A stretch of DNA of 57,251 nucleotides from Chlorokybus atmophyticus (GCA_009103225.1 RHPI01001719.1:30633-87883), one strand, 5' to 3'. Positions 1 to 57,251 are shown, counted from the first letter of the stretch. Made by a program: numbers and translations. Notes: generated by a model not told the origin, from the sequence alone.

Positions 1-48
<48 letters not shown>
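1..48. repeat. (TG)n microsatellite
   Basis: Perfect TG dinucleotide run at the window start. Confidence 0.95.
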
Positions 49-56
<8 letters not shown>

Positions 57-829
57 CAAAAGAACGGACAGGGAATGTGTGCAACAGGGGTGTGCTGCTA
101 TGCCGGCATGCATCATGTGCCAAGATATGCAAGCGCTACTCATCACACTTATGGGTAAACACATTCCATTCACGTGGGCGTGTGTGACGTTACATTAACA
201 ACCTCGCTGTGATGCAAGAGAGAGTTTTACCTCTTTGTGTCAAGTTGTTAGCTGGTATACCAGGCATAGGGATGATGATCAACAGACACAAAGCTTGGTA
301 ATAATGCAGCGATTGCGAGCAAGCCTATACTCAATTGTGTAGCTTGGGTAACAGAGCATGCTCTAGGTACCCTGTTTGTGGTGTTGTTGTCGATAGACCT
401 GCTGACAAACATTTGTGGATTGTTATTGCATACTGTACCAGCCCACTACTTGTTAGTATTGCATTAAGCTCACACTACAAAGTATAAATGCATGCACCGA
501 CACCAGGGAAAACTGCTTCCGCTTGTACACTTCCAGATACTGCACTTGCGCAAACGGCCGCGGTGCAGGTGATGCGCATGCATGCATGCTTGTCTAACGG
601 GGTTTGGGCTAGTAGTGAAGTTAGGTAGGTAGTAAGTAGGAAGAGCACCCGGTGGTGAATGTAAGTGTTGTGTGCTGTTGTGTGTGGTGTGCAATGCATG
701 CCTCACATTGTGATACATGCCACAATCTCTGCATCCTAAATATTGTAAACACCCATGCAAATCATGTTGGCATACTCTAAACAGCCTGCAAAGAATTAAC
801 TTATTCAATGTGCAGCTCCTGAGCTGCAA

Positions 830-2862
830 TCACCTGGGCAGCCATCCGTACATAGACGCTAACATACAGAATACGAAGCTAACTACGGTGTAGATACGGA
901 ACGCGCAGGAGGTTACTAGAAGATAGCATATGAGGCTCATGATGGCTGCAAAGAATGTCAGTACTACCCTCTCAAACGCCTTGCTGATTGCCTTTTCCTG
1001 TACAGGTGGCCCTTCAAACGAGCCGGTTTTGTGAAAATGGTGCAACAGCCTGTCCTTCTCAACATACACCTCTTTCATCCACTCCAGTGTTGCAGCCTCT
1101 TCCCTAGGAACTTCACCTACTTCCCACCTTCGCACATGCATGTGCACTGCAAAGCACCCGACAGAACCATATCAGCCAGAGGCCCACACCCTGTTGGTAT
1201 CCACGCAATCAACTCTGCAAATGGCAGACTGCAGCAGCGCATACCTTGGTGAGGGCCTGCGCCATAAACTATGTCACAAAAATAGGGATTCCTGTCTTGG
1301 TAGCCGATGGTGATGTCATAGACAGCATCAATGGTGCCATGGAGCGCTTCCAAGCACGCATGGTAGCCTTTGCACTTTGGCAACAAGACATGCTCCAACA
1401 CAGGCAGATTATGTTCGCGCGCATATGCCTGACTCCGTTCCTTCTTCGCAGGCCTGCATACCAACAACACATCAGTACTACTGTGTCTGTACCAAAGTAT
1501 GATAGAGCACGCAATGCCTGACAATGTGTACTCACGTGAAGTCAGTGCCCTCGGGGAAGACCACCATCCACAGTGGCGTCGCATATCGAACGAAAGATGC
1601 CAGATGGTTGCGGATGTTGATGCGGTCTACCTCCCACTTCCTCTCAACAAACAGGTACTCCGCAAGATGGAAGCCCCACCCGAAAATGGGGGCATTGCGA
1701 ACGGACGACTTGATCATGTACTTTACATCTCCCAAGCGACCCTTGCGCAAAGCGAGACACCACAAGAACATCCAATCCGACTCTGTTGGATGATTGCAGA
1801 GCAGCAAAGCTCGTTCCTTCAAAGGCAACTCTTCACCGCTGAAGATGACCTTGGTCCCATTGAGATGCTCCACTAACAAAGCCCACAGGCTAAGCCACAA
1901 ACCTGTTGTGTTTGTAATTCTCAGCAAAGTAATTCTAGCAGAAATGGACAAGGAGAACAGCTGGACAGCTTGCCCATACCACCTTGCAGCTGAGATGCCA
2001 AAATCATTGCAATGCACGGAATGCACGGAAGCGTGTACATGCAAAGTTGACTGTGCAGACAGCTGCCGCACTACCAGCGCAGCCCGAACAAGACAAATTC
2101 AGACTGTCATTGCGCGCAGCACAGACAATGCTGTTTAACTACACTGCGGCAGCACAAAACCCTAGCCAAGCTGCTGTATACAACCAAAGCCATGGCAACC
2201 ACAGCGAGAGAGACACGCTACAGACACCTGGCTGGCCCACAGACCCACAAGGACGGCCAGCAACAAACACGTAGGCAGTGTCTTAGGGTCGGCTTTGAGG
2301 AGAAGCGCGAGCCTGAAACACGCCTTTGAGGCCAAATTGCTGTTGAAGGTGGCTTACCTATGAGAAAGTGTGTAAGCCTGCGGCCGAGGCTGATGGAGAA
2401 GAGGCGGACGACGACGCAAAGGGGCACGGCGACGCACACCAGGCCAAGAGCAGCGGTGCCCAGCCACATGGCCATGACCAGCATGCCCCGGACTCGTAGC
2501 CGGAGAGTCTTGCGCTTCTGCTGCCAGGCCGCCTTCACGGCGGGCGCCGGCTCGCTCAGCCCCAGCGACTGCAAGCTCACCAGCCGCTTGCACCGCGACC
2601 CCCCGGAGTCCATGGAGTACAAACCTCCCGCCCCGCCCGCCGCGGCAGCACCGACGACGGGCACGCCCATGGCCAGGTCTCCACCTTCACCAGGCCCAGC
2701 CGGTACCGCCCTCGCCTCCACCTCCTGCCTGTCCTGTTCCTTGCCCTCCACCAGCTCAACGGCCGCGTCCCCACGGCCCTCCCTGACAAACAAAGCTGCA
2801 GACGCCCCCACCACCCTCTTCACCGCCGCCTCCTCCGGCACCACCACCGCCGCCGTCATCAT
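830..2862 (-). CDS. LPAT4/5: 1-acyl-sn-glycerol-3-phosphate acyltransferase (LPAT4/5, LCLAT1-like), spliced
   Basis: Exons 2862-2358, 1902-1537, 1453-1245 and 1146-~834 join in frame via GT-AG introns. Acyltransferase motifs NHPTESDW (NHx4D), FVERKW and FPEGTD; C-terminal domain LLPKCKG...VYDITIGY...VHMHVRR. A further 3' exon near 560-470 is possible. Confidence 0.9.
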
Positions 2863-2886
2863 CCCCGCATAGCTGAGGTCCGTCTC

Positions 2887-2894
2887 TAGGGTTT
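2887..2894 (-). promoter_or_regulatory. Telo-box (AAACCCTA) upstream of the LPAT start codon
   Basis: Exact TAGGGTTT, 25 nt upstream of the ATG. Other exact copies at 3440 and inside DIRS repeat A. Function is inferred from plant telo-box knowledge. Confidence 0.35.
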
Positions 2895-3529
2895 GTACCG
2901 CGCACACACAGCTGGAACAAACCCCTGCTCCCGCACTGCCCCCTTTTGCACACAACACCGCCGCGGTACGCGTACGCCCACTGATCAGTCCACTTCTAAC
3001 CGTTGATGTCCTTTTCCTGCGGCGTTTTAAACCAATGTTTGACACATCGCAGTCAAAAGCTGCAAAACATGGCAGAAGGTTATTGCGACGGTCGGGTTCG
3101 GCGAGAGCAGCCGGTTAAATTCGACGGTAAATACGTAGTTTGTCCGTGTTGTGAGGTTAATTGCGTACGGGGTTGGGGCCGCGGGGCTGGCACCCTTTCA
3201 CGCGGAGCTGAACGGGTCGCGCGTCAGCAAGAGGAACGCAGCTGGAAAAGTACACCGCGTCAGTTCAAGAGCACGGCCACGTGCGTACTGTACACCGATC
3301 TGCTTCTGTTGCCAGAAGCCGAACGTTCTTAATCGTACTGGTCCGCGTGCCTGTCAATTCATAGGGTACAACTTTGTGCTGTACTGTATAGTTGTGTACT
3401 GTTGAGGCAGGTTTTACATACTGCGTCGGCAGCAATACGAAACCCTATGGCCGCGCTGTACAGCGTGGTCACCGCACTAGGGGCGATATTCTGTACCGCG
3501 CTGCCTTGTGTATGGTCGAGCTCAGAATT

Positions 3530-3695
3530 ATTATACTACTTTGCATACGATGAACGATTTACATTCCTTTTGTTTCAAACAATTATCCTACCTACAGTCC
3601 AACTTTGGCAAGAACGCCTAAGCCCTACGATCATACGCGTTCATCGTTATAAGTATGATTTACACGATGAACAACTGCGAATGCATTGAACATTC
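3530..3695. repeat. Split direct repeat B (terminal copy, 166 bp)
   Basis: Identical to 4131-4296 except gcaTacg/gcaCacg. Confidence 0.95.
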
Positions 3696-3933
3696 GGGAT
3701 GTACCGACGGTGGCTAGCAATGAAGCGAAATGCCGTTGATGTAACAACGTAATTGCACGGTCAGCAGCACGCCGTTGACGCAACCCGGATCCTATTCAAC
3801 CGAGACGAATGCATTTAGAATCACGATCCACTTATCTCGTTCCTGAGCATGAGCATGAACTTGAAAGCGCAATCGAGACGAGGCGCATAGTTCTTGTGAA
3901 GCGCGGCGGCGCATCAGGGTGGGGCGGGAAGGG

Positions 3934-4132
3934 CGAATTTTCGCCGTCGCCAGCAGCGTCGCCAACAACGCCGCCGCTGAGGTGCCGGCCTCAACTGCTC
4001 TGTTGCTTGACACGTGTGTGTCAAGCAACAGAGGCAAACCCTAACTTAAACTATACGTATTAATCACTTACTTATTAATTTGTTAAACGAAAACTCGCCG
4101 GCCAATAGTTGAAGCCGACGAGTAATGCCCAT
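3934..4132. repeat. Split direct repeat A (internal copy, 199 bp)
   Basis: Identical to 9300-9498 except gtgCcgg/gtgAcgg. Abuts B, sharing the dinucleotide AT. Confidence 0.95.
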
Positions 4133-4296
4133 TATACTACTTTGCACACGATGAACGATTTACATTCCTTTTGTTTCAAACAATTATCCTACCTACAGTC
4201 CAACTTTGGCAAGAACGCCTAAGCCCTACGATCATACGCGTTCATCGTTATAAGTATGATTTACACGATGAACAACTGCGAATGCATTGAACATTC
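4131..4296. repeat. Split direct repeat B (internal copy)
   Basis: Direct repeat of 3530-3695. Confidence 0.95.
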
Positions 4297-4362
4297 TACC
4301 TCCCCCTCCCAAGCATATATCAGTAGGGACGAGTTGTAGGTGTAGAGCCTGGTGTATTTGTA

Positions 4363-5712
4363 TTGCCAAAGTTGCAAATCAAGATAGTTTTGTTTGGTTG
4401 CCTGACACAGTGTTTGATCCTTGCGCAGAGTGCTGCGCGCAGTCGTCTGACAATGTGTGTGATCGTTGTGCAGATGGACTTCGCACAGCGCTTGCAACAT
4501 ACCGCTGATGCACAACGCACCGCACGCGCGACTGTGCGTCCACAGCAAGTAATGGGGTGTAATCTGCGAGAGCGAGCAGCAGCAGCGCTTTTGGAAGTAG
4601 AGCGCATCAGTCGTGAAGCTGTATCTGATGGCACTCGCGACCAACGCGATCGCGTCTGGCAAGAGTTTGCCAACTACCTGCAACATCCTGAGCTCAACAT
4701 TGCCGTCGCCAACGTCACCCCAGCTATTGTCACAAGCTACCTTGCTGGGCACTGGACCGACACACACATCGGCAAAGCTCGCAGGCTCGACCGCCATGGT
4801 CATCGCATGATCGCCAGCACCACACTAGACAATGTGATCTCACATCTCACATGCTCCTTCAGACTTCTAGGGCGCATCAGCCCATGGGACAGCGACACAT
4901 CCACAGGGAACCCGCTTCTGTCCATAGACGTGCGCGAGTTCCGTCAAGGATATGCAAAGATTGCTGCTCGGCAAGGAGTTCAACCTATTCCTGCTGTGCC
5001 ATTGGCAATTGATGACATGCGAACGCTTATCGCATACTTCCAACACCAGCTGTTTACCATACCTCAGCAACTGACAGTCACACATGATAAGGCTGTGCTC
5101 TGGCGCGACTATGCACTTTGCCTATACCTATGGTGCACATGGCAACGGGGTGGTGAAGGTGCGCGTTTACAGATGCACGAGATACAAGCGGCAGGTTCTG
5201 GGTTGACGGCCACTGTAACACATCTCAAGAATTACAGCACTGGAGGTGCACCCACTATACCAGTGCGCAGCAGTGGTTTGCCTGTGGAGTTCTCTGAAGT
5301 GCTCTATGCCTATTTGACCTACTGTCGCGGGAGCTGCTTTGCCATCACCGCTGGTCCTCTATTTCGGCCTGTTGCGAAGAATAGGTTGAAGTGGGAAGAA
5401 CATAGCATGTCTGGTAACTGTGCATACCATGCAATTGCGCGCTGCTGCAAGGCATGTGGCATATATAGGCCGCACCTGGGGTTGCACTCTTTCAGACGTG
5501 GTGCCGCTCAGAGCGCCTTCCGCTGTGGCGTTACTCTGGAAGAAATACAAGCTCAAGGCACATGGAGAAGTTCTGTTATCATGCACCGTTACCTACACGA
5601 AAGGTGCGCTTACCCAATGCACAAAAGCACAAATGTATGGGTAGCGTCCAGGGTTGATGCTGTTTTCGGGTACTCGAGCACCACGTTCAAACCATTCGGG
5701 CCGTGGGCCTAA
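4363..5712 (+). CDS. Tyrosine recombinase of the DIRS-type element
   Basis: 449-aa open frame with WQRGGE (catalytic R), LFRPV, HSFRRGAA (HxxR) and GTWRS...HRY (W and catalytic Y, codon 5590-5592). True start uncertain. Confidence 0.9.
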   Translation: MPKLQIKIVLFGCLTQCLILAQSAARSRLTMCVIVVQMDFAQRLQHTADAQRTARATVRPQQVMGCNLRERAAAALLEVERISREAVSDGTRDQRDRVWQEFANYLQHPELNIAVANVTPAIVTSYLAGHWTDTHIGKARRLDRHGHRMIASTTLDNVISHLTCSFRLLGRISPWDSDTSTGNPLLSIDVREFRQGYAKIAARQGVQPIPAVPLAIDDMRTLIAYFQHQLFTIPQQLTVTHDKAVLWRDYALCLYLWCTWQRGGEGARLQMHEIQAAGSGLTATVTHLKNYSTGGAPTIPVRSSGLPVEFSEVLYAYLTYCRGSCFAITAGPLFRPVAKNRLKWEEHSMSGNCAYHAIARCCKACGIYRPHLGLHSFRRGAAQSAFRCGVTLEEIQAQGTWRSSVIMHRYLHERCAYPMHKSTNVWVASRVDAVFGYSSTTFKPFGPWA

Positions 5713-8015
5713 TCTCTCATAATAAGTGAATTGCCAGTTGCGGAACACTGGCCACCACGCAGCAGAGTGCCATTCAGGCACCAACAACACAGCTGGCAGC
5801 TGGTAATATTGCAATAATGCTATGGCTTCATGCAGGAGGGCCAATGGCGGGTGACACCAAACAAAGCCGCCCCCTAAGCGTTGAAGAACATCGCGCCAGT
5901 TTGTAGTAAGAGCATTGCCCAAACTTCCAGGCATGTGTATGTAACTCAAATAAGCAGGTGCTTTGCTGTTCCAATCAGCTGCAAAACAATCCAAAATTGG
6001 GTGTCCAACACGTTGTTGTACAAGCGCGGTTGCGTCTGCGGTCAGGGCCCAATCTCCTCTGTCAGTAAATTTAGATAATGCATCCGCATCACGCAGCTCA
6101 TCACGTGAGCGCCACACACATGTCAGCGCAATATCACGCTCCCAGCACAAAGACCACAATTGATGTAAAGCTTGTAGGATATGAGGCTCAGAAGCAGACA
6201 GCTTGTTGAGCATTTGAATCGCTGGTTGACAATCGCCAATAATGCGCACTGTACAGTGCTGAAGATCGTGCGTGCGTGCTACTTCAGTAAATGCTTGGAC
6301 ATAAGCGAGTGCCTCTTTGATGGCCGAAGGCAGCGACATATGCTCAGGCTGAAAGTTGCCTGCCATGCGAGGCCAAGGACCTGTCGCCCCCCAACCAATG
6401 GTACCCGAAGCATCCACGTGCAGCTCAAGCAGTACGGGGGGCTTCCACCAAGCGTTGCCATTGTAAGTCTGCAAGCCAGCAGCAGTCCACTCACAGAAGT
6501 GTCTGAAGGCGTTCGTATCACTCACAGTATCGTCCCATGCATCAGCAACCAACGCTAAACGCATCAGCTGGCGAGCATAAATGCTTGCAGGTGCAAAAGC
6601 TAGTCTTAGCGCAATCAATTTGCCAGCAATGCGTGCCAGATGACGCTTGGTCAATATAGGAGCTTCTGCTAACTCCTTCATCAGCTGCAATAGCTTGGTC
6701 AGCTTGCTTGCAGGAATAGCAAAAGAGCCTGCCACAGTGTCCACCAGCAGACCCAACATCTGTACCACCTGCTCCGGCCACAACTGGCTTTTCTTCACAG
6801 AAATATATATTCCAAGCACCTTAAACAGACGCAGTACGCGGCGAATGCGCCAGCACAAATGCCAACGATTGGAATGGCTGAAGTGCATGTCATCAATATA
6901 GGAAAGGCATGGAAAGCTCATAGCCCGTAAAGGCGTGAAGACAGTGGACATCAAGTTCGTAAACAGCCAGCATGCTTGACTCAGGCCAAATGGCAGCACA
7001 TTCCACCTGTATGTGACTCCAGCAAATCGCAAAGCCAAGTAAGGCTTGCTGTCCTCATGAATGGGCACATGATGATAACCCGACTTCAAGTCCGCTGTTA
7101 CTTGCCAAAAGTGGCGCTTTGTGTACAGCAATATATCGCGCAACCTCTCATAGTTGAAGGGAATGTGGCGCAAAAAGACGCTTGGTCAATATACCTCAGG
7201 TCCATAATGAGTCGCAAACGTTTTTCATGCTCAACCACTCCTATGCCAGTGACCACTGCCGCGCTGTGCGCATTAACTACAGAGATTGCTCCTGTTGTCA
7301 CCAAATTTGCCAACTCACTGACAACGTATTCGCGATGTATAGAAGCGGACTTGCGATTTCGAAACACAACTGGTGTTGGGGAATTGCGTGACAGCATAAT
7401 TGTAATATCCTCAACAGCAAAGCCTTCGGCCTGTAACAATGCATGTACTTCTTCCCACTTGCGTCTATCCGATGCTTGAGTGCCGACCCATTGTAAGCGA
7501 TACCCGTAACGCAACCAGTCAAGCACAAATGTCTTCTTGCTTTGCATCGTCAAGTGAAACCATGTGGTCCATGCTGCGAGCTTCTGCTGCAAAGAGGCTG
7601 CCACAAAATTTTCCGCATTAAGAGTTTCGGTGTGTAGCTGCTCTGCCCATTGGGTTGCTGAGCTGGGATGCTCTTCAAAGCCTGTTGACACTTGTGACAA
7701 CTCCGCATATACTGAACGAATGTCCTCTTGTTGCTGTGCAATAGGTAAGCTCGCAACAGTGTGTGGCACTTGTGTAATAACATCAGTGTGCTCCTCTGGT
7801 GGGGACAAAGGGTCCACTGCCAAAGCTGGCATTGCAGGATCCCACTCTGCTTGCATGCAATCATCCTCAAGAATGGCACTAATAGCGACGAGTTCTTCAG
7901 ATGTGCTATGTCTGCGCACATGCCAATCAATTAAGCTATACCAGAAGTGACTATTGGCCTTTCGTATGCGAAATAACCCTGTCAAGTAACATACAGCTGT
8001 GTGTATCATACACAC
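5593..8015 (-). CDS. DIRS-type Pol: reverse transcriptase - RNase H - DNA adenine methyltransferase-like domain, with a 1-nt frameshift at ~7170
   Basis: WLRYGYRL, RLIMDLRY, DLKSGYHHV, LPFGL and YIDD (RT); VDAS, E, IIGDC and DALS (RNase H); DCFA...WCHPPL...LLVPEW (MT). Split over ORFs 7098-8015 and 5593-7173. Confidence 0.88.
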
Positions 8016-8205
8016 ATGCCATTGTCAGCCATGAACAGCTGCACTTCAAGTACACTATAATACATCATCCAAACATGCACACATGCGCAGTTGCGCGCAT
8101 ACATGCATACATGCGCGCTTGCGCCAGCTATGATACACACCAGCACCTGTCGACATCTTCTGCTATTGCACTGTAGCTACTCGGCAGCTGTACTGGCAGC
8201 ATGAC

Positions 8206-9270
8206 TTACTGCTGCAATGCTAGGCGTGGCTGCTCTTGCACGGGGACATAGTATGCCAGCGCTTCCTGGTGAGCAGGCGCAGCCTGTTGATTGTTGTAGC
8301 CGCCTCCGCGACCGTAACCACCACGACCACCGCGGCCGTAGCCACCACGACCGCGTCCACGCTGGAACTGGGTGCTCCCTTCTTCTGTGACGGAGCGCTG
8401 AGGGACAGAAGTCTTTGCCTTTTGCATGGCTGCTTTGCCCTGGAAGCTGTTGGCGAGCTTGGTGAGGCGCCGAATCACCTTGGCTTCCTTGTGTTTGCGG
8501 TTGATGCGGGCGTCGTTGATGATACCTCGAGCCCCGGTCGCAAAAGCTGCTGCAAAGTCCACGCTACCGTGCACGTGCGTGAGCAGCATCTGATACAGAT
8601 ATGACACCAACTGCGCAACTGGCGGACCTGTGAAGAGGGCACGGCCAATCGCCTCGAAGCAAGCCTGCACACCAGTCGAGACCTTGCGCGTGCGGTACTC
8701 CTCCCACAAGGCATATGTCTCTGATTGCTTGGACAGGCGCTTGATGAAGCCGATGTGCTTGATGTATTTCGTATGCCTATCTCCAGAGTCGGAGCTGTCC
8801 GTATCAGAGCTAGATGATGACGAGGAGGTGGATGACGAGGACGACGTGCGTCTCTTCTTGTGCACCTTCTTCTTCCTCTTGAACCTCTTCTTTTTGTTGT
8901 CCTCCTCCTCCTCCGAGGTGGATGACAATTCCACTCTACTACGCTGACGTCGCGGAACCGTGGGCAGCTTTAGCTTGGCAGCTTGCTCTGGCTCTGCAGC
9001 GTTTTCCAGCGTCACCTCTGGCTCTGGCTCTGGCTCTGGCTCTGCGTCGGCCGCATGTGACTTTGGCGGCACAGGCTGAGCCGTACGCCTAGCTACCGGC
9101 GCAGCAGGCTGCGTGGCCTTCCGCGCTGCTCGCCGCTGCTTGGCCGCGCTGGCCTGCCCCTCATCACCGGCCGGTGATGCGGCCTGCTTGCCTGGCTGCG
9201 CAGCTCCAGCAGCCGGCTTCTTTCGGCCGCGCTGCCCGCCAGCAGCCACAGCCCGCCCCTTCGGCGGCAT
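8206..9270 (-). CDS. Gag-like ORF1 of the DIRS-type element
   Basis: Open frame from MPPKGR (ATG at 9270) just inside repeat A. Basic/Ser-rich low-complexity N-half, RGG-rich C-terminus. Called from position, not from a domain match. Confidence 0.7.
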   Translation of the reverse strand: MPPKGRAVAAGGQRGRKKPAAGAAQPGKQAASPAGDEGQASAAKQRRAARKATQPAAPVARRTAQPVPPKSHAADAEPEPEPEPEVTLENAAEPEQAAKLKLPTVPRRQRSRVELSSTSEEEEDNKKKRFKRKKKVHKKRRTSSSSSTSSSSSSSDTDSSDSGDRHTKYIKHIGFIKRLSKQSETYALWEEYRTRKVSTGVQACFEAIGRALFTGPPVAQLVSYLYQMLLTHVHGSVDFAAAFATGARGIINDARINRKHKEAKVIRRLTKLANSFQGKAAMQKAKTSVPQRSVTEEGSTQFQRGRGRGGYGRGGRGGYGRGGGYNNQQAAPAHQEALAYYVPVQEQPRLALQQ

Positions 9271-9299
9271 CTCTCTCTCTCCTCTCCCCAAACTTTCGC

Positions 9300-9498
9300 C
9301 GAATTTTCGCCGTCGCCAGCAGCGTCGCCAACAACGCCGCCGCTGAGGTGACGGCCTCAACTGCTCTGTTGCTTGACACGTGTGTGTCAAGCAACAGAGG
9401 CAAACCCTAACTTAAACTATACGTATTAATCACTTACTTATTAATTTGTTAAACGAAAACTCGCCGGCCAATAGTTGAAGCCGACGAGTAATGCCCAT
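9300..9498. repeat. Split direct repeat A (terminal 5' copy)
   Basis: Direct repeat of 3934-4132. Confidence 0.95.
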
Positions 9499-11442
9499 GG
9501 TCCGTGCCGCACCTTGTATGGTGCGGCACGGACCAGTACTCTACGCTGGTTCCTGGATGCGGACCAGGAGTGGGCCCGCGGCTCAGCGGCCCAGCAGCCG
9601 CGCACCGTACATAGTTCGTACCGCACCATGTATGGGGCGGCATGGACCAGCAATGTTGCTGGTTGGCGGCCCTGCAGGGCGCGCTACACGTGTAGCATGA
9701 CTGAAGTATCGTTATTGCATGTACGAGTACATAGGTACATTGTGTGTATCATCATTTAATAAATGACAGGCCGCACCGACTGTCGCTGCTTACCATAAAG
9801 TGGACAGTCGCAAATGGTCGGCGGCTGTCAATGTATAATGACAGCCGGCTGTCCATGTACATTTTAACTTGACAGCCGCCGACCAGTTGCGGCTGTCCAC
9901 TTGTGGCCTATACATGTATAAATGGATATGTGTATACATATAAATATATACATATAAATGGATATGTGTATATATACATATATATATATGTATACATGCA
10001 TATGTATATATATATATGTATACATGCATATGTATATATATGTTGATAAATATACGTGTGTGTGTGTGTGCATGTAGGAATAGGCTTAAGGTATACAAGC
10101 AAAAATTATTGACGTATTGCGGCCGCAATACGTAGCCGTGCAATTACTTCATATCTATCATTTCATGTACATACATTGTTGTAAGTATATTGATGCGCGT
10201 ACACATGTGCATTAGACCTTTCATATGCAAAATTATATATATCTAAAATAATGTATAAAAATATGATTGTACAAAGTGTTATGATTACTATACAATTACA
10301 TAGTCTACAATTATAATTAAAGCAAATTTACATCCATGCGTTGCGCGTGTAATTACATTATATATAGTTCGTTGGTTATTACATTATTATGATGTTCACA
10401 ACCGTTAATATCATACCATGAATACATATGTTGATGCTGTTCGCATGTTGCATTGCTAGGCGTAGTTTATGGTATGATTGATTTTAATAATTTGTATGAA
10501 ACAAAAGCGCAAGCAATGTCAGATGTTATGACTTATAGCCTTACTTGTATAACCTCATAAATGGCCTATAAAAGCCTCATGCGACCACAGAATCATCGAC
10601 AGCCCGATAAGGTACACTGGCTGCATTGACAGTCGCAATTTGGCTACTATCACTAAGCATTGTCATAATGACAGCCCCTAACAAGTCTACAAATTGTACT
10701 GGCGTATTGACAACCGCCGAGTTCGCGGCTACCGGTATGTAGTTTACCACCGTCCATGTAACTGGTACAGCCTATAAATGCTACAATTGCATAGGCTCAG
10801 CCTATGGGCCTATCAAAGTGACACACAATCTCCGACTGTCCATCGGCAATTACTGCCGCCGGCCGACAGTTGCTAAGCGGCTGTCGGCGCATGCAATAAA
10901 CAACATGATATAGGTTGCCATACGGCCCTACCGGTACGTGCACTTGTAGCTTAGTGGTTAGGGCGTCGTCTTTGATATGCTAAAGGTACTGGGTTCAAAT
11001 CCGGCCGATGCGGTGTGTTCTTGACTAATCATTCCACTAACTCCGCGGAGCTGGCCGCGGCCTCCTGCGCCGCAGGTTGGGCGTGGCCGGTGCCGCCGGC
11101 AAAGATGTCTCAACTTTTACTGCAGTTGCACTAATGTTTGCATTGTTTCATATTAAACTTCGGTCGATGGTCCGCTGGCCGGACCAGTTATTGAAGTATT
11201 GTGATGACTTTGTCCCTGGTCCGATGGCTGGACCATACCTGGTCCTGACGCAACAGTAATCGGCCGGACCTTAAGTGGTGCGTACCAAGGGACAATGGTA
11301 CCATTCACGTGAAATTCGGACCATGAACGGTCCGACTGTCGATGAAAACAGACCATGCAAGGTCCACCGATTTCATTTAGCAGGGGGAAATCCCGGTCCT
11401 GCGTCACGGACCATTCATGGTCCTTGAACGTCAATCCGTGTG
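9499..11442 (-). mobile_element. Non-autonomous CACTA/CMC-type element, one TIR retained
   Basis: Terminus (reverse complement) CACACGGATTGACGTTCAAGGACCA at 11442 matches 53815. GGACCA-N4-TGGTCC subterminal palindromes at both ends, GACWGTC/GACAGCC motifs, AT-rich core, no convincing ORF. Confidence 0.7.
9905..10075. repeat. (TA)/(TATG)/(TG) low-complexity microsatellite
   Basis: Runs such as tatatacatatatatatatgtatacatgcatatgtatatatatatatg. Confidence 0.85.
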
Positions 11443-11980
11443 ATACATACACAAAGGGCAACGCAAGACACAGAACTACCTCAAAGATGCACCCAGGCTG
11501 CATGGTGGCCATGCAGGTAAGTGCTGTACATGCACTCACCGTCCATTCATACGTGCATGCACTCATGAATGATATGCACAGGAGAACGCCTACATGACAC
11601 ATGAAACATTTGCTGCCTGGTTCAACCACTTCCTAGGCTACGTAGCTGGGGGCTCCAACCTCAGTACCCATGCATCCTCGTCATTGATAGCAAAATGTAG
11701 CTGGACCTCATCTTCAAGGCTAGAGAGCATGGAGTGCACATCATCCTGCTCCCTCCTCACCTGACACACACCATGCAAGTAGTGTTGCTGTGCATACTCT
11801 ACAATAGAACAATCAATACATGCTCTGACCTCTATTGCTGTAGGTGCTGGATGTCTCTTGCTTCTCTAGCTTCAAGGCTCGTTACCGTGAAGAACACCAC
11901 AAGCACATGCTGCGACAACAACCCGGACATGATGACCAAGGACGAGTTTGTGAAGCATCACAGCGAAATCATTCATGTTG
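11443..11980 (+). pseudogene. DDE_1 (pogo/Fot1/Tc5-like) transposase remnant with two introns
   Basis: Spliced, frameshifted reading: YIHKGQRK...GCMVAMQ|ENAYMTHETFAAWFNHF...ILVIDS...AREHGVHIILLPPHLTHTMQ|VLDVSCFSSFKARY. This matches the DDE_1 consensus NGWMT.E.F..W...F / LILD / LPPH.TH.LQPLD...F..LK..Y. Introns 11517-11581 and ~11777-11842. Confidence 0.75.
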
Positions 11981-12006
11981 CACACGACTTGACGTTCAAG
12001 GACCAT
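11981..12006 (+). mobile_element. Third CACTA-type terminus running into the assembly gap
   Basis: CACACGACTTGACGTTCAAGGACCAT, 2 mismatches to the TIR at 53815, followed by 10 N. Confidence 0.8.
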
Positions 12007-12016
12007 NNNNNNNNNN

Positions 12017-13286
12017 GCGGCCGTCCTCCGCCGCCCGCGTCGCGCCCGCGCTTCACGCCGCCGCGGCCGGCGCCATGGCCGCCGCGGGGGGCGTCGGCGT
12101 TGTGCTGACGCTGTCGGTGCTCAGAGTGCCACCAGGCGGGGTCGCGGGATGCGCTGCTGGTAAGAGACAACAAGTGGACGTTAACAACAACAGCAGCAGC
12201 AGCAGCAGCAGCAGTCGCTGCTATGAGTTGAACACATCACACCTTATACTTGTATTGCTTCATGGCTGTTATACTTTGTCGTGTCATACCAACAAGCAAC
12301 CATTCGTGGGAGAATGCATGATGTTGCTGTGTAGTGGTTGTACGTTGTTGTGTGAAGACCGCTTTGATGCAATGCGCACACAGTTACTGGGCCCGTGGTC
12401 GGTATGTGTACCACTTCATTGTCATTGCACTTGGTGTATGCAAGCGCACACATGCGCTGTTGTGCACGCCAAACCATTTCATTTCGCAGGTTTAGCAGTG
12501 GGCTTGGCAATTGTGGCGCCCATCATCACGCACGCGGGCGCCATGTTGACATTGGTTGGGTTCATCGAACTCGTCGTGTGGTTCGGGTTGGGACTCGCCG
12601 CTTATTATCTCCTCGACAGAATGCAACTGCATCGTTTGCTGGACGCCGTTTCCACGCCTCCAGCTACTGATAAGGTGGCCAACGGCAAGCACGATGATGA
12701 AGAAAAGGGAGAAGGAGCTGTATGGAAGGGTCATCCCGAACCGCGGTCAAGTGTTGGTTTGTTGAGCCAACCGACACCTCAAGCACCCAACAGACTGATA
12801 ACCTTGACCGTGATCAGCGCCGCGTGTTACGCCGCGTGGAATGGCGCGGATTTTGGCGTGCTTGTCGGCAGTTCCACGCAAAGCCAACCCGCATTTTTCT
12901 TACTTCTTCCTGCATTGTTGCGAGCGCTTCCAGCGTGCGCATTGGCGGCGTGTACACATTACTACTGCACGAAGTCAACACATGTTGGTGCACTTGGGGC
13001 TGTTTTTGTCGGCACGGTGCAGGCGATATCGGGCATGTCGGTGGTTTTCGGCGATATTGGCGGGACTTTCCTCAATGCTACGAGGCTGCGATACTTCCAT
13101 TATGCGGCGGCCGGGTTGATATCGGCGTTTCTGTTGCGCGAGTTGATACCAAGGCTGCGCGGGCACAAGTCGAGGTGGAAACTGCTCGGCCTTTGGTTGG
13201 GGTTCTGTTTAGCCAGCTGTAGTTACACATTTACGCTGTTGGTTTGTACATTCACGCCCTATTGCGGTAGCTCAAACAGTTTGTAA
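12017..13286 (+). CDS. Multi-pass membrane protein, ZIP (ZupT/GufA/ZIP11)-like; 5' end lost in the gap
   Basis: Long terminal exon from ~12491 with several hydrophobic helices and C-terminal AAAGLISAFLLRELIP...GLWLGF, resembling the ZIP AAG.M.Y....ELIP...G...GF motif. The canonical HNxPEG is absent. Confidence 0.55.
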
Positions 13287-14192
13287 CCTATGCGGTACCA
13301 TATAATGTTATTTGTGCAAGAGTATGTTATCAGCTGCAGGTGTTGTATAAGTGTTGCACTAGTTGATAGCATGTTCTCCAATCGGTACATGCGTTTATGG
13401 GATAAATGCAGCATAACAACAGCAGCAACTGCCCGTTATGGCCAGTGTCAGTGTCAGTGTCACGCTAAAGCATTTGCGGCGCACCAAGGTCTTCACACAT
13501 CATTCGCTTTGGCACGACTTGTGCAGCAACTCTAGAAGGTGATATAGTAATGCGCAAGTACAGGTTCTGACCTGTACATCAGCAGATAGGGTGGGGCGAG
13601 GCATGGCTAACGCTACATGTCAAAGCAGACAATGAGGAGAAGGGAGTGAGCACACTGCAGTCATGCAGACCTTGTGCAGCACGCAGTGTGATGGGCTGGT
13701 AGAGTGGCTTGTTCACCTCCATAGGCTTGTTGGGACACCTCTGTTGAGAAGAACAATCCACAACGACATAGGGCCAGCTCAGCTTGGCTTGAGCCGTGCT
13801 GCAGACTTATTGACCTAGATTGACCTATGATCTTTTCCTCTGGGTGTGAACAGAAAACCTGGTGTAAGGTACTACATGTATGTAAGCACACAGGTAGATG
13901 TCTGTATGTTGGGTGAAAATCCCATCAGCGTATACACAAGCAAAACTTTGTCATCTCACAGACACACTCTGATGCTGGCCAATGTGGCCCCCCCCCCCCC
14001 CTTAACTTGACTGTAAACTCTGTTTTTGACCATGCACTACGCGTGTCGCTTGGCCCTTTCTCAGCCTTGAAAAACCCAACGTATTTACTACAACGCAAGC
14101 CAACTCAATCTGCGCTCTTCACGGACTACTTGTGTGGTTTGTGTGCACCTGCGCCAACTCTTTCACTTCACGGCCCAACGCAATCGCCAGCA

Positions 14193-16349
14193 TCATCGCA
14201 CAGCAGGTCCAGCAGGACTGCGCTGTTGTTGTTGTTCTCGTCGGTCCCGTTGTTGCTGCTGTTGCTGCTGTTTACATTGCTCATGCTTTTGTTGTTGTTG
14301 TTCTGTTATAATCCGCTGTTGTTGGTGTTGTTCCCTCCGCGTGCGCGTCTCGCTCTTCCCGTGCGCCACACGCCACGCGCGCAGCCCCGTCAACAGCGTG
14401 TCGAGACCCGCGTCCGCTGCCTCCGCCGCCGCCGCGTCGAGGTGGACGTGTGATGATGTACGAGCAGCGTGGTGCGTGTGAAGCTCGCGCAAGAGCTCGC
14501 CGGCGGCGGCCGCCGTGCACGTCTTGTCCACCGCGGGCTGGGGCCTGGAAAGGAAACAGATGTGTACATGTGTGCACGATACAAACTTCTATGTGGTTGG
14601 ATGTGGCCTGAAGCAACGTACTGTGCGCGTGCGCGTGTGTGTGTGTGTGTGTGTGCGTGCGCGCATAACCACACACGAGTGCACGCGAGCGCAAGCGCGC
14701 GTACACATATACAGACGCAGCCACTACGTACGAGCGTTCGCACGCGCACGCGCACGCGCATGCGCATGCATGTGCGTGTGCATGTGGTTGCACGTGCGTG
14801 CGTGTACTTATGTGTGTGTCCGCATGTGGTTGCAGTCCATACTATGTTAAAACGTGGTCACATTATGCCTTGCATGCGCTGAGAAGGTGATGTTACACCA
14901 AAGCTTTGAGGTACCCAACCCTTACAGGTCGAGCATGGCCTGCATCAAGTGCAACACTCTCGCATACCTGAGTGTGTGCAGTGCCGACTCTTGCTCTGGT
15001 TGCAGCTGCAAGCACGGCAACCTAAAACCGCGCTTCTCCGCTTGAACCTGTGCGCCATCGAGTATGTAATCCATGCAATGCATGACGACACACACACGCG
15101 CACGCGCACACGCACACGCACACAACTGCACTTACACACACATATATACGCGCATGCTTACCACCAGGCGCTTCAGCATCGCGCGCGAGTTGCTCCATGT
15201 CCCGTCCAAAAGAATGAAGTTGACCGGCCCCTGAAGGTGGTTGACTATCATATAATACTACAATCACGCCGTTATCACGGTGGCATGCATGATACAACAT
15301 AACACCCTCACCAATGTTGGATCAGGCCTGATGTCCACCTGAGGCACCTCTGCGTGCTCCACTTGCAGAGCTTTCAGCTGCGCGACGGGAAAGAGCACAT
15401 ATGCTCGCTGGTGCTCTGACACAACATCTATCAGTTGTTGGTTTTGATGAACATGTGGTGACTATCACACCAAACGTGCACGTACGAGGGTTGGTGAGCG
15501 CGGACCACAATCGGTCTTCGTGTTCTTCTACGCCGAAGATGCACAGCGTGGCGGAGTCCTCGCCAAACACGTGCCACAGCACCTTGCCGCTGTTGTTGAT
15601 GCGCCTGTACTCCTGCGCGGACGTTGGGCGTGCACACGCCACGTTGATGTGAAGCTTTTGAGCAAAAGCAAAAGCATTGATGAGAGTGTGATGGATGTCA
15701 GCTTACCTTCGGGTGCATGTAGAGCCACAATCGAACTCCCGGCCAGAGCGTGTGCTTCTTCATGTGCCCGCATATACAATGGAAAGCTGGAAACCAGCAC
15801 TGCGGCACACATACAGGTCAAGCAGAACATGAGTGCTCGACATTATGCACACGCATGCACGCGCACGCGCGCGCGTGCATGCGCACAGGGGCATACACAT
15901 ACACACGCGCGCACACGCGCACATATATACGCACACGCGCACTTTGTACATACACACACACGCTCGAGGAGGCGCACACATGCGCGCGCGCACACACACA
16001 TACTCAACCCATGCGCTCGCGCACGTCCACACATATTCTTTCCCACACTACTCACTTGCGCGCACCCCCCCGCGAAGGCCGTCGCCATGACCCTCGCCCC
16101 GACGGCGTGCGCCGCGAAGATGCGCAGCCTCTCCTCGTCGCTGCCGGCCGCCGCGATCAGGCGACGGCACAACAACTCGCTCGGCACGTCATCGTCCGCA
16201 ACAACACTCGTGCCGTTGCCTTCGGGGAGGTGAGCGTCGTTGGACTCGGCGAGGAGGAGAGCCTCTTGCTGGGAAAGAGGAGAGGTGTGTGAATGCGGTG
16301 GGTGGGATGTAAGCAGGTACGTGTTTTGGATGGAGTCTGGGTGAGCCAT
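14193..16349 (-). CDS. DTW-domain tRNA-uridine aminocarboxypropyltransferase (TapT-like, plant type), spliced
   Basis: Exons encode RINNSGKVLWHVFGEDSATLCIFG, GPVNFILLDGTWSNSRAMLKRL (DGTW at 15206-15195) and ESALHTLR|PQPAVDKTCTAAAAGELLREL, with a Gln-rich tail. Start codon is tentative. Confidence 0.85.
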
Positions 16350-17469
16350 GGTTGTGAGTGTGATAGACAATCAAGGCTTCAAGGGCGATGCGTGGGAGTT
16401 ACCCGACACACACACAGCGCAGTGGATGTTCGACTCACTGTTTTCATCACTCAACAATGGCTGGCCTACTTTCCAATTGAGTGAGTGAGTGCGTGCGTCT
16501 GCGAGTGAGTGGGCGAGCAGCAACTCCGTAACTGTGTCAGATTGAGAGGGCATGAGTGAGACAGTAAGTGCTGGTCCCTCACTCCCTTGTTGAGAGATCA
16601 GGAAAGTGAGTGAATGAGAAACCGAGTGATCGAGTGAGTAAGTGAATGCTGCTCACGCCTTGACTGACTCACTTACGTACTGTCACTCATTACTCCATTG
16701 CAACAACTAGGCAACAAAAAACATGCGAGTCAGTGAGCGAGTGAGCGAGTACTCAGGCATGCATACCTGTATGGTTTCCGCGAGTTGTTTGGTGAGTGCG
16801 GGCAGTGCGGCCCACTCGTCCGGATGATCACGCTGCAGCCGTGCCCACTCGCCAGCCTTGTGCCTTTGAGCTTCAACAAGAGAGGGACACCGTCAACTCG
16901 CACACCCACACGCACAACTGCATACATGCGCACAACAGGCATTGCCTCATGAATGTTCATTTTCCAACTACCAAGCAGACAACGCGAGTACTACGTTGAA
17001 TTTGTGTGAAACAATCCGTCGTCCGTCTCGCATTGGTCTGACTTCAATGCTGTGAAGTGACGGCGACAGCACATACACGCGATGTGTTGAGGTTCTTGTT
17101 CCATTGCAGTCAGAAGTTGCAACAACTCGGATTAACAATCAATCCTGGTGAACTGAAGACAAGAATAGCAGTGCATTAACATCTAGAGACTATGGTTTGT
17201 CAGCATCAATTGGACTACCAGCATTATGTCAGCCAGTGTCACACCTCTGCTTCTAAACTAAAGCTTCTCCTTGCCTTTGGTGGCGAAGTCCATCCTCTGT
17301 CGGGTGCCTTTCTGAGCCGGTCCCGAACCCGCCTCTCCCGCTCGGCAGGTCCCAATGCAGGCAATTTGGTGCAGGTAGCGGGACCCGGACCCGACTGCAG
17401 CAGGACCCGCCCTGACTCTGCTCCTGCTGGTCAATGCCGACAACACCGCCGCCGCCGCCGGCCGCCACT

Positions 17470-17830
17470 GCTGAAGCATGTGTACTAGACTGCGGCCTGG
17501 GCCTGGCGCCGCCGCCGCCGCCGCCGCCTTACAGCGTTGGTGCCAGGCCGGGCTCGGACCAGGCCAGGCCAGGCCAAGCACAGTTACTGTCTGTAGACGC
17601 CAGGCCTGGCCTTGCCGCCGCTGCCGCCGCCCTACAGCAATAGTGGCAGCCTGGAGCTTCCAGGCCCGACCAGGCCAGGCCGGACGGCGGAGCAACCGAC
17701 TGCCGACCAGGCCAGGTCTGGCCAGGCCAGGCGGCGGCGGACTCGCTGTAGCAGAACGGACGCGGAGAGGCGGTCAGCGTGATAGTGAGAACGGTCAGGC
17801 CCGGCCTGGCCTGGCCTGGTGTGGCCTGGT
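17470..17830. repeat. CCAGG/CCTGG pentamer-rich GC region with (GCC)n
   Basis: Many tandem ccaggccaggccagg and cctggcctggcctgg blocks directly upstream of the acylphosphatase ATG. Confidence 0.7.
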
Positions 17831-17864
17831 GCGATCTGATCTGGACGGGTCTGGCGTGGGGACT

Positions 17865-19040
17865 ATGGCGCTGGGACGCTTCCTGTTTCAAGTGTCTGGC
17901 AAGGTGGCAATAACATGAGGCAGTAGTGTCCTGAGACTAGTTGCCAAGGAGGCTTAACAGTCATCGCAATCCTGTAGCCTACATGTGTTAACATGTAGCC
18001 TACAACGATTGTCAAGATGCACTAACAGACATGACACTCATAGACATGCGCACGAAACAGCATGTGGTCACACTTGCATGCAAGCACAGTCACACACACA
18101 TGCAGACATCTCAACTACTCTGCGTACACACACACACACACAGGCAGACACGCACGCATGCGCATAGGGTAAAGCAGAGGGGCCCGTAATATCAGTACGC
18201 ACATGTACACACGCGCATGTTGGTGCAAGCGTGCGTATACGATTTGCACAATAGGACACCAGACGATTTGCACAATAGGACACCTGTGCGTACATCTAAA
18301 AGTGTGCTTATGTTGTTACAACATTCCAAACGCTGGATCACTTAAAGAACCTCATATTCAGCACAGTCCCTTGCAGATGCCACCCTCAGGGATGGACTGT
18401 GTCTGCATGAACTTTCATGCAGTCAAGTGCACGTTCCATGCACGTGAAAGCTGCACTGCTGCAACAGGTGCAAGGCGTGTTCTTCAGGAACTACACCGTG
18501 GACAAGGCTCGGGAATTGGGACTTGTGGGCTACGTCATGAATGCTCCGGATGGCACTGTCAAGGGGGAGGTGCAGGGGGACACGAGGAACCTGGCTGTCA
18601 TGTGAGTGTGTGAGCAGACAGGCATTGGACGTGCCTGTGTGTGCGCTTGCATGCATGCACGCGTGTGCGTACACACGCGCGCACATGCTCGCAAGCACAC
18701 ACTTGTGCACACACACAGGCGTGCATGTGTCCACATGCACACACATGTGTGCACACACAGGCGCACATGCGCGCACGCTACCTTAAGCATCAATGATTGA
18801 GCCTGATAGTATATGGCAGACAGCAATGGTTGCATGTGTGTTTGCAAAGATGCATATGCGCACACGCACGCTGCATGAAGCACCATTAGTTGCAAACCCC
18901 CACACGGCAGGAAGCAATGGTTGCAGACGGAAGGCTCACCGCAATCGAGGATTGACAAGTGCTTGTTCTCGCACGAGGAGGACAACTTGAAGGAGCTCAA
19001 ATACTCAGAGTTTGCGAGGCGCAAGACTCATGCAATGTGA
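17865..19040 (+). CDS. ACYP: Acylphosphatase
   Basis: Exons 17865-17903, 18468-18601 and 18911-19040 give MALGRFLFQVSGK|VQGVFFRNYT...GYVMN..DGTVKGEVQG...|MKQWLQTEGSPQSRID...EF, including the GxVQGVxFR signature. Confidence 0.93.
18239..18284. repeat. 22-bp tandem duplication in acylphosphatase intron 1
   Basis: acgatttgcacaataggacacc occurs twice, separated by ag. Confidence 0.85.
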
Positions 19041-19114
19041 CCAGTACCACACCAAGACCTATGTCTTACACTGTATGTATCAGGCATAACTGCAATTTCA
19101 GTTCACTGATGCAG

Positions 19115-21190
19115 CTATAAATGAAACGACGGTTCTATTATGTGAAACAACCCATCTGGGTTATCTGTATGCACCCAATGTCCCGCGTCGTGCAGCATGT
19201 GTATGTTCAGAGAGTTGCCTTTCAAGTCTCCTGTTTACACACACACAACGTACAAGTCAGACCATGCTTGTGTTCACGTCTCTCTGTGAACGCGAGTGAA
19301 TGCAAGCAACAACATGCAACATCCCAACATGGTGGAAGGCCATTGTGCTTCACCTGCATCCATGGAAGCCCACTCAATGCGAGTGTGATCACCTCCCGCC
19401 CATCTGTGCATACTGCACACACACGCACAGGTTGTGCACTTGATGCTACCGACGCTGCCACACGAAAGATGCTGACACGCACACACACATCCCCCTCTCC
19501 TCCCGCCCCCCCGTGCACACGCACAATCACTGATGAGGTTACTTCTCACCTGCGCTCTGCCCGAACAAAGCTCAGATGCACGCCAGCCGGCAAATTTTCA
19601 ACCACGGGCCAAAGATCAATTGTTTTGTATGACTCGAGCATGTCCGCAATGGCCTCGAGATTAAATGCCCACCGAAACGTCTGGTCACCGTTCACACCAT
19701 GCTGCCGCAGGTTGGTTGTCATCCACTGTGCAATGCCTTGAGAGAACCCATGCTGGGTCAGGTAGTCCACCAGGACAGACCTGTTGGCCACCTGTGATGT
19801 TGGGCACAGCAAGGTGAATGAGTGTGTCAGTCAGTCAGTGAGTCAGTCAGTCAGTTAGTGCATTGTTTTGCATGCATGGCAAGGTGTTGAGGAATGTGTC
19901 TTACTGGCATGGGGAAGCCTCGCAGCACTCGGATTAACCGCTCAGGCGAGTCCTCGCCATCCGGTCCAAAGCGCACTTCGCCAGGTGTTGCATCCAGCAC
20001 CCACACCTGGGACCAGTCAGTGAGTATTTGTGATAGCGACAGATCAACCATGACAGCTGATATTAGTAGTGCTGTTACAGCACCTGTACAGGCCGCGATA
20101 GAGGCTTCTTGGCCTGGTCCACCATGCTCAACACCACTGTTGGCAGCAGCCTTAGTTGAAAAAATGATGACAACACTGAACAGAGATGGAAGTTTTGCTG
20201 TGCCAGTGTGCACAGTGCTGATGGCCGAAGACCTTACCTTTCCCGCCAAAGCTGTGGCCGACCAGCATGCGAGGTATGAGACGCAGCTCTGCAACCTGTG
20301 GTTACCAGCTAAGATTGCGCTTGTAGCTTTGGTTATGGCAGGGAGTGACTGTTGAAACCCAAGACACGGAAGTATACATGAATGTGTTGGCAAACACAGT
20401 GGTTTGCTACTCACCAACTGCAGGACATCACGAGCCGCAGATTCAACAGTGTGCGGAGCTGCATAGCTCCTGGCTGCGGACTCCCCATGACATCGCAAGT
20501 CCACACAAAGAAACTGCCATGATGGAAACGCCTGCGCAAGGCGCCTTGCAAAGGAGGCTGCACATAAAGAGAGACGCTCTATCAGTTTCTTGACGTACTG
20601 AGTTGACATATTCGACGCAAGGAAGAGTTGAACACAACGCTGCTTCCCCACCCCAGTTGCGTCCCTTGCCGAGGATGCCGTGCACGAGAACAGCTGTTGG
20701 TGGCGCCACTCCGCTTGCTGGGTCCTGCACATTGCGCCGTTTGATGTGCACCGTTACAGTCAAGCTGGCCACACTTGTGCACTGCTTCGTGCAAGCAGTG
20801 CACAATTTTTGCTGTACGCACGGACCTGCACACTCCAGCGAACCAGCGCGCCGGGGAACAACTCGTAAGCCTGCATGAAGCGAGACGCAAGATGTGGGAA
20901 GAATACATGGGTACTCACTCAACCGCGCACGGGCATACACATGCACTCGAATGTGGGCGAAAGCACTCGCACAATGTTTGGCTGTGAACAGATAGCTCAC
21001 CAGCCTGTGCGTCTGTGGCTTTGCCTGCTGCTGCTGCTGCTGCGCCTGCTGCTGCTGCTGTACAGTAGCAGATGAAACCACGCCTGTATGACCCCACGCC
21101 CTTTGCACTCGATCTCGTTTCCTGCACACGCTGAATGTTGAGCTACTCCCCAAGCAAGAGACTTGATGCTGCTGGCGGAGTAAACAGCGC
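19115..21190 (-). CDS. Alpha/beta hydrolase, ABHD11/YbfF-like, spliced; 5' end unresolved
   Basis: AYELFPGALVRWS, AVLVHGILGKGRNW, VDLRCHGES, LVGHSFGGK (GxSxG), VWVLDATPG, IAQWMTTNL and HDAGHWVHTDNPDGL (catalytic His); stop TAG at 19117-19115. Confidence 0.9.
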
Positions 21191-22785
21191 TACGCAACTG
21201 CAGCCATTGTTTCAACACTTCAACTGATACTGGCTGAGAAGTTGTCACATTGATACGCCACGAAGACCCTTCTTGCCTACATCAGCTTGTTCCCTACACT
21301 CTTACAACAGGCAAGCTGCAGGTGAATAAGGAACTGCATTCTGCTAATCAGCAGAATGCAGCTGTAGTCGCCACAGCCTCATCGACTCTACAACCAGAAC
21401 GCCCTTACAGGCACTGACCAACTGAGCTTACACCCAGATGCACAAGCAGTTGTTACTGTGTCAGCGAACGCCAAGACTTCAATTATGGGCGGCTGCTGCT
21501 GTATGCACCAAGTATGCACCAAAGGGACTTGCAGCAAGCGCACTGCTCCTACTTGGCCGGCATATCAGGCGTTCAAGTACGCGCTTTTAGTGACTGAGAC
21601 AGGACAACTGAAGCTCTCTGATGTTTGCTGCAGTTTGACAGCACTGAGCTCCTGCTCAACTAGTAGAGGTAGCAGATGCTTGCTGCAGGGGTACTGTAGA
21701 CACGTTGAATTGTACGCAGCGGTCAGCATGATGAACTGAACTGAACTCAACTCAACTCAACTGACGCTGACTGCTGCAGCGTTACAGAGTTAGCCAACAG
21801 CAGCAATGCTCCTTGCGTGCTGTCATTCCCATTGCATGTCCAGCAACATGGACAACCTGTCATGCTTACTCACCTCCTGGCTCGCTTGAGGTCATGCTTG
21901 AGGTCATGCAAACCAGGCAATGCTGAGAGGGAAGCTAAGTGCAGCTTGCAGTGGGTTGCCTGCGCGGCGGGTGTGTTTCCCGGCCGTAGCCTGGCTGTGT
22001 TTTGGCACCTTCCAGCAGAGGTGGACGCAATGCCGGTCTGACGCTCAAGCAGCTGCAAGGCTACCCGGCCTGGTTGCCCAGCATGCCCGGCCATGCTGCA
22101 CTGGACCACCTGGCCTGGTTCCATGCTAAAAGCTTTGGCCTAGCCTAGCTTAGTGAAATTGTGCACCTGTCCAGTTGATGCGACAGCAGCCAGTCGGGCT
22201 CAACAGGCCTCACGCTGCAGCCTGGCCTGGACCTCCGCCTCCGCACCCTCGACGCACCACACAGTGCCACCTCAGATTGCCAGCTAAGCTGACTGTGGCA
22301 AGCCATGCGGTGCATACACAACTTGATAATTGCTCGGAATCCCGAACTTGCAGGATATCAGGAAACCTATACGATATCATCAGCTCAGCACGTGGAATCG
22401 TAAAGCAGCAGATATCTCAACAGGGTGCGATAGCATGGAAACGCCAGTGATATTGGTACTCTGTATGTGGAATTCGGAATCACGGAATTAGGGTACAGAA
22501 TTAGGGTCCCCAACAGGGATCTACTTGACGTAGCGTAGCAGCTTGCTGGCGGCGGCGGCGGGCGGCGGCGGTCGAGGAGGACGGCTTGGAGGGGCGAGGG
22601 GACTGGGCTGGGTGGTAGATTAACTGAACAAGTAGGCGATGTGAAGAGAGCGGGCCTTCTTTCTCGCCTGGGGTGGAATTTGGCAGTGGGTTCGGGCAAG
22701 GTGTTGCATGCGCCCGCCGCCGCTCGATGGATGGGCATAGGCGCTTCGAGCGGTAGCTGCTGGTTCCGTGGTGGTGGGGATTGAC

Positions 22786-25700
22786 ATGCGGGTGCTGGCC
22801 TCCCGGCGCTGGCTTCTCTTGCGGGAGTTGGGCCGGTAAGGAGAAATTCACATGCGTAATAACAACTGCGTCCTGGTCCGCTCTACTGTGGTTGGAACAT
22901 GTGCACTGTTCAAGTTCACTACAATTACTCAACTCATCGGCTACGGTTGGTTCGGGCTTTTCTTCTAATTCAGCATCTGCCTTGGTTTATTCCTAGCGGT
23001 ACATTAAAAGCGTATGCTTGCTGTTTGCCAATCGCCACCGTGTGTTAAATTGATCTTGCGGAGTCACAGGGTGTCATTGCTCTCCTGATTATTTGTCTGC
23101 GAAAGCTTTTCTGAAACGCTACTAAGAAAAAACGCTCATTTTATATATGTAGACATCGCTCATATGCGGCCATACCAGTCGTGGAAAGCCCCGTTGTTTT
23201 CAACACCGTCGCAGATTAATGCGCGAATTCGGACACATTGAGTTTGGCTGTAAGTGGTGTACACAACGAACAGCCAGTGTTGCGTTTCCAGTGTTACTGT
23301 GCATGCGCGGTGTCGTACAAGCATGTGTGCCACTTGTGTACCACAGGCTGGGGTGTCATTTAGTATGCTGTTGTTTTGCAACTCAATGGTGCAGTGTAGT
23401 CAGCGTTTGCATGTTGCTTTTGCTGATTAGTTGCATGTGGCAGTTGTGGCCAGCCATGCGCACAGCGGGCGTCTACACAAGCTTACAGCACATACCAACA
23501 TGTTGGTCAATTGTCTGCATTGGCGGAGCCGACAGTGCGGCAAGCAGCTCTGAGAAGTCATCAAGCCTGTCTGCGGCAGCACAAGCACGGCTTCCAAACA
23601 TTTGCCAGCCAGGCAATTGCGGCTCATCAGCGCCCGCAGCTGCAAGCTTACGCACGCGATGTCACAAGTAATGGAAAGCGTCAGCTGGAGGAATGGCGCG
23701 CGCGCTGCGTGAAGCTGCGAGAAAAGTGGGCAGTTGAGTTGAGACATCTGGCATCCATCAGTTGTGTTGCGCGGCCGGACGCTGTGAGATGGAACCAGGC
23801 CTTGGCGAGCTTGTCCATGGTGCTTGGCCAGCTGTCTTTTCGCGGGGCTGCTGTGGCACAGTCGGCAGTGCCTGAGTTCATTCCTCAGGCAGATCCACCA
23901 TTTTTGATTGCCGTGTTGATGCAGGTGAGGCCCTTCCCATGTGTGCATAACAGCACTCAATGCCTGAAGAGTCTATTCATCGCTTATTCCAAGCCATGCA
24001 TGTAGTTTTCTAAGTTTAGCAGCAGGTTGTGTGCATAACTTCTCATCATGATGCAGTTCTTGTCGTATGCACTTGTCACATTGCATGTGCGGGTTATGTG
24101 CAGTTGTTTACAGCATTGCAATTGCGCAGGTTTATGAATTCTTGGCAGTTGTGTGTCGCGCGCTGTACCTGTGGCTGCTTTTCACACCGGCAGTGGTCTC
24201 CGCGCCAATCTGCCTCAAATCAAAAGGAGAGCTTAGGCGAAGATGGCTGATTTTGCTGCATCGTACGCTGGAGAACGCCGGTGCTGCATTCATCAAATGG
24301 GGTCAGTGGGCCGCAACACGCCCGGACTTGTTCCCGGACGACATGTGCAAAACGCTGGCACAACTACAAGTAAGCAAATGCTTGTCACTGCTACAAGTTG
24401 TACAGTTAGTGTTGGCATGAAGTCCTTTTTGTGTGGCGACTGGCGTCCCCGCACATATTGTTCAGTTTTGCTACTTAGCAACCTATTTTGATTTAGTTCT
24501 GTTCAGACAGGTGCACCTGCACACAGTTTTCGACACACGCGCAAGACAATTGAAGAGGCTTTCTGCCAGCCTTTAGGAGATGTTTTCAGCCACTTTGATG
24601 AGATTCCTGTCGCTTCTGGCAGCATCGCGCAGGTTCACAAAGCCACGCTGCGTTATCCAACCAACGGAATGGATGATAAGACCGTTGTTGCAGTGAAGGT
24701 ATGATGTTGCTGCTAATTGTGTGTCAGTACCTTTCTTGCAAAGAGACTAGGTGTCGTATGCTGGGGTTATGAGGTTGGCTTAGCTTGGTTGCACTGGATG
24801 AGAAAAGTGCACGAGTTCACGGGGAGTGTCATGCAATACAGGTGCTTCATCCAGGAGTTGGTGCAGTGATTCGAAGAGACTTCATCATCATGAATTTCAT
24901 AGCGCATGCAGCTGATTACATTCCCGGGGTGAAGTGGCTGCGACTCAATGAGAGCGTCAAGCAGTTTGCCGTGTACATGCTCGGGCAGGTATGCTCTTAC
25001 ATACATCCACATACGTGTCATGTGTCGCGGCTTGAACTTCTCGTCATAGCATGTTGTGGTTGTTGTTGCAGGTTAACCTGGCCAATGAGGCTGGGCATTT
25101 ACGTAGATTCAACCACAACTTCCGGCACATACGGGACGTCAGCTTCCCGCGCCCAGTCAACGCCCTCGTGCACCCGGCTGTGCTTGTAGAGACGTACGAG
25201 AAGGGCGATTTTGTCACCAAGTATGTCGAAAACCCTGAGCATCCCATTTGCGAGCAGCTTGCCCTTTTAGGAGTATCAACCCTACTCAAGATGCTGCTGG
25301 TAGGCTCTCATGTACTTGCATGCGTTCTGCACTTGCTTCTGTTAAGCAGCATGTCACTGTACTAGATAGATAGATAGATTGTTTTGCGTTTCCTTGCCTA
25401 CAGGTGGACAACTTCTTACACGCTGATTTGCATCCCGGCAACATATTGGTGCGGACGGAAGTGAGGAGGAAGAAGCTGCGCCCGCATTTGGTCTTGCTTG
25501 ATGTTGGTTTGACGGCAGAGCTCTCCTCCAAGGAACGGGACTTGCTGTTGCAGTTTTTCACGGTAAGGCGTCTGTGGGTTGATATATGTATGTGTTGATG
25601 AGTATATGTATCCGGTATGTTATATTTGTGCCATCTGGGACTCAACTTTCTGGGCGCAGTCGGTGGCGAGTAAGGACGGACGCAACGTGGCTTTGACCAC

Positions 25701-26298
25701 TCTACAGTTCTCGCGCAAGCAGACCTGTGAAAATCCGGAGGGGTTCATTAGTGAAGTCAAGTCGTCATTTGACGAGTTCATCGCTGGTGGGTGGCCTTAT
25801 GTAACTACATGACTTGGAAGTATGTCACTGTTTGTGTGCAAGTTCGCTTACAATGCTGTCAATGCTGTGTTCAGCTAAAGGCAGAATACCAACGGGCGAG
25901 TGCATCAACGCCGTGCTGGATGCGGTGCGCAAGTATCGCGTCAACATTGATGGCGATATCTGCACTGTGATTGTCACCACCCTTGTGCTGGAGGTAAGCC
26001 CAAGGAGTGATTGGTACTGCTCATTATCTTGAAAGAACCCTGTTGCATTTATTTTTTCACCCCTATGCAAGCACAGCAGTAAAGTACATACTACGCTGCT
26101 CTGCTTGCACTTCTCACTCCTCTTGGTGGTGGTGTGTTGTTAAACTGGTTGATGTTGTTGTGTTCTTATCAGGGGTGGCAACGGAAGCTGGACCCAGATG
26201 TGGATGCGATGGACGTGTTGAAAGATATTTTGCGCAAGAAGACAGTCATGGACAACATGCATAGGACCGTCGATTGGCTCGTTGTGAACGGCATTTAG
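22786..26298 (+). CDS. ABC1K: ABC1/UbiB (ADCK2-like) atypical kinase, probably mitochondrial
   Basis: Exon 1 [17 protein letters not shown] (22786-22835) splices in frame to ~23444. Motifs [57 protein letters not shown] and GWQRKLDP. Confidence 0.92.
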
Positions 26299-27197
26299 GT
26301 AGCTGACAGGGTGCCCCCTGTATTGACTGATGATCACTGCCTGTAGGTTCTTGTATGCAACTCTCATGCCGGCGTTACAAACAACACTTTCGTGAGGGGT
26401 GTTGTATTAATCTCTCTTCACAATTGCACACAAATGACGCATCGTACGCCGGGATGCCGTCAATCAATGAATCTGGGTTACAGAAGCTAGTGGTGGTTGT
26501 GCATTGCAAGTTGTCGGTGTGTGCGCGGCTACATGTCAGTTGGTGGGTATGACATCCTGCAGTGGCGTTTTGAGATGGCAGAGTGCTGGCTCTTGGTGAT
26601 CACCCTCTTTTAGGGCTGTACTTATTGCCAACTTCAACCAACCGGTCGTGTGGCACCCTTTTTTCTTTCGGGGAGCCTTGTGCTGCCTGTCGAGATAACT
26701 CTGTGACAGGTGGCGAGGCCGTTTCTGTAGCAGCGCGCGGCACAGCTAGCCCGGTGGTTAAATTTGATGTGTAAAGCGCGTGTATGCTTGTGCTGATGCA
26801 TGCCATTCGCGTTGTCCACACCATGCATGCTGCCACCGTAACATACCCCTTATATACACACGACCGGTTGTATTCCTCAACAACTGCATGCAGCACACCT
26901 ATCGCTTAATATGCACAGCATAGGCTGTGCACCTTGAGTGTGCTTGGAAGTTCCTCTGGTTCCAAGTTGGAACCAGAGCAACTCGAACAAATAAGCGCAT
27001 TAACTCCAAGGGCAACGCATAGCAATTTTAAATATGTATCAAGCATTGCTCTGTTTAGTAAGTTCACTGCAACCGCTGCAAGCCGCTTCATCAGACAACC
27101 TACAGCCTTTCAACACCCCCAAAACACATACTGTTACATACTGTTAGTAACCCATGTCCATGCATAAACTCCATGCGCCTAACCCTAACACCAATTG

Positions 27198-28126
27198 CTA
27201 CCTGATGGACATGTGCACGACCTGCTTCTGCGCGCTCGCCTCATCGACCTTCGCCTGGAACGTCTGCTTTATGTGCTCGCACATCGCCGACAGCGTGCGC
27301 AGCGCGTCTTTCAACACCTCGTTGGCAGGCGCACCTGCCGGACAACATGTCACGCAATCACATGTGGACGCGCACACACAAACACACGCAATGGTGCATG
27401 AAACGATTGAGCTTGGCAGCAAAGTCCGCACACAGTGTGCTCGACGTTGTCTTCCTTGTGCTGCTAGTTAGTACTGTAGCAAGCAAGCATCACATGCCTG
27501 CTTTGTTGGGTGTCATGATTCATAATCAAGAAATGTGAGGGAGCACTTACCGGTGGTTTGCAACCTGATGTGGAGGACGGGCTCAGACGGGTGCGGCACA
27601 GAGTACCCACAAAAGGAGGTCCGGGGGTCCTGCAAGCGTGTAAAAAAAAATTATGAGATGACCAACATCCACAATGATGCGCCCACACTACCAACCATTC
27701 TTTGGGCAACGATAACATAGCAGTGGATTACTGAATTGCAACACTGGCGACATTGTAGACATACATGTGTGCATGCGTACGCGTGTGCGAGTGCATGCCA
27801 CTTCCTGCATGCGTGCGCTCCAGCACACATGGACAGGCACACATACGCACGCACATGCACACGCAAGAGGTATGCAACAAGAGAGGAAAGCAGAAGATTA
27901 CTCTCATTGGTAAAACACTAAGCGCATGGCATTCAACATGCAGTTGGACCAACTCAGCTTTGTACTCATTAACACCGCTCACCTGGTTGAGGACTACTCT
28001 GAGGGCGTTGCCGAGGGTGTGGTCCTCGTTAGCGACGGCGAACGTCGCCGCCGACCCGTCCTCCGCAACGGCCTCCTCCCGCACGACGCTACCCGCGCCT
28101 CCCTCACGCATGCTCACATCGGGCAT
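27198..28126 (-). CDS. RPAC2: RNA polymerase I/III shared subunit AC19
   Basis: Exons 28126-27983, 27629-27551 and 27334-27198 give EDHTLGNALR...|DPRTSFCGYSVPHPSE...IRLQTT|GAPANEVLKDAL. Confidence 0.9.
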
Positions 28127-28518
28127 GCCGCCGACACCGCCACGAACACCGCCGCCGCCGCCGCCCAGTCAACTAACTGCACTCTTTGAGAGTACAGTTT
28201 CAAGCTAACCGACACTGCTTCAGTCAAGTTGGTGAACGTAACCGCACAAAGGCTACTGACTTGGTTACAGACATGAACCCTAGTTACATTTGACCTCAGT
28301 AACTTAACGCGGCGGCGGCGGCGGCAGAGGTGTAGACGGCGGTGACGGAGTTGGCGGTGGGACAGCAGGTTGTCGTAGACGCTAGGGTCAGCATTGGATA
28401 TCTGAGCTGGTGAGCTGCGGAGTAACTTTTTAACTGCTGCTGGAGAGGTTAGGGGTTGGAGTGTTTGAGTGAACAGCGGCGGAGGGAGTAAGGATCTCAT
28501 CTTTCTGGGCATGAAGGC

Positions 28519-29050
28519 ATGAAGGTATGATGAGTTGTTTTTGATGTATTATGAATTCTAGCTCTACATACTGTTCCTTGTTTACGTGAGCTGCGCTTGT
28601 TGGGCTGTCTTGTTACACCTACCACAACAACAGTACAGTTTGGGCTTGAGCATGCATGTGTGATGGTTCTTTTCCTGTGACTGCTCCTAACAGTCTTACT
28701 GCTTCACTCTTTGCTTGTGCATGCAGGTCAAGTGCATTAGCCGCAGTGAGGCAGCTGAGACCAGAGAACGCGCACAAGATGTGGTGAAGGTGAGCAGCCG
28801 CATGTGTATGTGTGAGGGAATTGTGACGCAAAATTGCAGTGCAATTTCATACACAAGCTTACATGTTGACGCACGTTCACTCACACTTGAGTTCCCAGTT
28901 GCAACCAACATGTAGTTGCGAACTTGCCCACGAATGCATGCTCGCTGCGAAAGCAGGGAGCAACCTTTTGCAAGCATGTGTACGCGCAAACACTTGCACG
29001 CGCATGCGCGTGTATGCTTACTCATACAAGTATGCATGCACGAAAATATA

Positions 29051-29097
<47 letters not shown>

Positions 29098-31335
29098 GGT
29101 CTGGCGCAACCCCGACCCTTCCCTCCACCCCCAAGCGGCGGCCACCGAGTACGTCCGCGCCGTCTCCGCGGCGAAGCTCGAGCGCGTGTTCGCGAGGCCG
29201 TTCGTCGGGGCGCTGCAGGGGCACGCCGACGGGGTGTCCGCACTCGCGTTGCATCCGACAAGACTGGGAGCGGTACTGTCGGCGGCGCACGATGGAGCGA
29301 TCAAACTGTGGGACGTTGCGTTCAGGTGTGCGCACACGTGTGCATATATATGATTCAATCGCATGTTTGCGTGGGTATTGCGTGTTTCGTGTATGGTGTT
29401 TCGTGTGTATGCGTGCGTGCGTGCATGTGCGTGCGTACGCAGGCATTTGATTGTGCATGCATTCTGGTGCACGTCCTTGCATTCGACCGTATACGCGTGT
29501 AGGCACGTGCGCGTGCGCGTGCCAACCCTCATCTGGTGGTAGACGTGCTGCATTGCATATGCATATCTCCGCTCAAAACTGTTGTTGTTGTTGTTGTTGT
29601 TGACACCCCCTTTCTCACGCAGGAAGTGCGTCCGCGACTGGTCCGGCCACCACCGCGGCGCCGTGACCGGTCTCTCCGTCCTCCCCGGCGCGGGACGCTT
29701 CGTGTCGTGCGGGGCCGACAGCACCGTGCGCGTGTGGGTGCTGCCGGGAGAGAGTAACAGTCTTGATGAGAGGGAGGAGGGTGGTGGGAGTCAACAACCT
29801 GTCACGGTGTTTCATGCCAAATCGGCGCTGAGAGCGGTGGATAGGCATCGGAGAGAAGGGATATTCGCCACGGCGGGATCGCAGGTATGAAAGTGAAGGT
29901 GTCGGTGTGCTTGTGCCTGTATGGCGTGGTCTGACAACATCATGGCTGCTGTTTGCTTGTTCGTTGTGCAAGTTGTGCACGTCGTATGTTAAGGGTGACG
30001 TGTTGCCTTGACAGTATGCTACTTTGCACACTTTGCGTTGGTTGAATCGTGGCTTACAAGCACGGTGGTGTTGGTTGTGTGTGGTTGTCGAAGATAAAGC
30101 ACAAAAGAAACTGCACAGCGTGTCAACGTGTTGATTTGCAAGCGTGGTGTGTCGCCCGGAATTCAGTCGTAGGCTTTGGCCATCAGTGTCGTGTACTTGT
30201 GCCTGAACATAATTTCCAGCGACATGTCCACATGACAGGTGGACGTGTGGGACATCAACCGTTCCGACCCGATCACCACGTTGTCTTGGGGCACCGACAC
30301 AACCTCATCCATCCGCTTCAACACGGCTGAACCCGACATCTTCGCCACCACTTCATCTGACCGCAGCGTCGGTCTATACGACCTCCGCACCAACACGGCC
30401 ATTCGCAAACTCGTCATGCGTACCAAATCCAACGCGGTGGCGTGGAACCCGCGCGAGGCGTTCAACTTTACCATTGGGAATGAGGACAGCAATTGCTATA
30501 CGTATGATATGAGGAAGCTGAACTTCGCGACGTGCGTGCATAAGGACCACGTGTCGGCAGTGATGGACCTGGACTACTCGCCGTCGGGGAGGGAGTTTGT
30601 GACGGGGTCGTACGATCGAACGGTGAGGATGTTGGGGCGAAAACAAGTCATAATACAACTATACAGTGTAATAACAATCATACGATAACTACGTCTAACC
30701 AAGAATCTATACTGAAGTGGAATACCACGAGCTTAGGTACGACTATGCATGATGACTGTGATTCAATGCGACTGAGTACGCTCATGAGTATACTATTTGT
30801 TACCCAATCTCTGCAACGCGATGCGTATATTCAGACAAACAAGGACATGCATGTATCCATTGCTAGAAGTTGTACAAAACTATCTTGTCCCAGGTGCGTA
30901 TCTTCGCTTACAACGGCGGTAGCAGCCGCGAGGTGTACCACGCTGCTCGGATGCAGCGCGTGTTCTGCGCCCGCTTCTCCCTCGACGCTAGCTACATCTT
31001 CTCGGGCAGCGACGATTCGAACGTGAGAATATGGAAGGCGGACGCGGCGGAGCAGCTGGGGACGATGCTGCCGAGGGAAAGGGCGAGGCAGAACTACCTC
31101 AGGACGGTCAAGGAGAGATACAAGCACCTGCCGGAAGTGAAGAGGATCGATAGGTATGGGTGGGGGGTGGGGGGGGTGCGCGTGTGCGTGCGATGATGTG
31201 TGTGCAATTGCGCGCGAGTGCGTATGCGTGTATGGGACACACCCACGTGTATGCGCATGCGCGCGCATGAGTGTGTGTGCGTGCGTGGGCGGGTGCATGC
31301 GAATGGGTGCATGTGTGTGGCACACACACACACAC

Positions 31336-31366
<31 letters not shown>

Positions 31367-31772
31367 CGTGTGCGCGCGCGTGTGTGTGTGCACTTGCGCG
31401 GGGCATGCCCACACATGTGGGCGTGCATCCCACGCACATGCATCGCGATCATAGCCAGATTCAGTCCGCTGCGCCTTCATGTCCCATAGCATGTCAAGTG
31501 GCATCTGTCATGTCACGTGCTTCACCCATCAAACAACGCACCACAACAGGCAGAGCATCCAACTCACGTGCTTTCTCTTTTGCTGTGTGTGTGTGTGTGT
31601 CTCAAACAGGCACCGTCACGTCCCGAAGGCCATCTACAAGGCGTCCCGTCTGCGCTCGGACATGGCGGAGTCAGCGAAGAAGAAGGAGCAGCGCGTGCGA
31701 GCCCACAGCGCGCCGGGCAAAGTGCCGCACGTGCCAGCACGAAAGAAGCGCATCGTCGCAGAGCTGGAGTAG
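28519..31772 (+). CDS. DCAF13: WD40 SSU-processome / CRL4 adaptor DCAF13 (SOF1/WDSOF1)
   Basis: Exons 28519-24, 28727-89, 29099-325, 29623-884, 30239-622, 30894-31153 and 31610-772 give MK|VKCISRS...[19 protein letters not shown]...[14 protein letters not shown]...[13 protein letters not shown]...RHVPKAIY (Sof1 domain). Confidence 0.95.
29054..29095. repeat. (CA)n microsatellite ending at a splice acceptor
   Basis: Perfect AC run immediately before aaag|GTCTGG. Confidence 0.9.
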
Positions 31773-32599
31773 TAGCACAGTGTGTGGGTTTGTGGATGGT
31801 GTGCGTGGTGTGGATTGTGTGGGTTGATGTGGCCGCTTGTGGCTGCTGGCAAACAGTTGAGGTCTGCAGCAAGTGCCCCGCTTGCTGTTTGCTTTCTTGC
31901 TTTCTGGTGTGGGCTGCAACACTTTTCTTGCGGATGGTTGAATGATCAGAACGATGTGGTGGCAAAAGTTCACACGTATCGAGCCAAAAGTCCTGTGTAC
32001 AAGAGCAAATAAAGCCAGCTATGCATGTTGCCGTTGCGTGTCTTGTCCTTGCACGATGCTGCGTGTGTTTACACGCATACGCGCATTACAATTGTTGGGA
32101 TGTAGATCGCTCGCACGACAGCTTCACTGTGCCTCACGCACATTGATTGCTGTAGTTGCTACCTTGCGGCATATGGTGCAGGAGTGAACACGCACAACTG
32201 CGACACCTCAACCACACGCACAAACGGCTCATAGCGTGTAGGCTACGATTGGCACACAATCACACAAGCAAGGATAGATGAGACAAAAGGCTCCAATCTG
32301 CAGCAAACATGCCCACCATGCTTGTAGCCATGTGGTCGACATATCTACACGCAGGCAAAGAAAGTACATGACAACATGCACAGCAGCAACAGTGTGACTG
32401 TTGTGCAGATTGTGACACAGCACACATGTTGTGGTTGCTATCGTCTCTGAGGTTCACTTGCATGCACGTGGCCTGTTGTGATACGGTGCAGCATATGCAC
32501 TCTGGACAGCACAGCACAATCAGTTGCTAGTGTCATAGAGAACACAATGCACGCACCCAGGCATTCCAAACATCCACATCTGCACACGCGCACACAATT

Positions 32600-32663
32600 T
32601 GCATGTCTTTTATGTGCGCGTGTTTGCTTGTACAAACAAACACGCGCACATAGAAGACATGCA
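32600..32663. repeat. 64-bp near-perfect palindrome
   Basis: tgcatgtcttttatgtgcgcgtgtttgcttgt|acaaacaaacacgcgcacatagaagacatgca, with 2 mismatches in 32 bp. Confidence 0.9.
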
Positions 32664-32928
32664 TTCACGTGACAGCAGCAACCGATGTAAAAGCCCTGAA
32701 TTGTCAGCCGCTGAATAGCAATCGCGTTCTGTTGTTCTTGCAACTCCATCAGTTCCAGCATAACAGTTTACATAACCTATCTTACGCTTACAACAGCCGG
32801 AACAGGCTGCCAAATGCATAAATAACAGTCACTTGAGCATATATCAACACGGCTAGCTGGTGCAATAAATAAAGAATACAGTGCAGAAACATAGAATGTT
32901 ACCAACCACACGCACATGCACACGTGGG

Positions 32929-35900
32929 CTATCTTGACGAGGCCGTGCGCAGCTGTTTCCTGTCGTACAAAAGCACGTTCTGCTTCATGAGTAGCGTCTT
33001 GAGCAGGCGGCTTTTCGACGGGTTGGACACGAGATAGTCTTCAAAGTCTCTCCTCAGAACAGCGAGGTCAGGCATCGACTGGCAGGCTGGCACGTTGAGT
33101 AGCGTGTCGAACAGCTGCTGCCACAACTGCACCTGCCAGTACCTGAGACAAAACACGCGTGTTAGTGTGCGAGTGTGCATGCGTGCGTGCGTGCGTGCGT
33201 GTGTTATTGGCAGATGGTTATTTGGCCTGCCTTGTGACACTGCCTGTTCTGAAGTGGTCGTACCTTTTGAGCGGGGCCTTGGGTTTGATCACGCCGCCAA
33301 CGTTGTGTACTTCCATGTACGTGCCGTGCAGCATGCAGTGCACGGTGCCGCAGAGCGCAAACATATCCACCTGCACTGCAGTAGTAAGCACACACTCACA
33401 CACACACCAACACCCACCCACGCGCACGCGCATATGCCCACTCACTTGGAATGTCCACGGCCTCCCCTCCACCATCTCCGTGCACCGGAAGGCCGACGTC
33501 ATGCTGTCGCCGTGGAACACGGTGTCGGGAGGGAAGAGAGTCAGGTCGATGCTACGGCCCCAGTCGATCAGCGCGAGACCCTGCAATGTCACACACAACA
33601 CGACTGCTGAGTGAACACATATTCACACGAAGTCTCTCAGCCACGAACATGCACGCACGCGCACACGCACGCAAGCGCACGCAGAGAGTTGAGCGCAGCT
33701 ATGTCGTGTACACAACGTGTTATACCTGATCCTTCCAGCACCCGGAGCGATCCGGAGTCCAATCCTCCCACTCATCACTGCAAAGCAAAGCATCCGACCA
33801 TGATCAGAACCCAATGCAAAACCAGACAACCCCAAACCCACCCACCCACCCACCTATCCGATCTTATCAGCAAATTATCCGGTTTGATATCCGCGTGTAC
33901 AACCCCGCACTCGTGCACAAGTTCCACCATCCTCAGCATCTCGACGGTGTAGAACACGCAGAGCTCCTCCTCCATGGTGCGACCCAGCGCCAGCTTCGCG
34001 TTGATCGCGTCCTGGAGGGTGCCGAGGTCGCGGAGGTCGGTCAGGAGGTGGGTGGCGTCGGAGTACACGTGGACGGAGTGAGTACGGAGGAAGAGGCTCC
34101 TCTGAGAAGCAGGTTAGGACGTTCATCAATGCATGATGTGGGGCTGTATGTCACGGCGATGAGAGTGGCGTGCGTGCATGTGCATGTTTCCGCACGTGTG
34201 TATGGGCATCTGTTGCGTGTGTGTCTGTGTCTTTTCGAACGTATGCGCATGCGTGTATGTGTGCGTGCATGTATGTGCGTGCGTGTGTGCGCACTCGCCA
34301 GTGTGCTGGCACACGTGTGTGTGCGCGCATACATGCGTGCGCAAGCGGATGTGTTTGCAATTGTACTTGTGGCATAGTGTACGCTATGTGTCTCGCACGC
34401 AAATCAGCAACTGCTTAGCATTACACACCTCAGCAGCCGGAATCCTGAGGTCCAGTTGGCGTAAGATGTAGAACTCCCAAGGTGTCGGTGACGCTTGAAA
34501 CTGCACACAACTTGCATTGTCAACACTCCCTGCCAAAACACTCTTTTACATTGTCGGGGTCGTACCTTCAATGCGAACGCATCCACCTCATCATCGTCAT
34601 CAGACTCCAGCCCGTTCTGCAACGGGGACACCCTGTACACGCTGGCAAAGGCACCGCGGCCGATGCACTCCTCGAGGAGAAAAGACTCCTCACCTGGAGA
34701 AGAGCACGCACTCAGTACACACACACAGGCAAGCGCGCAAAGAGACCCACGCACGCGCTCCCAACCCCGGCTCCCTACCCAGCACGATCGTTGCGTTGGC
34801 TCGCGGTCTTCCCCCCCTTTTCATGACGACCCTCTCCTCCTGCTGCCCCCACGCCTCCGGCCTGTGATCTCTCCACCCCTCGCACGCCTCGATCATGGAA
34901 CTCAGCCTCTCCAGGAGCTCCTCCACCAGCTCGGCGCAGAACGGGTCGACCTTTGGGGTGGAGACGTGTACGTGTTCATGCGAGCTCACGGAGTGGCGGG
35001 CGGCGCGAGAGTGGGAGTGGGAGTGGGAGTGCGAGTGGGAATGGGAGTGGGAGTGGGAGATGGATGCGGCCTCGTCTTGTTCGATCAGGGGAGAAAGAGG
35101 GCGGAAGCTCCCTGCTGCATGGCATGACAGTGTAGTGAGTGTCGTGTGCACATGGTTGCGCGTCACTAACGACAGATGGAGCCAGCGTGTTGTTTACAAC
35201 GAGTTACAGGGTACAGCAGTCACACAAGTATATGCTATCGTGTCTGAGAACTTGCTTACACACACACACACGTGCGTGAGTGCAAGCGTGTATGCGTGCG
35301 CGTACACGTGTGGGTGCGTGTGTGGGCGCGGGGGAAGCACTGCAACATGCATTGCGCTCAAACCAACCTGGAGGCTGGTTGTTGCCTCCATCGCTCCAGA
35401 CGACAAACTCGTCCTCTTCAGTGTTGCCATCTCTGCCAAACGCGCCCGCGCACATCAGCACCCCACTCCACATCACCACCAAATCCAACCAGCACCCAAC
35501 AACGACTCACCCCGCGTTGCGCAGCGCTTCCTCCGCCTCCGCCCTCTCGCCCTCTTCGTCGCCCTCGCCTTCAGCACGCCCATGTGAATGAGGCTCGGCC
35601 TCGGGCTCGGGAACTCGGTTGCCAAAGGAGTCCAGCACGCGGAGCTGGTCGTCGTTCAGAGGACGCAGCACGGCACCGGGCTGAGAAACCAAGTGGGTGT
35701 GAGTGATGCATTGAGGGATGTATGCAATGAGATGCAATGAGCGCGTGTGCGCGTGTGCATGCGCGCGTGTGTGTTGGGTGCACGTATGCGCGCGTGTGTG
35801 TCGCGTGCACCTATGTGAAACGACGATAACAACATCTTACCGCAAGACTGTGCAGTTGACGAGCAGCAAAGCCCGCCGGTCTGACCACGCTTCGGTTCTC

Positions 35901-38900
35901 TTGATCCGAATCATAGGCTTCATCCAGCAACTGCCTGCTGCTCATACCCTCGACAGCAGTCGCAGGGGGTCTGTTCTCGGCGTCCACACCATTGTCGTCG
36001 ACAATGTGGACACGCACACGCGGCGGCGCGAGCACGGGTGCCGTGCGCTCGCTGTCGTCAAACACGATCAGGTCCGGGAATGGCACGGCCTCACTGCTGC
36101 CGGCGGGCCTTTCTGAAGTGGACGGGTTCTCCAGCCCTGGCACACACGCAGGTCACGAGACGCATTGTGTTGAATTGTGCGAGCGTGTGTGCGTGCGCGT
36201 GTGCACATGGGCACATGCGCATGTGGGTGTGTGCCCGCATAGATGCGCACATTGCAATGGCCACACATGCACGCGCGTCCAACCCGCAATACTTGCTTCT
36301 CAGCTCCTCACCTGGGCTCTCCGGTGTCTGCGGCAGCGGCAACGGCTTCGCGAACAGCGACATGATATCCGCGAGCGCCATCTTCGTGTTCATGGTCATG
36401 TCCGCAACCGCAGCCCCACCAACAACATCCGCAACAGCACTTGGCGCGCTTGCATACGCCGCTCTCGTGATGATGGCCACCGTGTCCTCGGGGGCGTCAT
36501 CACTCCCCACAGGCACGTTCAACCGCACGTCCACATCATCAGCAACAACACAAGAGGAAGGTGCTGGAAATTTCACATCCCCTTCAATAACGGACAATCT
36601 GTCCATCTTCTTGGTGAGGGTATTTGTATCATCGACTCGGGTGCCAAGCGGTTGTTGTGCCGGTGACGATGATGGGACCGACTCCCGCTTTGTGTCTATT
36701 GTTGTCACTAGTGTGTGTGTTGGCAGCGGTTCTTCCTTGATAGCTCCATTCTTCGTGAGCCACGCTGCCGCTCGAGCCTCCTCAAAAGACCTTTCTTTGT
36801 CCCTCACGCTCGTCAAACCCTCATCCCACGCCAGCACGGGACCCATGACTCGCTCGCCTATCGACTCTGCACCCACGCACATTGCATCTCTCAGCCACAT
36901 GCACACCACCACCACAACAACAACAACAACAACACACGCACCTCGCGGTAGGTGCTTAAGCTCCTCCGGTTTGGCTATTGGCTTCTGCGTGGGGACGGTG
37001 GTGTTGCGTGCGATGTTCTCGTGGCCCTCGAGTCGCTGTCTTAGGGTGGGAGGTCTGGCGGGGGAAGTCCTCCTTGGCGGCGGTGAAGGAGACCTGAACA
37101 AGATGATATCCCAACATTAAGCTCGACAACCGGACCCAACATCAAACGCACACACACACGCGCATGTGCACGCTCGCGCACACACACACATGCTTCACCT
37201 TGGCACGTCTTCATCGGGCAGCACAAACAGTTCAGCGCTCGCGCCAACAGACCTGTTCTTCTTCTGCGGCACCTGCCCAAGCACAACACCAATCACACAC
37301 CCACATACCTCTTATCAACACTTGCTCCTTACCTTCTTCACCACAGAAAAACCTTGACACGATAACAAAACCCAACATACCCGCACGTTGGACCACTGCG
37401 CCGGCTTCTGCTCGTTCTCTTTGCGCCTCTGCTCTTCCGTCTGCAGCGAAGTCCACGGGACCGAAGCCGGCACGGCCGCGGCACGCCCCGGGAAGGACGT
37501 GTCGTTGTTGTTGTTGTTGTTGTTGTTGTTGTTGCGCGCGTGGTCGTCGTTGTCCGCGTACACTTGGAGTTGGGAGCTGCGCTGCCCGCTGCGTGGAACG
37601 TGTGGAATGGTAGGTGAAGTGTTGATGAGCATGTGGGATGCGTGTGTGCGAGAGGTGGGGTGTGGGAGCTTACTGAGATGGGTTGCGCGCGTTCCAGTCG
37701 AACCTGGCTCGGCCGCCTGCTGTCAGAATTGTGATGTGAGCGTGCGTGCATGCGTGCATGTGCGCAAGGGTTGCGTTTTGGGAGGGGTGTTTGCGTGTGT
37801 GGCTTGCACGCATGCAAAATCACACGCACACGCTGAAAGACACGTATGCCGCATTGCATGCCTGCGGGTGCCGACGTTGAGGCCACAGGGCCGAAACTCC
37901 GCTGAGGGTCTTCTGGGCCATACCCCAGCTGCCGACGCTCTTCTTCCTGCATTGCACTGAACTCAATCCACACCAGCTCTTCGACATCGCACAACCCAAC
38001 ATTCGCATGCACGCGATGTCAACGACAACAACGCATACCTCTTTCATCTGCCGCTCGATGCGCCTCGCCATGCGCCGCTGAAAGTCGTGAAAGTTCTGCT
38101 GCAGCTTCTCCAGCGGTTGACCTCCCCTGTGTTGGGACAAGTGTTGGGACGACAACAACAACAACAACAACAACAATTATCATGACATGGTCGGAGATGC
38201 TAGATTGTAGCAAGTCATATGTGCATGCGCGCGTGCGCTTGTGTGGGCGTGTGTGGGCGCAAGTGTGTCGCAACTTGTGTTGTAGTTACCTTGCGAGGCC
38301 GAGCTCGTACACTTCTTGCGCCCGTTTAAAGTTGTGCCGCAGCTCCATGCAAGTGGCGTACGCTGCGTAGAACAGCGAGTGGCTTTGGCCGATGTTGTTC
38401 GCCTGTTGCACAAACACAAATTGAGTATGGGCCACAGTTGGGTGCGAAGGGTGTAAACCAGTGGCTGTGTGCACAGTGCTCACCTCCAAGAAAGCAAACA
38501 CATCCTGCGGCTCTGAACAACAGTCAGCCTACAGAATTGCAGCAATGGTTGGTTAGCGAAATGTGCGTGCATGTGTGCACGTGTGTACATGCGCGTGTCT
38601 GTGTGCGTACATGCATGGGTGCCTGTGGGTGTGCAACTGCATGCACGTCGGCTTGTGTGCGTGTGTGCGGGCATGTGGACGTGCGCGTCAGTCCCCGGCG
38701 TGCATGTGTGCGTGTGCGTGTGTGTGCACGTTCTGATGATGTGTGTATGCATGCACGCGTGCTGGCACTCATGCACACGCATGGACACATGTCAAGAAAA
38801 CACGATTGGTTTGCCATGCATCATCTACGTGAGCTTACATAGAGGATCCAGACGCGCAGATAGCGGACGTCATCAGCGTAGCGGGTATCGTGTTGGAACG

Positions 38901-39486
38901 CGCGTGCGCACTTCTCGAGGATGGGCAGCAGCTCCGACTGCGCGCCAGCCTCGGGGTACGCTTCTTGAACCCATCTAATAAACCTGCAAGAAAACATGCG
39001 TATCACATACACATGTGTGAACTTCACTATCACTGTTGGTCATGACAGTACTGCCAACTCACCGCATCCACACGTCGAGCGGGTCCGGTCCGCGGTAGCT
39101 CTCAATCGTTTGCCAAAACTCCCTGTACATTCGTGAACACAACACACGGAGCGAAAACACACACATCCACACAAAACACACTTTAGTGAGGCACTGCTCG
39201 ACATATGTAGATTGGCTTGTTCAAGTATGGCCAAGCAAAGCTAGCGACCTATTCTTATCACCACCAACAGATTCATTATTGTGATCATCATCGTTATTCA
39301 TAGCTATGAATAACGACGATGATCATACCTCTTGCGTTCTGCGTGGCTGTGTAGTGCTGCCGGTCCCCCCTGGTTTCTGTGCGTAAGTGCGGCAGAGAGG
39401 ACAGCGGCGTCCCTGCCACGCCGCAGAGGCTTGACGTTCTCCTTGCTGAGCTCCCATTCGCCATCCTGCTGCTGAGGCTCCTCCAT
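32929..39486 (-). CDS. BUB1: Spindle-checkpoint kinase MadBub (BUB1/BUBR1 ancestor-type), multi-exon
   Basis: EWELSKENVKPLRRGR (KEN1, start of TPR), YADDVRYLRVW, LQVYAD (ABBA-like), RRKENEQKP (KEN2), SFEEARA (GLEBS), TMNTKMALADIMSLF (CD1). Kinase motifs IGRGAFASVY, ALK, HADIKPDN and LIDWGRSIDL. Confidence 0.92.
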
Positions 39487-39593
39487 CACCTCCTCCTCCC
39501 TGTCCACCCAACCAACTCAAACAACCTGCCTACACGTGAGTTCAACGACGACGACGACGACGTCCTGCCCCAGGCTAGCGACCTCGCCGCCCA

Positions 39594-39631
<38 letters not shown>

Positions 39632-41650
39632 CCTGGCGGGAAAGCGGGAAACCCGTGTTGGTTCATGACGCACCGGCCAAAAAGGGGTCACCTACGGCGG
39701 GATGGTCCAAATTGCAAAAATGTTGGCCGTTTTATGCGGGCGGGTTGCTAGTTTCGCGCGCAAAGTGTTTGAACTGCGCGAACTCACTTTCGCGTTGTTT
39801 GGGAGTTTAGATCCGGATCGCGAGTTGGAGATTGGTGTCAAGCGAGGTTTGAGAGAAGTGACCGTTGGGAAGCGTTGTTGAGCTGCTTTGGTATAGGCAT
39901 GCAACAGCTGGTGTTGGACGGTATCAGTCAAGGGCTGTCAATCATAGCCTGCAAGTGAGTGCCTTAAGAAGAAGGTCACAATAGTAATGTCAACAATCAC
40001 ACTTCAGTAGTACTGAATCAGTACGCCTGCTGTAGAGTTGTAGATGTAGTTATTAACGATACATAAGAAAAAAAGGATATTAAATTGCTCATCAATTCTA
40101 AGAAAAAATTAAGCACGGCCACGTAAGTTGCCAAAGGCGCATGTAACTACAGATGCTCATAACATTTATGCAACTTCGATATGGATTAAGCTTTACACCG
40201 GCTTGAGGCATAAGTAATGTCGTGTACGTGATTCACTTTAAAGAGTCCTACATGTTATGAGATTCTTTTCGCAAAGACGCAACCATTTCACACATAGTGT
40301 ACCAAACGTACAACCCATAAAAATTATATTATAGTGTAGACAGCACAACTCACTTGTGAGCTACGTGTGCACGAAACATGTTATGTTAAACATGTGAACG
40401 TCTGCTATCAGATACATAATACATGTGTACATACATACATGTGGTTTAAGTTTTTGTAAAATAAACAACTCAAAGAACTCGTATGGTCATGTGTATGGCG
40501 TTTTCACACATAAAACATGAGAAAATAAGTAAACTATGATCGTAACTCGTGCACATGTACCGTCAAAAGTCATGTAATAAGCATAATAATATCAGTTTGC
40601 ATCAATACAAAGTGTTGCCGGAGATGTGTAACACACATATAGAACCTAATGGCGCGAACACGCACTACGTCTGCTACAACATATTGCAATCACCGTAGTC
40701 ACCATAGTTGAAAGAGTGCATAGAAGGGGTATGCTCGTGTCTAGGGATTAATGGGCTTTGGTAATCCGATGATGCAATGTTACTATTGTTGACATGAAAC
40801 ATGTGGTACAAGTCGAGGTGACTGAGGCTATGCTAGGCTGACAACCCTGCATCCCACACTCTGTAAGATTACTTGGTGATGCGCGAAAATGTCGCTAGCG
40901 TAGATGGTGTCCAAGCAACCACATGCTTGGAGCTGGCGCGCTACTTGGTTACTTGGTGACTACCTTGCTACACTTTGTCAACACCAATTGTCGCAGCTAT
41001 CGCCTAGGGTAGTACACGTGCATGTTGTGTGTAGTGGATGTGTAGGGCCGTCCATGTGTGTTAGGCATGGTGGCAGCGCTGACAGCCAGACGCCAATGTA
41101 CATGTAATAGAGTTGTGGTGGATTGTAGCTTACTGAATTGTACTGTGGCCTACTACTGATCCTTGTAGTGGTAATGTTGTGGTTGTCATAGGCAAGAACA
41201 GGCTATTTTGCATGCACAAGGGTGTGACCGCTGGCACCACGCATGTTTGAATTGCTGCATACCACCTTGTGTACACTAACCAGAGACCAAACGATACAGC
41301 TCTGTACGGCTCTGTTGGCATATATTTTCATGCGCGTATCTTCACATGTTCTTACACAGTACAGTACACGACTGGCAGAAGAATCAAAGAATGTAGACGT
41401 CATCCATAGGAGCGATCAGAGCGTGTGTGGGCCATTGCAAAGCCTGCAACATAGCATTGCCAGCACATGCAGCTCAACAACCCCGCTTATGACTAAACAG
41501 TTGACTTGATTGCTGAGGAGAACACCTGCGTACGCGAACAGGCTCTCCAAGTTTAACACCTAAAACCCGAGGCGGCCACAGCTACTGACGCTCAAAGCTT
41601 ACGAACCAAGCTTGGAACACCGCCAATATGAATGTGCAAAACTACTGTGT

Positions 41651-44118
<2,468 letters not shown>

Positions 44119-45466
44119 TCACAAACGTCCTTGTGTGAAACAGCTGTCTCGTCCCTCGACTACAACCACGCAACTATGCCCGCAACTATGCCGCCGCCGC
44201 TTCCTGCCACTGCTGCCAACAATGCTTGCAGTCACTTAGCTTAACCGCCGCCAAAGGCAAAGCCGCCGCCGCTGCCAGTTACCGCTAATATTCCTAACTT
44301 CCGTGACGGCCACGGAACTGTCGAAAAACCTCCCTATCAGCGGGAAGGAAAATGTTCGCTGCGTACAATCTAGCTTCTGGTAGATACCTTCTTTCTTGCC
44401 AGCAACACTTTTGGGTGGCGTGTTGTCACGTCATTGGCTTTGAACTCCGCCTCTTGTCGCGCATGGTGTGGCAGCTGTGCTAGACACACGTCGGCACTGG
44501 TGATTGCATCTGTGAATCATGCAGAGAACAATACAAGTCTCCACATGAGCCTTGAAGAAGTTACATTACTCCAAGGACTAACTATTATGCTGAGTATGAG
44601 GACTCCTCATTGCGGAGTGCAAACTTAACTTGGTTGCTGATTTTCACCAAAATTGATGATGTTATAACATGTACGATGTTGACAACGGTAATGGTATAAA
44701 AGCTTGAATTCAATCATTCGTTACTGCAACGCATATTAAAACAGAAAATACGTTGATACATAGCATGTTGGGACGACTAGTGAACCACACACATTGTGCA
44801 CATGTAATATCGTAGAGAGGAAAACTTTTACAGTGATTATGACAATTGTATCATCGCATGATCCATGAAGTTCATGAAACCGCAGTGCAATTTGCAGATT
44901 GCTCATACACATTTCACAAAATACATAACGTAATCCGCAACAATCTTCAAAACTGTTACATACATGTTATTATGAGCAAGATACGCAACTAAAAACTATA
45001 TTATATACATAAATGCATGATACGAATCTTTATGTCAATGATTTTAGATGCGTGCATGTCCATAATAAGCATTGAAGTGCGCGTGTTGCCACCACAAACG
45101 CCATATAAAAACTAAAATTGAACTTGCAAACATTATATCCGTTATAAATTTGCGCAATGAAGGGTGCTTTTATAAGGTTCTACGCTACGTAAATGAAAGT
45201 GAAAACTTTGTATGAAGCAGTTATAAGGTAAAGCACATGCGTCATCACACAATACACATGCTACCATTAAACACAATGTTTGTTATGATCCTTGCATGCG
45301 ACTTTTTGCATGGTTGAGATTGACAGTTTGTAGTGATGAACAGGGTAAAAGAAAGGGTCCCCCATGTATACAGTATGAGAGACATGCAATTGTGCGAGCT
45401 ACTCCACAAAGCACAGAACATGTACAATTAGGCACAAGCACATAGACTATGACGGTGCTCGTGCCT

Positions 45467-46120
45467 TGTCACCTGTGAGTTGGTCCAATCAACAACCCTC
45501 TCACCAAGACACAGTATTCACACCGGACCTTGCCCCCTCTGCCAAGCACACACGCGCACCCCGCCACTCACGTACGCACGCGCACGCGCTCGAAGCTACA
45601 CACCGACTTGTGTAGCGCCTTGGATCGTCACACAAGCAAGCACACACCAGTGGACACACGCTAGCAACCCCTGCTAACCACCACCAAGCTTGCACACCAG
45701 AAATTAGGGAGCTAAATGTTGTATTGTAAGTTGTAGAATGTCACTTTTATACCTACCAGTCTGCACATGCTACTGTCTAGACGATTCCGACTAGCGCAAG
45801 ACGGAACTAGAAGCTAAGCTATTCTTGCAGAATCTTGTAGTACACTTCTAGACCTTTCGGACGCACCAAAGATCTCCTCATTTGCTGCTCATATGGTCAA
45901 GTTATACTACTTGGCGCCAGGCCCTTCCAGAATATTGGTCGAGCCCTTCTCGACTGGCCCTCCGTTTTCTGGCGTCTTCCAGACTGGCCCTGGGCCGGTC
46001 GATATCTGCGGCAGACTCGCAACTCGCCGATATCCGCCACAAGTCATGAAAAACATGATACCTCACAAATAAGGCCTAAAATGGCCATGAAAATCACGCA
46101 ATTTGGCCTTGAGTGTTACA
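45467..46120 (-). repeat. Putative 3' LTR of the chromovirus
   Basis: On the minus strand it begins TGTAAC directly after a polypurine tract and could end GTGACA at 45467. The partner LTR is not in the window, so the left boundary is tentative. Confidence 0.55.
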
Positions 46121-46133
46121 CTCCTCCCCCCCT
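46121..46133 (-). other. Polypurine tract
   Basis: AGGGGGGGAGGAG between the chromodomain end and TGTAAC. Confidence 0.8.
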
Positions 46134-46139
46134 AAGTGA

Positions 46140-48480
46140 GCTTCGTCCTCGAAGCTCGCGAGGATGTCATCGAGGAAGATAGTCACGCACAACGTCTCGA
46201 GCATTAGCCAAGTGTGCCTCTGGCTCTCAGGATGCTTCATGCAATGAATAGCCCTTCCATTTCATTAAGAACTTGCGCACGCCATGCACAAACTTCTCAC
46301 CAAGGATGTCTTCTACCTCCCACCCTGGTTCACCATCCGTGCCAACTTTGGGGGGCGGCCTTCCCGGCAGTTGTCCTCGATATGCTTTCAACAAGGAGAC
46401 GTGAAAAACGGGGTGCACATGCATGGTGTCGGGTAGCTCCAGCTTGTACGCCATGTCCAAAACTTGTTGACCGTAAATGGTCCCAACCAGCGTTCATTCA
46501 GCTTGCAAACTCCCATATGCACCTGTACATGCTTCGCGGAGAGTAACACAATGTCGCTTTCCAGAACTGTGAGGTGTCGGCGATGCGCGTCCGCGTACTG
46601 CTTCTGCTTGTTTTGTGCCACCAATAGCGCCTCCCTAGTTGCCTTATTAATGTCCGCGCACTTTGTGAGGAAGTCATTAGCTGCCTCCACACGCACGTCA
46701 TGTCGTCGCGGTGTCCATGCCGTCAACGGTGTCAATGAATGTTGCCCGTAGCTGATAAGGAAGGGAGTGACACCTGTGCTTGCATTGTTGTGGTGGTGGA
46801 TCGTAAACTCCACCAACTCAAGCAGCTCCGCCTAATTGTCTTGTTGCGCGTTAACGTAGCCACGCAGCATGTTCTTAATCACACGGTTGGCCCGCTCCGC
46901 TTGCCCATCAGTTTGCGGGTGGAATGCCGTGCTAAACTTTAGTGTGGTACCCAGTGCACTATGCCGCGCCTCCCAAAACTTACTTGTACAGCGCGGGTCG
47001 CAATCACTCACAATGCTTTGCGGTAATCCATGAGAACGAAACACATGCTTCACGAACAAGCGTGCGGCCTCCGGTGCCGTGCAAGATCCGCCACACCGGT
47101 GCCAAGCGTACCATTTACTGGTTTTGTCGACAAACACAAGTATAGCGTCGTACCCTTCATTTGTCTTTGGTAGCCCCGTGATAAAGTCCATGGTCACTTG
47201 CTCCCACTTGGATAATGGCACAGAGAGAGGTTGCAGCAACCCACCTGGCTTTTGGTTGCTTGCCTTCACCCTTTGGCATGCGTCGCACAACGTCACGTAG
47301 TCGCGCACATCGCGATGCATCTCTCGCTAGTAATAACGCTGCTTTAAGCTTGTCAAAGTCCTCTCCAACCCTTGGTGACCAGCAATGGGCACGTCACGAG
47401 CTTCCTTCAGCAACTTCACACAAATATGCACGACGTTGGGGATGTACAAGCGCCCGTGGTGCCATAGCAGCCCGTCGCGCATTGACCAATGCCCACTTGT
47501 CACAACACGGACACGGTGTACGTAGCTGCATTTTCCAGCTCTTGCAACACTTTCATACCCTCCGTGTCCTCACAAAGCACTTGCCGAAGCTGGTCGGTCC
47601 ACTCAGGCTGCACTTGAGCGAGTGCCTCAATTGCATTAAGCCGGCTCAGCGCGTCAGCAACACCATTTGACATACCGGGCTTGTATTTGACATCGAAGTC
47701 AAAAAGTTGAAAGAACTCCAGCCATGGTGCTTGTCTGCGACTTAGATGAGGTTGTGTTTGTAAGTACCTCAATGGGGAGTGATCCGTCTCAAGCACGAAC
47801 TTTTTGCCTTCCAAAAAACAATGCCATTGTCGTAGCGCCATTACTTGTGCAAAAAGTTCCTTCTCGTGCACGGGGTAATTCAGCTCCGCACCACTCATCT
47901 TCTTGCTGAAGAATGCTACTGGTTGAAGGCCGTTGCCATGGTCTTGCTGCAAAACAGCTCCTACGGCTGTGTCGGACGCGTCGCAAGCCAAAATAAATGT
48001 CTTTTCCATGTCGGGGTGAGCCAGGACTGGTGCCTCCGTCAGCGCCTTCTTCAACGCAGCAAATGTTCCTTTGTTGCTGACCAGCTCCAAGGCTTTCTCT
48101 TCTTCAGTAGGGCAGTCAAGGGAGCAGCTATGCGCGAAAACCCCATAAATAAACTTGCGATAATACCCCGCAAGGTTTAAAAAGGACATCACTTCCTTTA
48201 CGTTGGTCGGGGAAAGCCCACTCGCGCACCACCTGCACTTTGTTGGGGTCCGGCTTGATGCCTTCATGCGGCACGATGTGGCCTAGGTACTCCACCTCTC
48301 GAAGTAACAATTTGCATTTTTGTAGCTGGACGTACAACTTGTGTTCGCGCAAACGCTGCAACACGCGCCGTAGAAGTGCCACGTGCTCCTTGTCATGCCT
48401 ACTGCCCACGCATACCAACTTTCATCGAGCATGGCTACATCAAAACCATCGCCTGGCCTACCAGCATACCAGCGCGCGCG
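46140..48480 (-). pseudogene. Ty3/Gypsy chromovirus pol remnant (RT end, RNase H, integrase, chromodomain)
   Basis: KCKLLLREVEYLGH, CDASDTAVGAVL, NYPVHEKEL, TDHSPL, VTMDFITGLP, HPQTDGQAER, WLGPF and WEVEDILG..KFLMKWKGY. Several frameshifts and stops; the YxDD-equivalent appears degenerate (MLDE). Confidence 0.92.
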
Positions 48481-50633
48481 CGTCACGGACCAGTAGCTAG
48501 GCCATGACTTCAGAGTACCTCACGACCATAGCCTACATAGGCACCGCGCGTAGCTGTTCAGTTGTGAGTTCAGTTATAAGTTGTGTTCCATATCAGTGAC
48601 AATCGCTGTGGAAATAGCCTCAATATGACCGTTAGCTTATGTCCTGAACAGTCGTGATTTGACTATAAGTATAAGTAGTCACAGTGTTCACCGGATCAGC
48701 TAGTGACACTGTGAGTAAGAAAGCTAAGAGCTTGTGAAACGACTTGCACTGCGACCATCTCGGTTACTAAGAATCCCCGCACTGTGTGAGAGCTTGTGCA
48801 TGCTCGTGTGTGCATCGTGCTTGTCATTGCTGTGAGCTTGGTGTGCCTGGTTGCAGTGTGTTTGTTGGCATCAGTTAGGGCATAGTATCCACATGTTGCT
48901 TGCTCGTTCACCTCACTTATCAGTGTAACACATTTTTCGCTCATGCAAAGAACTGTGTAAACAGCACTACCTATAGTAGTGGCTTGTTGACTCACAGTGT
49001 CACCCTCTTTGCTCGAGTGAGTGCACTGCATCCTGCATCCGATAGTGCAGTCTGTATCTGGGGACACACCCTTGTGCATTCGTTATCATCACTGTCATTA
49101 CATAGTGCACACACAAGCACTAGTGTGGTGAGTGGTAGCGGCATCGAGCCAGGCAGTAGAGCACAAACACTCTACCTTGCATACACTTTCACCTGTGGAC
49201 TAGCTGTATGAGCAAGCCCACCCCGTTCTCTCCAATAGACGAGGGTGACCTCAGCAGCTGGAGCCCAACCTCCAACCTCACCTACGAGCGGACCAGCGAC
49301 GGGAGCAACAATTGTAGCAGCAAAGGCTCGCGTTCTGTTCTCTCCGACTTCACTCCGTTCCTGTCCACTCCTCGGCATCGAGCTTCCCCACACTCGTCCG
49401 ATAGTGACGACTACGAGATGGAGTCTTCCAGCTCAACCACGTTTTTGCGCTTCTCCGGACTTGCTGGCACTACCTCGCTGGACGAATTCATCATCAAGTT
49501 CCACTCCAACATGCGACAGCAGGCTCTGAGGAACAAAGACTGGTCAGATGAAATCTCTTTTCACATTGCCGCTCAGTATCTGGATCATGAAGCACATGGT
49601 GTCTGGAAGTCTGTTGCTAAACTGCATCGAATTGATGGCTATGGCGAGCTCGTCAGTACCATAGCATCTGCGTCACTGCACAGTCCAGCAGTCGTCTTTC
49701 CACCTGCCACTCCCGCTGCAGTCACCGGGTTGTCCATAGCGGCAGCCATTGACAAAGCCGAGGAGGAGGAACCTGTGTTGGTGATCGTCAACCTCACCCC
49801 TGCAGAGATTGAGATCAAGACGGCTGCACGACGGGCTTGAATCCTTGACCGTTCGCTGCCATCCTTGAAGAACAACGAACTGCAGCAGTTGAGGTGGGCA
49901 CACCCCTACCTTTGGCAACACCTGGCTCTCGTGCGGGAGGCAATGTTTTCACCCTCGGGTCAGTCGCACTGCGCGCACCAGCCATTACTGTCGGTGCTGC
50001 CATCTCTGACTCTCCACTCAAGGATCTATACGCTGCACTTCGTCACACCTTCCCAACGCAGACCACTAGCAAAGTGGAGGAGTTGAGGCGGTTTTTACGC
50101 AAGCCCAATGAGGACCCTCTACGCTTGTACTCCAGACTGGAAGGTCTGTTGAAGGACATTGACTACAAGATCGTCAGTGACGAGGCGGCTGCAGTGGTAT
50201 ATGTCAATGAGTTGGATGCCACCCTGAGCGTGTCGACGCGCCTGACCCTGAACTACAGCAGGCCCCTTGGCTACACGCTCAAGAAAGCTTTCGAGACTGC
50301 ACAAGCCATCCATAAGCGCTTGGTGTATGAGAAGGAGGTGCTGGACACCAACCGCAGCGCCTCACGGCCTGTAGCCAGCATGACCGTCGAGCCTCCTCGC
50401 CGCGAACGTGGCCGGGACGCTCCACCAGCACGCGACAAAGGGAAACGGTCAGCGCATACTGCTTTGCCTGCCCCTGTGCTGTGTCATCGCTGTGGACGGC
50501 ATGGGCACTACAAAAAGGAGCGCACTGAAGAGTACTTAACTCTGATCCGCGACTACTGTTACAAGACATTCCACTTGGTCAGTCAGTCTGCTGGCTCAAG
50601 TTCCCTGAGTTGAGACCCGTTAACGGCTACAAC

Positions 50634-50777
50634 GGCAACAACTCTGGTGGCTACAACAGCAACAGCACTGGAGGCCACAATGGCAACAACTCTGGTGGCT
50701 ACAACAGCAACAACACTGGAGGCCACAGCGGCAACAACTTTGATGGCTACAACAGCAATCACACCGGAGGCCGTAAC
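50634..50777 (+). repeat. 48-bp coding tandem repeat x3 (GNNSGGYNSNxTGGHx)
   Basis: Unit ggcaacaactctggtggctacaacagcaacagcactggaggccacaat. Confidence 0.85.
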
Positions 50778-53639
50778 AACACCAACAACTACGCCAACGC
50801 TCGCGCGGAAAAGCAAGGCTACACGGGGAAGAACCGCCCTCCTCAGCATGAGGGACTGGAAGAACGTCCGCGCGCTGCTGCTGTTGCCACCAAGGCTCTA
50901 GCCAACCCGCCAGCTGATGACCATATGGCTGCTCTCATAGCGCGTATGGCACGCTTGGAGGAAAACAATGAGCAGGACTACCCCGCCTGTTACTCTGCCC
51001 AGTGGGCACTTATGGCTCTAAAGCGCACGAGAGACACCAGCACTCGGTCGCGTATTCAACCATCCCAACGAGTTCGAGGGGAAGCCGCAACATCGTCAGC
51101 AGGCACCTCCTCTGAAGCCACCAATGGTACTGCACCAGCAGCAACAGTTACACCGGCTACGACGTCCACACCCGTCAACGTCAGCAGCACCTGCTCCTTT
51201 TGCATCAGAACTTGGTATACCAATGCGCACCGTAACGCCCCAACCGGGGAACACGCTGGCAACAGCCACTACTGTCACCGACCCTGCAGCAGTAGGTCGC
51301 GCCGATCCCGCTCCAACTGCAGAGCCACCTGTGTCAGCAAGCATTGAGACCACCCTCGCGCCATTGAGCGGCAATCTCGCCACCACCGGCAGTGCCATCG
51401 TCGCGCCTGCTGCCACTGCAGTGACACGCGCAGCTACATTGCCCGCCCTCGACGTCACACAAGCTGTCCCGCGAGGTCAGCAAGCTGAGCGTGCTTGGGA
51501 GACCATCATGCGTGGAGCAGATACCACTACCAGGCGCGGAGGGCACGGAGGGGAGCGCACAACACGCGTTGAACGCAGTGACCAAGTCTTCCCACTGCCT
51601 GAATATCACACGCTGCTAGAACAAACTCAGCGGCAACTGAAGGATGAAATCCTCACTGGCACAGTGCTCCCATGCAAGATCGTGTCTTCGTAGTCAGAAC
51701 ACCTGTTGTACTGAAGTTGGCACTGCAATTGTTCTGGACTCTGCATAACGACATGCAGACGGCGCCACGCCAACCCGCACCAGTCCGTCATGAACCCTTT
51801 GAACCCAGCCCACTGGACACGTATTGCGACTGGCAACCCAACGTACAGTAGCACATCGCTGATACATCCGACATGCCTCTGGGTGACAACGAAACACTGA
51901 GGCCCCTCAATACCGTTCGACTTCATGAGTGCTACACCACGCTGAAACAGGCGTTCACCTGGCGACAGGACCAAGCAGCAATTAATGCAAGAGCACACGC
52001 CCTTGCCAAGCTCGCGCTGGCGGTTTTCAACCCACAATTGCTGGCCCATCATCCAGTACGGCACCTCTCGTCGGTGGGCCCGACAGTGATCAGATGAGGG
52101 CGCTGGCCCAACAAAGCGGGGGGGTGATCGCCCCTCTGCTACCTGTCTTGTTAAAAGACTTGCCTGAAGATCAACGGGATCCAGGGAGAGGCTACCTCAC
52201 ACCGCAAGGGTGGACACAACGAGATGGAGCAGGTTCAATCGGAGAACAGCAACTTCGCATTGCCTTGTTGCGACAAGCAACCATGCTGCACCGACAAGAA
52301 GGCATCGGCCTGAGACGGATGTTGGGGATGCGGGAAGGTGGTAATGCAGCTGGAGCAAGACTGGTAACTTGGCTAGTCACCAATCACCCCGCGGTCCCCC
52401 TGTTCGCATTTGGCATCTAATTGTTTTGGTTGGACGCCTTGCTGCGCTCGCTACGGCAAGCCTATGACGAGGTTGCATCGGCAGCCATTGACACCTTAAA
52501 AGGAGCTCAGGAGGCCATACTGAGGTTGGCAGGGGTGGAAGCAGCGCGGCAACGCAGACGCATCGCAGCTGCTTATAAGCAGCATGTCCAACAGCCGGAG
52601 ATTTACCTCACTGTGCGGGCACGAGCAACAACGGTGCTGGAAGTGGGGGTGGTCAATGGCAGATGGGATGCCTACATGGCAGGGATCCCAAGGGTTCCCA
52701 CCATCACCCACGACATAAGAGCGCGGCTCATGTGTGCAATGTATCTCCGGCCCATGCCTCAGAATCACCGCTGCAGTGACGTGGTCAACAACCCAACATC
52801 CACATAAGAAGGTACACTGGTCAAGGAGGCAGCTCATGCAGTATGCTGGACTTATGTGGAAGAACAGGCTGCACGGGAGGCGGGCCCACAAACAACCGAT
52901 CCTCCAGGGTTTCCCCAACAGCCAATGGCTACGCCGCCAGGAATGACCCCGGCCACACAGAGGCGCAATCCCCCTGCGCCGCAACCAGGGCAACCACAGG
53001 CAGCACCGCCAGCACCCAGGCCGCAGTGCGTATACCAACAGCCAAGACAAGAACGATTCGGGCCAGGCCGCGGACAAGGAGGTTGTAAAGATCCAGCTGG
53101 TCGAGGGGCGCTTGCCGCACTATGCTCGACACCACCGGAGGAGATTGCAGCAGCAGTCACCCCACGCATACGCTACCGACGATTTTACCGACGAAGCGGC
53201 TGCGCATCCACGCCAAGGCAAGCATGTCACTATCAAGGGACGAACACCCAAGCGTGTGATGCTGGACTCTGGTGCCCAGCCTACCATCATCGGACGTTAC
53301 CTTGTACGCGACCTTGGCATCACCAGCGCTGAGCTGATGCCGTGCCCATACGTTCTCGACACCGCAACCGGCAGCCGTGACAAGGTGATTGGCATCACCA
53401 AGCAAGCCCTCTGCATTCGCTTGACAGGAGTGGACCCGTCCCACAGCACCGAGGTCATACAGAAGTGTGTGGTCACCGACGCAGAATTCTTCCTATTGGG
53501 ACAGGACTTCAATTTCCCTGTTGGCATGGGGCTGGACTGCTGGACAGAGAAGGCATGGTTTCGTCCTCATTGGGATGAGGAGGACGGAGAGGTTCAAGAA
53601 TATCTACCTCTCGAGCTGGTGGCTTGCACTCGTTCCCAC

Positions 53640-53759
53640 CGCAGGTCAGCTGCAACAGCCACCTACAGGTCGTCGTTGGCAACCACTAACAGGTCAGATG
53701 CGACAGCCACCCACAGGTCGGGTTCGACAACCACTGACAGATCATCTGCGGTGCTCACC
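53640..53759 (+). repeat. 24-bp degenerate coding repeat x5 after the protease
   Basis: Units of the form xACAGGTCxxxTxCxACAxCCACx, encoding xRSxxTxT. Confidence 0.7.
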
Positions 53760-53833
53760 CACAACTCGGACCAAAACTCTCCTATCCCATACGACGAGTC
53801 TCATGAAGATGCCACACACGGATTGACGTTCAA

Positions 53834-54470
53834 GGACCAGGTATGGTCCTTTCACGGACCCCCAGGACCATGCATGGTCCGTATCCCGCGGGCCAGGACT
53901 GCCTGGTCCACGAGTGACGGACCGTTCCTGGTCCGTTCGGGGTCCCGAATCCTGGTGCGCAGTCACGCACCAGATGTGGTGCGTGGCTGGACCAGACATA
54001 TTACCGGTCCTACTGGCCGCGAAAGACTGGACCATACACGGTCTGCAGCCGGACCAGGCATATTGCCGGTGCGACTGTCAATGGGTGTACGGACCATGCG
54101 TGGTCTGGACCACAACAATGCCGGTCCATATATGTTGCGGTGAATGAATTCGATGGGACTGGTCCGAACCACACTGATTGGGCGGACCGTTGCTGGTGCA
54201 CGCTCAGCTTATCGGTCATTTTGGACAAGCAGCACGCACCATACATGGTCTGCCGCCTTAACAAGCTCTTACTGGTTCAAAATCTAGTAAGTTGTGGACC
54301 ATTCATGGTCCTTAAGCTAACCAGGCAGCTATTGGTCCAAACTGTCGTATACTTGCGGACTGTATATGGTCCTTGACTTAACCAAGCTCTTCCTGGTCCG
54401 AAGGTCTGGGAGAGTACGGACCATGCGTGGTTCTAGGTTGGTCCGCAGAACAGTGATTGGGACCATCGCT
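53834..54470. repeat. Subterminal array of GGACCA-N4/N10-TGGTCC palindromes, ~61-62 bp period
   Basis: Short-spacer sites at 53967, 54029, 54091 and at 54236, 54296, 54357, 54418, interleaved with long-spacer sites (53989, 54051, 54107 and later). Confidence 0.85.
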
Positions 54471-54784
54471 GATGCACGCTCAGCTCCTTGACAGTCGCAC
54501 CATGTATGATGCGACTGTCAAGGGTAAGTCTTCATGGCAGCCTCTAGTAACCGTCGATCCAAGCTTATCGAACGGTGTGCAGTTACTCCATAGAGTCAAG
54601 CACCTTGCATGGTTCGACTGTCAACTCACGTGCATGGGCTCAGAGTACCGTGGTCTGTGCAGTAGGGTTTTACCGCTCAGTGAGGTGGCGCCGACGGAGG
54701 GAGCAGGCGGCGGCGCTCTTGTTGGTGGCGGCGGCGGCGGCCTCTTGGCGGTGTACTTGGTGGACGAATGCTGGCGCAATATCA

Positions 54785-57058
54785 ATGGCAAGCAAAAAAG
54801 CTGTCAAGTTTGCCAGGGACATGAGTACCAAGTTGGGAATCAACTTGCAACCAGCCGATAAGAGGAACACCAGTCGTAGGCACCGCCGTCGCAGCCAACA
54901 GAGTTCCCTACCCATGCCGGAGCAGGCGGCTGATGTGCAGCACGATGTTGACAACCCACAGCCTGCCCATGAAGTTGAGGCCACGCACGACCAGCTGGAT
55001 GGTGAGATCAGCCAGCAGCATGAGCGGTAAGTTAACTTGCTGACCTTACTTGCTTCTCTGCAATGGTCACGCGGTCTTCTGTGCATGCCACCAGCTATCG
55101 TTGCTGTGACAGCCTTCACCAGTAATATGTCCTTCACATGCTAGGAGACTGTCAACGAACTGCACGTGCACTAGCTGCCTTGCTGTGTATTGCTGTCAGT
55201 TGATGGTGCCAGCGCATATGGTCTAACTGCTGGATTTCTGTAGGCCTCCCGCAAATCAACAGCGGACTGTCCATGTGGCCGGCATCACTACCAGTGGAGT
55301 GGCAGCCACACTTCACCCAAGGCAACAGCCGACTGTCAATGTTGCCAGCACCAGCAGTGCCGCAACAGCTCCACTGCAATTCAATCAGTCTGATCAACAG
55401 CCGACTGTCAACATGGCTGGCACCAGCAGTGCTGCCCCCTCTCAGCAACCATGGCAACAATCAGACCTGCAAGAGACTGTTGACATGCCAACTGACAACT
55501 TGCATGCGCTGACTAGTGACGAAGAGGCTGTTGAAGAACCCGAGCAGCAAGAAGTCTCCCAGAGGATTTGCTCTTGCCTGAGGTGCCATGGCAAGGTGAG
55601 CACTAATCATGTTGCTCATGCTCACTCATAGCGCGCACGGTTGTTGGACATGCACTGAGGCTGTCCATGCGACTGTCATGTTCGCCCACTGCTATGCGCA
55701 CAACGTTGTGAACCATACTTCAGTTGTTGACTGCCCGTTTCTTTTGGCAGTTGATTGACTTGGAGACTGCCATGGCCCACATGCGACTGGACACGGCGGC
55801 GCAAGAAAGTATGCACCCACCGCCAATGCCTTCAGCACAATGCGATACCCCTCAACCAGGCATTTCTTGCCAACAACAAACCTCAGAGACACCTACGCAA
55901 AAGATGCTGGATAAGTTCATGTCACTGCTGACAGACTTGGAGGACTCTCATGCCCAGCAATCACTGATCAATAAGGTGCTGAAGATTGTTTTCGGCGCTG
56001 AGGATTCAATCGTTCAGCTTGCCAAGGATCCTACTTATGACCACAGTCAGCTGCGAAATGACCTCCACGCCTTGCTCGGCCAGCGCAACCCCTCCCAGCC
56101 GGCTGACATCACGGCTGTCGATGCATTGCTGACTTCCATCGGAATGCCAGAGTCGCAGAGATATACAGCATGCACGAGATGCAGTTATCTCTTTCCAGAT
56201 GCTTACCCATCCGGGTTCGATGACAGCGAGGACAGCTACGAGGCAGATGACAGTCGCCACAAGCTTGTGAAGCGCTTGTGGAAACAGCCGTGCGGAGGCC
56301 AATGCGGGCGCACGCGCAAGGAGTGCATTGACTTTCTGTACACACCCATTGGTCCAAGGCTCGGTCCGTGGCTGCAAGTACCTTCTATTGCATATGACAA
56401 CCTTGCTGCTTGGCGAGACAAAGACACCTGGCTCGACGTGCCAGTCAACCAGCCCCCAGTGCCTCAATGGGAAGATTGGCATGGCAGCAAGTGGAGAGAG
56501 CTGTCTTTTTTTTGGGACTGCACGAAGACCATTCCTCTGCCAAACAAATGCGATTGTGGACGCTACAATGATGACATTGACATGTCCCAGCACAGGGATG
56601 GATATCAGAAATGGCATTGCGAATGCTCCTATGACAATGAAGAGGCTGCGCAGCAGTGTACTGGAGACCCGCGCAACATTGCGCTCATGCTGCACAGTGA
56701 TGGTTTCAGCTGCGCATCAACTACAAAGCGGAGCAGCCTTGTCATCAACGTTGTTGTACTCAACGGAGGCAAGCGCGTCAGCTCACAGGCTTCTTCCATC
56801 ATGCCCGTGGTGTTTGTCCCAGTTGACGAGCTACTCGACGCTGACAAGGACTGTCTAAACCCGTTTATGAAGCCCATGCTGGATGAGTTGGAGGATTTGT
56901 ACGCCATGGGCTTCCCTACGCACTACGGTTTGGACTCCAGCCAGGTGGACATCAAGCTCCCTCATCGATCGGCCGGTACGCTTGATACATCTGTTCACAA
57001 GACCTCGTGCGCAATGCTGTGTCATGAATGTGACTGTCGACATCGCCTGTCAACTTAA
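54785..57058 (+). CDS. CACTA-type (Transposase_21-like) transposase, spliced, C-terminally truncated
   Basis: Exons 54785-55026, 55244-55595 and 55751-57058 join in phase. CSCLRC (CxCxxC), CTRC, WEDWHGSKW, DPRNIALMLHSDGF (first catalytic D) and LNPFMKPMLDELEDLYAMG; similarity is lost after ~56995. Confidence 0.8.
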
Positions 57059-57251
57059 TACCCATTGCTATGAATCGAGCAGAGTAAGCACAGTCCATTG
57101 AGGCTGTGCAAAAACGACTGTCACAATTATGCAATTCATTGGTTGCCACCTTTTATGAGTCCATCACGCGTTGAGAAGACTGTCATCAGCGACTGTCACC
57201 AGCGACTGTGTTTGCAGTGCAGCTGTCTAATGTACGGGACAGTCCATGTTG

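Follow-up and report, generated by a model that had tools for sequence, protein, structure and literature searches.

A full-length DIRS-order retrotransposon with a convergent tyrosine recombinase gene in the streptophyte alga Chlorokybus atmophyticus

Analysis of a 57,251-nt stretch of the Chlorokybus atmophyticus genome (hereafter, the window) revealed a full-length retrotransposon of the DIRS order, which occupies 5,969 bp of the minus strand (positions 3530–9498). On that strand, its layout reads A(199)-gag-pol(RT/RNase H/methyltransferase)-[recombinase, opposite strand]-B(166)A(199)-238-nt spacer-B(166) (Table 1), where the repeats are named in the sense of pol, the 199-nt A being B on the plus strand and the 166-nt B being A on the plus strand. 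We consider it very probable that this is a PAT-group copy of a green-algal lineage of convergent-recombinase (kangaroo-type) elements, which was recently inserted and whose reverse transcriptase (RT) is broken. Among retroelements, those that carry a tyrosine recombinase form the least understood class, and to our knowledge, DIRS-1 is the only one of them that has been tested experimentally.

Table 1. Features of the Chlorokybus element, in the order of the pol strand (positions counted from the first nucleotide of the window).
Feature	Position	Strand	Details
5' terminal repeat, pol-sense A1 (+ strand B2)	9300–9498	-	199 nt; 1 mismatch with 3934–4132
Palindrome in the 199-nt repeat	9364–9399; second copy, 3998–4033		36 nt; 16-nt perfect arms; CACGTG
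gag-like ORF	8206–9270	-	354 codons + TAA; ATG at 9270; coding 9270 to 8209; frame 2
GTAAGT, splice-donor-like hexamer	8204–8209	-	Spans the gag stop codon
pol part 1, frame 0	7191–8024	-	Conserved N-terminal region and first RT motifs; ends ...RLRLIMDLRY
Frameshift site within the RT domain	7186–7190	-	ATTGA, five bases; net -1/+2, with a TGA in the reading frame downstream
pol part 2, frame 2	5593–7185	-	530 codons + stop; RT core, RNase H, Dam-like methyltransferase
pol/YR tail-to-tail coding overlap	5596–5712		117 nt
Tyrosine recombinase (YR) gene	4453–5712	+	419 codons from the first ATG + stop; open from 4363
Internal 3'-repeat copy, pol-sense B1 (+ strand A2)	4131–4296	-	166 nt
Internal 5'-repeat copy, pol-sense A2 (+ strand B1)	3934–4132	-	199 nt
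Unique spacer, internal junction to 3' terminal repeat	3696–3933	-	238 nt
3' terminal repeat, pol-sense B2 (+ strand A1)	3530–3695	-	166 nt; 1 mismatch with 4131–4296

The repeat and ORF analyses bore out the order of parts proposed in an earlier sequence-only reading of this DNA, A-gag-pol-(YR reversed)-BA-spacer-B with 1 nt of difference in each repeat pair, which amounts to 2 nt in 365 for the two pairs together. The internal repeats adjoin each other with a 2-nt overlap, AT, at 4131–4132, and the spacer next to them has no second match anywhere in the window, in which no further copies or solo repeats of the element were found. The dinucleotide AT is common to the target and the internal junction, and comparison of the flanks (...CAGAATT vs GGTCCGTG...) revealed no target-site duplication. 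No terminal inverted repeats were reported in the repeat search, the sole inverted repeat inside the element being the 36-nt palindrome. As assemblers fail at repeats and the layout is known here from an assembly alone, a mis-joined or duplicated terminal repeat could be invoked to explain it; however, each repeat pair contains one real mismatch, the junction is precise to the base, and both the spacer layout and the 2-nt overlap appear again in an unrelated assembly (locus L009, see below), which makes such an artefact very improbable. According to the published model (PMC6681497), a new insertion has near-identical copies in each repeat pair, A1/A2 and B1/B2; on this model, the single mismatch per pair points to a young insertion, in agreement with the sequence-only reading.

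The coding sequence of pol runs from 8024 to 5596 on the minus strand, split over two frames, and its two pieces were searched separately, unmended. A match to the RVT_1 profile was found (E 3.8e-17), and part 2 presented YIDD at 6900, the RNase H pattern DAS...E...D...D between 6420 and 6090, and the methyltransferase motifs DCFAAD at 5991 and CHPPL at 5856, with the family patterns D.FA...N.K and PP..L present. The match to Dam (PF05869) was weak in this copy (E 1.5e-3, under the Pfam cut-off), and the same family was found in five of the nine aligned relatives (best, 1.9e-7). Homology of part 1 to the pol of L003, L005, L006, and L007 (tblastn) stops at the Tyr codon 7193–7191, and with respect to the L003 homologue, in which the two pol pieces adjoin exactly (3605/3604), five extra bases lie between adjacent codons.

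A programmed -1 frameshift was rejected for pol, as the site lies inside the RT domain and shows no slippery heptamer. That the copy is still autonomous, the frameshift being an assembly error or bypassed by ribosomal or transcriptional slippage, seems improbable to us. Its pol is otherwise open over ~830 codons, its repeats are almost identical, and the shift is followed by a T5 run at a distance of 10 nt, but the shift is placed between RT motifs, away from any gag/pol boundary, a canonical X XXY YYZ slippery heptamer is absent, and the defect relative to L003 consists of the five additional bases, with the T run unchanged. The proposal that the element was recently active needs a qualifier, because the pol of this very copy is frameshifted; its RT being disrupted, the copy would depend on proteins supplied in trans for any further movement.

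The YR ORF matched Phage_integrase (E 8e-6), and its family profile matched Cre with an E value of 1.8e-12, covering both domains; no direct match of the recombinase was found in the PDB, where Cre was reached by the family profile only. In this profile alignment, residues R262, K289, H375, R378, W401, and Y410 correspond to R173, K201, H289, R292, W315, and Y324 of Cre. The full set of six catalytic residues is therefore present, as the sequence-only reading had stated, and the gene is antisense as also stated there, with YR on the plus strand and pol on the minus strand. A recombinase of the ALOG type described for DIRS elements (Iyer and Aravind 2012) was considered and rejected, as ALOG_dom gave no match up to E 10 and the corresponding stretch is without cysteines. 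On its plus strand, the repeat 4131–4296 carries a TATAAG motif that precedes the start codon of YR by ~200 nt and is followed by a leader free of ATG from ~4285; this motif may constitute the YR promoter.

The codon for the catalytic Tyr (5590–5592, plus strand) adjoins the pol stop codon (5593–5595), and inside the overlap, the conserved pol motif RGARVP (5668–5685) is opposite the unconserved tail of YR and the conserved YR motif RCAYP (5602–5616) is opposite the final residues of pol; alignments with the pol of the relatives reach residues 524–527 of 530. Two genes on opposite strands could suggest a chimera, produced by antisense insertion of a Crypton-like recombinase DNA element into a retroelement or by a local inversion unique to this copy. 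Such an origin is hardly credible and is already contradicted by sequence comparison: nine related loci, which represent three or more algal genera, show the convergent arrangement and have mutually homologous recombinases, the pol/YR overlap is precise, and both genes are enclosed by the repeats.

In the RT tree, built by a fast search that used no mixture model and with the kangaroo, TOC3, and Pat1 reference sequences outside it, the element and one Chlorokybus protein were placed in a clade of 26 sequences with an SH-aLRT support of 100. All the members of this clade with readable DNA (nine of nine) presented a convergent recombinase, which was found at loci L003, L004, L005 (Klebsormidium nitens), L006, L007, L008 (as degenerate pieces), L009, and L010 (Pleodorina starrii). 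The recombinase was co-oriented with pol at the sister-clade loci L001, L002, and L011. The opinion in the sequence-only reading that an opposite-strand recombinase is uncommon is overstated for this lineage, the trait being common to every readable member of the clade, those of Klebsormidium and Pleodorina included. Locus L009, from an environmental contig, showed an identical A..BA-spacer-B layout, with a spacer of 130 nt at the same position and a 2-nt overlap at the junction, in addition to a pol/YR overlap of the same kind (54 nt). The Pleodorina starrii element (L010), inside the same 26-sequence clade, presented the kangaroo layout, with the junction between pol and YR. No repeats were detected around L003, L005 (Klebsormidium), L006, and L007, copies that may be degenerate or whose contigs may be too short. 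A word-based protein search from the pol alignment provided no extra named relatives. In the same tree, a distant basal clade included a protein from the nematode Panagrolaimus superbus.

Regarding classification, the element combines the features of the DIRS order, namely, an RT and a tyrosine recombinase, no DDE integrase (no integrase or rve family was found in any ORF of the element), and no target-site duplication. A Dam-like methyltransferase following RNase H, weak in this copy, is a trait of DIRS1/PAT versus Ngaro and VIPER elements, and the split direct repeats A1...B1A2...B2 are those of the PAT elements, in which the YR is sometimes inverted (PMC3266345). Methyltransferase and repeats together support the PAT part of the original "PAT/TOC-type" assignment. 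The inverted terminal repeats and internal complementary region of Dirs1-like elements are absent from the Chlorokybus element, as are the Gag zinc finger of Pat1-like elements and the TOC3-like recombinase running in the direction of pol.

One close parallel is kangaroo, from Volvox carteri (Duncan et al. 2002; summary in PMC4157794), described as a PAT-group element with a methyltransferase domain, a YR inverted with respect to pol (correctly stated in the sequence-only reading), no zinc finger in Gag, and the internal B1A2 junction between methyltransferase and recombinase (PMC4157794). The split direct repeats, the methyltransferase, the recombinase inverted relative to RT/MT, the Gag without zinc finger, and the green-algal host are shared by both elements. 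However, the Chlorokybus junction (3934–4296) is located beyond the start of YR, past the recombinase gene, and is followed by the 238-nt spacer, and the tail-to-tail ORF overlap and the streptophyte host also set this element apart. The proposed link to kangaroo, which was compared by description, rests on layout and on the element of Pleodorina starrii (Volvocaceae) as a proxy, whose pol is ~31% identical to that of the Chlorokybus element. The same source reports a "Novel" PAT element of Daphnia pulex with an inverted YR, whose internal repeats immediately precede the 3' terminal repeat instead of separating MT from YR; it is placed there as the sister of the Pat1-like elements, its likeness to kangaroo being judged a homoplasy (PMC4157794, Figure 1G). 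As described in the text of that source, its gene and repeat order is that of the Chlorokybus element, from which it differs in its animal host.

Among the Chlamydomonas reinhardtii elements, TOC1 has a right-hand repeat that is divided in two by a unique stretch. Like the Chlorokybus element, TOC1 and TOC3 are PAT elements of green algae that combine split direct repeats with a Gag devoid of zinc finger, but the former is non-autonomous and the recombinase of the latter is co-oriented with pol, since its direction differs from that of kangaroo (PMC4157794). DIRS-1 of Dictyostelium discoideum also has RT, RNase H, a Dam-like methyltransferase, a tyrosine recombinase, and no target duplication. 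Its joined ends are duplicated internally, and this copy is needed to rebuild full-length cDNA (PMC7192593). Unlike the Chlorokybus element, with its direct, split repeats, it contains inverted terminal repeats and an internal complementary region, and its recombinase ORF, encoded on the pol strand, overlaps pol.

The best protein match outside this genome showed 32–35% identity, and no proteins above 45% identity were found among 1.84 billion representatives. On the basis of this protein comparison, with Repbase outside the search, the element is filed as a new family within an already known kind of element. The earlier suggestion of a possible new family therefore stands with regard to sequence, but not with regard to the antisense YR or the layout, already published for kangaroo and for the Daphnia PAT element, respectively. 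The family could already be catalogued (e.g., in Repbase/Retrobase) as a kangaroo- or TOC-like DIRS of Chlorokybus or of a close relative, and there would then be nothing new beyond this copy; we regard this as unlikely, though with a chance worth bearing in mind. DIRS elements were reported earlier in streptophyte algae, with DIRS and Ngaro counted in the repeat annotations of Chara and Klebsormidium (bioRxiv 10.1101/835561), and there is curated transposon work on other element classes of Chlorokybus (PMC8557442). However, DIRS elements are not mentioned in the article that describes the Chlorokybus genome or in its supplementary files, and the lack of close matches in the protein search also argues against a catalogued family.

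By analogy to the DIRS/PAT model, the genomic RNA would start within the 5' repeat and end within the 3' repeat, the internal B/A junction would act as a bridge for the reverse transcriptase, rebuilding the complete joined ends, and the recombinase would drive insertion of the cDNA by crossover at this junction. The recombinase would be encoded by an antisense mRNA of its own, probably started at the TATAAG of the repeat copy just upstream. In the case of DIRS-1, experiments have shown the corresponding internal region to be essential, and its proteins work in trans (PMC7192593).

The position of the internal B/A junction varied among the relatives: at one sister-clade locus it separated gag from pol, and elsewhere it lay either between pol and YR or beyond YR. 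A joint reading of these data, which we offer tentatively and think rather unlikely to hold as a whole, is that of an old convergent-recombinase PAT lineage across the green lineage, with a shifting junction and a tie to RNA interference. This lineage may comprise both Chlorophyta (Pleodorina, Volvox) and Streptophyta (Klebsormidium, Chlorokybus). Movement of the junction could result from an intermediate with two equivalent junctions, either of them usable for integration, and the recombinase mRNA, fully complementary to the genomic RNA, could tie the activity of the element to host RNA interference. Apart from this tentative reading, the element and its relatives show that the backwards recombinase is a lineage trait, which extends beyond Volvox to early-branching streptophyte algae, that the internal end-to-end junction varies in position among otherwise related elements, and that two enzyme genes can have coding DNA in common on opposite strands. 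This copy, complete at both ends, and its relatives provide handles on the integration model (the choice of junction and the 2-nt crossover), and sense/antisense regulation becomes testable, with transposon classification left unchanged.

The gag-like protein is basic, with an RGG-rich tail; the Pfam search of its ORF gave no gag family and no zf-CCHC, and no CCHC zinc knuckle (CX2CX4HX4C) was seen when the translation was read by eye. The GTAAGT hexamer at the end of this ORF might, hypothetically, act as a gag-pol splice donor: AG acceptors at 7950, 7935, 7911, 7905, and 7878 keep the pol frame open, openness of the frame alone being what was checked. An Rfam search of the entire window gave no match. 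The sense strand of the 3' repeat contains TGTAA twice, a candidate poly(A) signal that was dropped; as UGUAA is reported to be missing from streptophyte signals (PMC1868727) and AATAAA is absent on both strands, no claim on polyadenylation is made. Finally, the 5' terminal repeat presents a TATA-like AT-rich stretch, followed by a leader without ATG as far as the gag start codon.

On the minus strand the element runs from a 199-nt repeat through gag, pol and an opposite-strand gene to a 166-nt repeat, a second 199-nt repeat, a spacer and a final 166-nt repeat. The repeat and ORF coordinates bear out the architecture proposed in the sequence-only reading, A-gag-pol-(YR reversed)-BA-spacer-B in the sense of pol, as well as its statement that each repeat pair differs by one nucleotide (one position in 166 nt for A1/A2 and one in 199 nt for B1/B2). 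B1 and A2 adjoin, with two bases (AT) common to both, and the spacer may be comparable to that of TOC1. When the element was compared by self-BLAST with the whole 57-kb window, no further copy or solo repeat appeared, and a target duplication is absent at the insertion site. On the published model for DIRS and PAT elements, the outermost portions of the terminal repeats are missing from the RNA, and reverse transcriptase would restore the termini by way of the internal copy, in which the ends are joined, so that A1/A2 and B1/B2 would be near-identical at insertion (PMC6681497). For DIRS-1, experiments showed that the internal region is essential; its cDNA is mainly single-stranded and linear, and its proteins work in trans (PMC7192593). 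With two mismatches in the 365 nt of paired repeats, plus one frameshift in pol, the element is a young insertion, relative to its own repeats.

Features of the element, its surroundings and related loci (window coordinates, or those of the locus named; repeats named on the + strand, except in the related loci)
Feature	Position	Strand	Details
Repeat A1	3530-3695		166 nt
Unique spacer	3696-3933		238 nt, between A1 and B1
Repeat B1	3934-4132		199 nt
Repeat A2	4131-4296		166 nt
Recombinase gene	4453-5712	+	opposite to pol
Pol/recombinase overlap	5596-5712		117 nt, tail to tail
Pol	8024 to 5596	-	
GTAAGT at gag stop	8204-8209	-	
Gag	ATG at 9270, stop 8208-8206	-	
Repeat B2	9300-9498		199 nt
36-nt palindrome	3998-4033 and 9364-9399		within 199-nt repeat
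Flanking inverted repeat	9499-9535		adjoins element terminus
43-nt inverted repeat	9798-9902		adjoins AT-rich tract
AT-rich tract	9909-10076		about 400 nt from element
Transposon-type ORFs	47500-48267, 53112-54143, 55724-57058		
L003			convergent recombinase
L004			fragment; convergent recombinase
L005			Klebsormidium nitens; convergent recombinase
L006, L007			convergent recombinase in both
L008			degenerate pieces; convergent recombinase
L009	A1 2062-2322, genes, B1 10685-10864, A2 10863-11123, B2 11254-11433		convergent recombinase, ORFs overlap by 54 nt; 130-nt spacer between A2 and B2
L010			contig BRXT01000178.1; convergent recombinase; A1, gag-pol, B1A2, reversed recombinase, B2
L001 (sister clade)	3859-8897		A, gag-like ORF, BA (4-nt overlap), pol, YR, B; recombinase co-oriented

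The recombinase matched Phage_integrase at 8e-6, just under Pfam's cut-off, and a profile built from it and four relatives aligned with Cre across its N-terminal as well as its catalytic domain (E 1.8e-12). Residues R262, K289, H375, R378, W401 and Y410 (numbered from 4363) correspond to Cre R173, K201, H289, R292, W315 and Y324; the catalytic set is thus complete, as had been claimed.

A word-based search yielded a Chlorokybus protein fragment with 44% identity, together with metagenome proteins at roughly 30%; relatives of the recombinase were only about 28% identical. None of the 487 proteins retrieved by a full HMMER search (E<=1e-30) exceeded about 35% identity outside this genome; named matches were GAQ84615.1 of Klebsormidium nitens and a protein of Panagrolaimus superbus, whose nematode family is the one that PAT was described from. 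A quick maximum-likelihood analysis of 83 pol sequences, with two Ty3/Gypsy proteins as the root, joins the window element to the Chlorokybus fragment (SH-aLRT 99), and both fall within a clade of 26 sequences (SH-aLRT 100, branch length 0.44). The nearest protein thus comes from Chlorokybus, and the description of the host as a streptophyte-type alga in the sequence-only reading fits. A convergent recombinase was present in all nine clade members whose DNA was read, the window element included; at the sister-clade loci L001, L002 and L011, recombinase and pol share a strand. The contig of locus L010 belongs to an accession range of Pleodorina starrii, which is closely related to Volvox (PMC10256686). 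In chlorophyte as well as streptophyte algae, then, the backwards recombinase is a clade-wide trait.

The layout of L009 is identical to that of the window element, whereas L010 has that described for kangaroo (PMC4157794), in which the recombinase gene fills the interval held here by the spacer. The junction position therefore moves among related elements and, with L001 included, varies widely. In four elements, overlaps at the junction measured 2, 2 (AC, in L009), 4 and 0 nt. By hand arithmetic, a chance extension of at least 2 nt is expected in about 16% of elements, and its occurrence in three of four has a P of about 0.01, which hints at short identity between target and junction, as would be expected when a tyrosine recombinase exchanges strands. 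The reconstructed empty site of L009 (L009:2020-2070 and L009:11420-11470) is a palindrome with 8-bp arms, ACTCGTAC-A-GTACGAGT, with the shared AC near its centre.

The tail-to-tail overlap of the pol and recombinase ORFs was absent from the sequence-only reading. The catalytic Tyr codon (5590-5592) adjoins the pol stop (5593-5595). Since alignments of relatives to pol extend to residues 524-527 of 530, and RCAYP, the recombinase motif after the Tyr, is common to relatives, both strands of the overlap are genuinely coding. RGARVP, a conserved motif of pol, lies opposite the unconserved recombinase tail, and RCAYP opposite the last few pol residues; coding constraints are partitioned between the two genes.

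Also missing from that reading was a frameshift in pol. Homology to relatives follows one frame as far as the Tyr codon 7193-7191 and another from 7185, and the two pieces, which were searched separately and unmended, adjoin exactly on the L003 homologue. The five bases between them (7186-7190), not being a multiple of three, therefore break the frame within the RT domain. Pol of this copy is not intact. A programmed frameshift was rejected, as a position inside the RT domain is atypical and a slippery heptamer is absent. We read the change as a mutation, an assembly error being less likely.

Gag matched no Pfam family, showed no CCHC knuckle by eye, and ends in an RGG-rich stretch. Pol contains an RT core (RVT_1, 3.8e-17; YIDD at 6900), the DAS, E, D, D catalytic pattern of RNase H, and a tail with methyltransferase family motifs that weakly matches the Dam-like methyltransferase PF05869 (1.5e-3), a match also found in five of nine aligned relatives (best 1.9e-7). 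It is a separate ORF 185 nt beyond gag, with stops in between, and therefore needs reinitiation or splicing. For the latter, the candidate donor would be the consensus GTAAGT in which the gag stop TAA is embedded, a context with a chance of about 1 in 64 given a TAA; several candidate AG acceptors keeping the pol frame open lie 260-330 nt downstream. Sense RNA would probably start downstream of a TATA-like, AT-rich stretch within the 199-nt repeat, and the leader preceding gag is free of ATGs. The recombinase mRNA may start downstream of TATAAG in the adjoining 166-nt repeat copy; its leader, which would begin near 4285 and reach the start codon at 4453, likewise has no ATG. On the sense strand, a 36-nt palindrome with 16-nt perfect arms and a G-box-like CACGTG core lies downstream of the AT-rich stretch.

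The earlier interpretation was largely right; the novelty is modest. An inverted recombinase is already known from kangaroo, which has no Gag zinc finger and carries internal repeats between MT and YR, and from a PAT form of Daphnia pulex whose internal repeats immediately precede the 3' terminal repeat (PMC4157794). In both internal repeat placement and inverted recombinase, the Daphnia form matches the window element. DIRS and Ngaro had already been counted in Chara and Klebsormidium (bioRxiv 10.1101/835561), and neither is mentioned in the Chlorokybus genome paper. The window element lacks the junction position that defines kangaroo and the recombinase direction that defines TOC3; it was therefore assigned to neither and filed as a new family of a kangaroo-related, convergent-recombinase PAT lineage. 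What the analysis adds is the clade-wide backwards recombinase, the mobile internal junction and the partitioned coding overlap.

Directly adjoining the element terminus is a perfect 15-bp inverted repeat (GGTCCGTGCCGCACC, 6-nt loop, GGTGCGGCACGGACC), which could reflect target preference or coincidence. The nearby AT-rich tract consists of imperfect tandem/palindromic TATACATG/TATAAATGGATATG units. Elsewhere, too, the window is rich in transposons, with ORFs for a Ty3/Gypsy-type RNase H, a retroviral-type aspartyl protease and a tnp2-like transposase.
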